Positions 1-64,000 of a DNA stretch of 64,000 nt are shown here, piece by piece (within the stretch, counting starts at the first letter, position 1; each line of letters starts with the position of its first letter). Location of the stretch: the IMG/VR virus record IMGVR_UViG_3300032007_000036, positions 1 through 64,000 of that record; one strand, given 5' to 3'. The notes beneath the pieces are model-generated. The model was not told where the DNA came from and made no database searches. It saw only the letters and a program-made list of their open reading frames with translations. The translations under genes and the position numbers were made by a program. The stretch comes from a virus. Lineage: Duplodnaviria > Caudoviricetes.

Positions 1-1
1 G

Positions 2-355
2 CCTAAGACTATCCAGCATTACTCCAGACATGATCACATCGTTGAGAATCTTACCGCAGGCAGCCATGGGAACTCCGTTGGGGTAGAAGACCTTCTCTCG
101 ATCGTGATGATCGTATCTTCCTCCACCAACGTCATAGACAACAGCGCAAGTCTCGTTGAGATAGTCGACATCTCGAGACCTGACGATGTGTACATCGTAA
201 CCCAACGGTTTAAGTTCATGTACAAGAACAGCCGTTGCCAGTAGTTCATCTGCATGGAACTCACCGTTATGAGTACCGAGATTGATCCGTTTATACGGAT
301 GCTTGTCTCCAACTTCCATGAGCCGGAGTATTAAATCTGATTGTTGCATCGACAT
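2..355 (-). CDS. MYG1/UPF0160-family (DHH-like) metal-dependent nuclease, partial (runs off window start)
   Basis: My translation from the ATG at 355 (AAGGAAG upstream) gives MSMQQSDLILRLMEVGDKHPYKRINLGTHNGEFHADELLATAVL...VRSRD...VYDVGGGRYDHHD, which has the THxGxFHADE, RxRD and DVGG..DHH motifs of MYG1. Not in the ORF track because the frame is open at the edge. Confidence 0.88.
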   Translation of the reverse strand, partial: MSMQQSDLILRLMEVGDKHPYKRINLGTHNGEFHADELLATAVLVHELKPLGYDVHIVRSRDVDYLNETCAVVYDVGGGRYDHHDREKVFYPNGVPMAACGKILNDVIMSGVMLDSLR

Positions 356-379
356 CTTCCTTGGTAAATAACCATAAGC

Positions 380-394
380 GTAATATATGCCTGA
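380..394 (-). promoter_or_regulatory. Early-type phage promoter (TCAGGCATATATTAC)
   Basis: Matches the phiKZ early consensus TATATTAC; lies just upstream of the MYG1-like gene. Confidence 0.75.
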
Positions 395-423
395 TGATGT
401 ACTGGAATAAACAAAAAAGAAAT

Positions 424-440
424 CCCCGCTGGATGCGGGG
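424..440 (-). terminator. Intrinsic terminator
   Basis: CCCCGC-tggat-GCGGGG hairpin followed by a U-tract on the - strand, after ORF 468-872. Confidence 0.7.
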
Positions 441-467
441 CTCTTTCAGCTGCAATTTGCAGCTATC

Positions 468-872
468 CTACTTCTGCGTCTCGAACACGACATAAATCGT
501 GTCGAAGAGATTAAGCCTCTCTTTGACTGTGATTTTGGCTTCGTTGATAAGGGCGGTGACTTCATCGCATATGCGCTTAAACTCATCACTATCCTCGTCC
601 CACAATCCGTTGAAATACATAGTGAACTTGGACTCATTGGAGTCAATCGCGTTCATCATGTGCTCATAAGAGAACTTGACCTGAGGAATGTTTACGAGCA
701 TATTCCGTTTCTCAGGTCCAACGCGCTTGTACTGGATAGCGCTAACGCTGTCCATGTACATGATTTCGTCGAAATCGTCCTCATGGCGTACTTCTATGCA
801 ATCGCACAGTTTGCGGGTCGTGAATTCCTTAAACTTTTTAACCAGCACAGCAGCAGTTTCCTTAGTCATCAT
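468..872 (-). CDS. Hypothetical early protein
   Basis: 134 aa ORF with AAAGGAG RBS, between an early promoter and a terminator. Confidence 0.75.
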   Translation of the reverse strand: MMTKETAAVLVKKFKEFTTRKLCDCIEVRHEDDFDEIMYMDSVSAIQYKRVGPEKRNMLVNIPQVKFSYEHMMNAIDSNESKFTMYFNGLWDEDSDEFKRICDEVTALINEAKITVKERLNLFDTIYVVFETQK

Positions 873-909
873 GGACTCCTTTCTGTTTTGTTTCGGTTAG
901 ACTATGCGT

Positions 910-917
910 GTAATATA
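910..917 (-). promoter_or_regulatory. Early-type promoter (TATATTAC)
   Basis: Exact motif about 40 nt upstream of the start at 872. Confidence 0.7.
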
Positions 918-993
918 CATCTAACCAAAGTTGAAATACATTTTTTCGTACATCAATTAGCCATCGTCTAGATAACAATTGGAGGTAAAACGA

Positions 994-3594
994 ATGTTCT
1001 GGAAATCAGTAACACTCGACAACTACATACCTTTCACTCACAGTGGAATCAAGCATGTAGACATTGACTTCTCCAGGTGTGCAAATGCAGTAGCTATTCT
1101 CGGTGGTAACGGATCAGGTAAGAGTTCTCTGTTGAGAGCACTTACTCCTTATCCTAGCGTTAGGACTGACTTTGGACCTGGAGGCAAGATAGTCAAGGTA
1201 CTTTCCCACAATGGAAAGATCTACGAACTTACCAGCGACTTCAGCAATACAGGATCTCCTCATTCGTTCAAGGTGGATGATGTTGAGCTTAATCTATCTG
1301 GAACAACGGAGACTCAGAAAGATCTGGTTGAAGAGCACTTTGGTATAACCAAGTTGATAGATGATCTTCTTATTGGCGATTTCAGCATATGTGACATGAG
1401 CAAGGCTGAGAGAAGGTCGCTGTTCTCTTCGTTATATCCTGGAGATTTGTCATTCGTAATCGACTATTACAAAAAGGTATGTTCGTCGATAAGGGCTTGT
1501 GGCAACCAGCTCAAGTTGCTCAAGAGCAGAGAAGCCACATTGAGAAGTTCTCTGATAGATGCTGATGAGAGGGTTAGACTCGATAGGTTCCGTGAGAATG
1601 CTCTTAACTTTGTCAACACGATAGATAAGGACATTCTCAGGATCGAGGAGAACATCAAGATCTACTCTGCGAACAATGTAGAGTCCGATCTGACTCCTGA
1701 GAGACTTGCTGGTCTTAAGGATGAAGTTATCAATCTCAAGAAGAAGATCCTTAGGAACTACATGATCTACGGGATCAGGCAGAAGATCAAAGACAATCCT
1801 GGTCCTGTGACTATCGAGGAGATAGGAGATGAACACGCTGTAGTTGCCAGTGTAACTAGGGAACGTATAAGTGTGTTAACTTCTCAGTTAAGTTCGATCA
1901 GAGATGAGTTGAACTCATTTATTGCTTGTCGAGAGATGAGCAAGTCGTTCGACGAGAAAGACAACCTCGAGAAGAGGTACAAACAACTTCAGTCTGACCT
2001 GAGTAGTGTGTCTGAGCTGATAGGCAAGGAAGTTCCTGTAACTGTTGATCCTAACTACATCGATGCAATCGAAGCTGAGCTTATCCCTTATCTTAAGACC
2101 TGGTGTGAAGAGATGCACGGACAAGGTGTTAGGCTCAACACATGGGAAGAGATATCTAATCTACAGTCCAAGTTGGATAATGCTACCATGACTCTCAACG
2201 GGTCTATCGGTGAGGAGTTGTCCAAGATAAGCAGTGAGATAATCTCTGTTAGGGATAGGTTGAACAAACTTCAAAGTAGACCTTATCCTAAGGACTGTCA
2301 TCAAGTTTGTCCTCTCAGATCTGCCGTCAAAGACAACATCGACTCAGCAGAGAAGAGAATTAATGAGTTGGTTGAGCGTAGGAACCAACTTATCACTCAG
2401 AGAACAGAACTTGAGAAGTTCGTTTCTGAAGCTTCTCCTGTTCTTGAGACTCAGAAGAAACTGCACCAGTCTTTAACGACAGCTGTGTACGGTATACGCA
2501 AGATGTGTGTTGAGCACATAGCGTTCAATGGAGACGATCCTGTAGATGTGTGTAACAACAAGTGTTTCGAGATAGTCAATCGACTTATCCGAGCTTGTGA
2601 AAAGTCTAGGCTCGTAACTCGCAGGAACTTGATCTGCGATGAGATGAAGTCTATTCAGGACACACTTCAGGCATTAGCATCTACCAAACAAATACAGGTA
2701 TCTGCAGAGATAGTCGAGAGCACTATCCGCGATAGGGAAGAGAAGCTCAATCAGGGAATCAAGGAAATCGAACGTCTAGAGGAACTTTGCAAAAGAGAAA
2801 GTCACCTAAGTCAGGATATCAACGAAACAGCCAGAGACTTCAGCGAGATGCTCGGGCTGCAGAGTGAGATAACCACTTATGTCAAGTCTGAGACGATCAA
2901 GTCTTGGATAGAGTTCTATCGTGGTGTTGCCGATGACCTCATTAAGGCCAAGAACGACATCAACGAGGAACTATTCACTATAAGCAAGGTTCTTCAGGAG
3001 CAAAACAAGTACTCCAGTATTCTGGAGGACGAGATCCTTCCAACCATCAACAACGTGACTGTGGCTAAAGCCAACTACGAGGCAGTGGCAGACGGGTTGT
3101 CACCTGTGAACGGGTTGCCATGTATCTACCTGATAAGGTTCATTAATAGACTTATAGCTAAAGCGAACAAGATCATTGGTAAGGTGTGGTTCTACAACCT
3201 TGAACTTATGTATCTGGATGAGGAGTCCGATCTGGACTTCAACATCAAGGTCATGTTCAGGAACTCCACAGAAGCCAAGGATATTAGCCTGTTGTCCAAC
3301 GGCCAGAAGGCCATGGTTGATCTGGCTATGAGACTCGCTCTCTGTATAGAGAGGGGATTTTTGGAAGAGTTTGCTGTAAGGCTAGATGAGATAGATGGTC
3401 CATTGACGGAAGAACATCGCACAAAATTAGTGTGCATGCTCAGCGATCTCATGGATAAAGGGGTGATCAAACAGATGCTATTGGTCAACCATTATGCCAT
3501 GCAAACTGGCATGCACCAGTGCAGTTGCATAGCTCTGAATACTGAAGGGATCATAGTCCCTGACGACGTTAATGCTTGTGCCGAAATATCGTGA
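994..3594 (+). CDS. SbcC/Rad50-like SMC ATPase (phiKZ gp165-like)
   Basis: Walker A GGNGSGKS, long coiled coil with a central CxxxCPL zinc-hook-like motif, signature LSNGQ, Walker B RLDEID. GGAGG RBS supports the ATG at 994. Confidence 0.9.
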   Translation: MFWKSVTLDNYIPFTHSGIKHVDIDFSRCANAVAILGGNGSGKSSLLRALTPYPSVRTDFGPGGKIVKVLSHNGKIYELTSDFSNTGSPHSFKVDDVELNLSGTTETQKDLVEEHFGITKLIDDLLIGDFSICDMSKAERRSLFSSLYPGDLSFVIDYYKKVCSSIRACGNQLKLLKSREATLRSSLIDADERVRLDRFRENALNFVNTIDKDILRIEENIKIYSANNVESDLTPERLAGLKDEVINLKKKILRNYMIYGIRQKIKDNPGPVTIEEIGDEHAVVASVTRERISVLTSQLSSIRDELNSFIACREMSKSFDEKDNLEKRYKQLQSDLSSVSELIGKEVPVTVDPNYIDAIEAELIPYLKTWCEEMHGQGVRLNTWEEISNLQSKLDNATMTLNGSIGEELSKISSEIISVRDRLNKLQSRPYPKDCHQVCPLRSAVKDNIDSAEKRINELVERRNQLITQRTELEKFVSEASPVLETQKKLHQSLTTAVYGIRKMCVEHIAFNGDDPVDVCNNKCFEIVNRLIRACEKSRLVTRRNLICDEMKSIQDTLQALASTKQIQVSAEIVESTIRDREEKLNQGIKEIERLEELCKRESHLSQDINETARDFSEMLGLQSEITTYVKSETIKSWIEFYRGVADDLIKAKNDINEELFTISKVLQEQNKYSSILEDEILPTINNVTVAKANYEAVADGLSPVNGLPCIYLIRFINRLIAKANKIIGKVWFYNLELMYLDEESDLDFNIKVMFRNSTEAKDISLLSNGQKAMVDLAMRLALCIERGFLEEFAVRLDEIDGPLTEEHRTKLVCMLSDLMDKGVIKQMLLVNHYAMQTGMHQCSCIALNTEGIIVPDDVNACAEIS

Positions 3595-3604
3595 ACTGGG
3601 ATCC

Positions 3605-3634
3605 TCCACGGTGTAGATTTCTCTACACCGTGGA
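3605..3634. terminator. Hairpin terminator
   Basis: TCCACGGTGTAGA-tttc-TCTACACCGTGGA directly after the SbcC stop codon. Confidence 0.7.
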
Positions 3635-3658
3635 AGGGTCTATTTTAACAAAAAAGAA

Positions 3659-3731
3659 TCGACGGCGCTCTAACCATTGAGCCACAGACGCTTATGCGTC
3701 TGGCGGGACTCGAACCCGCAACTTCCATCGA
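3659..3731 (-). ncRNA. Circularly permuted tRNA-like RNA with no anticodon loop
   Basis: The - strand reads TC-GATGG-AAGTT-GCGGG-TTCGAGT-CCCGC-CAGACGC-A-TAA-GCGTCTG-TG-GCTC-AATGGTTA-GAGC-G-CCGTC-GA, i.e. the 3' half of a tRNA comes before the 5' half, and all four stems pair. Confidence 0.85.
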
Positions 3732-3741
3732 AGCCATGTAA

Positions 3742-3756
3742 GTGATATATGCTTGA
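3742..3756 (-). promoter_or_regulatory. Early-type promoter variant (TCAAGCATATATCAC)
   Basis: One mismatch to TATATTAC with the upstream TCA conserved; about 10 nt upstream of the permuted tRNA. Confidence 0.7.
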
Positions 3757-3783
3757 GACTTGATAATCTACATATTCGACGCC

Positions 3784-3791
3784 ATCGTATG
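3784..3791 (+). promoter_or_regulatory. Late-type promoter motif (ATCGTATG)
   Basis: TATG core as in phiKZ late promoters; ATCNTATG recurs before other late genes. Confidence 0.5.
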
Positions 3792-3817
3792 AATTTTAAT
3801 TACGAAAGGAAGTTGCG

Positions 3818-4639
3818 ATGCACTATCCGCTAGATCATGCCATTATGACCGTTTGCTCGAAAATACCGCCTGAAGTACTCGAGCTCGGCATAATAAAGGC
3901 TAATAAGAAGTTTCACATCAACAACAACCTCACTGAGTTCCTATGCAGGGACATCATCAACAAAAGGGTTCTCAAGGACTGCAACCTTGTGTCTGGTGAG
4001 GTCAAGACCATTGTCCTTAAGCCTACCTGGCTAGAATCCATGGTTGGAGACCACGGTGGCTATGCCGGAGACGACGGTCCGAATACAGTTTACCGTGTAC
4101 CTCCTGAGGCTAGAGATGGCAAGTCTATCAGTCAGGTTCTTACTGTCCAGTTCCCTTATCTGACCTATCAGTCAAGCGGTATCGCTAATGCAGACATTGC
4201 ATCTGGCGGCTATTCGCTAGTTGACCAGGTAGATCAGGTTCTGAACTCCTGGACCCTGGCTACTCCTAGGAACCACCCTGTTGTGACCTTGCTGTCTGGG
4301 GATCTGGTCAAGTTGACTCCTTCACAGTACACAAGGCAGAACTGGTTGCTTACCTGTCGTATCAACTACGATGAGACATTCAACAACATGAGTGACTCCT
4401 CGGTCAGGATACTGTCTGATTTGGTGCTGTATGCCACTCAGGAGTGGCTGTACACTAACCTGATCGTTGACATCGATCGTGCCGAGCAGGAGACAGGTAT
4501 GGACATCAACACTATCAAGTCGATAGTGGAGAAGTTTGAGAGTGCCGGTGAGAAGTATGAGGAGACTTTCCTGAAGTTCAGGGGAGCCAGTCTGCTTACA
4601 CCTGAAGTTAGACGTAGGCTTCTGTACTACCAGCTTTAA
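3818..4639 (+). CDS. Putative virion structural protein, phiKZ-like conserved family
   Basis: 273 aa with AAGGAAG RBS; the N-terminal PLDHAI...IPPEVL resembles a conserved jumbo phage virion family (recall only). Confidence 0.55.
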   Translation: MHYPLDHAIMTVCSKIPPEVLELGIIKANKKFHINNNLTEFLCRDIINKRVLKDCNLVSGEVKTIVLKPTWLESMVGDHGGYAGDDGPNTVYRVPPEARDGKSISQVLTVQFPYLTYQSSGIANADIASGGYSLVDQVDQVLNSWTLATPRNHPVVTLLSGDLVKLTPSQYTRQNWLLTCRINYDETFNNMSDSSVRILSDLVLYATQEWLYTNLIVDIDRAEQETGMDINTIKSIVEKFESAGEKYEETFLKFRGASLLTPEVRRRLLYYQL

Positions 4640-4650
4640 AAGAAAACGAA

Positions 4651-4690
4651 GATGCACTGGATGTGACCATGTGGTCACATCCAGTGCATC
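4651..4690. terminator. Bidirectional terminator
   Basis: 18-bp perfect stem GATGCACTGGATGTGACC/GGTCACATCCAGTGCATC between convergent genes. Confidence 0.8.
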
Positions 4691-4700
4691 CAAGTGTCTG

Positions 4701-6704
4701 TTACACACTCACAGGTATCGAAATGGGCAGACTACCAGAACTAAGCCTGAGCGATGGTGTAGCATCGAGTATGGAGATGTAAATATCCTGACCAGGGGCA
4801 GGAAATGCCATTATTCTCTTTGCTGCATTAGCGTTAAACTTAGATCCAGTTCCAAATATGTCCTTCATGTAAATGAAGTGGTACACATGACTTGGATCAT
4901 CGTTATGAACAAACCATGTGTTCCTTAAAGTTGTACTATCAGTAATTGCTCCGGATGTGTTTACACCTGTGACATTGAAAAAGATTCTGTGATAGCGTTC
5001 TGCATAGTCGATGCGGCTCCACACAGTCTCATATCTCTTGCCATCAGCTGTCTTAACTAGGTTGTTTTTGATATACTTCTGATATTCAGAAGCAGTACCC
5101 AACGAACTATAGTCGATGCCATCTTCGCCGGGGGCGAATGGTGACACGTATATGAGTCCTTTGTATCCTGTACTCTGAACTTTGAACGTGTTTGTAGCAG
5201 AATCGTAGTTACTGCTATTTGCGCTCTGTATCATCTCAACAACAAGCACAGCATTACTGTTTCTCTTCAGCTCTTCACTCGCTGAATCCAAGAACGTTAG
5301 AGGTGTAGCGTTTCTCCAAGCCTGAAGATTATCTGTGACATTGAAGTTATTAGTCAATTTGACACGTCTGCTAGCTATAACTCGTCCACACGGAACAAGT
5401 TTCGCATAAACATACGAAGACGTAGTGACTCCAATGGGGAACTTAACTGTTTCAGATTTCCCAGTCTTTGGATTTACAATTTCTCCAGTGCTAGCTGTAC
5501 CCGTAGACGGATCTATCTGGTACTTGGCTATTGAACCAGTGCGATGGATCCAGCAAGTTGGATAGTTGTACTTAATGTCAGGTTCAGATCCTCCAAGTAT
5601 TAATTCCTTGGACACCCACCTGTCATAAGTATTACCATCGGCTGAGTTCATCGCTTTGGCTAGTATCTTCTCAGTTCCTTTTGCAGGCCACATCGGAGAA
5701 GACAACGCACTTAAGTTGTACGGAGTGTTTGCAACATATGCTCCTGACCTTGACACTTTCAATGTGGTGTTATCAGGAACAGAGGTCTCGCTCTTTATGA
5801 CGCCATCGGCTCTAGCTGCAACAAGTCGGAACGATCTGTAGGAAGACTCAGCATATACACCGATACTTTCAGCGATTGAAGCACCGTCCATGCCGACGTA
5901 TTGCTTATTCGAAAGCTCACCTGCTACCAATCTGTTGATATATTTTGCAGCGATATCAAGATCGCGTTTGCGCCTGAGCATGATGGCAGATCCACGATAA
6001 GGAGCATCAGGATCAGATGTGTTGAGGCGAACGGTTATCTTCTTGACGTAGTCAAAAGACAGTTCATCTGCCACAGTGTCCTTGGAGTTGTAGTAATACC
6101 GGGCGGCATTAGTTGTCAATCCAGGTATAGTCGTCACAGTATTCGCATCAGGGTTCCACTGGGAACCCCCTGTTACAGTGGCGCTCTCAACGAAATACGG
6201 CTCAGCTACAACGATGGCTAACTGATACACTCCGTTACTTGGTATAGTCACTTCAAGTGTATTGCTAGAGAAGTTGTACCTGGTATAACCCGCATACCAG
6301 GAACTCGGAGTAAGATCCGGACCGTAGTCGACTTCAGGTGGTTCTGGAGGTCCAGGTGGTGGTTCTTCACCACCTCCACCAGGATCATCAGGGATTTCAT
6401 ACTGCTCGGCCACTATGTCCTGGAACTTGATGTTCGTGTCAATGGCTCTGAAGAATGTTCTGAATTCAGATGCGGCAAATGTCGCGCTGTCGGACAGAAT
6501 CTTGAAGAAAATCTCTTTTCCTCTGGAAGCAGTTATGATATCAGATAAGAACAAGGCTCCTCCGCTGATAGAGCGAACGAATCCAAAATCTATCTTAGCA
6601 TCGCCTAAAAGGATTTCTGACAACCTGCTTCCACCAGATACCTTAATAGCGATTCTGTATTTTCCGTATTCAAGAACACGGAACTTTTTAGTGATCTCTG
6701 TCAT
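4701..6704 (-). CDS. Putative virion surface/fibre protein with a Gly/Pro linker
   Basis: 667 aa: about 100 aa N-domain, DDPGGGGEEPPPGPPEPP hinge, then an S/T/N/Y-rich beta-type region. Confidence 0.5.
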   Translation of the reverse strand: MTEITKKFRVLEYGKYRIAIKVSGGSRLSEILLGDAKIDFGFVRSISGGALFLSDIITASRGKEIFFKILSDSATFAASEFRTFFRAIDTNIKFQDIVAEQYEIPDDPGGGGEEPPPGPPEPPEVDYGPDLTPSSWYAGYTRYNFSSNTLEVTIPSNGVYQLAIVVAEPYFVESATVTGGSQWNPDANTVTTIPGLTTNAARYYYNSKDTVADELSFDYVKKITVRLNTSDPDAPYRGSAIMLRRKRDLDIAAKYINRLVAGELSNKQYVGMDGASIAESIGVYAESSYRSFRLVAARADGVIKSETSVPDNTTLKVSRSGAYVANTPYNLSALSSPMWPAKGTEKILAKAMNSADGNTYDRWVSKELILGGSEPDIKYNYPTCWIHRTGSIAKYQIDPSTGTASTGEIVNPKTGKSETVKFPIGVTTSSYVYAKLVPCGRVIASRRVKLTNNFNVTDNLQAWRNATPLTFLDSASEELKRNSNAVLVVEMIQSANSSNYDSATNTFKVQSTGYKGLIYVSPFAPGEDGIDYSSLGTASEYQKYIKNNLVKTADGKRYETVWSRIDYAERYHRIFFNVTGVNTSGAITDSTTLRNTWFVHNDDPSHVYHFIYMKDIFGTGSKFNANAAKRIMAFPAPGQDIYISILDATPSLRLSSGSLPISIPVSV

Positions 6705-7504
6705 ATCGCAGGAATCTCCATGTAGAGTTCGCTATTCTCAGGGTCAAAAGTGGCTAAATCATCATCTCCAGGCACAGACTGTTCTACGCAGGTAGATATG
6801 CCATCAATAGCGTGAGCGATATCAAGGATGGTATCGATCACACACAGAACAGCAGTTTCGATATTAGCCGCGTAACCACGCGCAGTAACGACAGACGACT
6901 TGGTGGAATCCTGCCAGGGCTTACTTGAGATGTAGCCATGCATCACTCTCAACTGAGTGATGATGTCTGTCTTAGCGATGTACTTGCCTAGCTCGTAAAT
7001 ACCGATATTGTCACTAACACCATCAATCTCACCAAGTCTCTCACGAGTCAGAGTGAAACCTTTCTGCGCATACGACAGCTTAGGGGTAGCAGTGTAATCC
7101 GAGGAGATCAACATCAGATATACACGGTTGTATATCGTGTTGAAATCTGAGGAATATGAAGTGATAGAAGACCCATTGAAGATCTGATCGCCGTGTTCCA
7201 CCAAGATCTGGTTAAACATATACAGGGCATCAACAGCATCCATGGCGAGACTAGGAGTCAACGCCATGTTTTTCACAAGCTTGGAACCAACATTCTCATC
7301 CCACACACTATCGAACAGAGTGCCTCTGAGATCAAGGTCAATAGGAGTTCCGCCTTCAACAACAGTTATATCCCTAGCCGAGTACTCTGAAGGAAACTCT
7401 CTGAGAACGCGGCACATACGAGCCGCGACAGCTTGTATGTTCCTGGATTTGATGTTATCCAGAGCACGCTTGAAATCAGCGGCTTGTTGTGCAGCATCGA
7501 GCAT
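6701..7504 (-). CDS. Hypothetical protein
   Basis: 267 aa, AAGGAG RBS, ATGA-type overlap with the next gene. Confidence 0.7.
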   Translation of the reverse strand: MLDAAQQAADFKRALDNIKSRNIQAVAARMCRVLREFPSEYSARDITVVEGGTPIDLDLRGTLFDSVWDENVGSKLVKNMALTPSLAMDAVDALYMFNQILVEHGDQIFNGSSITSYSSDFNTIYNRVYLMLISSDYTATPKLSYAQKGFTLTRERLGEIDGVSDNIGIYELGKYIAKTDIITQLRVMHGYISSKPWQDSTKSSVVTARGYAANIETAVLCVIDTILDIAHAIDGISTCVEQSVPGDDDLATFDPENSELYMEIPAI

Positions 7505-7514
7505 TTCTACTCCT

Positions 7515-8765
7515 TTAGTCTAAGTCAAATGTCAAAAGAATGATGTAAACGATGAAAGCGATCTTGAGAGAAGCTAGAGTGGACTCACGCTTCGAGATCT
7601 TAGAGTCAGAGACGAACGCGTCAACAGACGACTTGATCTTCAGGATCGCAGGATCACTTATACGAGAAGACCTGTACAGATTGGAAGCTTTCATCAGGAT
7701 CGCAACTTTAGACTTCAAGTTGACCTTGTCCATGATGCATGCACGATAGGTGCGCTGGATAAGGTTCTTGATCAAGATGGCATATCCCTTGTAGTTCCCC
7801 TGTTTGTCGATCTCTTCAGACTTATGCTTCTGGTACTGGTAGGTTGCCGTGGTGCTGAACTTGTACAGCAACTCTCTTAGCATCTCTACCTTGACATTGG
7901 AAGTCTGTTTGCAGGCAAGCCTGAGATAGTCGTTCTTAACGAACTGATTGACGTTGAGAACCCTGTTAGTCACAGAGGTTGTCATAGCGTCAAAGTTGTT
8001 AACCAACTCTTTGATCCTCTTGTCACCGGACTCCTTATCGTCATCAGTGAGTTCAGAATCACGTATAGCCTTGCCTTCAGCATGAAGTCTGTAATACTCT
8101 AAGCTAACATTCACCAACTTCGTACGAAGACGCGTCTGAGTATCCGTAAGGACATAGGTGACACGAGCATCATCCATGAACGTCTTGATCGTATTGAAGT
8201 GGATGTTGTTGGTCTGGATCAGCTCCTTGGCACGAGCAAGCATTAGGAGTTTCCATGTGTTTGTGTCCTTGTGCTTGATGTCGTACTTGTCGCTAAGACT
8301 ATCAATCGTAGCCTCCATGATCGCCCTGTCGGCTCCATGAGGGAACAGATGTCCAACAACAGATGAGAAGAACTTGACGAGAAGCATGAAGAACAGAGTT
8401 ATACACGCATCTTCACGCACATTCCTAGGAAGGTTGGAGTTGTAGAACTTGTGAACAGACCAAACTATAGCAAGGTTGTACGGATTGGAAGCTACAATGT
8501 AGTCCGTGTTGATGGACGAGTGCTCAATCGTCTCCGTGAACTCAGACACGCTTATACCGAGGATGTCGAACAGAGCGTCGGCATCCTTAGGGAGGAATCT
8601 CATCTTGTTGACTGCAAGTAGAGGTGTGTTGAGAACCTCAGGGTGTTCACCCCTAGTCTCGAACAGAGTCCTCCACCTGGCAATATCCCTAGCCATTTTG
8701 GTTGTAGGGACAAAGTCATGCTTAGCGGCGAATAGCTGCTTAAGCGGGGTTACGTTTGTAGCCAT
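7515..8765 (-). CDS. Conserved phiKZ-like phage protein, function unknown
   Basis: 416 aa all-alpha ORF with GGAGAG RBS; resembles a conserved jumbo phage family (recall only). Confidence 0.6.
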   Translation of the reverse strand: MATNVTPLKQLFAAKHDFVPTTKMARDIARWRTLFETRGEHPEVLNTPLLAVNKMRFLPKDADALFDILGISVSEFTETIEHSSINTDYIVASNPYNLAIVWSVHKFYNSNLPRNVREDACITLFFMLLVKFFSSVVGHLFPHGADRAIMEATIDSLSDKYDIKHKDTNTWKLLMLARAKELIQTNNIHFNTIKTFMDDARVTYVLTDTQTRLRTKLVNVSLEYYRLHAEGKAIRDSELTDDDKESGDKRIKELVNNFDAMTTSVTNRVLNVNQFVKNDYLRLACKQTSNVKVEMLRELLYKFSTTATYQYQKHKSEEIDKQGNYKGYAILIKNLIQRTYRACIMDKVNLKSKVAILMKASNLYRSSRISDPAILKIKSSVDAFVSDSKISKRESTLASLKIAFIVYIILLTFDLD

Positions 8766-8801
8766 AAAAATCTCTCCAATAAAAAGACCATAAAATTGCC
8801 C

Positions 8802-8832
8802 CTTCTCACCAGGAAATACACCCGGTGAGAAG
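8802..8832 (-). terminator. Probable terminator
   Basis: CTTCTCACC/GGTGAGAAG inverted repeat after the stop at 8847. Confidence 0.5.
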
Positions 8833-8846
8833 AGAGCAACTCTAGG

Positions 8847-9500
8847 TTATTTTACAACGTAGGAACGCTTGTACCGCATGTTCCAGCTGCCGAATACAGC
8901 TGCCACATCATCCACGTAATCGGTGGGTCCTTCAACACCCATCACTCTGGTAGGAGATATGTGCCCGTATGCCTTGCACCCGCATCCAAGTGTTCCAGCT
9001 GCATAGCCTCTAACTGCACTGAACACCCTACGTCCATTAACCACCTTGGTTGTAGAACGACCACCTAGTGTTAGCAATAGACTATTGTCCTCCATGTCAT
9101 CTCCTATGTTGTAGCTCGGATCAGCGTCCATGTAAAACACAACTGAACCAGTCTTGAAGATACTGGTCCTGTTGTTACCAATGACGTTGAACCTCGGATA
9201 GACGAACGTGCCTTCATCAACGGTTGTTTTATACGAGATACAGACACCATTGATTTTGTGAGTGATGTTTGTGAGGCCTACAATAGTAACAGTAGGTCTT
9301 ACCTCTCCAGCTTCCCATGTCAGATTGAGTGTTCCTCTAAGTCTCTGGTACTGATACTTACGAGAACCCAGCGACTGCATGTTGTCGTAGATACGTGGAA
9401 CCTGGACAAACATGGTGAAGGTATACTCATCGACAATAGCTGATGAGCACACTTGTATGGCGACAAGTGCACCCAACAGAGTTAGCATTTTCCTCTTCAT
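8847..9500 (-). CDS. Secreted/exported protein with a signal peptide
   Basis: Likely start is MKRKMLTLLGALVAIQVCSSA (AAAGGAGG RBS); beta-rich body with a GCGC motif. Confidence 0.75.
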   Translation of the reverse strand: MKRKMLTLLGALVAIQVCSSAIVDEYTFTMFVQVPRIYDNMQSLGSRKYQYQRLRGTLNLTWEAGEVRPTVTIVGLTNITHKINGVCISYKTTVDEGTFVYPRFNVIGNNRTSIFKTGSVVFYMDADPSYNIGDDMEDNSLLLTLGGRSTTKVVNGRRVFSAVRGYAAGTLGCGCKAYGHISPTRVMGVEGPTDYVDDVAAVFGSWNMRYKRSYVVK

Positions 9501-9535
9501 GTTGAACCTCCTTTCACGATTGGAATTAAGCCCAA

Positions 9536-9543
9536 CATAGGAT
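9536..9543 (-). promoter_or_regulatory. Late-type promoter motif (ATCCTATG)
   Basis: The same ACAATCCTATG sequence occurs at 32242 on the + strand. Confidence 0.5.
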
Positions 9544-9572
9544 TGTAAAAAGAAAAAATAAAGTACACCCCA

Positions 9573-9600
9573 GTCCAGGGAGCCTTGCGGCTCCCTGGAC
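9573..9600 (-). terminator. Intrinsic terminator
   Basis: GTCCAGGGAGCC/GGCTCCCTGGAC stem, GCAA loop on the - strand, U-rich tail. Confidence 0.75.
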
Positions 9601-9619
9601 CAGGATCGCTTCATCAGCG

Positions 9620-9928
9620 TTAGACCGTCGGAGCGTCGTCCTTGCTGGCCATGTACGTGCCAACGAAGTACGCCGTCGCAGCGACAGCAACGCCGCCGAT
9701 GATCTCGCACCACGTGCGGTTGCTGAGACCGAGAGTCTCATCCTCGAGCCACGGAGTCTCCGCAACAGGAGCCGGCTCAGCCGGAGCGGCAGGAACCGCA
9801 GGGGCCGCCGGATTGGCGGGCGTGTCAGTCTTGGGCTGCTCAGCGGTAGGCTGCGCGGCCGGAGGCTGCTGGGTGGTGGAAGGCTGCGCCGCAGCGGAGC
9901 CGTTGACCTGAGTCATTTCTGTGCTCAT
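9620..9928 (-). CDS. Pro/Ala-rich protein with a C-terminal membrane anchor
   Basis: Start MSTEMTQ after AAAGGAA; low-complexity N-terminus, hydrophobic IIGGVAVAATAYFVG near the C-terminus. Confidence 0.7.
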   Translation of the reverse strand: MSTEMTQVNGSAAAQPSTTQQPPAAQPTAEQPKTDTPANPAAPAVPAAPAEPAPVAETPWLEDETLGLSNRTWCEIIGGVAVAATAYFVGTYMASKDDAPTV

Positions 9929-10001
9929 TTTCTTTGTTCCTTTGTTTGTTGGTTTCTGGTTTTCCAGATTGGTTGACGTTTTACCGTCCAAGTCTACAAA
10001 G

Positions 10002-10016
10002 GTAATAAATAAGTGA
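10002..10016 (-). promoter_or_regulatory. Early-type promoter variant (TCACTTATTTATTAC)
   Basis: One mismatch to TATATTAC, TCA conserved. Confidence 0.6.
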
Positions 10017-10035
10017 ACAGAAATGAACTACACTA

Positions 10036-12153
10036 TCACATCATCATCCCAATCTTCATCCAGTCTACTGCACTGACAGGAGCATTAGCTCTTGCTTCAT
10101 ACACAGACTGTTTCACCTGGCTCATAGCCTTGACATCGGATTCCTTGAGAGTATCCTCCTCAACGTCTCCGACTATTGCCATAAGAGCCTGGAGTTCCCG
10201 CTTGTACGCCGACCGGATAATGTCATTCTGACAGTTCTTGATCTTGTGCTTGTACTCAAGGATCCTAGACCTCATCAGCTGTTCTTTCTTCTTCTCTTCA
10301 AGAGAGCAACCTTCACCATCGCTTCTGACATTGCAGAGTATTTCATCTAGTTCAATGCCGTAATGGCGATGCCCGCTAGCAAAGAGGATGAAGTAGCAAG
10401 CCAACAGATAGGAGATAACCAAGTCGTCATGTCCACCATCAGAGTGGTCGACACGGTTGTTCTTGGTAGTAAGACCGCTGAGTTCGTTGATCAAGTTACA
10501 GTCACAGAGTCTATCAGCAGACAACTTGAGTGCAGTCATCATGACTCTGGAATACAAGAAGTCACGGGACATACCGCTAGAGGTTGTGTTGAACCCAAAG
10601 TTCTTCCTGACAGCCCCAGACTCGTAGTTGATGTTGTCAAGCTTGATATCCGGATCATACTCCTGGAAGTACTTGTTGTAGATCTTGCGGAGAGGACTGA
10701 TGCTTCTGCGGCGAAGTTCAAGTATGATGTAATCCACAAGGACTGCACCATTCTTGTTTCGTTCAGGAATAATGATTGCCCTAGGAAGATCGATCAGGAG
10801 TTTAACAACACACTTGGCTACAAACATGAAGTTAGCCGAGTTAACCCTAACCACAGCAATAGGCTTGAGATCATAAGGATCCGTAACAACTATCGACGTG
10901 AAGTCTCTGCAGACATTGTCAGAGGTATCACAACCGATGATGTACGGTTTGTTCTTCAGAGCAGCATCTGCCATGATCTTGTTAGGATCAACATACCAGC
11001 TTATCGCAACGTTCTCTATCCATGTCGTTGTAACAGGATCTGCCTTAGAAGCCTGGATCCTATCGATCATGTCTTTATCGAAGATAGAGTTGTCAGAACC
11101 ATGTAGCCACTGATTAAGGTAGTCCTTGGCTATAACCTTAGGATCCTTGCCACGAGTCACTTCTTCGAACCACTCGTCGCTCATCCCCAACTGTTTGTGG
11201 CTGTACTCCATGTACACAATGTTGTTCTTGGAGTTATGCCTAAGGACTTCCATCAAGTGTGCTCTGTCCCTTAGATCATAGAGCTTCTCGTAGAACCTCA
11301 TTGCATCACAAACCATGTGGTAGGCGAAGTTTCCCCATTTATCGTCAATGTCTCCAGCAGTTGTAGTGATGATGATGGCTGCAGGAAGACCAGCTGCTCT
11401 TGCGGCAGGAGCTGCCTTGTTCATGGCAGCTGTAGCAGACGACCAGCTGAGATCATTGTTGACGAAGTATGCAATTTCGTCCCACATCTCAGCAGCCAGT
11501 GTGTTACCACGACCCAGACGGTCTGCAGCCTGTTTATCCATCTGCGCAATGAATGTCTGAACCTGAGTTCCTAGCGCAGCGTATGAGATTCCTTCCTTAT
11601 TGTTACTGTCAGCGGGAGATGGATGGTAGAGATACTTGGGAAGAGCGTCTCTTATTTCTTTCATGCGCTTGATGTTGTCCCACTGAAGCATACTACCTTG
11701 ACAGAACATTCCGATAGACAGCTTCATTGCGGCGATGTACATGTACCAGTCGAGTATAGACAGACCGCCCAAAGTCTTACCGATCTGACGGGGTATGGTA
11801 AGGAATCCATTAATGCTGTTATGGAACAACCATGCCTGAGCTAGGTTAGCTCGATTGAGAATAAACGGAATACCGTCAGTACCAGAACTCACTATTCGTA
11901 CAACTTCCCTTATGAAGTACCAATAGTTGATTTTGCATTCGTAGGCTATTCGTTGCCGCAACTCTTCCGAATCATCGTTGAGATTATGTGGGTCTTTTCC
12001 GATCAAATCTCTGTCATACAAAGACAGGAAGAACGTGTTGTTCCTTACTCCCATCTTGTTGAGTTGGATAGCCATACGAAGGAAGCTGGTATTTGGGGTC
12101 ATGGTGTCTATATACACTCTATCCCGCAAAATATCATCTTTGAATAAAATCAT
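10036..12153 (-). CDS. terL: Terminase large subunit (phiKZ gp25-like)
   Basis: IPRQIGKT Walker A, WDEIAY Walker B, ITTTAG motif III, nuclease motifs IGCDTS and HDDLVISYLL. The ATG at 12153 has a GAGGA RBS. Confidence 0.93.
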   Translation of the reverse strand: MILFKDDILRDRVYIDTMTPNTSFLRMAIQLNKMGVRNNTFFLSLYDRDLIGKDPHNLNDDSEELRQRIAYECKINYWYFIREVVRIVSSGTDGIPFILNRANLAQAWLFHNSINGFLTIPRQIGKTLGGLSILDWYMYIAAMKLSIGMFCQGSMLQWDNIKRMKEIRDALPKYLYHPSPADSNNKEGISYAALGTQVQTFIAQMDKQAADRLGRGNTLAAEMWDEIAYFVNNDLSWSSATAAMNKAAPAARAAGLPAAIIITTTAGDIDDKWGNFAYHMVCDAMRFYEKLYDLRDRAHLMEVLRHNSKNNIVYMEYSHKQLGMSDEWFEEVTRGKDPKVIAKDYLNQWLHGSDNSIFDKDMIDRIQASKADPVTTTWIENVAISWYVDPNKIMADAALKNKPYIIGCDTSDNVCRDFTSIVVTDPYDLKPIAVVRVNSANFMFVAKCVVKLLIDLPRAIIIPERNKNGAVLVDYIILELRRRSISPLRKIYNKYFQEYDPDIKLDNINYESGAVRKNFGFNTTSSGMSRDFLYSRVMMTALKLSADRLCDCNLINELSGLTTKNNRVDHSDGGHDDLVISYLLACYFILFASGHRHYGIELDEILCNVRSDGEGCSLEEKKKEQLMRSRILEYKHKIKNCQNDIIRSAYKRELQALMAIVGDVEEDTLKESDVKAMSQVKQSVYEARANAPVSAVDWMKIGMMM

Positions 12154-12228
12154 AACTTCCTCGATTGAAGTCAAAAACAGCCTGTAAAATAGGCATAAAT
12201 ATCTTGTACTTACCTAAAAAACTAAGTA

Positions 12229-12263
12229 GGTCAGAGGTACCCCATTGATGGGTACCTCTGACC
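12229..12263 (-). terminator. Intrinsic terminator
   Basis: GGTCAGAGGTACCC/GGGTACCTCTGACC stem after the helicase stop. Confidence 0.75.
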
Positions 12264-12269
12264 ACTCAA

Positions 12270-14417
12270 TCATGCTCTGAAGCAGGTATTGAACACCGAC
12301 TTGTGAACACCTTCTGACGTTACTAAATCGTCTCCTTGGGTTAGTATACAAAGCTCATCAAGCATCTGTATAGCTCCCTTGTCAACCAGTCCGTCTATCA
12401 GGTCTAGCTTGGTCAAAGTCTTAACAACTCCCTTATCGATAACTTCACCATCGACGATAAGATCAGTCATCTCCTTAGACCAGTCGTGAATCTCTGCAGT
12501 ACGATCAGACAAGTTGAGTTTGTCACCGGTGTCTAACCGAACTGTAATGATCTCGCACTCAGTGTCCTGACCTATACGCCACACTCTATTCTCCGCTTGT
12601 TCCCGATCAGCTGAACGATAAGGAAGGTTACAGAACACAACAGTGTTGGCTTCGGTCAATGTAACTCCAGTTGCCATGGTCTGGATGGTAGCAATGAGAA
12701 CTCTAACAGATCTATCCTTCCTGAATCTTGTCAGGATAGCAGTAGACTCCTTAGAAGTATCACCGTACATGAGAACAGGATTAAGCCCTAATGTCTTACA
12801 CCTAGCGGCAAGGAGTTTAACTGTCTCGACATAAGTCGTGAAGAAGATAACCTTCTTGATAGAGTTGTTCACAATATCAAAGATGTCGATCTTGTTCATT
12901 ACCTTAGTCGTCATCTCACTCCTGATGTTCTCAAGCTTACCAAGAACCTCTCCCTGTATACACAGATCAAGGTACTTGATCTTGCTCTTGCACTCGATGA
13001 AGTTCTTCTGCATCACCTTGTTGGTTATAGCAGGGATAAGAACTGTCTTCTCGTACTCATTAGCCCAGACAACATTAGCAGCACACTCTTTGCTGTGTCT
13101 GTCATAACCGTTCTTGATCAGATCGTCTACGATATCTCTCCACTTGGCATAGTCGTCAGTAGGAGCAATCATCGCATTGTTCTCGAAGAACGAGATAACA
13201 GCTTCCCACCACTTCTGATATTCAGGCATACGCTTAGCGTGATAGGACACACGTTCCTTAGCGTAGTCCATCAACCTCTTCTTGACATTAGGGATAGTGT
13301 ACTCGTTGCCACCATCTACCTTGATGTTGAGAGTTGAGTGTTTCTTCTCTGGTAGAGTGTAGACATCTTCCATCTTCCTACGATGCATCATCATGTCAAG
13401 ACGAGCGTGAAGGATATCAGTAGCTAGAGTGGTATTGACTCCGAATGCCTTAATGAATACTTGCTGAGCGAACTCATCAAAGAATCCGTCGATGATCCTG
13501 AGAAGAGGAACTATCTCAACGCCTACAGCTTTAACAGGTGTTCCTGATTGAAGAAGTATGTGTTCGCAGTTCAAGATGCTCCTGAGTTCTATCAACCTCT
13601 GAGTCCTCTGACTTTTGATCTTCAAGAAGTTGTGAGACTCGTCAACAATGATTCCTAGCTTGGTCTTCTTACGAAGATACTTAAGAACATCGTCAATCTT
13701 GTCCATTGCATCATAGTTGAAGATGAAGAAATCAGCGTCCTTGGGAACATCTCTACCCGTCAAGAATACTCTCTGCTTTCTACGGTAGAAATCCTCAATG
13801 TGTTTAAGCCATACATCCTTGAGAGTTGGTTTAGGAGCGATAATGAGAACTCCATCACAACCAACAGACTTCATGGTAGCAAGAGCGGTAATTGTCTTAC
13901 CTAGACCACATCCAAAGGACAGGAGTTCTCCGGACAAGTGAGCTCTCCTTCTACGAATGTCATACTGTTCGATGAACTCTCTTTGCCAATCGAACAGCTC
14001 TACCTTCATGTCCTTATCAATGCGAGTCATGTCAGTATCGCAGAGAGGATCACAATCTCCTCTAAGATCCTTGATCCAAGTAGATTCGATGATCTCATCT
14101 ATCAGTGACTGTACTGATCCACCTCCACCTGCTTTAGTAAGGATGTAAACTAGCTCAGGTATGAAGAATTTGTGTATTCGAATAGATGCCTTTCCGAATA
14201 CCTGCATTCCCATGAGTTCATAGATTCTCTCGATGCGATGAGAACCGTAGATTTGCATGACCCTTTTGGAGAACCAGCGGTACGGAAAATACTTGATCTG
14301 TATGAACTGTCCTTCATCTGTAACGGTCTTGCCCCACCATCCACCGAACAGTCCGCGAACAGGGACTTCCATCGGTTTATTGCCGAACAGACTCCTAATA
14401 GTTTCTAACATCATCAT
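12270..14417 (-). CDS. SNF2/DExH superfamily 2 helicase (phiKZ gp203-like)
   Basis: GCGLGKT, VDESH, SGTP, TGVTLTEA and QAENRVWRIGQ motifs. Confidence 0.92.
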   Translation of the reverse strand: MMMLETIRSLFGNKPMEVPVRGLFGGWWGKTVTDEGQFIQIKYFPYRWFSKRVMQIYGSHRIERIYELMGMQVFGKASIRIHKFFIPELVYILTKAGGGGSVQSLIDEIIESTWIKDLRGDCDPLCDTDMTRIDKDMKVELFDWQREFIEQYDIRRRRAHLSGELLSFGCGLGKTITALATMKSVGCDGVLIIAPKPTLKDVWLKHIEDFYRRKQRVFLTGRDVPKDADFFIFNYDAMDKIDDVLKYLRKKTKLGIIVDESHNFLKIKSQRTQRLIELRSILNCEHILLQSGTPVKAVGVEIVPLLRIIDGFFDEFAQQVFIKAFGVNTTLATDILHARLDMMMHRRKMEDVYTLPEKKHSTLNIKVDGGNEYTIPNVKKRLMDYAKERVSYHAKRMPEYQKWWEAVISFFENNAMIAPTDDYAKWRDIVDDLIKNGYDRHSKECAANVVWANEYEKTVLIPAITNKVMQKNFIECKSKIKYLDLCIQGEVLGKLENIRSEMTTKVMNKIDIFDIVNNSIKKVIFFTTYVETVKLLAARCKTLGLNPVLMYGDTSKESTAILTRFRKDRSVRVLIATIQTMATGVTLTEANTVVFCNLPYRSADREQAENRVWRIGQDTECEIITVRLDTGDKLNLSDRTAEIHDWSKEMTDLIVDGEVIDKGVVKTLTKLDLIDGLVDKGAIQMLDELCILTQGDDLVTSEGVHKSVFNTCFRA

Positions 14418-14465
14418 AAATAAGAACTCCTAGTTTATACGATGGGGCAAAAGAAAAAGAATAGG

Positions 14466-14497
14466 AAGAGCAAGGGATCCGAAGACCCCTTGCTCTT
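14466..14497 (-). terminator. Intrinsic terminator
   Basis: AAGAGCAAGGG/CCCTTGCTCTT stem with a U-rich tail on the - strand. Confidence 0.7.
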
Positions 14498-14505
14498 ACC
14501 AACAC

Positions 14506-15288
14506 TTAGGCTTTCAGATTAGAAAGACGCGCATTGAGATCATCGTAGGACAAACTTATCATAGTCTGCTCTTCGAACAGAAGCTTGACCTCTTCTTCTG
14601 TCAGAAGCCCCTTACTGACGATGAAGTCTGTAAGAGTTTTGACCTGAACAAGTACATCCTCGACACGGAACACTGTGTCTTGCAGAGTTCCGCCTCCGCA
14701 TCCTGCAGGCTGTCTTACGGCTAACCATCCCATCGGACCCATCCGGCGATCCTTGCCAGTTAACCAAATGGCACAATCGCTGATCGACATCAAACATCCG
14801 GCACGAGTAATCGTTTTGGCCTTGCATCCACGCATAGCGTTGAGCAAAGAGAGTATACCGAACATATTGGAAGTCGTTCCTCCAAACTGAAGTGAATAAG
14901 TGGCGAGAGTAAGATCCACAATGTCGTTCGCAGTCGCATTGTTGATCAAACTGCAGATCACCCCAATATCGTTCCCACCTGTTTCATTGAGACCGTCAAA
15001 GATGATCGTTATCCGCGCAGCTCCTGTCTCCTTGTCGATGACCTTCGACACGAGGGGTCTACGTCTGTCGTCACTTGGACACAACACGTTCTCTTGGGCT
15101 TTTATCGTTGGGATGTCAGCCTTAGGTGCGAGACCCTCGACTGCAGCGTCAACATAATCCTTGCTCGCTCCGGCAGGGAAGAACATATCGAGAAGTGCTT
15201 CCTCACATCCTTCCAGGGAAGCTTCTCCCTGGTTAGCGAGCCCTGAAGTCAGATCCTCCGTACCGGAGGTAACTGTTAGTCCGGTCAT
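14506..15288 (-). CDS. Degenerate ClpP-like protein, probably inactive
   Basis: Aligns by eye with the ClpP fold and the upstream paralog (CKAKTITRAGCLMSIS..IWLTGKDRR..LAVRQP), but His is replaced by Arg and no catalytic Asp is evident. Confidence 0.65.
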   Translation of the reverse strand: MTGLTVTSGTEDLTSGLANQGEASLEGCEEALLDMFFPAGASKDYVDAAVEGLAPKADIPTIKAQENVLCPSDDRRRPLVSKVIDKETGAARITIIFDGLNETGGNDIGVICSLINNATANDIVDLTLATYSLQFGGTTSNMFGILSLLNAMRGCKAKTITRAGCLMSISDCAIWLTGKDRRMGPMGWLAVRQPAGCGGGTLQDTVFRVEDVLVQVKTLTDFIVSKGLLTEEEVKLLFEEQTMISLSYDDLNARLSNLKA

Positions 15289-15312
15289 GGAGTTAGTCTC
15301 CTTCAGTTGAAA

Positions 15313-16389
15313 TTACCACTTGAGGAAAGCGTCAGGGGAAGCGGCCTTCTCCGGATCAACCGGATTCTCTTCCGAACCGTCACCGTCACCATCGGCAGAA
15401 CCGCCATCGCTGGTGTCGTCGCCGGTCTCACCGTCGCCGTCCTCAGCCTTGACTTTCTTCTTGCCCTTCTTGACGGCCTTCTTGCCCTTCTTGCCGCACT
15501 TGCCCTCGGTGTCACCAGGCTCGCCGGCGGGATTTCCATCACCGTCGCCATCGCCATTGCCGCCACCGTTGTCACCGCCTTCATCCGTACCTGGTTCAAC
15601 GCCCTCAGCGCGGAAGATAGCAGCCGGGTCGAGCTTGATCGGCTCGCCGTCTACAGGCTTCTCGGAACCACCACCGTCGGTCTCGCCGCCGTCAACCGTA
15701 TCATCGGAATTCTCGTCCGGCTTGCCCTTGGGGTCCTTTTCGAAGTCAGGATCAGGGTTCTGACCATCACCCTCGTTGCGGAGAGCCAGGCCCTCCGTGG
15801 AGGCCATCTCGGCCAGCATGCGGGCGCGGATGATCGAGCCCGGAAGGAACAGGTCCTTCTTTTGACGGAAGATCCTGCTAGCTTCGTCGCTGGTCAGGAT
15901 ACCTGCCGCAATCATTGCTTTAACTGTCTTGTGCATATACTCCACCATTTTTTCTGATGTTTCGTGAATTGCTAACGACTTGCCTGCATCACAGTGACTT
16001 GAACTGTGAAACATGAACGTCGCCAGATCTTCTACACGGCGGTTTTTGCTAAAGAACCAAAGGAAGGTTCCAGCAGAAGCCACCAGACCACTTGCGACAG
16101 TAGTCACAGTGGCTTTACAACTGTTCATTCGCTCAAGAAGTGCTTGAGTTGTGAACACACAGCCGCCCGGGGTATCGATTCGAATGTCAATAACATCCTT
16201 CTCACTAGCACCATCCAGAACCTGGATCAACTCCAGGAACTGGTAGATGTTAGATATAACTCCGGTTATCTGTACGTCGATGTACCTACCCTCGGATCCA
16301 TCCGGCTTCGGGCTGAATGTGATCACAGGGGCAGTTCCACCTCCGAACGGACGCGGCATGGTAAGGGGTTGTTCTTTGAGAATTACCAT
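15313..16389 (-). CDS. ClpP-family (S14) protease domain with a long acidic Gly-rich tail
   Basis: IDTPGGCV, GLVASAGTFLW (Ser), FMFH (His) and KKDLFL (Asp); the C-terminal region is D/E/G-rich with a Lys patch. Confidence 0.85.
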   Translation of the reverse strand: MVILKEQPLTMPRPFGGGTAPVITFSPKPDGSEGRYIDVQITGVISNIYQFLELIQVLDGASEKDVIDIRIDTPGGCVFTTQALLERMNSCKATVTTVASGLVASAGTFLWFFSKNRRVEDLATFMFHSSSHCDAGKSLAIHETSEKMVEYMHKTVKAMIAAGILTSDEASRIFRQKKDLFLPGSIIRARMLAEMASTEGLALRNEGDGQNPDPDFEKDPKGKPDENSDDTVDGGETDGGGSEKPVDGEPIKLDPAAIFRAEGVEPGTDEGGDNGGGNGDGDGDGNPAGEPGDTEGKCGKKGKKAVKKGKKKVKAEDGDGETGDDTSDGGSADGDGDGSEENPVDPEKAASPDAFLKW

Positions 16390-16413
16390 TGTCTTACCTC
16401 TGCCGATCCTTCC

Positions 16414-17247
16414 TTACAGCCCGAAAGCCTGGTCAAAGACAGACACTCTCGCTCCGTTAGCATCGGCGAAGCCTCCTCTAACTTTGTGTAGTACCTTATC
16501 CCTGACGATCACTTCATCGCAGCCAAACGCATCAAGGACGCGCTGATCCACGACTTTTGATTCCATACCGGAATCGGTGAACGCCTTCGTTGCTTCAAGA
16601 AATTCCTGACGGTTGCAGCTGACATCGATGCCAGCATCGTTAACGTTGAGTGATTCCGTAGCGGCATCAAGATCACGGAAGCGCTTGGAGGCTTCGACGT
16701 AACCAGGGCCGTCAACGGCGTCAAAAGTGAACAAAGCGAGCATCCTCTTGTAGGTGACTCCACCCTCACGTTTAGTGATGGCTGTAGCTGCCCTTAACGA
16801 GAAGGAGCAGTTACGGGTAGGATCCTCGAAATTGTCAATGAGACTCTGCTTGAAAGGACCAGACGGTTTCACATCTCCGTACAGGATCGTGTAACCAGAC
16901 TGCTTGTCTTCCTTGGCGTAGATCCTCGTGAAGTGGTGAGACACCTTCGTCCTGTCAAGGTAAAGAAGTCTCTGAACCATCTTCTTCGGATCGACATCGA
17001 GGAGCGGGTGACCCCATTCTCCCTCAAGGTCTCCAGACTTAAGGTTCATAACGAACCTAGAACGAGGATCCGTGAGGCACTCCATAAAGGACTCACGCTC
17101 GTATACCATGTTGTTGCGCGACGCCGTCCCAATAAGGGACAGCGGTATGCCGGTATACACCCCATCTTTGTTCGGTTTTAAAGCTTTGAGCTCACGTCCA
17201 CGGAATTCAAGTTCCGTGGAGATTGAGAAAATGACGTTTTCTGCCAT
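16414..17247 (-). CDS. Prohead (head maturation) protease, phiKZ gp175 / T4 gp21-like
   Basis: GEWGHP, VSHH, SFSLR and TFDAV motifs; putative C-terminal autocleavage sites ATE and GME. Confidence 0.9.
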   Translation of the reverse strand: MAENVIFSISTELEFRGRELKALKPNKDGVYTGIPLSLIGTASRNNMVYERESFMECLTDPRSRFVMNLKSGDLEGEWGHPLLDVDPKKMVQRLLYLDRTKVSHHFTRIYAKEDKQSGYTILYGDVKPSGPFKQSLIDNFEDPTRNCSFSLRAATAITKREGGVTYKRMLALFTFDAVDGPGYVEASKRFRDLDAATESLNVNDAGIDVSCNRQEFLEATKAFTDSGMESKVVDQRVLDAFGCDEVIVRDKVLHKVRGGFADANGARVSVFDQAFGL

Positions 17248-17256
17248 TGAAATCTC

Positions 17257-17946
17257 CTATTGACGCAGCATATCTTCGATCATACTGCTTGACTGGTTCG
17301 GTCTAACAAGAGCAGCGTTAACACCATCGTTGAAGTAGGCTCCGATGATTCTAGCACTGGTCGACCTAGAAGCGTGAGCAACGTCACTGAGGTTGATGCG
17401 CTGGTAGGGACCTCTCATGTCCGTGTTGCGGTAGGCAACGGTAAGGTCGTTAATAGACCTTGAGAGATGCGCAAAGATAACCTCGTAGACAACATGGTCT
17501 ACTGGAAACTGGATCCCGCACGTTGCAGACACACGGTCGAACAGAATAGCCTGATCCTCATACGACATGGCTTTCATCACATTGCCGTACTTGATGTACA
17601 GCATCCAGACGTAGTAGGCATTCTTCTCTTCAACAACAACGTTGGTTGTCCGCATGAACACATCGCCATTATGGAAAGTAAGTCTAACAATCTTCTTTCC
17701 ATTCTCTTCAATGGTCTCAATGTCGGACGGAATCATCTCGATCATTCCGACTAGGAACATACCAGATGTGACTCCGTCGACTTCCATATCGAAAACTCCG
17801 ATCGTCTTGACAGTATCAGTGATACTGAGACAACCGTAGGATTCAAACTTCTCCAGGATCTTGACGATGCAAGTTCCACCGGTGAAGATGACTTGTCCGC
17901 CAGGTTTGTCCTGGCGGAACTTCTTCAAGATAGAAGGGTCTCGCAT
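17257..17946 (-). CDS. Probable virion RNA polymerase beta' C-terminal subunit (phiKZ gp176 / SPN3US gp244-like)
   Basis: Conserved position next to the head protease; the C-terminal STSARIIGAYFNDGVNAAL...IEDMLR resembles the beta' C-terminus. Confidence 0.65.
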   Translation of the reverse strand: MRDPSILKKFRQDKPGGQVIFTGGTCIVKILEKFESYGCLSITDTVKTIGVFDMEVDGVTSGMFLVGMIEMIPSDIETIEENGKKIVRLTFHNGDVFMRTTNVVVEEKNAYYVWMLYIKYGNVMKAMSYEDQAILFDRVSATCGIQFPVDHVVYEVIFAHLSRSINDLTVAYRNTDMRGPYQRINLSDVAHASRSTSARIIGAYFNDGVNAALVRPNQSSSMIEDMLRQ

Positions 17947-17952
17947 AAATCA

Positions 17953-19368
17953 CTATCCTTCAAAGATGAAATCGAGCATTGAGTAGCGCGGCCACAGAAC
18001 TGTAGCGGTGCCACGAGTGTCCTTGCGATCATGCATCGAAGCATTCGCTGACATATCATTGTTATTAGACGCACATAATTCCAGTGGTTTGTCGGGTTGG
18101 ATCAGTGCTCTAACACATCCAAACTTCCTGAGTTCGGGTTCACCTGGCACCCAGAAGGTCTGGTCATGGTTGTCAGCAGTGTAGTCGATAACAGACTTTG
18201 TGATCTCATCGAACAGCAATCCTCGGGACACAGATGGGAACTCTATCGAGAAAATGTTGGACATTGTCTCGAGTCCACCCAGGAACTGAGAGTCGTCGAA
18301 CACAGAAGTTGAAGAGTGTTTAACTACTCTCAAACCCTTGCGATCGAAGATGATCAGGAAACTGTTGTTAGCTGTCTTGAGATCGACAGTGTCAACTGTC
18401 AGAGACCTTGACTTGGCAACTGCCAACCCAGTGTAGTCTCCTTCAGTAGTTCTTGCAGCTATCAAGTTGTCGAACTCGTTAGAGCAGCACTTCCTGTCAA
18501 GGATCATCTCTGGTTTGTAGGACTCAGCCTTGAACTTAAGGATGTTATTGCTCATCAGCTGGAACTCTTCAGGCAAATAAAGTCTTCCGTCTATTACAAG
18601 AAGATAAGACTTATCTTTACTGTACAACTTGTTGGTTGACAGGTTGTCAATAGTTCCAGGAAGATCTGCAAGTTTAACGTACTCGACTTTGCACTGACCG
18701 TCGAAGTCAACGATGACGATGCCACGACTTCTATCTGTCTGGTTCCTTAGGTACCTTGCACCATCAGTCAGCCTGGTAACAAGTCCATACTCGGCGTTAA
18801 CAGTGTGAGTTGGTAAACAACACAAACCATTAACGAAGTAGAGAGAAGTTGTCTGATTGAACCACCCAGTTGTCTGATGAAGAAGCAAGTCATCAAGAAC
18901 AGTCTCATGGTTCCTAAGAACAACTCTTCCAGTATCTGAGTTTAGGGAGATGTACCTTGGAGCAGTTGAGTCCCTTCTGCACAAGTACCTGAGTCTCAGG
19001 TTGTCAAGCCGAGCTCTTGTAGTCTCGTCAACCCAAGCCATTTCTGGAGGAACTTCAGGATGTTCTACTATCCAAGCAGGATTGATGTCTTCCGTGTTGG
19101 AGAACTTTGGGAAGGTGAACTCTATCACTCTTCCAAGTGTGAACATACTGGAGAGACTCCTGGTAGTCCTGATGAACTGCATGCTGTCAAGAACAACCAT
19201 CGTCGGAGAGTGATCCGAAGTGGTGAACCATCCGTACAAGAGAGCATCAGTCTCCCTCAGAACAGACAGAAAATCTGTGATCGACTTGAAGTACTGCGGG
19301 GCGTAGAGGCCCGGTTGTGTACCACGAAGGCAAAAAACTCCTTCGACATGAACTGTTATGTTTGCCAT
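17953..19368 (-). CDS. Putative virion structural (baseplate-type) protein
   Basis: 471 aa with YFVNG and LVIDGRL beta motifs typical of jumbo phage baseplate proteins. Confidence 0.5.
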   Translation of the reverse strand: MANITVHVEGVFCLRGTQPGLYAPQYFKSITDFLSVLRETDALLYGWFTTSDHSPTMVVLDSMQFIRTTRSLSSMFTLGRVIEFTFPKFSNTEDINPAWIVEHPEVPPEMAWVDETTRARLDNLRLRYLCRRDSTAPRYISLNSDTGRVVLRNHETVLDDLLLHQTTGWFNQTTSLYFVNGLCCLPTHTVNAEYGLVTRLTDGARYLRNQTDRSRGIVIVDFDGQCKVEYVKLADLPGTIDNLSTNKLYSKDKSYLLVIDGRLYLPEEFQLMSNNILKFKAESYKPEMILDRKCCSNEFDNLIAARTTEGDYTGLAVAKSRSLTVDTVDLKTANNSFLIIFDRKGLRVVKHSSTSVFDDSQFLGGLETMSNIFSIEFPSVSRGLLFDEITKSVIDYTADNHDQTFWVPGEPELRKFGCVRALIQPDKPLELCASNNNDMSANASMHDRKDTRGTATVLWPRYSMLDFIFEG

Positions 19369-19389
19369 GTAGGCCCCTTATTCCTTTTC

Positions 19390-19851
19390 TTAATGTACCC
19401 GTGTCCCGTTGACACGAATGATGACGTCCTCCACAGGAGCGTCTTCAGGAACTGGATCATTCCAGAAGCCTCTTCCGTCACAAAATGGACACTTGGCTGT
19501 GTCCGAAGCACTCCAATCCCAAGGTAATGCTATTGTGTCAACCACAAGATCACCTGGGAGACCTATGAAAGATAGGATGAAAGTGAAAGGTCCTGCGACT
19601 CTTCCACCGGAGTTCATCTTCTCATCGAAAGGTGCTTTAAGCAGATGCCACCTGATATGCAAGGACGGATAGATACACATCGGGTAGTTAGGGCAGCTCT
19701 GCCTCTCTACTACTTTAGTGACAGGTTCGAGGGTCACAGGATCGACTGAAGTCTCGTACTTGGAAGGTAGAGGTATCCTCATCACTGAGAAGCACCCTAC
19801 AAAAGTGAGAAGCCAACAAGACGAAACCAGTTTACTTAGCTTTCTTAGCAT
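19390..19851 (-). CDS. Lipoprotein, YceK/YidQ-like
   Basis: Start MLRKLSK after AAGGAGG; lipobox-like FVGC; DLVVDTIALPWD motif. Confidence 0.65.
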   Translation of the reverse strand: MLRKLSKLVSSCWLLTFVGCFSVMRIPLPSKYETSVDPVTLEPVTKVVERQSCPNYPMCIYPSLHIRWHLLKAPFDEKMNSGGRVAGPFTFILSFIGLPGDLVVDTIALPWDWSASDTAKCPFCDGRGFWNDPVPEDAPVEDVIIRVNGTRVH

Positions 19852-20188
19852 TGGCAAGTTCCTCCTTGAGCTCAGCATTCTCCTTCTGGAGTCTGCATAC
19901 TTCATTCTGAAGTTTGACGATGCTCCGCATCTGCAAACGGTTGTTGGTCATGCGTTCAGCATAAACAGCAATAGTTACGTTGTCACCGTAAATATCATGC
20001 TTGACATCTCTTGCTTCGTAGCGATTCTGTTTTTCTATCTCATCTGTGAGAAGAGACACAGTCTTCTTGTACTCTGATACAGGGACTGTACGAACCATAA
20101 CCAGTTCTGCCGGGGAGCTAGATCTCCCATCTGAACAACAACCGGCGAGCATAACTGCAGCAATAAGACCAAATGCAAAAGTTTTCAT
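19832..20188 (-). CDS. Lipoprotein with a C-terminal coiled coil
   Basis: MKTFAFGLIAAVMLAGC lipobox, GGAGG RBS. Confidence 0.7.
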   Translation of the reverse strand: MKTFAFGLIAAVMLAGCCSDGRSSSPAELVMVRTVPVSEYKKTVSLLTDEIEKQNRYEARDVKHDIYGDNVTIAVYAERMTNNRLQMRSIVKLQNEVCRLQKENAELKEELANAKKAK

Positions 20189-20231
20189 TATGTTTCCCTC
20201 CAAAAAATGTTAAGCGGATAAGTTAGACCAA

Positions 20232-20260
20232 GGGTAGAGCGGATGCTGTCCGCTCTACCC
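20232..20260 (-). terminator. Hairpin / terminator
   Basis: GGGTAGAGCGGA/TCCGCTCTACCC stem. Confidence 0.6.
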
Positions 20261-20272
20261 GGGTTAGGTTGA

Positions 20273-21406
20273 TCAGGCATTCTCACCAGAGTTGTCGTCA
20301 GTGTTAGCCGCACCACTGATGTCGTCAGGGTTCGGCTTGTCGACAGACTGCTGGTTGTCGTCCTGCTGTTGCTGATTGTCATCGTCAGTGTTGGCGGGAG
20401 GTGTGGCGGCAGCTACAACACCATCAAGCGCCTTACTGATAAGGGCAAACTGCTTGTTGAGAGCGTTGAAGAGGCCGGAAGCAGACCAGCTGAAGCACAT
20501 GACACAGTCGATGGCACTCCAGAACTCAGAGTTCTTGACCATGACTTCGCTCTCCGTGTCGGTGTCGCGAAGCAGCGCTTCCTTAAACTTCCGCATCACA
20601 GAGACGAACTTCTTCTCGACCTTCGCAGTCTCCTTGATAACATCAGCGAGTTTCTTGGGGTCGTACCCAGTGGCAGTGAGAGTCGAGTTGATGAAGGAGT
20701 CGTCGCATGCCGTCCAGATGTGATTCTCGTTGGCATCACGGAATGCCTTGTAGGCATCCTTAAGCTCCTTGAGGAACTGCTTGTCTTCATCAGACATGTC
20801 TCCACTGTTCTTCTTGGCAATGTCCTTGATGATACCTAGGTTCATCTGATCCGAAGACAGGAACTCAGTATACTTCACAACGTCATCAAGAGCAACAAGG
20901 ATGTTGTTGCACTGGAGAAGCTTGAATTCCATCTTCGTCTCGAAGAACTTGGTCTTGTCATCATCAGACAGACCCTTGATACCACTGATTATTTTCTCGC
21001 GGAGAGCGCTGTTCTCCTCGACGTAAGCGTCGTAGTCGGTAACAACACGGACGAGATCTTCACAGTAGCACTCGAGAGCAGAAGTCATCTCGGTGACAGA
21101 AGCATCGAAGCTCTTCTCGATAAGACCAAGGATCTCTGCCTTGAGCTCACGGTTCTCGGAGGGATCTTGGGAAGGAATGACTACACGACCGAGCATGCAG
21201 TCAAGTCCCCCTTGAGTCTCACCTTCATCCTTCGAGTTGAGGAAGTCGAAGAGTTCGGCTGTCAGTTCATTGCCAAGAAGCTTTTTCCTAACAAGTCCGC
21301 AGTTTCCGTACACTTCAGCACATTCCAGGATGTGTGCAGTGTCATGTTCGAGCTTATTGGCGTAGGCGTCAAGCGACTCGAACTTTGTAGTTGCATTAGG
21401 ATTCAT
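20273..21406 (-). CDS. Putative internal head protein
   Basis: Acidic alpha-helical protein with an ALE protease-type motif; AAAGGA RBS before the ATG at 21406. Confidence 0.55.
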   Translation of the reverse strand: MNPNATTKFESLDAYANKLEHDTAHILECAEVYGNCGLVRKKLLGNELTAELFDFLNSKDEGETQGGLDCMLGRVVIPSQDPSENRELKAEILGLIEKSFDASVTEMTSALECYCEDLVRVVTDYDAYVEENSALREKIISGIKGLSDDDKTKFFETKMEFKLLQCNNILVALDDVVKYTEFLSSDQMNLGIIKDIAKKNSGDMSDEDKQFLKELKDAYKAFRDANENHIWTACDDSFINSTLTATGYDPKKLADVIKETAKVEKKFVSVMRKFKEALLRDTDTESEVMVKNSEFWSAIDCVMCFSWSASGLFNALNKQFALISKALDGVVAAATPPANTDDDNQQQQDDNQQSVDKPNPDDISGAANTDDNSGENA

Positions 21407-21522
21407 TTGTGTCCTTTGTTTGTACAAAAAATAAACACCCCAAGAAGGGTTAAGCTGAGCTCGCGTATATTAAATTACAACGTTTCACGTTGGTAAAATA
21501 TACGCGAGTTCTCAATGAACTT

Positions 21523-24030
21523 TTACGACACGTACAGAACTTCCACAGGGACACCAAGGAGAACCTTGTAGGTGTCACCTGTCCTGTACGCAAACTCAAC
21601 CACCACAGTTCCCATCTGGGACTGAGAAGGTTTCGGGAGGTAGTCGTGAGCAATGGGCGCAGCACGATTAACGTTCTCGACGGATATCCACTTACTGTGA
21701 ACATCCGAGTCTGTTACAGATCTGTACCTGAAGTGCGTCGGCATCGCCGCAGCTTCTTCATCAGCAAAACTGGTGTACCATGTGTCTATTTCAGGATTAA
21801 TGATCCTGTTGTAGAACATCTCTAGGAACACTTCAGTGTTGTTGAATCCGTAGCCGTTCCTAAGCGGATAGAGTTCATTCCACTCTTCCTTCCAGGTCAG
21901 CGGAATGTAGTACGTACCGTAGTCGTTACCGTTCGCGTCAGTCTTGATCTCACAGACCACATAAGGTCTGAAGACATCGGACTGAGGAGCGTGTCTGCCA
22001 TAGACGTTATGTCCGTTAACAATAGTCGGATCAAGCAACTCAGTGCTACCTTCGTGCAACAGCCATTTCTCCATGACTGTGTTGAGGGAGAAGTTGCCGA
22101 GTTTCATCGCGACTGTCTTGCTGGCGGTAGCTCCACCAGAAGCATCCTTGAAGTAGCTGAGAGTCATGTTGTAAGCAGTCGTACCATCGAACACCCAGTT
22201 CTCAGGCATGTTGGCGACCAACACGTATCCGTCTTCACTCGGTTCAGAACCGATGAGTTTAGGAGTCGCATAACTCTCATCGTAAGGAAGGAACTTGAGC
22301 GTGTACTTCTCCGTGGCATGATTCCACACAGGGATGACGCACAGTTTACGGAGAGTATTGCTAGTTCCTGTTACAATGCGAACTCTCTTCCTGCAGGACA
22401 TGCAGGCTCTCGAAGGACGGTTCACAGCAGCGTTCCAACCGAACTTGTTTACAGCGTAAACATAAGTCACACCATTTTCGAATGCGGTCAAGTAGCCATT
22501 GTCTCCAGCAAGAGCGTACTCGTACGACATAGTTGTCGAATTGTACGTCCTGATAAGGTACTGCTTGGTAGGAGAAGGAACCTCAGCTGTCTCAACGATG
22601 TACCTGGTATCCAGCATCGTGGAGTTGACAGGCTTAAACTCGTTCGTTGCAGACGGGAAGAACTTGAACAGAATGTCGAACTCTGTTCCGACAACCGTGC
22701 CGTTGACCTGTTCCAGACCATACTCGAAGTAGGCAATGCCCTTGTAGGCACTGATATCAAGCTCAGTTCCGTCATCGAGACGGATGAACGGCCTGATGTC
22801 AAGACCAGAAGCAGTTGTTCCCTTGGCAACATCCCACACATCGGACACGTTCTGGGCATTACCAAGGCGAGCATTGAACTCGACTATCTGTCCAGACGTA
22901 CGATCGAAGTTCTTGAACGGGGTTCCGGCACGGACTGTGAGTTTAACCGTTAGCACTGTACGTTTGGTGTCACCAACCTTCTCGTATACCGTGAAGTCAA
23001 CTAGTTCACCTGTCGTGAGAGGAGCCTCAGATGCTCTGAGATAGCAGGACTCAGGAAGGTGGACGTTGTTGAGAACGTTCTCACTGTCACGGTGGATGGT
23101 GATAAATTCCCCACGAACAAAACACTTTGTCAGTTCAGGAAGTAGAGTGGCTTTGTCTTCCTCCGTGATGCGAACTTCTTGTTTAGCTCCAGTCTCATCG
23201 AAGTAAACAGCCAGGCAACCAACATACAGATCATACTCACCCTCCGTCTTGATGCTTGTGCGAACAGCTCCAGCAGCAACGTAATTCACAAGCTCTTCCG
23301 CATCGGCATGCGCAGATGCGTACGAGTTAGTGCAGATCGTCGTGTTGACACCATCAACAAGTCTGCTGATAGTGTAGCAGAGTGTACCATGAGCATCTGT
23401 CTGTCCGTAGAGCATGAGCTTGCGGTCAGGAGTCAACTTCTGAATCTGCTTTCCGCTACCGAGTGTTATGTCCTCGACGAACAGCATCATCTGGTCGTTA
23501 TTGTAGTCAATCGCTCTGAGGAGATTGTCAACACCGCCAGTGAAGTTGATAGGAGACAGATGTGACTTGTAGGTAGGTATACCGATATAGAGTCCTGTCT
23601 CAGGATCCACCGGAAGTGTCGATTCATCATCGACGCTATCTACAACTAGAAGCGTGTAAGTTCCGTACTCAGGAGTAGGATCGTCCACAACAACGAGAGT
23701 CTTGGCTGCAGGCACGTATTTACCATGCTCAACATTTGCTTTGTCCTCGTTGTATGTCCAGACATTGGGTTTGTCCAGGAAACGTTCATCAGGTCCAACC
23801 ATCGTCGGATCAGCCATGATCTCTGCGTACGAAATCTCAGAGAATTCAATTGTCCTGTCTTTGCAGGTAGCAGTGAAGTAGGTCTGCGTCGATGACGGCG
23901 CAGTACCTCCTTTACACTGCTCGTACTCGTCCATGTCCGGATCGTACAGCTGCGAAAGCTTGATAACCTCCACGCCGTAGTCACCGAACAGTAGTACGGA
24001 GTTTTTGCCTATGTTTGCATTAGTTGCCAT
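21523..24030 (-). CDS. Virion/baseplate protein (phiKZ gp26-like position)
   Basis: GKYVP near the N-terminus and PTHFR near the C-terminus; synteny gp26-gp27-gp28, divergent from the sheath. Confidence 0.65.
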   Translation of the reverse strand: MATNANIGKNSVLLFGDYGVEVIKLSQLYDPDMDEYEQCKGGTAPSSTQTYFTATCKDRTIEFSEISYAEIMADPTMVGPDERFLDKPNVWTYNEDKANVEHGKYVPAAKTLVVVDDPTPEYGTYTLLVVDSVDDESTLPVDPETGLYIGIPTYKSHLSPINFTGGVDNLLRAIDYNNDQMMLFVEDITLGSGKQIQKLTPDRKLMLYGQTDAHGTLCYTISRLVDGVNTTICTNSYASAHADAEELVNYVAAGAVRTSIKTEGEYDLYVGCLAVYFDETGAKQEVRITEEDKATLLPELTKCFVRGEFITIHRDSENVLNNVHLPESCYLRASEAPLTTGELVDFTVYEKVGDTKRTVLTVKLTVRAGTPFKNFDRTSGQIVEFNARLGNAQNVSDVWDVAKGTTASGLDIRPFIRLDDGTELDISAYKGIAYFEYGLEQVNGTVVGTEFDILFKFFPSATNEFKPVNSTMLDTRYIVETAEVPSPTKQYLIRTYNSTTMSYEYALAGDNGYLTAFENGVTYVYAVNKFGWNAAVNRPSRACMSCRKRVRIVTGTSNTLRKLCVIPVWNHATEKYTLKFLPYDESYATPKLIGSEPSEDGYVLVANMPENWVFDGTTAYNMTLSYFKDASGGATASKTVAMKLGNFSLNTVMEKWLLHEGSTELLDPTIVNGHNVYGRHAPQSDVFRPYVVCEIKTDANGNDYGTYYIPLTWKEEWNELYPLRNGYGFNNTEVFLEMFYNRIINPEIDTWYTSFADEEAAAMPTHFRYRSVTDSDVHSKWISVENVNRAAPIAHDYLPKPSQSQMGTVVVEFAYRTGDTYKVLLGVPVEVLYVS

Positions 24031-27000
24031 TGACATGCTCCCTATGCCGGATGTCATCAGACGGGGTTACCATCTTCACTAGGTGATCAACCAGCTGTTT
24101 GATTCTGCGTGTACCTACTACGATGTTGTGGTATGCAGGGTAAACATCCAAGAACCTGAGATCGTTGGCGGTAATGGACTGGTAGACAACATCGGTAGCC
24201 TTGAGACTGTTGTACGGAGTCAGAGCAGCCTGAGCCAGGAATGTCTCCTTATCCTTGTACGGAACAATATCGAGAGTACCATCGATGAGGTCTTTGACCA
24301 TAGCCATCAGGTAAGTAGAGTAAACCTTATGAGACTTCGGGATGAGTGCAAGGTATGGACGCTCAGGAACTGCCTTTCCGAAGTATTCCCTGACACGATC
24401 CATCTTGCTAAGGTCTAGTTCAGACTCAGCTTCTGCCTCAGCATCAGCATTCATCACGTTCATGACCGAGATAGGAACTTGTGTACGAACCATGAAAGGT
24501 TCACCGTTCTCATGCTTCTCTCTATCAGAGATGGTCAGAGTACGATAGTCCCATGTGAAGTCATGACATACCTTACCACCAACAGACAGAACGCTCAAGC
24601 CATCGAACCAGAACGGAGCTATTCCGTCCCAGGTCACCTTGTTACCGATGATGAATCCCTTAGCACCAGTTCCACTGACTAGTTTGTCAGTAGTCGTGAT
24701 AACTTCGAGAGAATTGTTCTTCTCGTTAAGGTAGCTGATATTCTGCACGTTGGGAGAAAACTCTCCTCTGTAGAATGCAAAGGACATGTAGTCGATACCA
24801 CCTACAAGGATCTTACCATTAAGGAACAAGATCTCGGAGTTCTTCCTTACGACCTTATTCTTCATGTTAGCCCCAATAGGCTCGAATGCATATTCCACAG
24901 GAGTTCCGAATACTCCATGGTTATCACCCTTGTAGTCGACGATGTCGAAAATCTCAGCAGTTGTTTTAACTGCTACTTCCTCTTCATCGGCTGGGTTAGG
25001 GATGATCTCCACCGTTACGAAATCGCCTTGTTTAAGCGCATGGTCCTTAAGACAGACCTTGAGCATCCTTCTGTCGTACTCGAAGAAAGTGAACTCAGGG
25101 TTGTCAGTTATCCACTTGCCGTCTATCTTCAGGTAAGGAGAATTGGTGTAGAACCTTTCAGTAAGTCCTTTGAACTTAGCTTCGTAGGTTTCACCGATCA
25201 CCTCGACATCTGCATCTGCGATCTTGATACCGTTGACGTACACCAGAGGATAGAACTTCGTGTAATCCAGATCAGCAAGAGCTGTAGGAACACGGATAGG
25301 AATGATCTGCTGCTCGTCATCGTAGACAGGATTGCCTTCTTCATCCACATTGATAAGCGGACCATGTAGGTCTGACGTTACCTCGTAGGTGGTCACCCTC
25401 TTGCAGATGATCGCCAGAGTGTGGTAGTAGCCGAAGATCTTGATGTAGTCCAACATCTTGCGATGGCTGAACTCAGGACACCTGTAGCTATTGATGATCG
25501 GAGCGTCAGCTTCTTTGATCACGCCATCCTCGGTACACTCACGATTGAGTCCGCAGTACAGACACTGGTTGGGATTGGTTATTGTAACACCAGGATGCTG
25601 TTTAGCTTCCAGTGCTCCATCTGTAACCTTATCTCCTGTAGAAGTGTTGAGCTGGATAGCAGTGAAGTTGGAGGAAGTACCTGTTTCCAGACGCATCTCC
25701 ATAACTCCCTCAGGAATATCAGATCCTGCTGAGGCAGGAATCTCAACCCATTCACCTGTAACATCAAGCGAATAATACTTCTTACCAGCCAAGAATTTCT
25801 TCTCGGTTGGAGGTCTGTAGTAGACTTGAGCATCTGCTGGTTTAACGGTGGAACCTACTCGGCTAAGCATAGCTGCGGCGTAGGCACTGTTGTCTTCCAG
25901 GTGTGCTGCAGTCCAGAACTCCATGTTGTACTGGATCTTGGACTCATCGTTGATCAGGAACTTGATGATGTCGTCATCGCTATGCGACACGGAGTATAGA
26001 AGGTCGCAGTAGTTCGCATCGCGAACCAAACCCAACTTCTTCTCATGAGTCCTGACGAGAACTCTCACCGTATATTCACCAGCGATAGCTCCTGCAGCGA
26101 TAGCAGTCTGATCAAGAAGATCCTTATCTATAGAAAAATCGTTGTGCGTCAACTGATGGTAGTTCTTCTCACGATCACACATGTGGAAGAGGACTCCGCT
26201 CGTTGCTGCAACGAACCCTCTGTCGATAGCATCATCTGTAACGACATTCGGGATGATGTATATGTCGCATGTGTTGTAAGTAATAAGGTGGTTCTTGCTG
26301 TTGCTGTTCCTCGGTACATGGATCAGTAACCTCTGTTGTCCGTTGTTGTTCGTGTAAACTGGAGGATTCTTACCCATATCGATCTGGATGTCAGCGATGA
26401 CATCTAGGTCGATGACGTACTCGATATAACCATTGATCTTCAGGCTGTTCAAGTAGTTGCCGTACAGCATCCTTCCGTTATAGAAGGCGATAGTGGCTGC
26501 ATTAGGCACAGGATCCTCACGGTAGATCTTGATGCGGTTCATCACATCGATATCCAGCTGCTTCACACCGATTCCGTTATCAGCAGTTCCATCGGAATCG
26601 ATGTACTTGGAGAAGAACACGGCAGAAGGATCAGCGACAGTTGCAACAGAACCATCAGGGTTAACAACATCAAGACATTTGTGGAACATAGCTGCATCCA
26701 CAGCAACTAAAACATGATCTCCCTGAGGAGCTTGCTTGATGTAGATCCCACCTCTCCAGAGGAAAATACCACTGTCGCTATACATCTGGATGTCAACCAG
26801 TGAGCCGCTGCAGTACTCGGCAAGTGATATCCAATCGAGTGCATTGAGTTTGATCGGCCTGAACTGATTCAACTCTACCGAATAGACGTAGTACTGATCT
26901 GAAGAAGGTAGATTGATCTGTTCGAACTCACCTGTCAACACACCAGCTGCTGTTGCGTACTGTTTAGTAGAGATGTCATTACCGTAACCGTCAGAAGAAC

Positions 27001-27142
27001 CAGACGAGACCTCGACGATCCGGTTAAGGATGCGAGGTCTCGTGTTGGTTCTATATTCGGAGTACGGTTCATTCCAGACTCGATCGAAGACGTACTTCTC
27101 CAGCTTGGAGACACAACGCCTTGTCATCGAGAAAATGTTCAT
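24020..27142 (-). CDS. Virion/baseplate protein (phiKZ gp27-like)
   Basis: 1040 aa; VWNEP, QLTHNDFSI, FWTAAHLE and LFLNGKILVGGIDY motifs; synteny. Confidence 0.7.
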   Translation of the reverse strand: MNIFSMTRRCVSKLEKYVFDRVWNEPYSEYRTNTRPRILNRIVEVSSGSSDGYGNDISTKQYATAAGVLTGEFEQINLPSSDQYYVYSVELNQFRPIKLNALDWISLAEYCSGSLVDIQMYSDSGIFLWRGGIYIKQAPQGDHVLVAVDAAMFHKCLDVVNPDGSVATVADPSAVFFSKYIDSDGTADNGIGVKQLDIDVMNRIKIYREDPVPNAATIAFYNGRMLYGNYLNSLKINGYIEYVIDLDVIADIQIDMGKNPPVYTNNNGQQRLLIHVPRNSNSKNHLITYNTCDIYIIPNVVTDDAIDRGFVAATSGVLFHMCDREKNYHQLTHNDFSIDKDLLDQTAIAAGAIAGEYTVRVLVRTHEKKLGLVRDANYCDLLYSVSHSDDDIIKFLINDESKIQYNMEFWTAAHLEDNSAYAAAMLSRVGSTVKPADAQVYYRPPTEKKFLAGKKYYSLDVTGEWVEIPASAGSDIPEGVMEMRLETGTSSNFTAIQLNTSTGDKVTDGALEAKQHPGVTITNPNQCLYCGLNRECTEDGVIKEADAPIINSYRCPEFSHRKMLDYIKIFGYYHTLAIICKRVTTYEVTSDLHGPLINVDEEGNPVYDDEQQIIPIRVPTALADLDYTKFYPLVYVNGIKIADADVEVIGETYEAKFKGLTERFYTNSPYLKIDGKWITDNPEFTFFEYDRRMLKVCLKDHALKQGDFVTVEIIPNPADEEEVAVKTTAEIFDIVDYKGDNHGVFGTPVEYAFEPIGANMKNKVVRKNSEILFLNGKILVGGIDYMSFAFYRGEFSPNVQNISYLNEKNNSLEVITTTDKLVSGTGAKGFIIGNKVTWDGIAPFWFDGLSVLSVGGKVCHDFTWDYRTLTISDREKHENGEPFMVRTQVPISVMNVMNADAEAEAESELDLSKMDRVREYFGKAVPERPYLALIPKSHKVYSTYLMAMVKDLIDGTLDIVPYKDKETFLAQAALTPYNSLKATDVVYQSITANDLRFLDVYPAYHNIVVGTRRIKQLVDHLVKMVTPSDDIRHREHVNGN

Positions 27143-28206
27143 CTGTCAATACTCCCAAGTAGGAAGCTGGAGGAAATCAGATCCGATTCGAACTTGAAAA
27201 GTTTCCGTTTCATGTCGGAGAACTTGGTAAGTCCAGAGAAGATCGGATGTTTGAATCCATGAAGAGTTGCGAGGATGTTGTGAACGAAGTACGGCGGATA
27301 GTAGAGCGCCATGATCGTGGCGTTGCGATCCATCGAAGACCTCGACATGAACCTGACGAAGTTAGTTCCCGTGAACTTGCTCATCCGATCAGGACCGAAC
27401 TTGGCGATAAGCGCACAAGCCATGTCGAAAGTCACTTCATTCTTGTCAGCAAGGGCAAGCTCCTTAGCCAGCTTCTGTCTGTACTCAGCAACAGGCTCTA
27501 GACGAGTCTGGATCTCCTGAGGAGTTCCTAGCCACCTGCAACGGAAGAGAAGAGAAGGAATCTCTTCACTGTCCTTTGTGCTCTGGAGTTGCTGAGCCAT
27601 GTAAAGTGCCAAGATGGTTCTGATGAGCTTCTCTTGCTCGATGTCAAGGTTGAACATCATGCGAAGAGGAGACGTCAGAACGAAGCTGTATGCATCGAGC
27701 ACAACTTCACTCATGGAGGCATTCAACCAACCATCAGAATCGTTGTACGACATGCACAAAGCACCCCTCGAAATAAGCGATGCAAGCCTCGGAGCATCCT
27801 TAATTTGTAAAAAACTATTATATGAATCACGGGAAGAGGATCTTCCCAGGATTGGGGTGAGATTTACCCATGCGTTTCTGTAGGATCGAGGCATGTTCTC
27901 GGAGATGAATCTTCCATCAATTGTGATATCATCCAGAGTGAAGATGGTCGGTACGGAGTCGTCCGCGTCGCTCAAATCAATGAGCGTAAACAATGACTCC
28001 CACTCGTCGCTTTCAATCACTTTTGAGTAGATATCTGCAAACGCGGAGGATACGGTCATCTTCACATTGGATTTGATTCCATTGAAGAAATCTTCGCCGA
28101 GGACAACACTTGGATGCTTGACCATGAATTTGGCCGCTTCAAGCGCCTGATTTTTCAGATCCAAGGCCACACCGAAAGGTGTGTCTGCTATGGTTTTCTT
28201 TTTCAT
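27139..28206 (-). CDS. Conserved protein (phiKZ gp28-like)
   Basis: Divergent from the sheath; MALYYPPYF motif; synteny. Confidence 0.6.
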   Translation of the reverse strand: MKKKTIADTPFGVALDLKNQALEAAKFMVKHPSVVLGEDFFNGIKSNVKMTVSSAFADIYSKVIESDEWESLFTLIDLSDADDSVPTIFTLDDITIDGRFISENMPRSYRNAWVNLTPILGRSSSRDSYNSFLQIKDAPRLASLISRGALCMSYNDSDGWLNASMSEVVLDAYSFVLTSPLRMMFNLDIEQEKLIRTILALYMAQQLQSTKDSEEIPSLLFRCRWLGTPQEIQTRLEPVAEYRQKLAKELALADKNEVTFDMACALIAKFGPDRMSKFTGTNFVRFMSRSSMDRNATIMALYYPPYFVHNILATLHGFKHPIFSGLTKFSDMKRKLFKFESDLISSSFLLGSIDR

Positions 28207-28292
28207 TTTTCAATCCAAAAGAAGGTCCAAAAATCTGTAGTTTGAAACACAACTATAGTATCGTTTGAACCAAGAAATCAAAGGAAGTCAAT

Positions 28293-31205
28293 ATGGGCGC
28301 AGTACAACCATATCCTCATATTGAGATGCATGTCAGAGACGAAAGCATCGCAACCATCCTCGAGATGGAAGTGATGCCGCTTGACAAGCCTCTCTACTTC
28401 ATGAGGACCCAGAAGGGACCCGTCGGTAAACCGGTGTGGTGCCCGACTTACACGTATGCACGTCTGATATTCGGCGCCGATACGTTCAACAAGCTCAGCA
28501 AGTACTGGAGCGAAAACTCCTACTTCCTGCTGAAGACTCTCACGATGAACGGTGCGTTCCTGATGCGCTGCTGTGAAGAGACCGCGGTCAATGCCCGTGC
28601 GTATGTTGAAGTCGGCTACAAGGAAACTGACGTTCCTCAGTGGCAGCGTAACAGCATCACTGGACTGTTCAACCTTAACCAGTTCGGAGCCAAGATCCCG
28701 ATCAACGCTAAGGGCGAAGAGTGCGGAATTCTCGATCACGACATCGTTCTCACGTACAACGAGTCGACGGATACGTCGATCGTGGTCGGCAAGCAGTACT
28801 ACTACCGCAAGTACGGCAAGTATATTTACACAGCATTCAAGGATGCAACTGCAAGCAGGAACCTGGTTCTCTGGAAGGGAATCGGCGACCCTGAGTTCCC
28901 TGTCAAGCTGCGTTCCGATGAGGTCACAGCCACTGACCGTGCCAAGGGTCATCTCTACGTTGAGACGTCCGAGAATGTTTGGGAGCCTGTCGAGGATGAC
29001 TCGGCTTCGCTAGCTACCGACAAGTATTACGCGTTCCCGGTGTACACTGGGTACGAGGCTGTTGTGTTCAACCAGGACGCCGAAATCGCTGAGATCGGTG
29101 TTTACTACACCCGCACTGCGGATCTGACGTCCGAGTACGAGTATCCGATTCTCGACGTCGTTCAGGCTGGCGACGCTGTCGCTTCGAATGGCGATATCAC
29201 CCGCACAACGACAACCGAATCGATGACTGCGGAGACTGAGTCTGCTCCTGTGGCTGGTCGTGAGTACTACACTGCTCCGGCTGAAGTCGGTGGTGAGTAC
29301 ACTCCCGTTGGTGAGCTTGAAGAGTTCACTGAGGGTGAGACCTACTACTACAAGGTCACGACGACCACGACTTCGTTCATTGGCAACTACGGCAACAGGC
29401 TGTATCTCGCTGGTGACAAGCTCGTCGCTGGTGTGGACATGGAGCCTCAGGCTACCATTCCTGGTCTCGAGCTCGTGTGGCGTGTTACGCTGCGCAACGC
29501 TGCAGATGAACGTGATGACGACGATCCTACCGAGGCCAACGGTTACATGTGGTATCCGGCTCTCACGATCACGGCGACCTCTCCTGGTGAATGGGGTAGC
29601 ACGTACGGCTTCAAGCTGTACTACGACAAGACCCAGAACACGATCGCTGGTGTCGAGAGCAACGGCGCTGTCACGTACAGCTTTGCTCCCGTCGAGTTGT
29701 TGGAGAACGACACGGTTCCGACCGCCATCGTCGATGCGTACGGCGAGCAGGTTGTCAACGGTACTGTCCGCACGGATGTTATCGACAAGACTACCGAGCT
29801 TCCGCTCAACATCGCCAACCTCATCCCGGCGCACTACTCTGGTTCCCGTGAGCTCCCTGTCAACATTTCCTGGTTCCCGCAGAACTTCGATACGGTTGGC
29901 AAGCTGATCATCAAGAAGGAACTCGCAGCCAAGGAAGCGGCCGCTGCTCTGTTCCCGGATCTCTTCAAGGAGACGGTGAATGGTGAGACGGTCATCACTC
30001 CCAAGGCGTTCATCGAGGACCTCCTCACGGATGTAGAGACGATCGATGCGGACGTTATCGATGCGACGGCGAACTGCGGTCACATGGCGAACATCGTGTC
30101 CTGCCGTGCTCCGAACAATGTCCCGTACTTTGCGTCGTATGTTCTCGGAACGTATGATGAGGCGAAGGAGGCCGCTAACACGACTCCTGACGTCGTTGAC
30201 ATGAACAGCGATTCCGCGTTCTTCCTCAAGGGTGGCGTGGATGGTCCGATTGACGATGCTGATATCGAGAGGTACACGCGTCGTTACATCGATGCCGCGA
30301 TTGCTGGTACTCATGACTACCTCATCGACTACCTCCGTTGCCCGTACAACAACATCATCGATACCGGTGTTTCGCTTCCCACGAAGCGGAAGTTCCTGGA
30401 CTTCATGGGCGTCCGTGACAACCTCACGGTGTTCCTTACTCCTCAGCAGATCTGGAAGAATGTGGATGGTACTCGTCCGAAACAGCTCTCCAGGTTCGAG
30501 GATGAGTCCATCGGTGCTGCTCTCCGTTCGTACGGTCTTCTCATGCGTGAGGATATCGAGAACTCGACCGAGGCTAACCGTGCGGTCATCTTCTTGGCGC
30601 AGGGTCTCTGCACAGATCACGACTGGAACAACGGGCTCGTTGCTTCCACGCTCTGGATCGCCCTCAAGAATGCGCAGTACCTCAGCGGTACGTACATCAA
30701 GGCGGAGCCGGTCGAGAGGCCGAACTCTGAGATCGACTGCTACGACAAGGGTCTGACCTGGACGGCTGCGTCCGAGGAAACTCGCTCTCGCTGCTGGAAT
30801 GCTGGTCTGAACTACGCGCAGTACTTCGATATGAACGGTATCCACTACGCGTCGGTCCGTTCGATCTACAAGTACGACACGTCGGTGCTTTGTGATCTCG
30901 GCACGGTTCGTGCTGTCACGTTCTGTAAGGATATCATCCGCTCGGAATGGACGGTGTGGGCTGGTTCGAAGCGTAAGGCTGATGACCTCAACGCACGTAT
31001 CCAGAAGAAACTCAACGATCGTCTCGCGGCTATGCTCAACGGCAAGTACACGGCGTCGGTCCGCGTGTATCAGACGGATATGGACAAGAAGTACGGTTAC
31101 GTCCGCCATGTCGACCTCGAACTCGAGTCGCCGGCGCAGAACCGTGTGTGGTTGGCGACCATCATCTGCAAGCGCGAAGGTTTCGACCCGAACGCTGAGG
31201 ACTAA
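28293..31205 (+). CDS. Contractile tail sheath protein (phiKZ gp29-like) with a large insertion
   Basis: N-terminal DES..P..KPLYFMRTQKGP..IFGADTF, FLKGGVDG, IDTG, and a sheath-type C-terminus; followed by the tube gene. Confidence 0.9.
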   Translation: MGAVQPYPHIEMHVRDESIATILEMEVMPLDKPLYFMRTQKGPVGKPVWCPTYTYARLIFGADTFNKLSKYWSENSYFLLKTLTMNGAFLMRCCEETAVNARAYVEVGYKETDVPQWQRNSITGLFNLNQFGAKIPINAKGEECGILDHDIVLTYNESTDTSIVVGKQYYYRKYGKYIYTAFKDATASRNLVLWKGIGDPEFPVKLRSDEVTATDRAKGHLYVETSENVWEPVEDDSASLATDKYYAFPVYTGYEAVVFNQDAEIAEIGVYYTRTADLTSEYEYPILDVVQAGDAVASNGDITRTTTTESMTAETESAPVAGREYYTAPAEVGGEYTPVGELEEFTEGETYYYKVTTTTTSFIGNYGNRLYLAGDKLVAGVDMEPQATIPGLELVWRVTLRNAADERDDDDPTEANGYMWYPALTITATSPGEWGSTYGFKLYYDKTQNTIAGVESNGAVTYSFAPVELLENDTVPTAIVDAYGEQVVNGTVRTDVIDKTTELPLNIANLIPAHYSGSRELPVNISWFPQNFDTVGKLIIKKELAAKEAAAALFPDLFKETVNGETVITPKAFIEDLLTDVETIDADVIDATANCGHMANIVSCRAPNNVPYFASYVLGTYDEAKEAANTTPDVVDMNSDSAFFLKGGVDGPIDDADIERYTRRYIDAAIAGTHDYLIDYLRCPYNNIIDTGVSLPTKRKFLDFMGVRDNLTVFLTPQQIWKNVDGTRPKQLSRFEDESIGAALRSYGLLMREDIENSTEANRAVIFLAQGLCTDHDWNNGLVASTLWIALKNAQYLSGTYIKAEPVERPNSEIDCYDKGLTWTAASEETRSRCWNAGLNYAQYFDMNGIHYASVRSIYKYDTSVLCDLGTVRAVTFCKDIIRSEWTVWAGSKRKADDLNARIQKKLNDRLAAMLNGKYTASVRVYQTDMDKKYGYVRHVDLELESPAQNRVWLATIICKREGFDPNAED

Positions 31206-31235
31206 TCTGAGAAGAGAAAGGATGGTTAGTTAACT

Positions 31236-32147
31236 ATGCAAAACTTTAACAAAGCAGAAAACCTGGCGCTCTCGAACGGGCCCAGTCTCGTTGGCAGTAT
31301 GGAGCAGGTCGGCCAGCTCGGCCTCGGCATCAAGCCCGGTGCACTTGACGGTGCTACCCCGCTGGTGCTTCCTCCTGCTGTCGTTTACGTCACGCATCTT
31401 CCCTCCATGTGGAACAACCCGCGTGACGGAGCGCTCGCTCGTGTTGTGAAGTCTCTCTTCGAGACCCACGCGAAGAGCGTTTCTGGCGTCGAGATCGGTT
31501 ACACGATGGAGTACGGTCAGCAGCCCGTCGGACACGACGGACAGCAGATGGATGCTCCCACCGTGTCGAAGCGTACGGCTGTCCAGCCCTCGTTCACTTA
31601 TCCTGAAGTCACCGGTAACCTCTGTTTCCGTTGTCATCAGCAGTGGATTTGGGATATGGCTGATCCGGACACGCAGATTTCGTTCGCGAGGTTGGATGCG
31701 AACCAGATTCCTCCGTACACCATGTCGGCCTACTCGGCGAGCCTTATCGTCCTGCAGTTCGACCAGACGTACGCTGCTCACCGTTTGCTCGGTGCGCTCT
31801 ATGTCTGCAACGTGATGCCTCAGGGAACTGGTGAGTTCGGCGTGAAGCGTGAAATCGGTCAGGCCAACGTTGTTGACCGTGCCATCACGTACACGGGTCT
31901 CGGTATCGAGAACGCGAACATCTACAACCTCGGCAAGACGATTGCTGCTGGTCTGGCTCTCCGCCAGGGCACGTACCTCAATCCTACTGATCCGTATGGT
32001 GACGGACTCGGTGAACCTGACATGTACACGGACAACGGATTCCATGGAGACTCCTTCTCCGGATTCGCCCGTGCACCCGGTAACGCTTGGGCTGGCAAGT
32101 CTGGTCCTAGTACCATCTCCGGAGCAGACGGCACTGAGAACGTCTAA
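31236..32147 (+). CDS. Tail tube protein (phiKZ gp30-like)
   Basis: Directly after the sheath; KSLFETH, QQWI..MADPDTQ, YSAS and CNVMP motifs. Confidence 0.85.
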   Translation: MQNFNKAENLALSNGPSLVGSMEQVGQLGLGIKPGALDGATPLVLPPAVVYVTHLPSMWNNPRDGALARVVKSLFETHAKSVSGVEIGYTMEYGQQPVGHDGQQMDAPTVSKRTAVQPSFTYPEVTGNLCFRCHQQWIWDMADPDTQISFARLDANQIPPYTMSAYSASLIVLQFDQTYAAHRLLGALYVCNVMPQGTGEFGVKREIGQANVVDRAITYTGLGIENANIYNLGKTIAAGLALRQGTYLNPTDPYGDGLGEPDMYTDNGFHGDSFSGFARAPGNAWAGKSGPSTISGADGTENV

Positions 32148-32170
32148 TACGATGACCGTATCCAGTCGGA

Positions 32171-32222
32171 ACCTGAGTCCATCCCTTGCGGATGGACTCA
32201 GGTCCTTCTTCTTTTTTCTTTT
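32171..32222 (+). terminator. Intrinsic terminator
   Basis: ACCTGAGTCCATCC/GGATGGACTCAGGT stem plus a long U-rich tail. Confidence 0.85.
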
Positions 32223-32244
32223 GTCTTGTGGTTGTTCGACGACA

Positions 32245-32252
32245 ATCCTATG
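32245..32252 (+). promoter_or_regulatory. Late-type promoter motif (ATCCTATG)
   Basis: TATG core about 30 nt before the start at 32280. Confidence 0.5.
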
Positions 32253-32279
32253 ATTTAATTAAAAAGAAAGGTTTACACA

Positions 32280-32975
32280 ATGTTCAAGTGTGATTCCCTT
32301 ATCCTCGACAATCCTCAGTACAATCCCGCACAGGAAGGATTGTGGGACAGTATAGTCTACTTCTTCACCACGGACAAATCAATTTCCGAGAAAATAGGAA
32401 ATATGCTTTACCAGATGAGCAAGATGGACGATGATGAAAAGAGAGCAATTGAATCTACCCACATCGATTACAAGATGGCTTCTTGCTCTGACTTGAAGAA
32501 AGTTATGTCATTCTCTGGTTCTGCAGTTGACTTCGTCATGGCTAAATGTCAGAAGTATGAAGGTAAGTCATACGCTCTTCTCGAAGACGATCGTCAACAG
32601 ATGCAGGAAGAGATTGAGGGTGAAGTGAGTTCGTTCAAAGCTTCTCATGACTTTACTGCTATTGGTGACATCGTCAAGAACGTGAATGCTCAGGAAAACA
32701 AGACTTACGCTACTCTCGGATACACCTTCAACAATCTGTACGATGTTGCCAAGCAGTTCAAGGATGCTCAGTCCGGAAGGCTTGCTCGTATGAAGAAGAT
32801 GAAGTTCATCTCCAACGTACTTGGGTTCAAACCTAAGGATGGAGCGCTCAAAGTTGTTCACGCTGCATCCATCGACATGGCGAATGTTCTCAACTTCGCT
32901 ATGACCTGTTACAAGTACACGGACAAGTTCTTGTTCATGACTTACAGAGAACTCGAAAGACAAAAATTAATTTGA
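32280..32975 (+). CDS. Putative internal head protein with a short propeptide
   Basis: N-terminal PAQE-GLW matches the (S/A/G)-X-E cleavage pattern. Confidence 0.55.
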   Translation: MFKCDSLILDNPQYNPAQEGLWDSIVYFFTTDKSISEKIGNMLYQMSKMDDDEKRAIESTHIDYKMASCSDLKKVMSFSGSAVDFVMAKCQKYEGKSYALLEDDRQQMQEEIEGEVSSFKASHDFTAIGDIVKNVNAQENKTYATLGYTFNNLYDVAKQFKDAQSGRLARMKKMKFISNVLGFKPKDGALKVVHAASIDMANVLNFAMTCYKYTDKFLFMTYRELERQKLI

Positions 32976-32989
32976 TCTGTTGTATCCCA

Positions 32990-33024
32990 CCGTAGGGTGA
33001 TGGCAAGAAGCCATCACCCTACGG
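32990..33024. terminator. Bidirectional terminator
   Basis: CCGTAGGGTGATGGC/GCCATCACCCTACGG stem between convergent genes. Confidence 0.8.
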
Positions 33025-33034
33025 CAGGTATTTT

Positions 33035-33268
33035 TTATCGCTTGATCAGCCACCCGTCTTCTGGACGGCCTCCTGTGAACGACACCAGCTGGTACTCGTG
33101 GAACCGAGAAGCTAACTTGGCAACTGGGCCAGGTACTTCATCGGCATCCATGGAATACGCAATCCTGTCTTCGTTGATTTCCATTGTCATCGGCTCTAGT
33201 TTTGACCTAGAGTCGTTAACCATGGAATTCAATGCTGACGGGATATGGATCCCTAGCACAGTGGTCAT
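33035..33268 (-). CDS. Small hypothetical protein
   Basis: ATGA overlap with the upstream gene. Confidence 0.6.
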   Translation of the reverse strand: MTTVLGIHIPSALNSMVNDSRSKLEPMTMEINEDRIAYSMDADEVPGPVAKLASRFHEYQLVSFTGGRPEDGWLIKR

Positions 33269-33741
33269 TGTATCCTCACCCTCTCGTAATGTCCGGGTTG
33301 GCGGACATACGAAACCGAACCATCGGGATTAGTCACCGGTACGAGCTGACCAGGAACCCAGACTTGCTGGTATGCCTCAACAGGACGAACCACTGTATCC
33401 AGTGGATAGTACGTGTAAGGCGCAGCTGTCACAGCAGCCGGAGCTACAACCGTTGTCGTGGCAGGAACCACGGTGGTAGCAGGTACAACCGCAGGAGCAG
33501 CAACTACGGTAGTTCCACCGTAACAGTACCCTCCGACCATACTGCCCACAACTCCACCGGCGAACGCCGGCCAGAAGTTGCGACCTCCGCGCCCCCACCA
33601 TGAACCGTGGTGATGATGGTGGTAGCCACCGTGATGCATGGGAGGACCAGGACGGAATCCACCGTGAGGCCCTCCATGAGGACGGGCGAAAGCGGTGACA
33701 GCCGCGATAGCGACTACAGCGAGAATCATTATCTTCTTCAT
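33265..33741 (-). CDS. Exported His/Gly/Pro-rich protein
   Basis: Signal peptide MKKIMILAVVAIAAVTAFA, His6 tract, repeated TTVVPA, WVPG motif. Confidence 0.75.
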   Translation of the reverse strand: MKKIMILAVVAIAAVTAFARPHGGPHGGFRPGPPMHHGGYHHHHHGSWWGRGGRNFWPAFAGGVVGSMVGGYCYGGTTVVAAPAVVPATTVVPATTTVVAPAAVTAAPYTYYPLDTVVRPVEAYQQVWVPGQLVPVTNPDGSVSYVRQPGHYERVRIQ

Positions 33742-33783
33742 TGTTTGTTTCCTTTCATGAGTTTAGTATTGGTTACTATTCTC

Positions 33784-33798
33784 GTAATATATAAGCGA
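33784..33798 (-). promoter_or_regulatory. Early-type promoter (TCGCTTATATATTAC)
   Basis: Exact TATATTAC upstream of 33741. Confidence 0.72.
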
Positions 33799-33830
33799 CG
33801 AGTATTCATGTCCATACAAAAAGAACAGAA

Positions 33831-33865
33831 GGTAAGCAGGGTAGGATTGCCCCACCCTGCTTACC
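33831..33865 (-). terminator. Intrinsic terminator
   Basis: GGTAAGCAGGGT/ACCCTGCTTACC stem plus U-rich tail after the portal gene. Confidence 0.75.
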
Positions 33866-33878
33866 AACCGTAGACACC

Positions 33879-36476
33879 TTACATAGGTTCTTCTTCCTCT
33901 TCACCAGTCTCCTCAGGATTAGGGTTCTCTGCGGATGTCGGAATATCTCCTTTAACGAGATGTCCGATGTTCGCAATCCTCCTCTTGAGGTTCTGCAGGT
34001 ACAGGAAGATTCCCTTAGCATAGTCAGCATCAATCGCCGTAGGTTCAGGTATGTCAGCGATTGCCTGTACACCAAGCTTGGGAAGGAACTCACGAAGGAG
34101 TTTGGACGTGATCGTCGCTCTGATAACAGGCATGCTGCCCTTAAGCTCATCATCAATGACAATGTCATCAGAGTAGATGATAGTCACGAGTTTCTCAATC
34201 ATCTCGGCGAACGACTGGATCTCCTCGAAGTGAGCCTTCTTAGCAGCCATCTGCGGAGGAGGCAGATCTACTTCAAGAGACCTGATGACGTCGTTAACCT
34301 GACGCTGTAGCGCCTCGTTCTCAACATCCTCAGTCGTGTTCTCATCGAGGTTCTCAGGTTCACCGTCCTTATCCTTACGGATAGTTGTCCTGATGAGGTT
34401 AAGGAGTTTGGTGTTGGAACTGATATACAGCGAGATGAACTTCTTGTTCGTGGGTTTAATGGCAAGCTGCCAACCTGCAATCGTGTTAGCGAAGTACATG
34501 TTGGTTGTGGCCACAGACCTAGAGAACTCGTTCTCACTTAGCTGATTGAGCACAGATGCCGGTAGACCACCGAGACCCATACCGATCCAGTTGTTCAGCT
34601 TATCCAGGAGGTCAGTGTCAGGAGACTGTGCATTGCCATACACCTTCTCGTAGTTTACGGAAAGGTTGTCTGTAGTACCAGCCATCGACTTAGGAACAAC
34701 TTGAATGTTCCTGTTGACCATGGATTCAGCTGCAGTCTGCACCTCAGTAGAGAACGAAGGTGCATACTTGGACAATGCCTGACGAACAACTGCTTGTATC
34801 GTCTGGATAGGGTTGTTCTCTTTGTCGTCGATATCGACTTCGATCTTCCTACGTACAGTAGCATTCTCAACAGCAGCCATAAGGCGTGCTGTAACTAGCG
34901 TTGTACGAAGGGCAAGCATCTGAGCAACATCCTCAAGGAACGTCTTGCCTGTTCCATTCTCACGATGGTCGAAGCAGTAGTAGACCATCATTGGTTCCGG
35001 AACGAAGATCATAGTGATCCTGTTGTTGGCAAGGAGGTTGGAGAACAGAGCTTTACCAACAGCATTATGCATGTTGATGTCAAGTCCAGTCAAACCATCC
35101 TTGCTGAGACGGGATTCGAGAAGCTTATTAACTGCAACAGTGAAGACTTCTGTCATCTGCTGCAACATGAACTCAGGATTAGACGTCAGTTCGGAGAAAG
35201 AAGTAAGGGTAGCGTTACCGTACACTGCCTTGGCTGCTGACATTGCGAGTCTGTTGGTGACGTCAGTTGATCCTGTTTTGAAGAAGTTGTTTCTTCCTCT
35301 GATAGGTTGTCCGTTTTCATCGACAAGTACAAAGTATCCGATGTGGTTCTTGTTGTCTCCAGGAGCACATACAGGAATGACAGAATCAGAAGGGAGCTCC
35401 AGTACGATAGGAAGATCATCCTCACCTACCTTGATGTTGTCAGAGATTGTCAAACATCTAACAGGAGTCGTCTGGAATCCACCAGACCTCTCAGGATCAA
35501 AGCCAGTAATCTGGGCTTTAGCATCCTTCAGGAGATCCTTCAGTTTGTCTGAGTTGTTCAAGTAGCCCTTGGAAATGTGCGACAAATCTCGGGTAACGAT
35601 GACAGATCCATCATCGTGCTGCTTGAGGAGTTTGAACGTTCCGTTAACCAACTGCTTGACTAGATCTTGCTTGGAGGAAATCGTAACCGTCTTGTTGGAC
35701 TCAGTAGAACCGTCGGTGTACTTGTGGGTTTCGAACCACTTGTCTGCACCGAGACTCTCGAGAGAGGATTCCAACTCAGCTTCAAGACGTTCAGCAATAA
35801 GGTTACGCTTGTCCTTAGGAGGTTCAATGTACAGAGCCTCAGTACTAGAGACGATGCTGTCACGAGACTGCCTCAGATCCTCGTGTGCTGCAAGCACATC
35901 TGCAACTGCATTCTGAACATCGAGCTCGTGTTTAGGAAGAATGAGCATAGCCCTAGCACCTTCCTCGAAGCCTGCAGTAGCAAGCCAGGCATACAGACGC
36001 TGAGCCAGATGGAACTCATTGTTGAAGAAGTTGTTGAGCTTCTCCAGAAGGTCACTCTTGATCTCAGGAGCAAGACCTTCGTAGTTCATCGTGATGTTGA
36101 TCTTGTTAGTCTGCAGATCCTGAGGAGACATGATCGTCGAAACGATAACACGCTTCGACATCTTGATCTCAGGTGCAACTATCGTGAGGTTCTTGAGCTC
36201 TTCGATCTTGGTGTGCGTGTCGTCAGCGACTGACTCAAGATACGAACCAACCGAAGCTTCTGTAGGGACAGTCTTCTTAGGCGGTTTACCTGTCACTACA
36301 GGCGAAATACCAGCCATGTGGCGAAGCTCGTCAGTCGAGAAAACTCCGTAAGTGGTGGAGTCTGCCGGGGTCTTAGTACCCACATCCTGAATCTCAGAAG
36401 AACTCACGATGCCGAGTATTCTAAGGAACCTGGCAAGAGACCTCTTACGAGGTTTATTTTCATCACTATTTGCCAT
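33879..36476 (-). CDS. Probable portal protein (phiKZ gp129-like)
   Basis: LPSDSVIPVCAPG...HIGYFVLVDENGQP motif; size and divergent arrangement with the gp128/gp127-like genes. Confidence 0.75.
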   Translation of the reverse strand: MANSDENKPRKRSLARFLRILGIVSSSEIQDVGTKTPADSTTYGVFSTDELRHMAGISPVVTGKPPKKTVPTEASVGSYLESVADDTHTKIEELKNLTIVAPEIKMSKRVIVSTIMSPQDLQTNKINITMNYEGLAPEIKSDLLEKLNNFFNNEFHLAQRLYAWLATAGFEEGARAMLILPKHELDVQNAVADVLAAHEDLRQSRDSIVSSTEALYIEPPKDKRNLIAERLEAELESSLESLGADKWFETHKYTDGSTESNKTVTISSKQDLVKQLVNGTFKLLKQHDDGSVIVTRDLSHISKGYLNNSDKLKDLLKDAKAQITGFDPERSGGFQTTPVRCLTISDNIKVGEDDLPIVLELPSDSVIPVCAPGDNKNHIGYFVLVDENGQPIRGRNNFFKTGSTDVTNRLAMSAAKAVYGNATLTSFSELTSNPEFMLQQMTEVFTVAVNKLLESRLSKDGLTGLDINMHNAVGKALFSNLLANNRITMIFVPEPMMVYYCFDHRENGTGKTFLEDVAQMLALRTTLVTARLMAAVENATVRRKIEVDIDDKENNPIQTIQAVVRQALSKYAPSFSTEVQTAAESMVNRNIQVVPKSMAGTTDNLSVNYEKVYGNAQSPDTDLLDKLNNWIGMGLGGLPASVLNQLSENEFSRSVATTNMYFANTIAGWQLAIKPTNKKFISLYISSNTKLLNLIRTTIRKDKDGEPENLDENTTEDVENEALQRQVNDVIRSLEVDLPPPQMAAKKAHFEEIQSFAEMIEKLVTIIYSDDIVIDDELKGSMPVIRATITSKLLREFLPKLGVQAIADIPEPTAIDADYAKGIFLYLQNLKRRIANIGHLVKGDIPTSAENPNPEETGEEEEEPM

Positions 36477-36522
36477 GATATGTCCTTAAATTTTTAGGCC
36501 AAATTCTACAGGAGGAAAGCAT

Positions 36523-39500
36523 ATGCTTCTCACCAAATTGGCGAACCAGGAGGTTGTAAACTTCCTGAGAACCGTTACAATAAAGAATGGTTATTTCGCC
36601 GACCAACTCCTCCAAGTGTTAGTTAGACCTCCGTATAGGGAAGGGCTTCCGATCGAGCGTAATCCGTACTACATGCATCTCACTGGCCAATACATCCTCA
36701 GGGATGAGGTCAATGCGACTCTCACGGATCCGCAGACTGGAGTGAAGTACACTCAGACTTACGGTACCACCTTCTACATCACCAATGAAGACGGTGTGCA
36801 GGTGAAAGTCAAGAACAAGCAAGTCTACACAGACGATGCGTTCGATGAAATGATGTACGTCACATCTCTCGATACCCAGGAAGAGATCCCGTTTACTAGA
36901 GAGAATCTGCACGGTGATGCGGCTAACGCAGCATCAACCGTACATAAGAAGACACTTGAGGCTTACAAGGTTCCTGGTAGGTATTTTGACATGCTCTGCA
37001 AGAAATACCCGAAACAGGTAGATTTGATAAAATCTATAGTATATCTTGTAGATCCGATCAAATTATCTTCAGAGGAGATCGCTGCTTATGGCAGTGATCT
37101 TCCTACCACTAACGATCTTCGTATGCGGGCTGCAATAGAGGCAGAGCATCTTACTCTTCTGCAGTACGACGACAAGATCCTTGAAGACCGCGAACGCTAC
37201 GACATTCTCGACACTGTACGTGCAACACTCAACATCCTCCGTCTGAGGTGGGATGTTAAGGAGTATACCTTCGAAGAGAACTACGCCAATGTCCACTGGG
37301 CAATGATGTGGAGCCTACTTCCGTTGGCTATAGTTGCACAGCGCTACAGCAACATCCGTAGTCCTAGCGTTCATTCCAGTCATGTCTGGGATTACCTTAC
37401 TTCTAAGGGACTCGACTCGTATAGAGGTTATCTTACTCCTGCACAGGAGTTCTTCCTTTACAAGAATTTCCAGTTCTTGAAGGATAACAGTGGTCAGCAC
37501 AGGGTTCTCAACATCCTGATTGACAACCTTCTTACCGAGTACAATCTACACATCGAGTCCAAGACTGTGGTGATGGATAAGACCGGTATCACCAATGAGA
37601 CGGATATTGGTACCAACTACTCTGAGCAGTGCGAGCATTGCTCGAGAAGGTCTATTTGCTACAAGAACATTACCAAGTATGCTTGTAATGAGTTCGTCGG
37701 TATTTCAGAGACTCTAAAGCCGATACCGATTATCCTCAGTGAAGACCTTGCAGGTGTTCGTAAGAAGAAAGTACTTGAGTTGCTCAAGACCAGGTACGAC
37801 TGCGAGGGTGAGGAAGCTGAACAGAGGTATGACCGTTCGTTCATGTGGCACGATGCGGCTATCGACAGCATAACTGCCGAGTTGGATCGCGAGCAGACGA
37901 TCGATACCACAGGAACAGTCGAAGAGCTTGAAGACGTTATTCTCCGTGAACATGAGTCTGGTCTAGAACCAGTCTTCAATGATGGAGTAGTAGAGTCGCA
38001 GAGGACAGATCTTCGTCATGTACGCAGTTCCTACCTCCCGACTAAACTCCTCGAGATCATTGAGGATCCTGTTGAGCCGACATACGACGAGATGTTCACT
38101 AGGTTCGTCACGGACACGTTCCTCCATCTTGCACCTCAGATCATCAACGGCTCTGTTAGTACCAAGGTGTTCGAGTCTTACTCGATGATGATTGGTCAGG
38201 ATGCTCTATCGTTTATCTTCAGCTACGGAGAAATGCTGGCGGCTATGTATCTCGGGTTCATCCGTGAACAGTCGCCTGATATCGTCGTGGACTATCCTGA
38301 TGAGAAAGGCGAGTACACCCAAAGGTCGTTCATCTCCAACTTCAAGGAATATAAGTCCTTTGAGTTCAAGATTCCCTCTACTGCTATCCTTAACACCACA
38401 TTCAAGCTAGGCAAGCCTGTTAAACAGCAGGATCTTGTTGATGCCTGGAGCAACATCGACGAATCACTCAACGAGCTGGGGAACTTTGTCACAACGGAAG
38501 ACGAGTCTCCTGTCGATACCAAGAAGTACTACATCATCTCTGGTGGTGGTTATGTGCTTGCTGGTAACAAGGGATACGTTGCTGAGTGGGAAGATGGAGT
38601 CGAGTACTTCGAGTTCAAGACTCTCAAGGATCTTGCAGTTAACAAAGACGACTCTACTGAGCTCATCACTATCAACGGTGAAATTTATGCCGTTAGTGTC
38701 AGGGACAAGATCTCTGATGAGGACATCGCCAACTGGGAAGGATTCTCCAATGCTTACACCGTACTCGGAAAGTATACGTACAAGAACAACGCGTACATCT
38801 ATTACGAGAACAACGGTGAAATAGCGATCGTTCCCAAGTACTTCAGGTGGCACTCCGATCACTTGAGTGTTCCTTCCTACAGGACGTATGACGAGATGAT
38901 TGCTGGTAATCCAGATCCTAAGCTTGGTGACTTAGCAGTCATCTGGGGAGTTTCTGATGATCCTGCTACCACAAGCGTTGATGAGCGTGTTTACATTTAT
39001 GCCCTCGACAATGTCGGATCAGGCAAGTCCTGGAGACCAGTGATAGCAACCGACCAGTGCGAAGTCATTCAGGTTCCGTTTGAGTATACCTACAACGAAG
39101 CCTCTGGTGACTACAGCATCAAGGTTATGAAGACGACGATTCATGCGCAGAACGATGTTCTCAGTTTTACAGATATAACCTTCCTCACTCCTGAGGATGA
39201 GGTTACCACTGAGGAACTCACTGAGTATCAGAACTTCGTCGCATTTGCTGACTCTGCCAAGGCAACCAAATACGATCTCTGTGAACTGGAGCATTACGTC
39301 AACGTTGACTGGATCATCAACAACTTGTACGTTGAGATGCTAGGACAGATCGACAGCCAGGCTCAGCTTGGAGAGTACATCGAGAAGATGTTCACCATCC
39401 TCGAGAGACTCGACATGATCAGAGCCAGTGCTGGTGATATCAGAACCAAGCTTGCTGTTACTGAATTCCTAAAGGTCATCCTCGTGGACAATAGCAAGAG

Positions 39501-40611
39501 GGAGTTCAAGCTTGTTAACGTTGGAGACAACGCATCTCCTACATACGAGGACTGGTTCCAGTACAACCAGGAGATTGGTAACTCGATCCGCAAGATCGAC
39601 TCTGCTATCAACTCCACGGAGCTCTGGAACGAATTCTCGATCAAGCTGTACGGTGCTCTACTCAAGGGATGCGGACTTGCTTATGCCAACATCTCTACAG
39701 ACAAGACCAAGTACAACAAACTTAAGGCACTCATCAAGAGTCTGAGCAGTTATCTGATCAACTTCACAGACGGCAATTCAATCAGTCGAGTGAGCACTGA
39801 ACTGCCCCACATTGCCGAAGATACACACGATCATGCTCTGTCGTTCAAGTCGTTCATCGACATGTCCGTCGTGACTGAAACAACTGACAGACCCAAGACC
39901 GGAGACATCAATGGTGATGAGTATGGTAGGTTGTTCATACCAGTAAGAGAGAGGTTTGCTGTTGACGACGACGTGATTTACTTCCATCGTCGGTTCCACA
40001 CTGACATGGACAGCAACGGTCAGATCATTCCGTACACCGACGACGAGTTCAACGGTAGCGGAGTTGAGTTCGTGAGAGACGGCACTATCATCAAGGGAAG
40101 TGACCTTAGCAAGCATCCTTACTACTTCTTCGTCAATATGAAGGATCTGGTTGGTGCTTCCGAAGACCAGCTGGTAAGAGCTATCCGCATGGAGAACGAT
40201 GATCCCAGCAGGACTTACAACTGGTACTACCAGATCGGTACTAAGGTTACTAAGACAAAGATGGTTCCAACGTATCCTGCAGATCCCGAGGCAAGTGCAT
40301 CAGAAGCAGCTGTCTACGAGAGTGTTGCTAAGATGACAACATCTTCTGAGGTTGTCAACTCTGTTTCTTACAATAAGGAGATAGAGTATGAGGATATCGA
40401 GTGGAGTGATCCTGATTTCACACTTAGCAGCACAATTGCTGTTCTTGAGAAACTGTCTGCATATCTCAATCTCTACACTAGGAAGTGGGCTTTGACTTGC
40501 AGGTCTGACGTAGAACTGCAGGAGATAGGCTACCTGCTTACCGAAGACGAGAATGGGAATCTCGTGAGAGACAGTGCTCAGAAAGATCATGTCTACGAAA
40601 CACAGTTATAA
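36523..40611 (+). CDS. Large virion/baseplate protein (phiKZ gp128-like, extended)
   Basis: YYMHLTGQY, MYVTSLDTQEEIPFTRENL, VHSSHVWDYLTSKG and FLYKN motifs. Confidence 0.75.
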   Translation: MLLTKLANQEVVNFLRTVTIKNGYFADQLLQVLVRPPYREGLPIERNPYYMHLTGQYILRDEVNATLTDPQTGVKYTQTYGTTFYITNEDGVQVKVKNKQVYTDDAFDEMMYVTSLDTQEEIPFTRENLHGDAANAASTVHKKTLEAYKVPGRYFDMLCKKYPKQVDLIKSIVYLVDPIKLSSEEIAAYGSDLPTTNDLRMRAAIEAEHLTLLQYDDKILEDRERYDILDTVRATLNILRLRWDVKEYTFEENYANVHWAMMWSLLPLAIVAQRYSNIRSPSVHSSHVWDYLTSKGLDSYRGYLTPAQEFFLYKNFQFLKDNSGQHRVLNILIDNLLTEYNLHIESKTVVMDKTGITNETDIGTNYSEQCEHCSRRSICYKNITKYACNEFVGISETLKPIPIILSEDLAGVRKKKVLELLKTRYDCEGEEAEQRYDRSFMWHDAAIDSITAELDREQTIDTTGTVEELEDVILREHESGLEPVFNDGVVESQRTDLRHVRSSYLPTKLLEIIEDPVEPTYDEMFTRFVTDTFLHLAPQIINGSVSTKVFESYSMMIGQDALSFIFSYGEMLAAMYLGFIREQSPDIVVDYPDEKGEYTQRSFISNFKEYKSFEFKIPSTAILNTTFKLGKPVKQQDLVDAWSNIDESLNELGNFVTTEDESPVDTKKYYIISGGGYVLAGNKGYVAEWEDGVEYFEFKTLKDLAVNKDDSTELITINGEIYAVSVRDKISDEDIANWEGFSNAYTVLGKYTYKNNAYIYYENNGEIAIVPKYFRWHSDHLSVPSYRTYDEMIAGNPDPKLGDLAVIWGVSDDPATTSVDERVYIYALDNVGSGKSWRPVIATDQCEVIQVPFEYTYNEASGDYSIKVMKTTIHAQNDVLSFTDITFLTPEDEVTTEELTEYQNFVAFADSAKATKYDLCELEHYVNVDWIINNLYVEMLGQIDSQAQLGEYIEKMFTILERLDMIRASAGDIRTKLAVTEFLKVILVDNSKREFKLVNVGDNASPTYEDWFQYNQEIGNSIRKIDSAINSTELWNEFSIKLYGALLKGCGLAYANISTDKTKYNKLKALIKSLSSYLINFTDGNSISRVSTELPHIAEDTHDHALSFKSFIDMSVVTETTDRPKTGDINGDEYGRLFIPVRERFAVDDDVIYFHRRFHTDMDSNGQIIPYTDDEFNGSGVEFVRDGTIIKGSDLSKHPYYFFVNMKDLVGASEDQLVRAIRMENDDPSRTYNWYYQIGTKVTKTKMVPTYPADPEASASEAAVYESVAKMTTSSEVVNSVSYNKEIEYEDIEWSDPDFTLSSTIAVLEKLSAYLNLYTRKWALTCRSDVELQEIGYLLTEDENGNLVRDSAQKDHVYETQL

Positions 40612-40624
40612 CTAAGGAACACAA

Positions 40625-41443
40625 ATGAGCGAAGTCGCATACAAAACATCAATCGTCACGACTACAGAGTTGGGGAGAATCAATCAGCTCTCCGCTACGG
40701 TTGCGACGAAGTTTCTTGTTCTCCCTGACACTACTCTCAACAAGAAGTACAATGTCCTTACGGAGGCAAGCATAACGACGTTCCCTCGTATTCGATACTT
40801 CGGTATCGGCATCAAGGGTTACGCCAACATCTCCTCGGAGAACAACATCGCACAGCCGTATCAGCCTTCACCGTCTGACATGGATCTGTACGAACCCATT
40901 CCGTTCAGATGTGTACCAACACCACTCAGTCAGACTGAAGCTGCCAAGTACCGTATGGTGACCAAGGTTACACTCAACGGTAGGACGTACTATCAGTACT
41001 GGTTGAAGTTGCTGGAGTTCGAAACCGATCAGCCCAAGTTGACTACTGTCACTGGTAACCGTGAGGTTGCGCATATACTCAATACCTCGAACCTCTATCC
41101 GACTCCTACCAACCTTACTGGTACGGACGTTAGTAGCTCCATCGGTTCACGCAGCGAAGTGTCGGTAACGGCCATTCGCCGTGTGACTGGTGAAGAGGTC
41201 TGCGAGGTTATCGGTGTTATGTATGGCGGTGATCTCCGTCGTGCACGGATCTCAGAGTTCGGTCTGTACTCTGGCATTGAGAAGGCTCAGTGCACTCTCG
41301 ATGGTATCCCATACACCTACAATGAGGCCGCGTATGTTCAGCTCGCTTCTCACATGTGCATGATCGGTCACGATCTGTCCAGTGTGAACTCGAGCATCGA
41401 CGAACGCTGCGTCATCCAGACCGGTGCTGTGATTCAGATCTAA
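40625..41443 (+). CDS. Virion structural protein (phiKZ gp127-like)
   Basis: TTLNKKY, RYFGIGIKG, LYEPIPF and ISEFGLYSG motifs; synteny. Confidence 0.7.
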   Translation: MSEVAYKTSIVTTTELGRINQLSATVATKFLVLPDTTLNKKYNVLTEASITTFPRIRYFGIGIKGYANISSENNIAQPYQPSPSDMDLYEPIPFRCVPTPLSQTEAAKYRMVTKVTLNGRTYYQYWLKLLEFETDQPKLTTVTGNREVAHILNTSNLYPTPTNLTGTDVSSSIGSRSEVSVTAIRRVTGEEVCEVIGVMYGGDLRRARISEFGLYSGIEKAQCTLDGIPYTYNEAAYVQLASHMCMIGHDLSSVNSSIDERCVIQTGAVIQI

Positions 41444-41462
41444 AAAGACTGAAAAAGAATAG

Positions 41463-41495
41463 GCAGACTGGGTGGCTCGAAGCCACCCAGTCTGC
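41463..41495. terminator. Bidirectional terminator
   Basis: GCAGACTGGGTGGC/GCCACCCAGTCTGC stem with A- and T-tracts on either side. Confidence 0.85.
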
Positions 41496-41514
41496 TTCTC
41501 TTTTTTGTTTTGAA

Positions 41515-43197
41515 TCAGTAGTACCTTCTCGATCCAACCCAGAGTTTACCGTCGGTGGTATTCCCATAGTTGAGCGAGATAGCACCATCTTGAACTTCGC
41601 AAATCAGTCCATAAGGGACAAGCGCAAAGTTGCTGGCATTGGACGCTTTGGTCCTGGCTATCGCCCGCATCAGGAAGTATGCGGTGTCATTGTTCACGGA
41701 CCCATTGTCATAACAGCACGACACGATCTTGCCATCGCTGCTCCAAGAAGCTGCGTCGCTGACAGGCTGGTTACACCAGGTGATGATGCGTGGAACCTGG
41801 ATAACTGCAAAATTCCTGTCAACAAGCTGCAGTTTAGAGGAGAGCTGCTGCTCAACCGTAGTCGCAGTTGTCGTCTTGGATCCATTGATCGTCTTCTGAG
41901 TGGCCAGATACTTCGCGAAGAAGTTATCAGTGGCTTCCCAAGTACCAGACACGTCGTTCTTCCATATCGGCGGAATCGCGCGGCTATAGATGTCCATAAC
42001 AGACGGATCGGATATCGGATCAAGGATCCTCGTAACCGTTCCGTTGATAACGACAGTGTCCAGAACTTTCTGAACGACCGACTTCAGCGCCTGATCGAAA
42101 TCTTTGATCTGATGCAGGGCGTCTCTTGTGTTCTTATCCATGTTACCTGTTACCAGGTCATAGATACCACTCAGGCTGGAAGCCGAGAGTTTCCATTCCA
42201 GATAATGACTAGGTGTCGAGTCAATCAGTTCACCGGACAGAACGTGCTCATTGAACTCATCAACGATCATCTGGTGAAACGCATTAACTGCGCCAGACGG
42301 ATGGTCACCAGACACGGTCATGATCGCTTTGAGACGATCACCTACCCTGTCATCGCTGATGTTGGTCACAGGACCGACCACAGCCTTGATGAGATTCTTA
42401 AAAGCATTACGGTCCACATTCTTCAGGACCTTAAGCTGACGATAGCAGACAGTGATGAACTTCTTGACGTTGTCCTCAGCAGGGAGCAATCCCTTGAACG
42501 CGTTGACTGCTTCTGTTGGAGACAGATACCTAGGACGATCATCTATCACATACGCTTCTGCAATCGGAGAACCATCGGAGCTCATGAACTCCTGAATGCT
42601 GAATCCAGTATTGTTGAGCGTGTGGTTAATCGTCTTGGTCTGATCGAGACCGGGCTCTGCCCATTTCGGCTTCTCCTTAGGTTCAGGAGATTTGGCAGTC
42701 TTATCGCTTGTGCGTCCTCTCGGAGTAGGCGCAATAGTCTCAGGCTGATATCTTCCGGCTACAGGTCCACGTTGGAATGCAGGTGCTCCTGCTCCACGAT
42801 TCCCGGCATACCAGCTGCTACCACCTGCTGCAAATCCACCTCTCTGGACATAGCCACCAGCACCCATCATCGGTCGATACCCAGGAGCTCCAGGATTGAC
42901 TATCATTCCACCACAATATCCGCCACCAACCTGATATGCTGCTTGCTGACGAATATACTGGACCATAGGACCGATCAGGTTATCGTAAATCAACTTCTCC
43001 ATGTGCTGCTCACCCTGTATCGAGGGGAGCGACGCAATGGCATTCTGGACGAACTGAGCGAACTCAGGTCCGTTCACCTTACTCATGATGAAGTTTGCCT
43101 CCACCTGAGTTATCCGCTGCTGAGCCAGAAGGTTGTTGACAACCTTAGGATACATCTGACATGCTAGCTGATAATAAGGATGACTTTGATCAATCAT
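41515..43197 (-). CDS. Hypothetical protein with a Gly-rich low-complexity segment
   Basis: 560 aa, in an operon after the RNAP subunit. Confidence 0.7.
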   Translation of the reverse strand: MIDQSHPYYQLACQMYPKVVNNLLAQQRITQVEANFIMSKVNGPEFAQFVQNAIASLPSIQGEQHMEKLIYDNLIGPMVQYIRQQAAYQVGGGYCGGMIVNPGAPGYRPMMGAGGYVQRGGFAAGGSSWYAGNRGAGAPAFQRGPVAGRYQPETIAPTPRGRTSDKTAKSPEPKEKPKWAEPGLDQTKTINHTLNNTGFSIQEFMSSDGSPIAEAYVIDDRPRYLSPTEAVNAFKGLLPAEDNVKKFITVCYRQLKVLKNVDRNAFKNLIKAVVGPVTNISDDRVGDRLKAIMTVSGDHPSGAVNAFHQMIVDEFNEHVLSGELIDSTPSHYLEWKLSASSLSGIYDLVTGNMDKNTRDALHQIKDFDQALKSVVQKVLDTVVINGTVTRILDPISDPSVMDIYSRAIPPIWKNDVSGTWEATDNFFAKYLATQKTINGSKTTTATTVEQQLSSKLQLVDRNFAVIQVPRIITWCNQPVSDAASWSSDGKIVSCCYDNGSVNNDTAYFLMRAIARTKASNASNFALVPYGLICEVQDGAISLNYGNTTDGKLWVGSRRYY

Positions 43198-43214
43198 GAT
43201 GCGTTACTCTTCCT

Positions 43215-44786
43215 TTAGTCGAACACATGTTCCAAGATCTTGGAGTGTTCTTTGTTTTCAATGATGTTGCCTTCGTCGTCTATCTGCAGATACGGATTGA
43301 TGGATCCTGTAGACACCGGAGTACTTGCAGGGATGTCCAGAATACTTGTTACCGCAATATGCGAAGGATGCGACTTCAACAGATGCGGCGGAATCCTTGT
43401 AGTTGTCCGTTTCTTCTTTCTTCCATAACCATACTGAGACTCGACAGAGTCCAAAGACAAGAATCGTTTACCTGCAACCGTGAGAAGGAGATTGTCTCCA
43501 TACACAGATGGCTCAGGCCTGAAGATGGAAGTCATGCTTATCCAAGACGGACGTTGCGATGCCTTCCTACAGAACGTCTTCACTACCTCTGGCGTCAAGG
43601 ACGCCCCGCGTTTTGAGTTGATGATTCCGTACTGCTGTGTTGTGATCCCACGGATGACTCCACCCATGAGTTGATCGAGACTACCGATCATTTTGTCATA
43701 CAGGTTGATCGGATTGTAACTCACAATCAACTTGTCGATGTTGAAGAACATGTGGTGCAGCAAGTCATAAGTGTCCGTCACATCAATACCAACAGACGCT
43801 AGCTTCTTCTGCGCCACACCATCAAGCATCAGGTCGGTCATGTCCAAATGTGTCCAAGCGTTCTTGAGCACTAGTGCGTTCATCGGGACATTACGGTTCT
43901 TAGAACAGATATACCGACCGAGTGTGGTGCAGTAATACTCTGTATCATCTCCGATTACGTCGGCTGGAGTGAAGACTGTATTCTCCAGATAGATCTTGAA
44001 CAGTGACAAGACCATTCTCTTAAAGAAGATGTCATTCTCCAGAAGCTTCTTGTTGGCCTTGAGGAACAACCCGTTAGGCAGCATGAAGTACTCATTAGCT
44101 TTGTCATCAACCAGTCCTTCGTGGACTACAGAGATAGAACCTTCGGGGATGTTGTACCACTTCATCGTCCCTCGGAATCCTTTTCGACATAGAGGATACA
44201 AAACCAGGGGGATGCGTTCCCCTTTCTTGCTTACTTGCCCCATGTAGATCTTAACTGTAACCAGGATGTCCCAGTAATGATTACCACTGATGGCTTCTAG
44301 CTGAACCTTGTCGGTTGACCTTCTACCAAAGGTTATCGGAACTCGCATCACCTTGACGATGATGGTTCCAGAATCAGTCACGTTAACACTACCGCGCTCA
44401 ACGATTGGGAAGAGCGGGTAATATTCCGTGTCGTTATAGACAACGCACTCGTTCTGAAGATACGGGATCTCAACGTAGATGTAATACGGATCTCCCTGGA
44501 ACGAAAATTCAAACCGTACTGTTGAAGTCTCTGTCCGTCGGATAGACACTTGGCCTTTGTGGATACTGTTCTCAATCAAGTAGTCCAGACGTTCTTCGGG
44601 TGTCAGAGTTCTGTACCCGATATACTGGAGCTGGTTGTTGAAGAACGTAACCGTCTGCCTGAACGCTGAGTCCAGGTACTCCGGTATACTTGCTATCTTA
44701 CGCTTCCTGAATCCGTAGATCAGGTCGTCGTTGAAAGGCCGCATGGCAGATGAGATCCGTTGGGAAACCTCATTCAAGATATTCAT
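43215..44786 (-). CDS. Non-virion RNA polymerase beta N-terminal subunit (phiKZ gp123-like)
   Basis: YIGYRTLTPEE, NLYDKMI and HPS..V....P...P..TGSINPY motifs; size about 520 aa. Confidence 0.75.
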   Translation of the reverse strand: MNILNEVSQRISSAMRPFNDDLIYGFRKRKIASIPEYLDSAFRQTVTFFNNQLQYIGYRTLTPEERLDYLIENSIHKGQVSIRRTETSTVRFEFSFQGDPYYIYVEIPYLQNECVVYNDTEYYPLFPIVERGSVNVTDSGTIIVKVMRVPITFGRRSTDKVQLEAISGNHYWDILVTVKIYMGQVSKKGERIPLVLYPLCRKGFRGTMKWYNIPEGSISVVHEGLVDDKANEYFMLPNGLFLKANKKLLENDIFFKRMVLSLFKIYLENTVFTPADVIGDDTEYYCTTLGRYICSKNRNVPMNALVLKNAWTHLDMTDLMLDGVAQKKLASVGIDVTDTYDLLHHMFFNIDKLIVSYNPINLYDKMIGSLDQLMGGVIRGITTQQYGIINSKRGASLTPEVVKTFCRKASQRPSWISMTSIFRPEPSVYGDNLLLTVAGKRFLSLDSVESQYGYGRKKKRTTTRIPPHLLKSHPSHIAVTSILDIPASTPVSTGSINPYLQIDDEGNIIENKEHSKILEHVFD

Positions 44787-44795
44787 TTTGTCCTT

Positions 44796-45992
44796 TCATT
44801 TCTTTTTGGCTTGTAGAGCTAGTGCGGCACTGGTCACGGTGGTTATCGCTGTCAGAACTGCGATGGCGAACTTGAACAAGGACTCTCTACGTTCATGATC
44901 GTTCTTCATTTCAGTTATCCTGCGATCCTCTCGCTGAGCCGCAAGCTTATCCTCTTTCGCATATCTCTCGACGTTCGCTGCATTGACTGAACTCCAGTAT
45001 TCGTTCAGTCGTTTGAATTCATCACGTTCACGGATGCTGTCCGCTAGCTTGGCCTTAAGATCTGCGACGGTAGCGTCCTTGGTTGCGATCTGAGACCTCA
45101 ACCTGTTGTCCGCTGTCTTCCTATCCTCTGCTATTTGAGCTTGCAGATTAGCAACTGTTTGATCGTGAACCTCTTTAGATATCATACCAGTTACTTGAAT
45201 AGCCGAAGAGTTAACTCCAGCATCTTTCTTGGCAATGACTCTCTGCAGAGATTCAATCGAACTGGCAACACAGACAATGTCTCCAGATTGGACACGATAA
45301 GGTTCCTCGAGATCAATGTCTTTCAAGTTGATCGTGAAGACTGGAACAGTCGCACGTTCTTCTTGAAGATGATTACTCGGATACCTTAGGTAACAAGAGA
45401 GCGTAGTGGCTTCAGTGGTTACTTCACCACCTTCACCATCTATCAACGGAACCAATCGGTTGGAATGTCTACATCTGATGCATATGGTTTGACCCAATGC
45501 CTGGACATAGAGAACCTCGAATCGGTTCATCGGATCCTTCACCTCGAATACGAATCGAGGATCAGTTAGCTCAAAGTCTGAAGCAGACTCCTGGAGATCT
45601 GGACAATACTCAGATTCTGCCAGCATGTTCTTGGCGACTAGGGAATGCTCCGCAGTCGACACTGTCAATCCAAACTCTTCCAGCTTAATCGGATAGAGCA
45701 TAAAGTCATCGTACGGGATCTGAATCCGTTTTGTCGGAATCGGAATGTCCTTGGGAGCTCCACCTAGCGTATCTTTAGACCGTCTTCCATTGAACTCTCT
45801 TTGATAGATTTCAACGAACGGTTTCTGTGCAGCTAAAGCTCTTGGCCATTTTGGTATGACTGTTTGTCTTCCCGTATGGTCTGTGATTACTACATCAACT
45901 GGACCCCAGTTGTGTATCTGCATCTCCTTATAGTAGGCAGGATAGAGAGTGGACAGTGCAAGACTGTCCACCTCTTGGGTAGTATAACCCAT
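44796..45992 (-). CDS. Hypothetical protein with a coiled coil and C-terminal transmembrane helix
   Basis: Start MGYTTQE after GGAGG; C-terminal FAIAVLTAITTVTSAALAL. Confidence 0.7.
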   Translation of the reverse strand: MGYTTQEVDSLALSTLYPAYYKEMQIHNWGPVDVVITDHTGRQTVIPKWPRALAAQKPFVEIYQREFNGRRSKDTLGGAPKDIPIPTKRIQIPYDDFMLYPIKLEEFGLTVSTAEHSLVAKNMLAESEYCPDLQESASDFELTDPRFVFEVKDPMNRFEVLYVQALGQTICIRCRHSNRLVPLIDGEGGEVTTEATTLSCYLRYPSNHLQEERATVPVFTINLKDIDLEEPYRVQSGDIVCVASSIESLQRVIAKKDAGVNSSAIQVTGMISKEVHDQTVANLQAQIAEDRKTADNRLRSQIATKDATVADLKAKLADSIRERDEFKRLNEYWSSVNAANVERYAKEDKLAAQREDRRITEMKNDHERRESLFKFAIAVLTAITTVTSAALALQAKKK

Positions 45993-46024
45993 CTTAATCC
46001 TCCACTTGGGTTGCACGCACTGTA

Positions 46025-46032
46025 GTAATATA
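46025..46032 (-). promoter_or_regulatory. Early-type promoter (TATATTAC)
   Basis: Upstream of the operon containing the non-virion RNAP subunit, as expected for an early promoter. Confidence 0.72.
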
Positions 46033-46090
46033 TGCGTAGAATCCAAATGGGCACTGGTATAATTTAGGAGGAATATGTAATAAAAGAACA

Positions 46091-46127
46091 AGGCACCACT
46101 CAGGGCCAAAAGCCCTGAGTGGTGCCT
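46091..46127 (-). terminator. Intrinsic terminator
   Basis: AGGCACCACTCAGGG/CCCTGAGTGGTGCCT stem. Confidence 0.8.
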
Positions 46128-46131
46128 GTAG

Positions 46132-47625
46132 TTATGCGATGTATCTGTAGCCCGACGGCGTTCCAGAGTAGGTCTTGTACTTGCTATCACTGAAGAGCGC
46201 ATCAGTGACAGACGAGAACGTACTGACCTTGGTGTCTTTCGGCAAACTTCTTCCAGTATTAAGGAAATCCAGAGCGAAACCACGTTTGTACGTACCCATT
46301 GGAGTGGAGTTGCCAGGAAGCATAGACAACTGAGACGAGGTATATCTACCTCTTGTTCTCATGTTGTTCGTCTTCATGGTATCCTTAAGCACGAATGCCG
46401 AGTTGGCAGCATTCGATGCAGTGGAAAGAAGCGCTTTGTTCTCAGACGTATTGAACACGAGAACACGATTACCCTTAGAGTCAACCATGTGTGTTCCGTT
46501 CGTCTGGAACTTGGACAAACCTTGCTTAGAAGTAGGCGTTAAATTGCCCCAAGGCCCGGGATATTTATCGCCATAAGAGTTCCAGATCTTTCCGAGTTCA
46601 GCGGGACCACCTCTGGAGATGGCTGTACCTGCTTTCATCAGTCCGTCTGCTGTCGCAGAGACAGTGACCATGGCTTTCTTAATATCCGCTAATCCTGTCT
46701 TACCAGAAGTGTTCTTCAATCCGGCAAGCAAGCTGTCAGGACCAGTCATGCTCTCAGGAAGAAGTCCTTCAACAGCATTGAACACTGCAGGAGCACCCAT
46801 CTTGAGAGCTGTGTCTCCAAGGGCAGAAAGTCCTTGGTTGAGAGCAGCCTTCTGGATACCTTCGAAATCACCGTTGACGATACCCTGAGCCAAGCCAGGG
46901 CAGCCGAGCATATCGTTGAGAGCAGATGTTAAACCATCCTTGAGTCCCTTGATAGCCCCATCGATGATTCCGAGAATATCAGGAATTGCAAATCCCTTCG
47001 ATCCGGCAGTATTAGGACGTTTGGGGCATCCTCGACACTGCGGGAACGGTTCGCCAGAACAAAATGAATTACAGAATTGATCAATTGCACCCTGAACCAT
47101 TGGACTGTTCATGGTGTCCTTGATCGAATCAAGCCAAGAACTTTCCGTAGGCACGCCTTCTGCATCGGCCATGGTCTGCAGGTCTGCATCTGTAGGATGC
47201 GTCTGCTTTGAAACGTTCTCGATCTTGTTGGCCAGATCAACTGCCTCTGCTGGAGTTGCACCAGCAGCTATTGCTGCCTGATAAGCATCTCTAGCTTTCT
47301 TCTCCGCAATACGTTCAATGAGGTCTTGCTTCTCACTGTCCGTCAAGTCAGCTACTGTTTTGACGGATTTAGCATCCTTAACATCATCGGCAGTAGCTTC
47401 ACCTTTAGCGGCAGCAGCCTCAGCAGCTGCTACATCAGGAACACCTTCCTTACTTACAGGAACAGAGGTTGTCTTCTTATCGTTGAACTGGCCTATCGTG
47501 TATTCATGAAGTTTACTGGTAACCGTCTTGGTGTCAAGCGCTTTCTTGACGGATTCCTCAACCTTCTTGGAGTTGAGTTCAGAAACCCGTTTGAGAGCAC
47601 CAGACAAACTTCCAAATTCAAACAT
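46132..47625 (-). CDS. Hypothetical, possibly virion, protein with a central Cys cluster
   Basis: 497 aa, Ala/Gly-rich, with CxxxC..CxxC. Confidence 0.6.
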   Translation of the reverse strand: MFEFGSLSGALKRVSELNSKKVEESVKKALDTKTVTSKLHEYTIGQFNDKKTTSVPVSKEGVPDVAAAEAAAAKGEATADDVKDAKSVKTVADLTDSEKQDLIERIAEKKARDAYQAAIAAGATPAEAVDLANKIENVSKQTHPTDADLQTMADAEGVPTESSWLDSIKDTMNSPMVQGAIDQFCNSFCSGEPFPQCRGCPKRPNTAGSKGFAIPDILGIIDGAIKGLKDGLTSALNDMLGCPGLAQGIVNGDFEGIQKAALNQGLSALGDTALKMGAPAVFNAVEGLLPESMTGPDSLLAGLKNTSGKTGLADIKKAMVTVSATADGLMKAGTAISRGGPAELGKIWNSYGDKYPGPWGNLTPTSKQGLSKFQTNGTHMVDSKGNRVLVFNTSENKALLSTASNAANSAFVLKDTMKTNNMRTRGRYTSSQLSMLPGNSTPMGTYKRGFALDFLNTGRSLPKDTKVSTFSSVTDALFSDSKYKTYSGTPSGYRYIA

Positions 47626-47639
47626 GATAGGTTCTCCTG

Positions 47640-48344
47640 TTAGACGTTACAGTCGATGTGCATCCCTCGGAACAGCACTTTGACCATGTCTGCAGACCTT
47701 ACTCTTGTACGAGGATCTAGAGACTGAAGAGTAACTCGGCCGTTCTCCTGCATCTGACGCTTGAAATCACCGTAAGCAGTTACGTCACCACCACGAACCT
47801 TCACTACTTCAAGCATAGTGTTCTTGAGACCACGAACACCAAGAGACTGAATCTCAGGTGCAGAGATAGAGCAAGCCTTATCCTCGCCTACAACCTGCCC
47901 TGACAAAGCATCAACTGTCTTGTCACGTGCAGGGACTGCAAGCTTCTTGTCCCATTCCTGCTGAGCACGGCGAATAGGAAGAGTAAGGACAAGATGCTCA
48001 TCGTTGGTAAGATACTTGCGACCAGTGACTTTGTCCCTGAGCCACAGACGATGAGCCAACTTGAGCCCAACTACCTTGGAAGCATTCACGAGATCAGAGA
48101 TCTTGAGAACCTTCTTCATGTTGGGAGCAATGAGGTTAAGCTGGTACTCTTTCTTTCGTATAAGTTCCATGAACTCAGCAAACTTGGTATCAGACATACC
48201 TCCAAGAAATTCTTTCCACCTCTTGGTATTGTCACCAGATGGATCCATGGCCGTCATCACCTTCAAGATGTATTCAGTAATCTTCTGACGCTTCTTCTTG
48301 GGATCTTTGACAGCCTCTGTAGCAGCTACAACTTCTTCGGACAT
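47640..48344 (-). CDS. Virion RNA polymerase beta C-terminal subunit (phiKZ gp149-like)
   Basis: RRAQQEWDKK..VDALSGQ..SISAPEIQSL..GL..TMLEVVKVRGGD parallels the RpoB C-terminus (HLVDDK..QQP..GEMEVWAL..TLQEMLTVKSDD). Confidence 0.8.
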   Translation of the reverse strand: MSEEVVAATEAVKDPKKKRQKITEYILKVMTAMDPSGDNTKRWKEFLGGMSDTKFAEFMELIRKKEYQLNLIAPNMKKVLKISDLVNASKVVGLKLAHRLWLRDKVTGRKYLTNDEHLVLTLPIRRAQQEWDKKLAVPARDKTVDALSGQVVGEDKACSISAPEIQSLGVRGLKNTMLEVVKVRGGDVTAYGDFKRQMQENGRVTLQSLDPRTRVRSADMVKVLFRGMHIDCNV

Positions 48345-48376
48345 TAGAAACCTCTTTCTGACATAAGCCCTCTCCT

Positions 48377-48604
48377 TTAGTGCCGATACTCTACGTGGAT
48401 AGCCCTTCCGTCACTAGTAACAGTATCGTACTCCTTGACGTTGTGAGAATGTTCGGTAATTGCTCTCTTCTTACGTTGCTTGATAGCATCGTCAATAATG
48501 ACGTAGCACTTACAACTTTCCGACTGAGCTATAAGCTGATCTACGCGTTTCCGCTGAGAACGGGTTAGACTAGCTTCCCATTCCTCCGGAGTAAGATATT
48601 TCAT
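48377..48604 (-). CDS. Small hypothetical protein
   Basis: AAGGTG RBS; late-type ATCTTATG motif upstream at 48635-48642. Confidence 0.55.
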   Translation of the reverse strand: MKYLTPEEWEASLTRSQRKRVDQLIAQSESCKCYVIIDDAIKQRKKRAITEHSHNVKEYDTVTSDGRAIHVEYRH

Positions 48605-48663
48605 AAACAACACCTTAATTTTAAGTTACAAATGCATAAGATAGAACCCAAAAAATAACGAGC

Positions 48664-48690
48664 CGGGTTGTGCCCTAAGGCACACACCCG
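48664..48690 (-). terminator. Intrinsic terminator
   Basis: Imperfect GC hairpin followed by a U-tract on the - strand. Confidence 0.6.
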
Positions 48691-48704
48691 ACCCAGTCAT
48701 TTTA

Positions 48705-49094
48705 TCAGCCAAGTTGGCGCTTCCTCTTCCAAGACATGAGCTTGAGAGTAGGAATGTCCGAGGAGAACGAGGTAAGCACCACGTTCTTGTAACGGATCTC
48801 AACGTTGATCACCGGGCGACCGTTGTCGGTCACGTTGGCTACAACGCTGTAATCCGTGAGATCGAGACGATCTGACAAGTCATGATCGAACTCCGACATA
48901 GCGGTTTCGATCCCATCAAGCAGATCATATTCGTTTTCATCAAACATTTCTACTGTCTGCAGCATCAGACTGTAGAGGGACGCTGACAACTTGGCTACAC
49001 CTTGGGCAGGCGCTGCCGACTCAATGTCTCCTGCCAGTTCCGCAACGGCTCTAGCACGAAGTTCTTGAGCGAATTCGTCATTCAATTTCGTCAT
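48705..49094 (-). CDS. Acidic hypothetical early protein
   Basis: GAGGAGG RBS; overlaps the upstream ORF. Confidence 0.7.
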   Translation of the reverse strand: MTKLNDEFAQELRARAVAELAGDIESAAPAQGVAKLSASLYSLMLQTVEMFDENEYDLLDGIETAMSEFDHDLSDRLDLTDYSVVANVTDNGRPVINVEIRYKNVVLTSFSSDIPTLKLMSWKRKRQLG

Positions 49095-49311
49095 CGTTTT
49101 CCTCCTCTAAATCTTTTTCTGCGTCTTCTGCCTCTTCGAGGGCGCGGACCCCTTCAGGGTCATCGTCTGTTTCCTCCGGAGTGTCCTCCTCTTCATCGTC
49201 ATCCACCGCAGTGTTGCGGAGACATTCGATGCAGAGCTCCGGATCAAACTCGATGCCTTCCGGGTACTCGGACGGGTCGTTGTACCGACCGCATCTTTTG
49301 CACTTCATCAT
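49078..49311 (-). CDS. Small zinc-binding protein with a highly acidic tail
   Basis: CKRC...CIEC followed by a D/E-rich C-terminus. Confidence 0.7.
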   Translation of the reverse strand: MMKCKRCGRYNDPSEYPEGIEFDPELCIECLRNTAVDDDEEEDTPEETDDDPEGVRALEEAEDAEKDLEEENDDEIE

Positions 49312-49348
49312 GTTTTTGATCCTTTCTGGTTATGGTAGATTCACTAGT

Positions 49349-49363
49349 GTAATATAGATTTGA
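49349..49363 (-). promoter_or_regulatory. Early-type promoter (TCAAATCTATATTAC)
   Basis: Exact motif upstream of 49311. Confidence 0.75.
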
Positions 49364-49384
49364 AATGATTTTAAGAATTAACAA

Positions 49385-49545
49385 AAAGAAAAGGAACGCG
49401 GGAAGGATCTACCCGCGTTCCAAAACCCTCTCAGTACAACATCCGACGAACTCTATCACACACGTGTCTACCTGTGCGCTTCATCAGACAGCTATGCAAG
49501 AAGATTTTTTGGTAAACAGATTGGATCTGTTGCCCATAACCACAT
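49385..49545 (-). ncRNA. Candidate small structured RNA
   Basis: Lies between the promoter variant TCAAGTATGTATTAC (49548-49562) and a terminator (49393-49421); has internal stems and no ORF with an RBS. Confidence 0.5.
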
Positions 49546-49654
49546 AAGTAATACATACTTGAAATAGCACTGAATATTCTATAAATGTGGAATAGTATTT
49601 GATATTTTGCACTAATATCATTATGTCAAATAAACCCACTGTTAGGAGGAATCT

Positions 49655-50143
49655 ATGGGAAGTGTAACTTATAGGGTTAAGGTTCCAAGCAAAGAATCTC
49701 TTGAACACCTGATGGCCACTTGGAATAGAGCTAGGATGCCGGTCATCAATGGTGAATGCGAATTGCCCGGTGGAACAGACCCGAAGCGCGCGCAGACGAT
49801 TGACTTTGACAAGATGTCGCACGCAATCACAGATATTAAACCAGAGACTTTCGATCCGAAGACAAGCAGTGTCGCTATCGACGTTGTGTTCACAGGAAGG
49901 ATGTCTCCTGTTATTGCAGATGCTCATGTTCGTGGAGACCTTAGGTTCGTTCCGCGATTCGTGACAATGGTACCGGACAACGGAGGTCCTGTACTCCAGC
50001 GCATCATCACTTGGGATGCCGTTACCCGTCCACCTGAAAGCAAGCTCTTCGATCGTCGACTTGAAGTCGAACGGCAGAAGATGCGGGACGAAGAGAACGC
50101 CAAAGACAAAGCAACTGAACTGAGAAAAAAGAAGGGTAAGTGA
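49655..50143 (+). CDS. Catalytically dead paralog of the gp175-like head protease
   Basis: GECELP..DPK..DKMSHAI..DVVFTG..RFVPR..ITWDAV..P aligns with GEWGHP..DPK..TKVSHHF..DVKPSG..SFSLR..FTFDAV..P of 16414-17247. Confidence 0.65.
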   Translation: MGSVTYRVKVPSKESLEHLMATWNRARMPVINGECELPGGTDPKRAQTIDFDKMSHAITDIKPETFDPKTSSVAIDVVFTGRMSPVIADAHVRGDLRFVPRFVTMVPDNGGPVLQRIITWDAVTRPPESKLFDRRLEVERQKMRDEENAKDKATELRKKKGK

Positions 50144-50153
50144 TTACCTAACC

Positions 50154-50187
50154 TCACCTCTGCTGAGCGAAAGCTCAGCAGAGGTGA
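50154..50187. terminator. Bidirectional terminator
   Basis: TCACCTCTGCTGAGC-gaaa-GCTCAGCAGAGGTGA. Confidence 0.85.
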
Positions 50188-50202
50188 TCTCGGTTGTTCT
50201 TT

Positions 50203-51231
50203 TTACTTCTCGAACACGATATCGATCAGATCATCTGTCGGAACCGGACTGTTATTGTCCATCTTGTCAATGATAGACGTCAAGTTGAACGACATCAGAC
50301 GAATCGGCACTTTCGACATAACATTCAGAACCTTGCTCAAGCAAGCAACATCTCCGTAAGTGAACTTGCCGTCACCTACGATATCGTAACTCAACTGGCT
50401 ATTGATAATGGTAGACAGTAGACCCCATCTGGTGTTGTATCCATCAGGAAGATCAACTGTGTCCCACACCTTCATAGCACGAGCAACGATCTTGGCCATG
50501 TGACTCATCTTGAGAACATTCATAGCCTCATCATTGGGATAGGTTAGCTTATCCAAGTTCTCGAGGTACTTCTTAGCTTCCTCTTCCTCCTTGGCCTGCT
50601 CAGCAGCTTCTCTGATAGCAGCTTCCCTTTCCTCTTTAGCTTCACGGATCTTTGCATTCTCTTCATCGTTGAAATACTTCTGCTCATCCAGAAGCTCAAA
50701 GGTAATAGGAGACTCAGTCGGAAGCTTAGCTGTCATCGAGTACAGAGATTCGGAAATCTCACCATCTGGTTTAATAAGGAGATACATCCCGTGGAGTATC
50801 CCAGACAGGGCAAGATCGAATACGATCAGTGCCCTAGGGAAGTCCACTGGCTGTGACCTTTTCTTTAGTGAGACATTGCACCTGAAATCCGTATCGATCA
50901 GCTCAGACAGGGCCTGCAGATCGAGTATACAGCGGGCATCGAATTTACGGTCATCTTCGTCAGGAGTGCCTTCAAATGTGCGAAGACATTGCTCCATTTC
51001 GGCATGCAACTTCTTGAGGTCATCAAGAGTAGCAGGTTCAAATGGCTCGTTCTGGAACAGAAGAAGTTGCTTGGTGTACTCAGCAACTGTATTGCCCAGA
51101 GTGGTCAGATGGCAGATGTTCGTAAGTCCGGATATCTGGGTAGTAGCTTCGATCCTGTTGAAGATCCTCCCAGCGGTTGAGATCATACGCAGTTCGTAAT
51201 GATACTGCCTGAACGTATCCATTAGTTTCAT
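50203..51231 (-). CDS. Hypothetical early protein
   Basis: AAAGGA RBS; promoter variant TACATTAC at 51269-51276. Confidence 0.7.
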   Translation of the reverse strand: MKLMDTFRQYHYELRMISTAGRIFNRIEATTQISGLTNICHLTTLGNTVAEYTKQLLLFQNEPFEPATLDDLKKLHAEMEQCLRTFEGTPDEDDRKFDARCILDLQALSELIDTDFRCNVSLKKRSQPVDFPRALIVFDLALSGILHGMYLLIKPDGEISESLYSMTAKLPTESPITFELLDEQKYFNDEENAKIREAKEEREAAIREAAEQAKEEEEAKKYLENLDKLTYPNDEAMNVLKMSHMAKIVARAMKVWDTVDLPDGYNTRWGLLSTIINSQLSYDIVGDGKFTYGDVACLSKVLNVMSKVPIRLMSFNLTSIIDKMDNNSPVPTDDLIDIVFEK

Positions 51232-51290
51232 TTGTGTTCCTTTCAGTTTTTGGTTGATGGACACAAAAGTAATGTATAAATAAAAGGATC

Positions 51291-51326
51291 ATGACGGTTC
51301 TCCCCAGACAAAGGGAGAACCGTCAT
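51291..51326 (-). terminator. Intrinsic terminator
   Basis: ATGACGGTTCTCCC/GGGAGAACCGTCAT stem plus U-tract. Confidence 0.8.
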
Positions 51327-51375
51327 ACTGGTCACATTCTCTGTTTGTTGTGATTAAACACTTGTGGATGCGTCC

Positions 51376-51861
51376 TTAGGCCTCTAAGTAGCAATCTTCA
51401 CATTCGTTGTCAGGAAGTGTAACCTCCTCGCCCGCTTCAAGCTTGCGCATGATGCGAATACCCTCACGGAGTTGACGAAGCCACTTTAATGCATTCTCCC
51501 GACGAGCGCTCTCGATCTTGTCGTCCAGAGCACGGGCAATTGCTATATCCACGACCTTCCTGAGAACCTTGAGGACTGTGACCTGCTTCTTGTCGAGTCC
51601 CTTGGCCTGAATAAGCGCATCGAAGTGATCAGCGATGCGGGTGTACACGTTGAAGAGATCCTGGTTCGTATCGATCTTGTCGATGTCTGCCCAAAGAGCT
51701 TCAACCGTCTGCTTGAAAGCATCACTCTGCTTCTCAGCGATCTTGGTGTAACTCTGGTGGATGGTCATACCGGCATAGTAGCCAGTCGTTCCTTTGGGTG
51801 CAGTGATGCAACCAGTGAGTACTGCTGCAGCGGTAGCTGCAATTGCGATGAGTTTCTTCAT
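51376..51861 (-). CDS. Lipoprotein
   Basis: MKKLIAIAATAAAVLTGC lipobox; C-terminal CEDC. Confidence 0.7.
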   Translation of the reverse strand: MKKLIAIAATAAAVLTGCITAPKGTTGYYAGMTIHQSYTKIAEKQSDAFKQTVEALWADIDKIDTNQDLFNVYTRIADHFDALIQAKGLDKKQVTVLKVLRKVVDIAIARALDDKIESARRENALKWLRQLREGIRIMRKLEAGEEVTLPDNECEDCYLEA

Positions 51862-52652
51862 TTCTTTTCCTTTCTACATTGAGTAGTTTGCATACTACTG
51901 TTTTGTCCGTTTAAATTATTACACAAAGTCATTGAGTTAGCAAAGACAGAATACTTGTCGTACTTGATCTCGGACGAGGCTATCGTAGAGAATATAGTCT
52001 TTGAGATATCTGCAATGACTTCTCTCCTCCACCTGTTGTGGAGCAGACCAACCAGGTCAGGTCCATAGGTAGTCTTGAGGCACATCTTGTCTCTGATGTC
52101 CTTGTACTTGACTAGATGGGTGTAAGGCAGGTTATGGTAGATACCTGTACCAAGTGCGATAGTGATGTCGAACACCTTCAGGATATCTTCACCATCTCTA
52201 CGTTCTTTGGCACCAACGAACATGACATGGTCGTCACGTTTGTCGATGAACCAACAGAACACAGGATAGTCGTAGTCCGATATTCTACACATTCTGCTGG
52301 CGAACGTCTGAAGCTCTCTTTGTGACGGATGGATAAGAATCTCCTCGGCCTTGAGAGTCCGATTCATCACCTTATGGAAATACCTCTGGCAATCCTTGTA
52401 GGAGTAGATGATCTGCTTGTCAAGATCAGCATCATAAAGGTTGCGGTGATCCTTGTTCTTGTTGTAATCTGCCAATCTGATAAGGTAGCATTCATCATCA
52501 GATGTGGCATAGATGAAGTAGAGATCCTCGAAACTCGGGTTCTCATTGAACGCAACTAGGTCGAATGTCCTAAGTCTTGTGGCTTCCCGGATCAGATCTA
52601 AGGTGGACGATTTCCACCACATCTTGATCGCGGTAAAAAATCGCTTGAGCAT
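51858..52652 (-). CDS. Hypothetical protein
   Basis: AAGGAGG RBS, 264 aa. Confidence 0.7.
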   Translation of the reverse strand: MLKRFFTAIKMWWKSSTLDLIREATRLRTFDLVAFNENPSFEDLYFIYATSDDECYLIRLADYNKNKDHRNLYDADLDKQIIYSYKDCQRYFHKVMNRTLKAEEILIHPSQRELQTFASRMCRISDYDYPVFCWFIDKRDDHVMFVGAKERRDGEDILKVFDITIALGTGIYHNLPYTHLVKYKDIRDKMCLKTTYGPDLVGLLHNRWRREVIADISKTIFSTIASSEIKYDKYSVFANSMTLCNNLNGQNSSMQTTQCRKEKK

Positions 52653-52688
52653 AGAGCCCTCCTTATGTTATTGGATAAAAATGTAAAA

Positions 52689-52717
52689 CCAGATCTGGGC
52701 TTTGTGCCCAGATCTGG
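52689..52717 (-). terminator. Intrinsic terminator
   Basis: CCAGATCTGGGC/GCCCAGATCTGG stem plus U-tract. Confidence 0.8.
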
Positions 52718-52727
52718 CCTACAGTCA

Positions 52728-53315
52728 TCACTTTACGTCTTCTTTGGCACTGACGACCTGATTGTAGTTGCTGAGCAACTCATGCAGTCTCGTCATGTAC
52801 TTGATCACGAGCTCAGTGTACGGGACGATCTTGGCTCCAGCGGTCTCGAGGATCTTGGGGTTGTCCTTGACCTCTGGATGATCAGTCACATACCACTTGG
52901 TACCTAGAGCAGCAACTATTCCTTCCATAAGAGCTTTGCTTATTTGAAGCGCAGTGTCATCGTTGAACCATTTGAACAGGTCCACAATGATTCCCATGGA
53001 GATAGTCACTGTCCTGAGGTAATCCATCTCGTCAGGAGACCTAACCTTGTCGTTGTAGAGAGCAGTTGCCTCCTCTTTCCACTTGACATAGGTCTCGTAG
53101 ACTTCCTTGGAAGATCCGTCAAACCTGAACCAGAATCTTGTTTCAGGTTTGTCATCGACACCAAGAAGGATCTGTGGTTCACCACCGTGTTCCTCAACAC
53201 AAACGATTGTCCACAGAGGCTCTGTGTCTTTCAATTTAGGAAGGTCGGCCAGTTTGACTGTCTTAGCTTCCTGGAATCTGATATTCAGGTCTGAAGTAGT
53301 TGACTCTTGTGGCAT
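52728..53315 (-). CDS. Hypothetical protein
   Basis: Start MPQES after AAGGAAGG. Confidence 0.65.
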   Translation of the reverse strand: MPQESTTSDLNIRFQEAKTVKLADLPKLKDTEPLWTIVCVEEHGGEPQILLGVDDKPETRFWFRFDGSSKEVYETYVKWKEEATALYNDKVRSPDEMDYLRTVTISMGIIVDLFKWFNDDTALQISKALMEGIVAALGTKWYVTDHPEVKDNPKILETAGAKIVPYTELVIKYMTRLHELLSNYNQVVSAKEDVK

Positions 53316-53919
53316 GATTGCCTTCCTTCTCCCATACAGCAGATGGGTCGTAACCCTCGATAACACCAGTTGTAACCTTGAAGGTGTATACAGGGACATC
53401 CACGTACGCATCCGGATCAACGTAGATCCGCATCTTGGTCATACAGTAGACATCAAACTTGTCCTTCAGGTAGGAGTGCCACCGAGGAAAGAGTTTTACC
53501 ATAAGCCGTGCAAACCTGCCAGCTACAAGTGTTGAAGCCATCACACTGAACACCTGAGCGTAGAACCGCTCTCCAGCATGTTCTACAACAAGGGACATGT
53601 ACGGATTGCCTAGAGTATCGACTCCGTTCCTAGTAACTTCAAGTCTGAACCTAGGATAATGGACATTGCACTTGATCCTCTTGAACCAATAATCCACGTT
53701 CTTGAGAACGCGCTTGGTCATGCTTGTACGGCTTCCTCTGAGTCGTCCAGTGTAGAGACGCTCATTCTTCTCATTGATCAGACTAGCCACAAGTACAGCA
53801 GCGTATCGGAGCTTCTTGTAGTTACTGAGAATGAGAGCGGACTCAGGTCCCTCAAGGGTTAGGTCATCACCTACTTTCCTTGGGAACCATCGTCCGTATA
53901 GATCAGTTATCTGGTTCAT
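53263..53919 (-). CDS. Hypothetical basic protein
   Basis: ATGA overlap with the gyrA-like gene. Confidence 0.65.
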   Translation of the reverse strand: MNQITDLYGRWFPRKVGDDLTLEGPESALILSNYKKLRYAAVLVASLINEKNERLYTGRLRGSRTSMTKRVLKNVDYWFKRIKCNVHYPRFRLEVTRNGVDTLGNPYMSLVVEHAGERFYAQVFSVMASTLVAGRFARLMVKLFPRWHSYLKDKFDVYCMTKMRIYVDPDAYVDVPVYTFKVTTGVIEGYDPSAVWEKEGNHATRVNYFRPEYQIPGS

Positions 53920-56180
53920 TTCGCCCCAGCTATTGTGAACAACTGAGAATGCTGACCGAACGTAACGATTGCCTGATCCTTAGATGTCCTGCGCTTGGTG
54001 AGCAGAAGTTTTAGCGTTTCACCTGTCGCTACAAACTCAGTAAGATCCTTGAAGTAGAAGTGTCTGATCGTTGTACGAGACACAACCTCGTTAGGAACCG
54101 TGAACATCAGAGGACCGCCAATACGAAACACGCCGATAACCATCGTTGTCCCGATAGGAACACGTGACAGTTTACCGTTGCCCTTGATTCGGTCAATGTT
54201 GACTACGCTAGGCACCTTAGTGTTGCAGTGAATAACAAACACCTCTTCATCAGTAACAGGAGAGACATGGATAATGTCCTTGATCGAAGGTGTGGACACA
54301 TTGATCGTCTGCCGAACAGCTCTCTTGTCGACATCGATAAGTTTCCTACCTTCTATCCTGTGGATGACAGTGCACTTCTCCCCAACAGGGAGAACTGGCA
54401 TCTGGATGAGACCAGGTTGTCCAGGTTTAGGGCCGAAGGAGCAGCCATCCTTGATATTCACGGCAAGATGCTTCACAGCCCTGCCGATCCTACCGACATA
54501 GGAGGCTTTCATGTACTTCGGAACATCGATGGAAGGATCGAACTCAGGATCATCTGTCCCTATAACCTCTATCTTTCCACCTTCCTGGAACAGAGTGAAC
54601 TCCAGATCCTCAGACGGGAACCGCTTGAGTATCTCGTTAGCTTCCTTGACAGATTCCAGCATGATCCAGCCAGTCTTCTTGTAGCACGCTGTGCCGATGT
54701 AATCGGGCATAGTGCACTTGGCAGGATACTTGTCGGAATACTTCTTGTCGAAGTAGTCAATGTCAGCTATCATCTCTTCAGGGACGTGCTTGAAGCGTTC
54801 CTGGAGAGCACGATTCTCTTCCTTGACATCCTCGATCTCCTTGAGGAGTTCGGCTTTTCCCTTGGCGGTTAGACGCTTGAGAGGAAGTGACTGAAGATAC
54901 CTGGCCTGGAATGCCGTTAGATGGAACGATTTGAATCTCTCCATCAAGACTTTCACAGTAGACTCTTCATCCTTAGCATTACGGAAGATGTCGCATACTT
55001 CCTTAGCATGATCGACAACAATGACGAGAGCCATGAGTCGATGGTGCTGTTGCTTCAGGCTGATGAGTTTCTGCTTGAGTCCACCAAGTACCACGTTGAA
55101 CCTGGCATCGCTCCACTTATCCAGTAGAGATAGAGGATTCTCCCTACCAAGACCAGTCTCGTTGTCGTAATACAACATCGAGGGTCTCCAGGAGGAAGTG
55201 AACTGAACCTCGTTCTTGAACCTTGTCAGGACATCGAACGGGTTCTCACCTCTACGGAGCTGACACACAAACTTGCCTTTGACACAGCCCTGCTCACGAC
55301 CAGTGAAGTCGGACATGTCGATAAAGTGTTCGTGGAACCAGCTTGTTTTCTCTCGGATAGTCTTGACACCAACATCAGTGGTTACCTTGCCGAAAGACCT
55401 GTCAGGTGGAAGAGTTGTTATCGTGATGGAGTCCTTATCAATCTCCATTATGCCGTCCAGTACGAACGGGCAATCCCACTCTCCTTTCCTGTACGATGCT
55501 ACTATCTGCCGAGAATTCCTCAGGTGACAGTACGTAGGAAAGTCAGGGATGAAGTACGGAGCCAAATTGTAAGCTTGCTTGTATAGCAAATCTTTGTGCT
55601 CGTACTTAAGCTCAATGAACTTCCTTGCAGCAATACAAAGGTTCTTGAGCGAGATTGCAGAAGTCTGCGTTTTGAACCCACACGCAATGCCCAACACAGG
55701 GAAACACAACGCGTGAGGAATGGTCGGTGCAAAGTTGGCAGGTTCAACACCTTTCTCAGATTCACAAGGAACAGTCCTAAGACAGGACGAGTCTGTGTGT
55801 CTGAAGAATATGTCTTCTGCCGACTCTGCATGTGCTACGTCGACATATCGAGCAGCAGCCGGATCGTCACCCACATAGGTGCCCAAGTTAGACTGGGATT
55901 CCACCAGCGGGATGATGTTAGAGAACGGCTGTGCAAGACTCGAGATAGCGGCAGCAATAGATGCATCACCATGCGGATGCATCTTCATGACCTCTCCTGC
56001 TACAGTTGCTTCCTTAGGAACATCGTCGTGTTTGTGCATGGTGAGCAAGATACGCCTGTGGATGGGTTTAAGTCCATCCACAGAATTCGGCATCTTGGTC
56101 ATCACCGTATACTCAGAGAACGACTTCATGTTCATGAGGACGCACTCAGAAGCGGTCATCTGCTCTTGGAATAGACTCAT
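53916..56180 (-). CDS. Type IIA topoisomerase subunit A (GyrA/ParC-like)
   Basis: DGLKPIHRRIL, HPHGDASI, active-site AAARY, GIACG and PDFPT motifs. Confidence 0.92.
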   Translation of the reverse strand: MSLFQEQMTASECVLMNMKSFSEYTVMTKMPNSVDGLKPIHRRILLTMHKHDDVPKEATVAGEVMKMHPHGDASIAAAISSLAQPFSNIIPLVESQSNLGTYVGDDPAAARYVDVAHAESAEDIFFRHTDSSCLRTVPCESEKGVEPANFAPTIPHALCFPVLGIACGFKTQTSAISLKNLCIAARKFIELKYEHKDLLYKQAYNLAPYFIPDFPTYCHLRNSRQIVASYRKGEWDCPFVLDGIMEIDKDSITITTLPPDRSFGKVTTDVGVKTIREKTSWFHEHFIDMSDFTGREQGCVKGKFVCQLRRGENPFDVLTRFKNEVQFTSSWRPSMLYYDNETGLGRENPLSLLDKWSDARFNVVLGGLKQKLISLKQQHHRLMALVIVVDHAKEVCDIFRNAKDEESTVKVLMERFKSFHLTAFQARYLQSLPLKRLTAKGKAELLKEIEDVKEENRALQERFKHVPEEMIADIDYFDKKYSDKYPAKCTMPDYIGTACYKKTGWIMLESVKEANEILKRFPSEDLEFTLFQEGGKIEVIGTDDPEFDPSIDVPKYMKASYVGRIGRAVKHLAVNIKDGCSFGPKPGQPGLIQMPVLPVGEKCTVIHRIEGRKLIDVDKRAVRQTINVSTPSIKDIIHVSPVTDEEVFVIHCNTKVPSVVNIDRIKGNGKLSRVPIGTTMVIGVFRIGGPLMFTVPNEVVSRTTIRHFYFKDLTEFVATGETLKLLLTKRRTSKDQAIVTFGQHSQLFTIAGAK

Positions 56181-56192
56181 TGAGTTAGATCC

Positions 56193-56387
56193 TTAATTGC
56201 ATTTCCCTACAAGGATGAGACGCACTTCATGTTCAGGGACTTCACCAGCAACTTCCTTGATGCAATCATCAATGTTGTAGCCGTTCCATTTCTCAACAAC
56301 TCGTCTGTAAGCATCCTCAGGGACAGACAGGTTGTGCACCTTATTGCATACGGCGCAGAACACCTGTCTCTCTATCATAGTCGCCAT
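56193..56387 (-). CDS. Small CxxC protein
   Basis: AAAGGAG RBS; CAVC motif. Confidence 0.6.
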   Translation of the reverse strand: MATMIERQVFCAVCNKVHNLSVPEDAYRRVVEKWNGYNIDDCIKEVAGEVPEHEVRLILVGKCN

Positions 56388-56534
56388 TTTCGAACTCCTT
56401 TTTAAGAGTTTGTATTCCTTATAAAAGTTAATCGGTACGTTGTTTAGAGTGTATCAAATTGTCAAGAATTGTTACAAAATACCTTCCTGAGGTCTGCATT
56501 GAGCAGGCTTCTCAGAATGTCACTAGCGAGACTC

Positions 56535-56948
56535 CTAGCTATTAGGAAGGCTGCTATTGCCTTCTTTTAGCTCTTGTCTCAACTTCTCTTTCCTCTCTTC
56601 TTCAGAAAGATAAGCGTCGTGTTTCCTACGGAGTTCTTTCTTAAGAGCTCTGTAGATATCCATGCAACTATCCACCACCCAAAGAGGAACAGACGGAACA
56701 AGTCGACTGTAGTCGATGTTAACAGTCTGCCTCATGCGTTTGACGTTGGAGATTTTTATCGTGACCTCGAATTCTTTGTTGATCTCCTCGGTTATGAAAT
56801 CTCCAGATAGATCCTCGAGGAACTTCTTGTATACAAGTCCCTCGTTACTTGTCCTTACGGAATCATTGTCATCGTACTCTAGATTGACGAAGGCTCCAAG
56901 CCTGTTACTCTGATTCGTACGACGCCCCATCACAAAATGAACAATCAT
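56535..56948 (-). CDS. Hypothetical protein
   Basis: Start MIVHF after GAGGA. Confidence 0.6.
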   Translation of the reverse strand: MIVHFVMGRRTNQSNRLGAFVNLEYDDNDSVRTSNEGLVYKKFLEDLSGDFITEEINKEFEVTIKISNVKRMRQTVNIDYSRLVPSVPLWVVDSCMDIYRALKKELRRKHDAYLSEEERKEKLRQELKEGNSSLPNS

Positions 56949-57280
56949 AACGTCCTCACTAATACGTCTGCTGCACACGCAATTGCAAATGGCACAAGCG
57001 CGTTCTTAAACGATAGTGAAGTGTTAGACATAAACACTAGGAACCTTCCAGGACCAAGACCTTTGTCATCGTAGAAGTAGATAGTCTCCGTACGCATCTT
57101 GGTTATCAGGAAATACAAAAAGAGAATTACGAACGCTATGAGTTTTCCGCACCACTGAAACATACCGTACGTTGCAGCGGAAATCATAAGCGTTGTGCAC
57201 AATGATCCCAACTCGATCATGAACTTCTCGAGATTAGGATGTCTATACGACTTGTACACCGGTTGTCTGAGTTGATCCAT
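56945..57280 (-). CDS. Small membrane protein
   Basis: Start MDQLR after GGAGG; two or three hydrophobic segments. Confidence 0.6.
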   Translation of the reverse strand: MDQLRQPVYKSYRHPNLEKFMIELGSLCTTLMISAATYGMFQWCGKLIAFVILFLYFLITKMRTETIYFYDDKGLGPGRFLVFMSNTSLSFKNALVPFAIACAADVLVRTL

Positions 57281-57304
57281 TAAGACCTCCAAAACATGAT
57301 GAAC

Positions 57305-57337
57305 CCTTGTCTGTAGGCAATGCACCTACAGACAAGG
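57305..57337. terminator. Hairpin (terminator or processing site)
   Basis: CCTTGTCTGTAGG/CCTACAGACAAGG stem. Confidence 0.55.
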
Positions 57338-57346
57338 ATCCGTTGA

Positions 57347-57775
57347 TCATCTGATATCAGCGGTCTCCTGCACACTGAACTTTTCGTCAGCTCCGTGAGA
57401 CGACTTAACCGTGACTTGCATGTCTGCAAGTGTCATTCCCAAGACGTTCAACGCCTCGAGAAACCTGTTGATCGTAATGTTCCCCTTTACCAACGTCCTC
57501 ATCAGGTTGGACCCGAATGTGTTTGCCTGGAGGGGAAGAGTACCTTGTGAAAGCGCATACTCATGGCACTTGGCACTGAAGAAGTCCTTCGATATCCTCT
57601 TAGACACGAATACACTTCTCAGAATGATGTCTAGGCAGTGCTGAGTCGAATGGACATCCTCCTCTGTAAACATTGGAGAACCTGCACTCATCTGAGCATC
57701 TTCAACCGTAGACACCTTCTGCTGACCATAGAGACGCTTACGAGTTTCTTTGTCGATGTCGGCTATAGAAAACAT
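57347..57775 (-). CDS. Conserved jumbo phage protein, possibly HTH-like
   Basis: SNLMRTL.KGNITINRFLEALNVLG resembles a phiKZ-like family (recall only). Confidence 0.55.
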   Translation of the reverse strand: MFSIADIDKETRKRLYGQQKVSTVEDAQMSAGSPMFTEEDVHSTQHCLDIILRSVFVSKRISKDFFSAKCHEYALSQGTLPLQANTFGSNLMRTLVKGNITINRFLEALNVLGMTLADMQVTVKSSHGADEKFSVQETADIR

Positions 57776-57794
57776 CTTTAAACTCCAATTGTCT

Positions 57795-58538
57795 TTATTT
57801 GGTTGTTGTTGCGGTTTGTAACCACTCTACCTCGTTGAGCAGGAAACTCTGCAGAGGGCCGGACCCCTGCATTCTGCTAGCAATCACCAACGATGCGAAG
57901 CACCCTAGATAAGAGACCTCTCGCAGAATCTCATTAGTAGGATACCGCTGACCACATAGTCGGTCTATTTCACCAGCTATCCATGCTGCACAACTAAGTC
58001 TGTCTGATGTAAACTCATCTGCGATCCTGCTGTCTGGGACAGTGAGTTTGTGCTTGGAATACAGACGAAGACATGCGTGTTGTGTACACCCGTCGTAGCT
58101 TCTAATGTCCCTTGTGAAGAGCCATGTTGAAATCAACAGAATAGGCAGTTCTCCTCCATAAGACCAATCACACTTCTTACCGGTGCCTAGATCTGTAAGC
58201 AGTATCATGGTTGGAAACGGATTAACAACTGCCCTTCTGTTGAAGAGAAGCTTTTCGTTTATACGTCCTATCGCACCTCTAAGCATCTCAACCCTTTCAG
58301 GTATCTTGACACTTGCTGGTGGTGGATGTTCGTACTCGACAAGTTCATCAGTGCTTGGCAGGCGTCTAAGTAATAAATACCTCAACACCGCTCGAGCGTA
58401 GTCCTGGATGTCGTCATCTTGCTGTCTGGCATCATCAAGACTAAATATCTCAGTTACAGCCGAAACGAATGCCGATGAATCACGATGATACTTCGGCATT
58501 AAAGTGGGATCCTTGAGCCACTCTAACGTTTCGATCAT
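57795..58538 (-). CDS. Hypothetical protein
   Basis: 247 aa, GGAGG RBS, directly after the gyrB-like gene. Confidence 0.65.
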   Translation of the reverse strand: MIETLEWLKDPTLMPKYHRDSSAFVSAVTEIFSLDDARQQDDDIQDYARAVLRYLLLRRLPSTDELVEYEHPPPASVKIPERVEMLRGAIGRINEKLLFNRRAVVNPFPTMILLTDLGTGKKCDWSYGGELPILLISTWLFTRDIRSYDGCTQHACLRLYSKHKLTVPDSRIADEFTSDRLSCAAWIAGEIDRLCGQRYPTNEILREVSYLGCFASLVIASRMQGSGPLQSFLLNEVEWLQTATTTK

Positions 58539-58540
58539 TT

Positions 58541-61063
58541 CTATTCCTCCAAGAAACCGTTTTCAACGAGTCTCCCGTGAACACTTCGACTGTTAAGCTG
58601 CTTGCGGGCTTCGCTGTCCACACCAAGCATGTTGTAGATGACATTGACGTCACCCATACCACAGATTCTAGACACGCATCTTCCAGCGTCAATACAGGTT
58701 CCCTTGATTGCAGCTTCGTCCATTTCACCTAACCCTTTGAATCGGGTAATGGCAAAGTACTTGCTGTTGTCGGTATCTGTTATGTTCTTAAAGATGGCAT
58801 AAAGCATCATGATGGAACATGGTGCAAATGCATAGAGGTCTGTGTACCTGGTAGAGACATACAAGTTCCACGTTGTCCAATTGATGTCCTCGTACAACGG
58901 GATGATCTGATTTTTTATCGTCTCCTTAAGGTGAGCCAACGAAACCAAGCTGTCCAAACCCTGCTCAACAAGTATGAGTGTGCTAGAAGTCTTATCCCAC
59001 TGGACATCTTCGACTCCTGCCTTCGACATGATCGAGGCAATCATCTTGATGTTAGGACTCTTCTCGTCCAGATAATCTGCACAATGCATCAGCTGCTCAA
59101 GCAAGAACCTGTCGATATTCAACTGGTCTGCTATGAAGCCGACACGATCACCGATCTTCTCGACGATGGCACAGAACGACACATACTCCTCTTTACTGAG
59201 CAGTTTGGGTTTGTTATTGCCGATCTCAATGAACACATCGAGCAGAGTCCTGTAGATCTCAGTCTTCGCTTCGATGAGTGCTCCCTGATCACGAAGATAC
59301 AGAGGGCGCTTCTGTCCCTGCACACGCAGCGAATACAGAGGAGGATTGGCAATGTAAATTCTACCTTCCTCTAGGATCAGAGGATTGATCTCCTTGAAGA
59401 TTCCTATCAGGAGAGCGACGATGTGATAACCGTCAGCATCGGCATCTGCCAGGAGTATGATCTTGGAGAACCGCATGTTGCTCAGGTCTTTGTCTGTCGG
59501 TCTAACACCTATCAACTCCATCAGATCCTGATAGATAAGGTTCTTCAGAAGCTTCTTGGCATCTGCACGAACCGCATTGATCGGTTTACCGGACAACTTG
59601 AACAGTGCTTGGATACGTTCGTCGCGAACAGTCTTTACACGACCAGCAGCTGAATCGCCTTCTGTGATGAATAGTTCAATCTCACTGCTGTCCCTAGAGC
59701 GACACGGGAAGTACGAACCTGTACGGTTGAGCAGATACCCAATACCATTAAGGCTCTTGTTCATCTTGTACTGAGACTTACTGTACCTGGCGAACGCCAT
59801 CTCAAAGTTCTCAGTGATGAGTTCTACAAGTCTTTCCCAGACAGATTCAGGAATCTTGTTCAGGATCCTGCGCAAGAACACACGATAGAACTCACCGAAC
59901 TTGACATCAGTGAACTTGGATTTGTCCTGGCCATCGAACCCAGCACCTTTCCACGTCACTGACACACATCCACTTAGAGGAATCTGATACTTGGTTTCGA
60001 AGAACAGTTTCTTATCCTTGTCCAAGACATAGTCAGTCAGATACAACTTCAATGTGCTCTGCAGCATAGTGAAGTGTGTCGAGTTCAGATCGGAAATAGG
60101 AGTTGCGTTGACAGCACCGATGAGTCCACCTTCACCCTTGAGTGTCTTAGGATCGATGAACACATCAACATCGAATCCTAGACGATCGTCAGGATTGTTT
60201 ATATCGTGTTCTTTCTTAAGTTCTACTCCAGGTTCCCAAACGATTTCCTTGAGATCGAACTTGTTAATCACGTACTCTCTAGGAGACAGAGGGTTGAACA
60301 CAACATCCGACGAATACGTGAAGTTGGACGAATCAGTGAGATACCTCCACAAATCTTCAGGGGGCATCTTGAATGTAGACTGTTTGAGTAGTCCGTCCAC
60401 AACTCTAACATGAATCCTAATGTTCTTCTTGAAGAGCATGTAGAATTCAATCTGGTTGAGATTCTCGGAATACCCTTTAGCCTCTTCACCTAATTCATTC
60501 TTGCCAAAGAAGTCTTTTGTTGCGACTAGGATCGTAGGATCTGGCTGGAACAGAACAGTCGTACCAACTGTATCCTTATTACGATCAATCGTTTTCTTCA
60601 TCACCTGAGAATCTCTGACTTCACCTCTCTCAACCTTGAGAAACGCAAAGCCATCCATCCTCTTGGTAAATGCGTAGAACTGATCTGACAGAGCAGCAAC
60701 GACTTTAGATCCGATGCCGTTAGTTCCGATACTAGACGATTGATATCCGTGAGACTCCTCGTACTTGCCAGAAGTGAATTCCTTTGTGAAGCAGTCAAGA
60801 AGTTTCTCTTTCGGAATACCAAGACCAAAGTCCTGAACGAGAACCTGATATGTCGACTTGTCCTTAGCAACAAAGTACGTGACGAAGATGTCATACATCC
60901 TAGATTGGTCACGAGCCTCGTCGATAGAGTTGTCAACGATTTCTTTTATCTGAATCAGGTTACCGTCTACTGATGATGTCTTAAAGCCGTACATCGAACT
61001 CTTCTTGCGCATGTGCTGAAGAGCCGTGTAATGCTTAATTGACTCAGCATTATAATCCATCAT
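58541..61063 (-). CDS. Type IIA topoisomerase subunit B (GyrB/ParE-like)
   Basis: GHKL motifs EIVDNSIDE, DFGLGIP and GTNGIGSK; TOPRIM motifs ITEGDSA, LSGKPIN and DADADG; RFKGLGEM. Confidence 0.93.
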   Translation of the reverse strand: MMDYNAESIKHYTALQHMRKKSSMYGFKTSSVDGNLIQIKEIVDNSIDEARDQSRMYDIFVTYFVAKDKSTYQVLVQDFGLGIPKEKLLDCFTKEFTSGKYEESHGYQSSSIGTNGIGSKVVAALSDQFYAFTKRMDGFAFLKVERGEVRDSQVMKKTIDRNKDTVGTTVLFQPDPTILVATKDFFGKNELGEEAKGYSENLNQIEFYMLFKKNIRIHVRVVDGLLKQSTFKMPPEDLWRYLTDSSNFTYSSDVVFNPLSPREYVINKFDLKEIVWEPGVELKKEHDINNPDDRLGFDVDVFIDPKTLKGEGGLIGAVNATPISDLNSTHFTMLQSTLKLYLTDYVLDKDKKLFFETKYQIPLSGCVSVTWKGAGFDGQDKSKFTDVKFGEFYRVFLRRILNKIPESVWERLVELITENFEMAFARYSKSQYKMNKSLNGIGYLLNRTGSYFPCRSRDSSEIELFITEGDSAAGRVKTVRDERIQALFKLSGKPINAVRADAKKLLKNLIYQDLMELIGVRPTDKDLSNMRFSKIILLADADADGYHIVALLIGIFKEINPLILEEGRIYIANPPLYSLRVQGQKRPLYLRDQGALIEAKTEIYRTLLDVFIEIGNNKPKLLSKEEYVSFCAIVEKIGDRVGFIADQLNIDRFLLEQLMHCADYLDEKSPNIKMIASIMSKAGVEDVQWDKTSSTLILVEQGLDSLVSLAHLKETIKNQIIPLYEDINWTTWNLYVSTRYTDLYAFAPCSIMMLYAIFKNITDTDNSKYFAITRFKGLGEMDEAAIKGTCIDAGRCVSRICGMGDVNVIYNMLGVDSEARKQLNSRSVHGRLVENGFLEE

Positions 61064-61101
61064 GTTGCTCCTTCTTTACAACGTTAAACCTAGCCAGATG
61101 T

Positions 61102-61109
61102 GTAATATA
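61102..61109 (-). promoter_or_regulatory. Early-type promoter (TATATTAC)
   Basis: Exact motif upstream of the gyrB-like gene. Confidence 0.7.
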
Positions 61110-61221
61110 TTTCCATATCAAACATGAGACAAGAGTCCAACTTTTAGAGCGTTTCTCTGAGAAAAAGACAGAGTCATAAACTGATAGTGAAAGTTAAAAA
61201 ATAACAAAAAGAAAACCACCC

Positions 61222-61248
61222 TGCAGCCGGGATTTCTCCCGAGCTGCA
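61222..61248 (-). terminator. Intrinsic terminator
   Basis: TGCAGC-CGGGA/TCCCG-A-GCTGCA hairpin plus U-tract after the lysozyme gene. Confidence 0.7.
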
Positions 61249-61260
61249 AGGCGGAATTTC

Positions 61261-61839
61261 TCAGGCGCACCAATACGACACTTCGGTCGCACGACGCTTT
61301 ACCAATCCCTTCAACGGAACAGGAATCTTCTTCCCATTCGCATCCAGGACGAACTGGCCGTTCTTGTCTTTCTTGTACAATCCGCCGTACACCCAGCGAT
61401 TGAATTCCTTGGTGATCACATCGTCCTTGGAACCGTCGTTGATGCGTTTGAGCAGAGTAGAAGACTGGAACTTCGGAAGACCAAAGTTGTAGACGAAGCT
61501 TATCAGAGCGACCTGCTGACCAACAGTCAGCTCACGCTTGACAAGTCCCTTCACCTGCTTTTGGATCTTCCTGACCTCACGGCCAAGTATGCGGTCTGCT
61601 GTCTTACGATCCATCTTCGTAAGCTTCTGTTCAGCTTCCGTCAAGACGCATTTTGTAAATCCATATCCGATGGTTTTTACACCAGCGGAACAGGAATACC
61701 AGTTCGAGCGAAATCCCTCGAACTGAGCAATCTTAGCGATAGCCTTCACTTCAGCCTGCTGATCAGCCGTAAGCGCGGCATTTGTGTCGCATCCCATCAT
61801 GAAACCTCCGATGAGTAAGAGTGCAATAACTTTCTTCAT
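61261..61839 (-). CDS. GH24 phage lysozyme with a lipoprotein-type signal
   Basis: EGFRSNWYSCSAGVKTIGYG (E-x8-C-x5-T), ALISFVYNFG, STLLKRIN and GLVKRR motifs; N-terminal MKKVIALLLIGGFMMGC. Confidence 0.9.
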   Translation of the reverse strand: MKKVIALLLIGGFMMGCDTNAALTADQQAEVKAIAKIAQFEGFRSNWYSCSAGVKTIGYGFTKCVLTEAEQKLTKMDRKTADRILGREVRKIQKQVKGLVKRELTVGQQVALISFVYNFGLPKFQSSTLLKRINDGSKDDVITKEFNRWVYGGLYKKDKNGQFVLDANGKKIPVPLKGLVKRRATEVSYWCA

Positions 61840-61884
61840 AGCATTTATCCTTTCTTTGCTTTAGTTGTTGGTTATGGCTAGTTA

Positions 61885-61899
61885 GTGATAAATGCTTGA
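61885..61899 (-). promoter_or_regulatory. Early-type promoter variant (TCAAGCATTTATCAC)
   Basis: One base different from the 15-mer upstream of the permuted tRNA. Confidence 0.6.
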
Positions 61900-61921
61900 A
61901 TTAAGTCGATATACACAAAAT

Positions 61922-62275
61922 AAAAGAAATGTTCTCCAACCCCCAGGGCGCGGACCCTAGGAGTTGGAGTTTGATCTGAGTAACGCATCATGATCAAAAG
62001 GAAGGAGGTGGAGATGTCTTTCTTCCACAGATCTGTTGAACACCAAGAAGGGTTAGTTTGTAGACATCACACTTCACAAGCGTAGAAACAGATCGGCAGA
62101 TCAGCCGAACATATCCACCAGTGTCCAGCAAAAGCTTGTTCCGGCGGCTTAGGAGGGACACGAAATCGAAGTGTCCTGTCGCTAATTCAAGTGAGGTCCA
62201 TCTAGGAACCGAAGCACCTGATGGTCTGGCACACAAGAACTTACCAGGCCATATATTTCGATTGACAAAGCTACA
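61922..62275 (-). ncRNA. Candidate structured RNA of about 350 nt
   Basis: Bounded by TTTATTAC (62279-62286) and a terminator (61934-61969); has at least five stems and no credible ORF. Confidence 0.5.
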
Positions 62276-62380
62276 AGTGTAATAAACTGGAGCTTAAAAG
62301 CCTGCGCGACAGGACATAATATGTTAAATTGGGTAGTTTTTAATTACACCCGATCTAACAGAAAGGAAAGGTTATACCCT

Positions 62381-62896
62381 ATGGCTGACGAGAAACCTAA
62401 ATCCCAACTTGATGCAGCTCTGGAATCGTTCGAAGCGGAAGTGTCGGAGTGCAAAGCTATCCGCAAAGAGCTGGTCACTCAGCTTCGTGAAGACGCCAAG
62501 AGAATGAGAATTTCTCCGGAAGACAAAGCGATGATGGTTCAGTCTAAACTGGCCATCGTCAATACTCTTGGCTCTATGCTCAAGGACATTGAAGACTCTT
62601 CTCTCAAGGCTGTCAAGCTTCGTCTTGCTCGTAAGGAGCAGGAAAACAATGGAGAGTACTCCAAGGCTATTGTCGAGATGCTCAAGATGATCCGTGCCGA
62701 TGGCAAGGACACCAACAACGCAGACAAACCGATGCAGAGCGAGGAAGATGTTCAGAAGAGTATCGAAAATCGTGGCAAGGATCTCAAGATCGAGATCACT
62801 CCAGGTGAGATCGAAGAATGCGCAGGTGCTCCAGGAGCACCACCTCCTCCAGAAGAGAAACCACAAGAAGAAAAGAAGTCTGAAGAGACGAAATGA
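62381..62896 (+). CDS. Hypothetical alpha-helical protein
   Basis: Start MADEK after AAAGG; ATAATATG motif upstream. Confidence 0.7.
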   Translation: MADEKPKSQLDAALESFEAEVSECKAIRKELVTQLREDAKRMRISPEDKAMMVQSKLAIVNTLGSMLKDIEDSSLKAVKLRLARKEQENNGEYSKAIVEMLKMIRADGKDTNNADKPMQSEEDVQKSIENRGKDLKIEITPGEIEECAGAPGAPPPPEEKPQEEKKSEETK

Positions 62897-62902
62897 GACA
62901 TC

Positions 62903-62937
62903 CCTAGAGCGGCGCACACAAGTTGCGCCGCTCTAGG
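62903..62937. terminator. Bidirectional terminator
   Basis: CCTAGAGCGGCGCA/TGCGCCGCTCTAGG stem. Confidence 0.8.
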
Positions 62938-62958
62938 TAGTTTCTCGCTTTTTTCGCA

Positions 62959-63975
62959 TTATTTGCCTTCGAGACGACGACGCAGGCTGACAATTGCATT
63001 CAGTGCCGAAGTAGACGCCAGCACTTTGCCAACAGCGTTGTTGTTGAAGGTGATCGGTGCACCAGTCTTGGCGTAAGAGACAAGCTGATACATAGCCGTG
63101 TAGAACGTATCGAACTTCAGCGAATCCGTGGGAGTCGGAAGACGATAGTCCATACGGAATAGAGTGCTGTCCTTGAACAGGCTGCCGTAACCCTGCGTCA
63201 GTTTCTTGAAGACGATGTTGATCAACTCAGCGTAGTAGGCAGCATTCTTGTTTCCATTGCGCGGGCAGCAGATAACCATGATGTCGTACAGCTTGTAAGC
63301 TGCCTTTATCATGGACTGCTCATCGTCTTTGCGAGCCTTGGCGCATATCTCCTTGTACTCATCGAACATGCGGATGAGCTGACGACCAGCTGGAGTGTGC
63401 ATGTGGAGGTCATCTGAGATACCAGAGTTGATCGTGTTGACCTTGTTCTTGATCGCATCAGCCGTAGCAGACGATGTACGAAGTTTGGTCTTGATGATCA
63501 CCTTCGGGGCAGTCTTCACAGGTTCCACAGGCTTCTCGAGATCAACAGCTTTCGCTGCAGGTGTCGGTGCAGGAGCAGCGACAGGTTTCGGAGGAGGCGG
63601 AGGTGTAACCGGTTTCGGCTGTTCCACATGTTTGGGAACCTCCTGAGGTGCAGGCTGAGGAGGAGGAATCTTTTCCTTCACCTCTGCCGGTTGTTCCTGT
63701 CGGGGTGGAGGAGGAACTTCCTCTTTCGGCTGCTCTTCAGCGACAGGAGCGGGTTCCGGTGTAGTGGCAGCTTCAGCGGGAGCCTGATGCTCACCGTTAT
63801 CCGCACTTTCGGTACCGGTTGTGTCTTCTGCATCATCACCAGCGTCATCCGCAGGTACTGCAGCGTCACCGCTCAAAGCACTGGCAAGGGCAGCATCATT
63901 GAGTTCAGCGTTTTCTTCACTCATTGACTGGTTTCCTTGTCTGTTTCTGTTTTTGTGACGATTTTTCTTGCTCAT
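62959..63975 (-). CDS. Protein with a disordered Pro/Glu-rich N-terminal half and helical C-domain, possibly virion-associated
   Basis: 338 aa, AAGGA RBS. Confidence 0.65.
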   Translation of the reverse strand: MSKKNRHKNRNRQGNQSMSEENAELNDAALASALSGDAAVPADDAGDDAEDTTGTESADNGEHQAPAEAATTPEPAPVAEEQPKEEVPPPPRQEQPAEVKEKIPPPQPAPQEVPKHVEQPKPVTPPPPPKPVAAPAPTPAAKAVDLEKPVEPVKTAPKVIIKTKLRTSSATADAIKNKVNTINSGISDDLHMHTPAGRQLIRMFDEYKEICAKARKDDEQSMIKAAYKLYDIMVICCPRNGNKNAAYYAELINIVFKKLTQGYGSLFKDSTLFRMDYRLPTPTDSLKFDTFYTAMYQLVSYAKTGAPITFNNNAVGKVLASTSALNAIVSLRRRLEGK

Positions 63976-64000
63976 TGGGTAAGATCCTTCGTTCGCAACG

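Follow-up and report, generated by a model that had tools for sequence, protein, structure and literature searches.

Virus record IMGVR_UViG_3300032007_000036 carries on its minus strand a 73-nt permuted cloverleaf which, judged by its sequence, is the tRNA-like module of a YrlA-type Y RNA without the Ro60-binding part. This IMG/VR virus contig has 131,442 bases and an estimated completeness of 49%; the window analyzed here comprises its first 64,000 nt. Proteins of the record match those of jumbo phages distantly, with 20-30% identity (e.g., Noxifer, Goslar, SPN3US-like, and RSL2-like phages). In bacteria, the Y RNAs that belong to Ro60 (Rsr) are called YrlA, and their effector module is a permuted tRNA mimic of the same topology (PMC4201824; crystal structure in 10.1101/312249). 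The earlier note on this DNA knew of no such arrangement in a phage, but YrlA-like sequences have been described from 254 species of bacteria and 22 phages (PMC4201824). The permuted arrangement is thus already known, phages included, and what is new here is a handle-less, Ro60-less YrlA core in an accessory slot of a jumbo phage.

Anatomy, fold, and transcription signals

The cloverleaf was read from the sequence at 3659-3731 on the minus strand. It corresponds to a tRNA opened at the anticodon loop with its acceptor ends rejoined, and the 3' half precedes the 5' half. The features of the locus are as follows.

979-3594, plus strand: SbcC/SMC-like gene, which converges on the element
3598-3779, minus strand: exchangeable cassette of about 182 nt, with bounds taken from the comparison of the window with L002 and L066/L067
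3603-3636, no strand assigned: hairpin of 15 bp and a loop of 4 nt, separating the element from the stop codon of the SbcC-like gene; part of the exchangeable cassette
3649-3658, minus strand: U-tract TTCTTTTTTG, abutting the closing helix and invariant in all variants; likely intrinsic termination
3659-3666, minus strand: G26 and the 3' strand of the closing stem, CCGTCGA (3665-3659), from sequence and fold
3667-3684, minus strand: U8-G9 and D-arm GCTC-AATGGTTA-GAGC, the D-arm itself at 3682-3667
3685-3702, minus strand: closed acceptor hairpin of 7 bp, with CAGACGC (3702-3696), loop ATAA (3695-3692), and GCGTCTG (3691-3685)
3703-3719, minus strand: T-arm GCGGG-TTCGAGT-CCCGC; the T-stem is that of the Rfam YrlA consensus and is invariant across variants
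3720-3724, minus strand: variable loop AAGTT, the last U of which can make the A15:U48 Levitt pair (list of conserved YrlA nucleotides in 10.1101/312249)
3725-3731, minus strand: 5' strand of the closing stem, TCGATGG, the last 5 nt of which are tRNA positions 39-43; pairing kept in variants (A-U to G-U)
3732-3741, minus strand: 5' leader TTACATGGCT, partly transcribed if transcription starts about 5-6 nt past the promoter-like motif (start inferred from PMC7598289)
3742-3749, minus strand: promoter-like motif TATATCAC, which ends 10 nt before the cloverleaf
3818-4639, plus strand: DUF7484 gene, on the other flank of the cassette

The acceptor stem is a perfect helix of 7 bp stacked on the 5-bp T-stem, and a closing stem of 7 bp, one of them G-U, stands in place of the anticodon arm. 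Nucleotides involved in tRNA tertiary contacts are present (U8, G18-G19, the TTCGA T-loop, and A15 with U48); a pyrimidine closes the variable loop, and G9 replaces the usual A. Neither flank supplies a 7-nt anticodon loop in which position 33 is U and position 37 a purine, the helix being simply extended to 7 bp, and no CCA is encoded in the element. The earlier note had described this anatomy correctly, namely the permuted order, the acceptor and closing stems of 7 bp each, with one G-U in the latter, and the lack of CCA and of a canonical anticodon loop, and its reading of a dedicated tRNA-shaped RNA gene unable to decode holds. The extent that it gave, 3650-3756, is wider than the cloverleaf, and covers the promoter-like motif and the U-tract as well.

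Neither the window nor the entire 131-kb record has a tRNA or tmRNA predicted by ARAGORN, as had been expected of standard scanners. When the halves were re-ordered in silico, as the earlier note had proposed, and any 7-nt loop was added, the same program called a normal tRNA of 76 nt. The minimum-energy fold of the predicted 89-nt transcript is the permuted cloverleaf, with -36 kcal/mol and 54% of the ensemble; its z score is -3.5, and none of 200 shuffled sequences folded equally well. The break on the anticodon side does not look random, as it ends exactly at the stem, two complementary pairs are added there, and the promoter motif and the U-tract lie on either side. In this the element resembles a designed minimal unit rather than a fragment.

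Two other products of the region were considered and rejected. An RNA from the plus strand fits the cloverleaf worse when folded, and in it the G-U pairs become C-A mismatches and the consensus of T- and D-loops is absent; G-U pairs and loop consensus agree with the minus strand only. A small protein could be coded by an ORF of 30 aa (3645-3737, minus strand) overlapping the element, but a 1-nt indel in the D-loop shifts its frame in variants B-E.

The element lies on the strand opposite to both neighboring genes, and therefore it is not part of their transcripts. The motif TATAT[CT]AC occurs 10 times in the 131-kb record, a count equal to that expected by chance. Nine of these occurrences are on the minus strand and eight are in non-coding DNA, which makes up 7.9% of the record; four lie 37-42 nt ahead of a start codon, and most of the others have a ribosome-binding site and ATG downstream. 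Early promoters of jumbo phages, used by the virion RNA polymerase, are AT-rich motifs of about 10 nt centered near -10 (PMC7598289). Because the placement of the motif is non-random and fits this description, an own promoter of the element is accepted as likely. A scan for sigma-70 promoters gave no match at the element. The claim of an own early transcription unit thus holds for the strand, the promoter-like motif, and the U-tract, while the word "early" is deduced from the type of motif.

Transcription most likely ends at the closing helix and the U-tract. A simple terminator scan did not flag this U-tract, because the helix in front of it closes a multi-branch structure. The hairpin at 3603-3636 is probably the terminator of the convergent plus-strand gene; its stems are invariant among variants and its loop varies (GAAA, GCAA, or TTGT), and other hairpins are present in L002 and L066. 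The neighbors of the element are the SbcC-like gene, the DUF7484 gene, and genes for proteins without a family match, and searches with a neighboring phage protein of 667 aa yielded no lead.

Relationship to YrlA RNAs and to gut Coriobacteriia

A sensitive Rfam search of the region returned one significant family, YrlA (RF02553), with 40 bits and an E value of 2.2e-7, the match spanning the entire model. T-arm, closed stem, and D-arm were aligned; both the T-stem (GCGGG/CCCGC) and the D-stem (GCUC/GAGC) have exactly the consensus sequence. The score does not reach the gathering threshold of 69 bits, but this threshold is strict for these lineages, because the bacterial homologues L197 and L206 (49 and 35 bits) and phage RNAs adjoining TROVE genes (56, 47, and 38 bits) also score lower. 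The element has the YrlA order of T-arm, closed acceptor-like stem, and D-arm, and it also has the tertiary nucleotides and the D- and T-stem sequences described for YrlA (10.1101/312249). The latter sequences are conserved among YrlAs and were proposed as the binding site of a further factor; the acceptor stems vary (10.1101/312249).

The element thus shares with RF02553 the permuted order, a helix for the anticodon arm, the tertiary nucleotides, the T- and D-stems, and the lack of a free CCA and of an anticodon. It differs in having no outer 5'/3' helices and no GNCGAAN0-1G motif, in its core of 73 nt compared with about 110-135 nt, and in its location in a jumbo phage with a distant relationship to phages of the phiKZ/SPN3US type. 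With the YrlA of M. smegmatis it has in common the loop-closed acceptor stem of 7 bp and the actinobacterial origin, which for the phage element is putative, but the mycobacterial RNA is a ligand of Rsr, and its gene lies at the rsr locus (PMC4201824).

Published criteria for YrlA comprise a Ro60-binding helix in which the 5' end of the RNA pairs with its 3' end and GNCGAAN0-1G lies near the former, and a Ro60/TROVE gene within about 4 kb on the same strand (PMC4201824). The GNCGAAN0-1G motif is absent from the leader of the element. The outer clamp helix is also absent, the two outer helices of RF02553 are unpaired, and only the closing helix of 7 bp precedes the U-tract; the ACAGCAA handle was not found in the element. 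No TROVE or DUF2828 gene was identified in the 131-kb record (about 49% of the genome), and no TROVE/Ro60 gene is present within 4 kb on the same strand. Another phage contig, L045, codes for a permuted anticodon-less tRNA look-alike with the ACAGCAA handle, adjoined by a DUF2828 Ro60-like gene. Compared with handle RNAs of this type, the element has no clamp and no ACAGCAA handle and is not placed in a tRNA array, and its record has no DUF2828.

As positive controls, BLAST with the element recovered YrlA-like RNAs of cultured Xanthomonas phage 10KY502B and Microbacterium phage SM23, which lie directly upstream of TROVE genes, have long clamp helices, and score below the Rfam threshold. In the GenBank records of these two phages the RNAs are partly mis-annotated as tRNA-Thr and tRNA-Asn. 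Generic T-loop to D-loop patterns run on IMG/VR and JGI metagenomes gave, among the matches listed, mostly tandem tRNAs and unrelated YrlA-like RNAs. Nearly all of the inspected matches of RF02553 across 121 Coriobacteriales genomes were tandem-tRNA false positives.

Permuted tRNA genes of Cyanidioschyzon give functional tRNAs with anticodon loops, and the two-piece tmRNA carries a tag reading frame. The element has the 3' half encoded before the 5' half, as have the permuted tRNAs of Cyanidioschyzon merolae and the two-piece tmRNA. Unlike the former it encodes no anticodon loop; unlike the latter it has no tag frame, ARAGORN gave 0 tmRNA, and the U-tract ends the predicted RNA 8 nt past the D-arm region. 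The comparison with both, drawn in the earlier note, stays a resemblance, because the arrangement is that of YrlA, which is known in phages.

The closest relatives found are bacterial. When 185,579 species genomes were searched for the T-loop with the acceptor 3' strand, the matches were tRNA-Arg genes and two permuted elements, and a second scan, for the hairpin with the start of the D-arm, gave the same two elements only. These are L197 in Coriobacteriaceae MAG RUG14206 and L206 in Atopobiaceae MAG RGIG5869 (sheep jejunum). Their T-stem is identical to that of the phage element, the T-loop has at most one difference, the 7-bp acceptor stem CAGACGC/GCGTCTG is identical, and the junction leads likewise into GAGC-G-CC. 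L197 has about 89% identity with the phage element over a core of 56 nt. The bacterial RNAs are about 115-130 nt long and differ in that they go on into an inner helix of 3-4 bp, internal loops, and an outer clamp (e.g., GCUGGU/ACCAGC), whereas the phage copy consists of the core only, shut by its own 7-bp helix. TROVE genes are present in both MAGs, on contigs other than that of the RNA. For a protein of 800 aa that is coded beside these RNAs in the bacteria, the record of the phage has no homologue.

The other YrlA-like elements compared, 11 in number, all differ in their acceptor stems from this one. As acceptor stems otherwise differ in these elements and vary among YrlAs, the match between the phage and the Coriobacteriia points to a specific relationship. 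Two inner pairs of the closing helix are changed on both sides between the phage and bacterial RNAs and still pair (G-U/A-U versus U-A, and U-A versus G-C in RUG14206), which supports the closing helix as a conserved feature. Mimicry of tRNA-Arg was considered, since tRNA-Arg(UCU) has a similar acceptor stem and T-arm in many bacteria; it was rejected, because in both MAGs this 5' sequence occurs only in the YrlA-like RNA. Sequence comparison therefore places the element in one lineage with YrlA-like RNAs of gut Coriobacteriia, and it may have been captured from them.

Recurrence, exchange, and conservation

Relatives of the locus were reached through homologues of the DUF7484 protein, their 90% cluster, and matching contigs. 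The element is present in 11 independently assembled contigs from different runs, in the form of five sequence variants, and an assembly chimera, which the earlier note had kept in mind, is rejected on this ground. In the relatives, the slot between the SbcC-like and DUF7484 genes exists in three states. It is occupied by the permuted tRNA-like cassette in 11 contigs; it is nearly empty, with only a different hairpin, in L002, whose DUF7484 is 96% identical; and in L066 and L067 it holds an unrelated cassette of 419 nt on the same strand, which starts with TATATTAC and has an ORF of 54 aa. No tRNA gene was found at the slot in any relative compared. More distant relatives, with about 70% identity in DUF7484, have another gene order and no YrlA match within 3 kb. 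The element is accessory cargo and dispensable for the phage, because the closest relative by identity of the neighboring gene (96%) is without it. Megablast against cultured phages gave no match, and scans of IMG/VR for the exact element, the acceptor hairpin, and relatives of DUF7484 or of a 471-aa protein gave no usable match.

Nine columns vary among the five variants, five of them in loops and four in stems. The loop changes are located in the T-loop, in the acceptor loop including the discriminator position, and in the D-loop, where they include the 1-nt indel. The acceptor stem is invariant and its loop is ATAA or TTAT; the D-loop reads AATGGTTA, AATGGTA, or AACGGTA. Three of the four stem changes stay paired through G-U. 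The G-U of the closing stem is A-U in variants B-E, and the first pair of the D-stem is G-U in one variant and an A-C mismatch in another. All 23 pairs are intact in four of the five variants. The search for the same permuted arrangement in related contigs, suggested in the earlier note, was thus successful in 11 assemblies, but compensatory change was seen at none of the pairs among the five phage variants. With no pair altered on both sides, there is no proof by covariation within the phage.

Four-fold sites of the flanking genes differ by 22-42% between variants. Where this divergence of the flanking genes amounts to 28-42%, the stems of the element differ at two of 46 positions between the variants; with the lowest neutral rate of that variant pair, P is about 5e-5. 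Divergence is 1-8% in the flanks of the cassette and 7-11% in the element. As the flanks diverge no more than the element, a recent transfer of the cassette in its entirety may account for the low divergence just as well as selection on the fold, and the conservation of the stems is moderate support for such selection.

Possible function and alternative explanations

The predicted RNA product of about 85-95 nt would be the tRNA-like module of a YrlA-type Y RNA only, made early from its own AT-rich phage promoter out of the exchangeable accessory slot, and it would fold into the L-shape of tRNA. Lacking both an anticodon loop and a Ro60-binding handle, it would act as a free tRNA-body mimic that would be undecodable, not cuttable in the anticodon loop, and probably unable to bind Ro60. 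Such an RNA would occupy a host factor recognizing the tRNA elbow together with the D, T, and acceptor stems, the surfaces through which the YrlA effector was proposed to bind (10.1101/312249). Candidate targets are a tRNA-directed nuclease or the effector of the host's own YrlA, against which the RNA would serve, early in infection, as decoy or competitive inhibitor. Cleavage by RNase P at the loop/G1 junction, as in the YrlA of M. smegmatis, may occur and would leave the proposed role unaffected. That the element is a functional stand-alone tRNA-body mimic acting by protein binding is held with about even confidence. The more detailed proposal, in which the handle-less, Ro60-independent YrlA core is an early decoy that imitates the tRNA-like effector module of the host's own Y RNA, acceptor stem included, and blocks a tRNA-directed defense nuclease or detaches the host Ro60-YrlA particle from its effector, is a tentative one. 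Competitive inhibition of an anticodon nuclease by the YrlA tRNA-like domain, which is close to the decoy idea of the earlier note, has already been hypothesized (PMC7790460).

The element could be an ordinary Y RNA, with its Ro60-like partner (TROVE or DUF2828) coded in the remaining half of the phage genome or with host Rsr as the partner, bound through the 7-bp closing helix or the leader. Every characterized YrlA works with Ro60 (PMC4201824, PMC12135203), the record is only 49% complete, both Coriobacteriia MAGs with the homologous RNA have TROVE genes, and CUUACA in the leader partly resembles the CUUACAGCAA handle. This part of the leader would, however, be mostly untranscribed if the start site follows the promoter motif. 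GNCGAAN0-1G, ACAGCAA, and the outer clamp are all missing, the outer Rfam helices are unsatisfied, and neither TROVE nor DUF2828 is coded in the 131 kb or, by the published criterion, within 4 kb on the same strand, while the YrlA-like RNAs of the control phages have long clamps and sit directly upstream of TROVE genes. An ordinary Y RNA is accordingly regarded as unlikely. Still less probable is a chargeable tRNA-like molecule in two pieces, an alternative of the earlier note, for which RNase P would cut before G1, 3' trimming and CCA addition would follow, and the nicked RNA would be aminoacylated or used through its free acceptor end. [quoted passage not shown] The discriminator and the loop are not conserved, however, with A or U at the discriminator in the phage variants and A or C in the bacterial homologues, and this variability argues against a fixed aminoacylation identity. 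The element also has no anticodon and no encoded CCA, and there is no evidence of charging for any YrlA (PMC4201824).

As a further alternative, illegitimate recombination may have brought part of a YrlA-like gene, bacterial or phage, into the hypervariable intergenic slot, where it would have no function and would not yet have decayed. An inert passenger of this kind would agree with the variable slot, empty in L002 and with another cassette in L066/L067, with the lack of compensatory covariation within the phage, and with flanks that are as conserved as the element or more, which fits a recent spread. It would not account well for an exact excision with the anticodon-side helix lengthened to 7 bp by two complementary pairs, or for a phage promoter motif and a U-tract that abut the structure on either side. 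Moreover, the 23 pairs are intact in four of five variants while nearby four-fold sites diverged by 22-42%, and the changes are mostly in loops; an inert passenger is therefore considered doubtful, though conceivable. The earlier note had also envisaged a deletion remnant of two tandem tRNA genes. A tandem duplicate truncated at both ends would yield the same pairings, and sub-threshold YrlA matches are often tandem tRNAs, as is also reported in PMC4201824. This reading is close to refuted, as the 131-kb record has no tRNA gene, close relatives without the element carry at the slot either nothing or an unrelated small-ORF cassette, the flanks are not anticodon-loop sequence, and the same permuted order is found in full bacterial YrlA-like RNAs.

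For annotation, the locus means that such elements escape tRNA scanners or receive tRNA labels, as in the two GenBank phage records. The identical acceptor hairpin in two gut Coriobacteriia genomes suggests an exchange of RNA genes between phage and bacteria, and possibly points to the host. [quoted passage not shown]

Recognition of YrlA-like RNAs in phages and Coriobacteriia

Two cultured phages encode YrlA-like RNAs next to a gene for a Ro60-type TROVE protein, and another IMG/VR phage record (L045, IMGVR_UViG_3300029705_000144) carries a second permuted tRNA mimic.

L074:1018-1126 and 1474-1578, YrlA-like RNAs of Xanthomonas phage 10KY502B, directly 5' of the TROVE gene
L075:1500-1565, YrlA-like RNA of Microbacterium phage SM23, directly 5' of the TROVE gene
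L045:5560-5700, - strand, permuted tRNA mimic with closed 7-bp acceptor CACATGT/ACATGTG

The GenBank records of 10KY502B and SM23 label part of each YrlA-like RNA as a tRNA gene (tRNA-Thr or tRNA-Asn); the tRNA-like domain seems to have been mis-annotated there. Sub-threshold RF02553 matches with E-values down to 1e-8 were recognized in Coriobacteriales genomes (L239-L268), and those inspected were mostly tandem tRNA pairs (Pro-Gly, Asn-Asn). YrlA calls under the gathering score need to be verified for a closed acceptor and non-tRNA flanks.

At least 12 tRNA genes form an array in L045, with the mimic located at its 3' end. The 8-bp outer clamp of the mimic is followed by ACAGCAA. No TROVE gene was identified in this 57.8-kb record (40% complete). 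The same heptamer is present at 18 sites in the window, with 9.3 expected, and 18 sites were reached in none of 100 shuffles. The sites checked are located in coding regions, and none of them adjoins the permuted tRNA-like RNA of the window; the excess is possibly due to codon bias.

In two gut Coriobacteriia genomes, the YrlA-like RNA is adjoined, in divergent orientation, by the gene for a conserved protein some 800 aa long.

L206:4299-6770, - strand, protein gene of Atopobiaceae RGIG5869
L197:527-2842, - strand, protein gene of Coriobacteriaceae RUG14206

These proteins are 59% identical, belong to no Pfam family, and have a weak match to NCBIfam RING_SCO0854 as the only one. No homologue is encoded in the 131-kb phage record, and the protein could act together with the adjoining RNA or be unrelated to it in function.

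Genes around the exchangeable slot

Other members of the phage group carry an alternative cassette in the slot at window 3598-3779. A MYG1-family (DHH-type) exonuclease gene is just upstream of the SbcC-like gene.

L066:1005-1512, also in L067, alternative cassette
Window 2-355, - strand, and L002:1-170 (a relative's contig), MYG1-family exonuclease gene

The cassette consists, in this order, of TATATTAC, a leader of about 190 nt without ORF and with a 15-bp hairpin, and a - strand ORF coding for 54 aa. Rfam gave no match for the cassette, and PHROG and Pfam searches gave nothing informative. The TATATTAC motif also precedes the MYG1-family gene.

Promoter-like motif of the phage

In the whole record, nine of 10 copies of TATAT[CT]AC are on the - strand, and nearly all are intergenic, 5' of genes.

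Window 387, 917, 3749, 33791, 46032, 49356, and 61109, all - strand, TATAT[CT]AC copies

Judged by strand and intergenic placement, TATAT[CT]AC behaves as a putative promoter motif, and it could be used for mapping one temporal class of this phage's transcription units.
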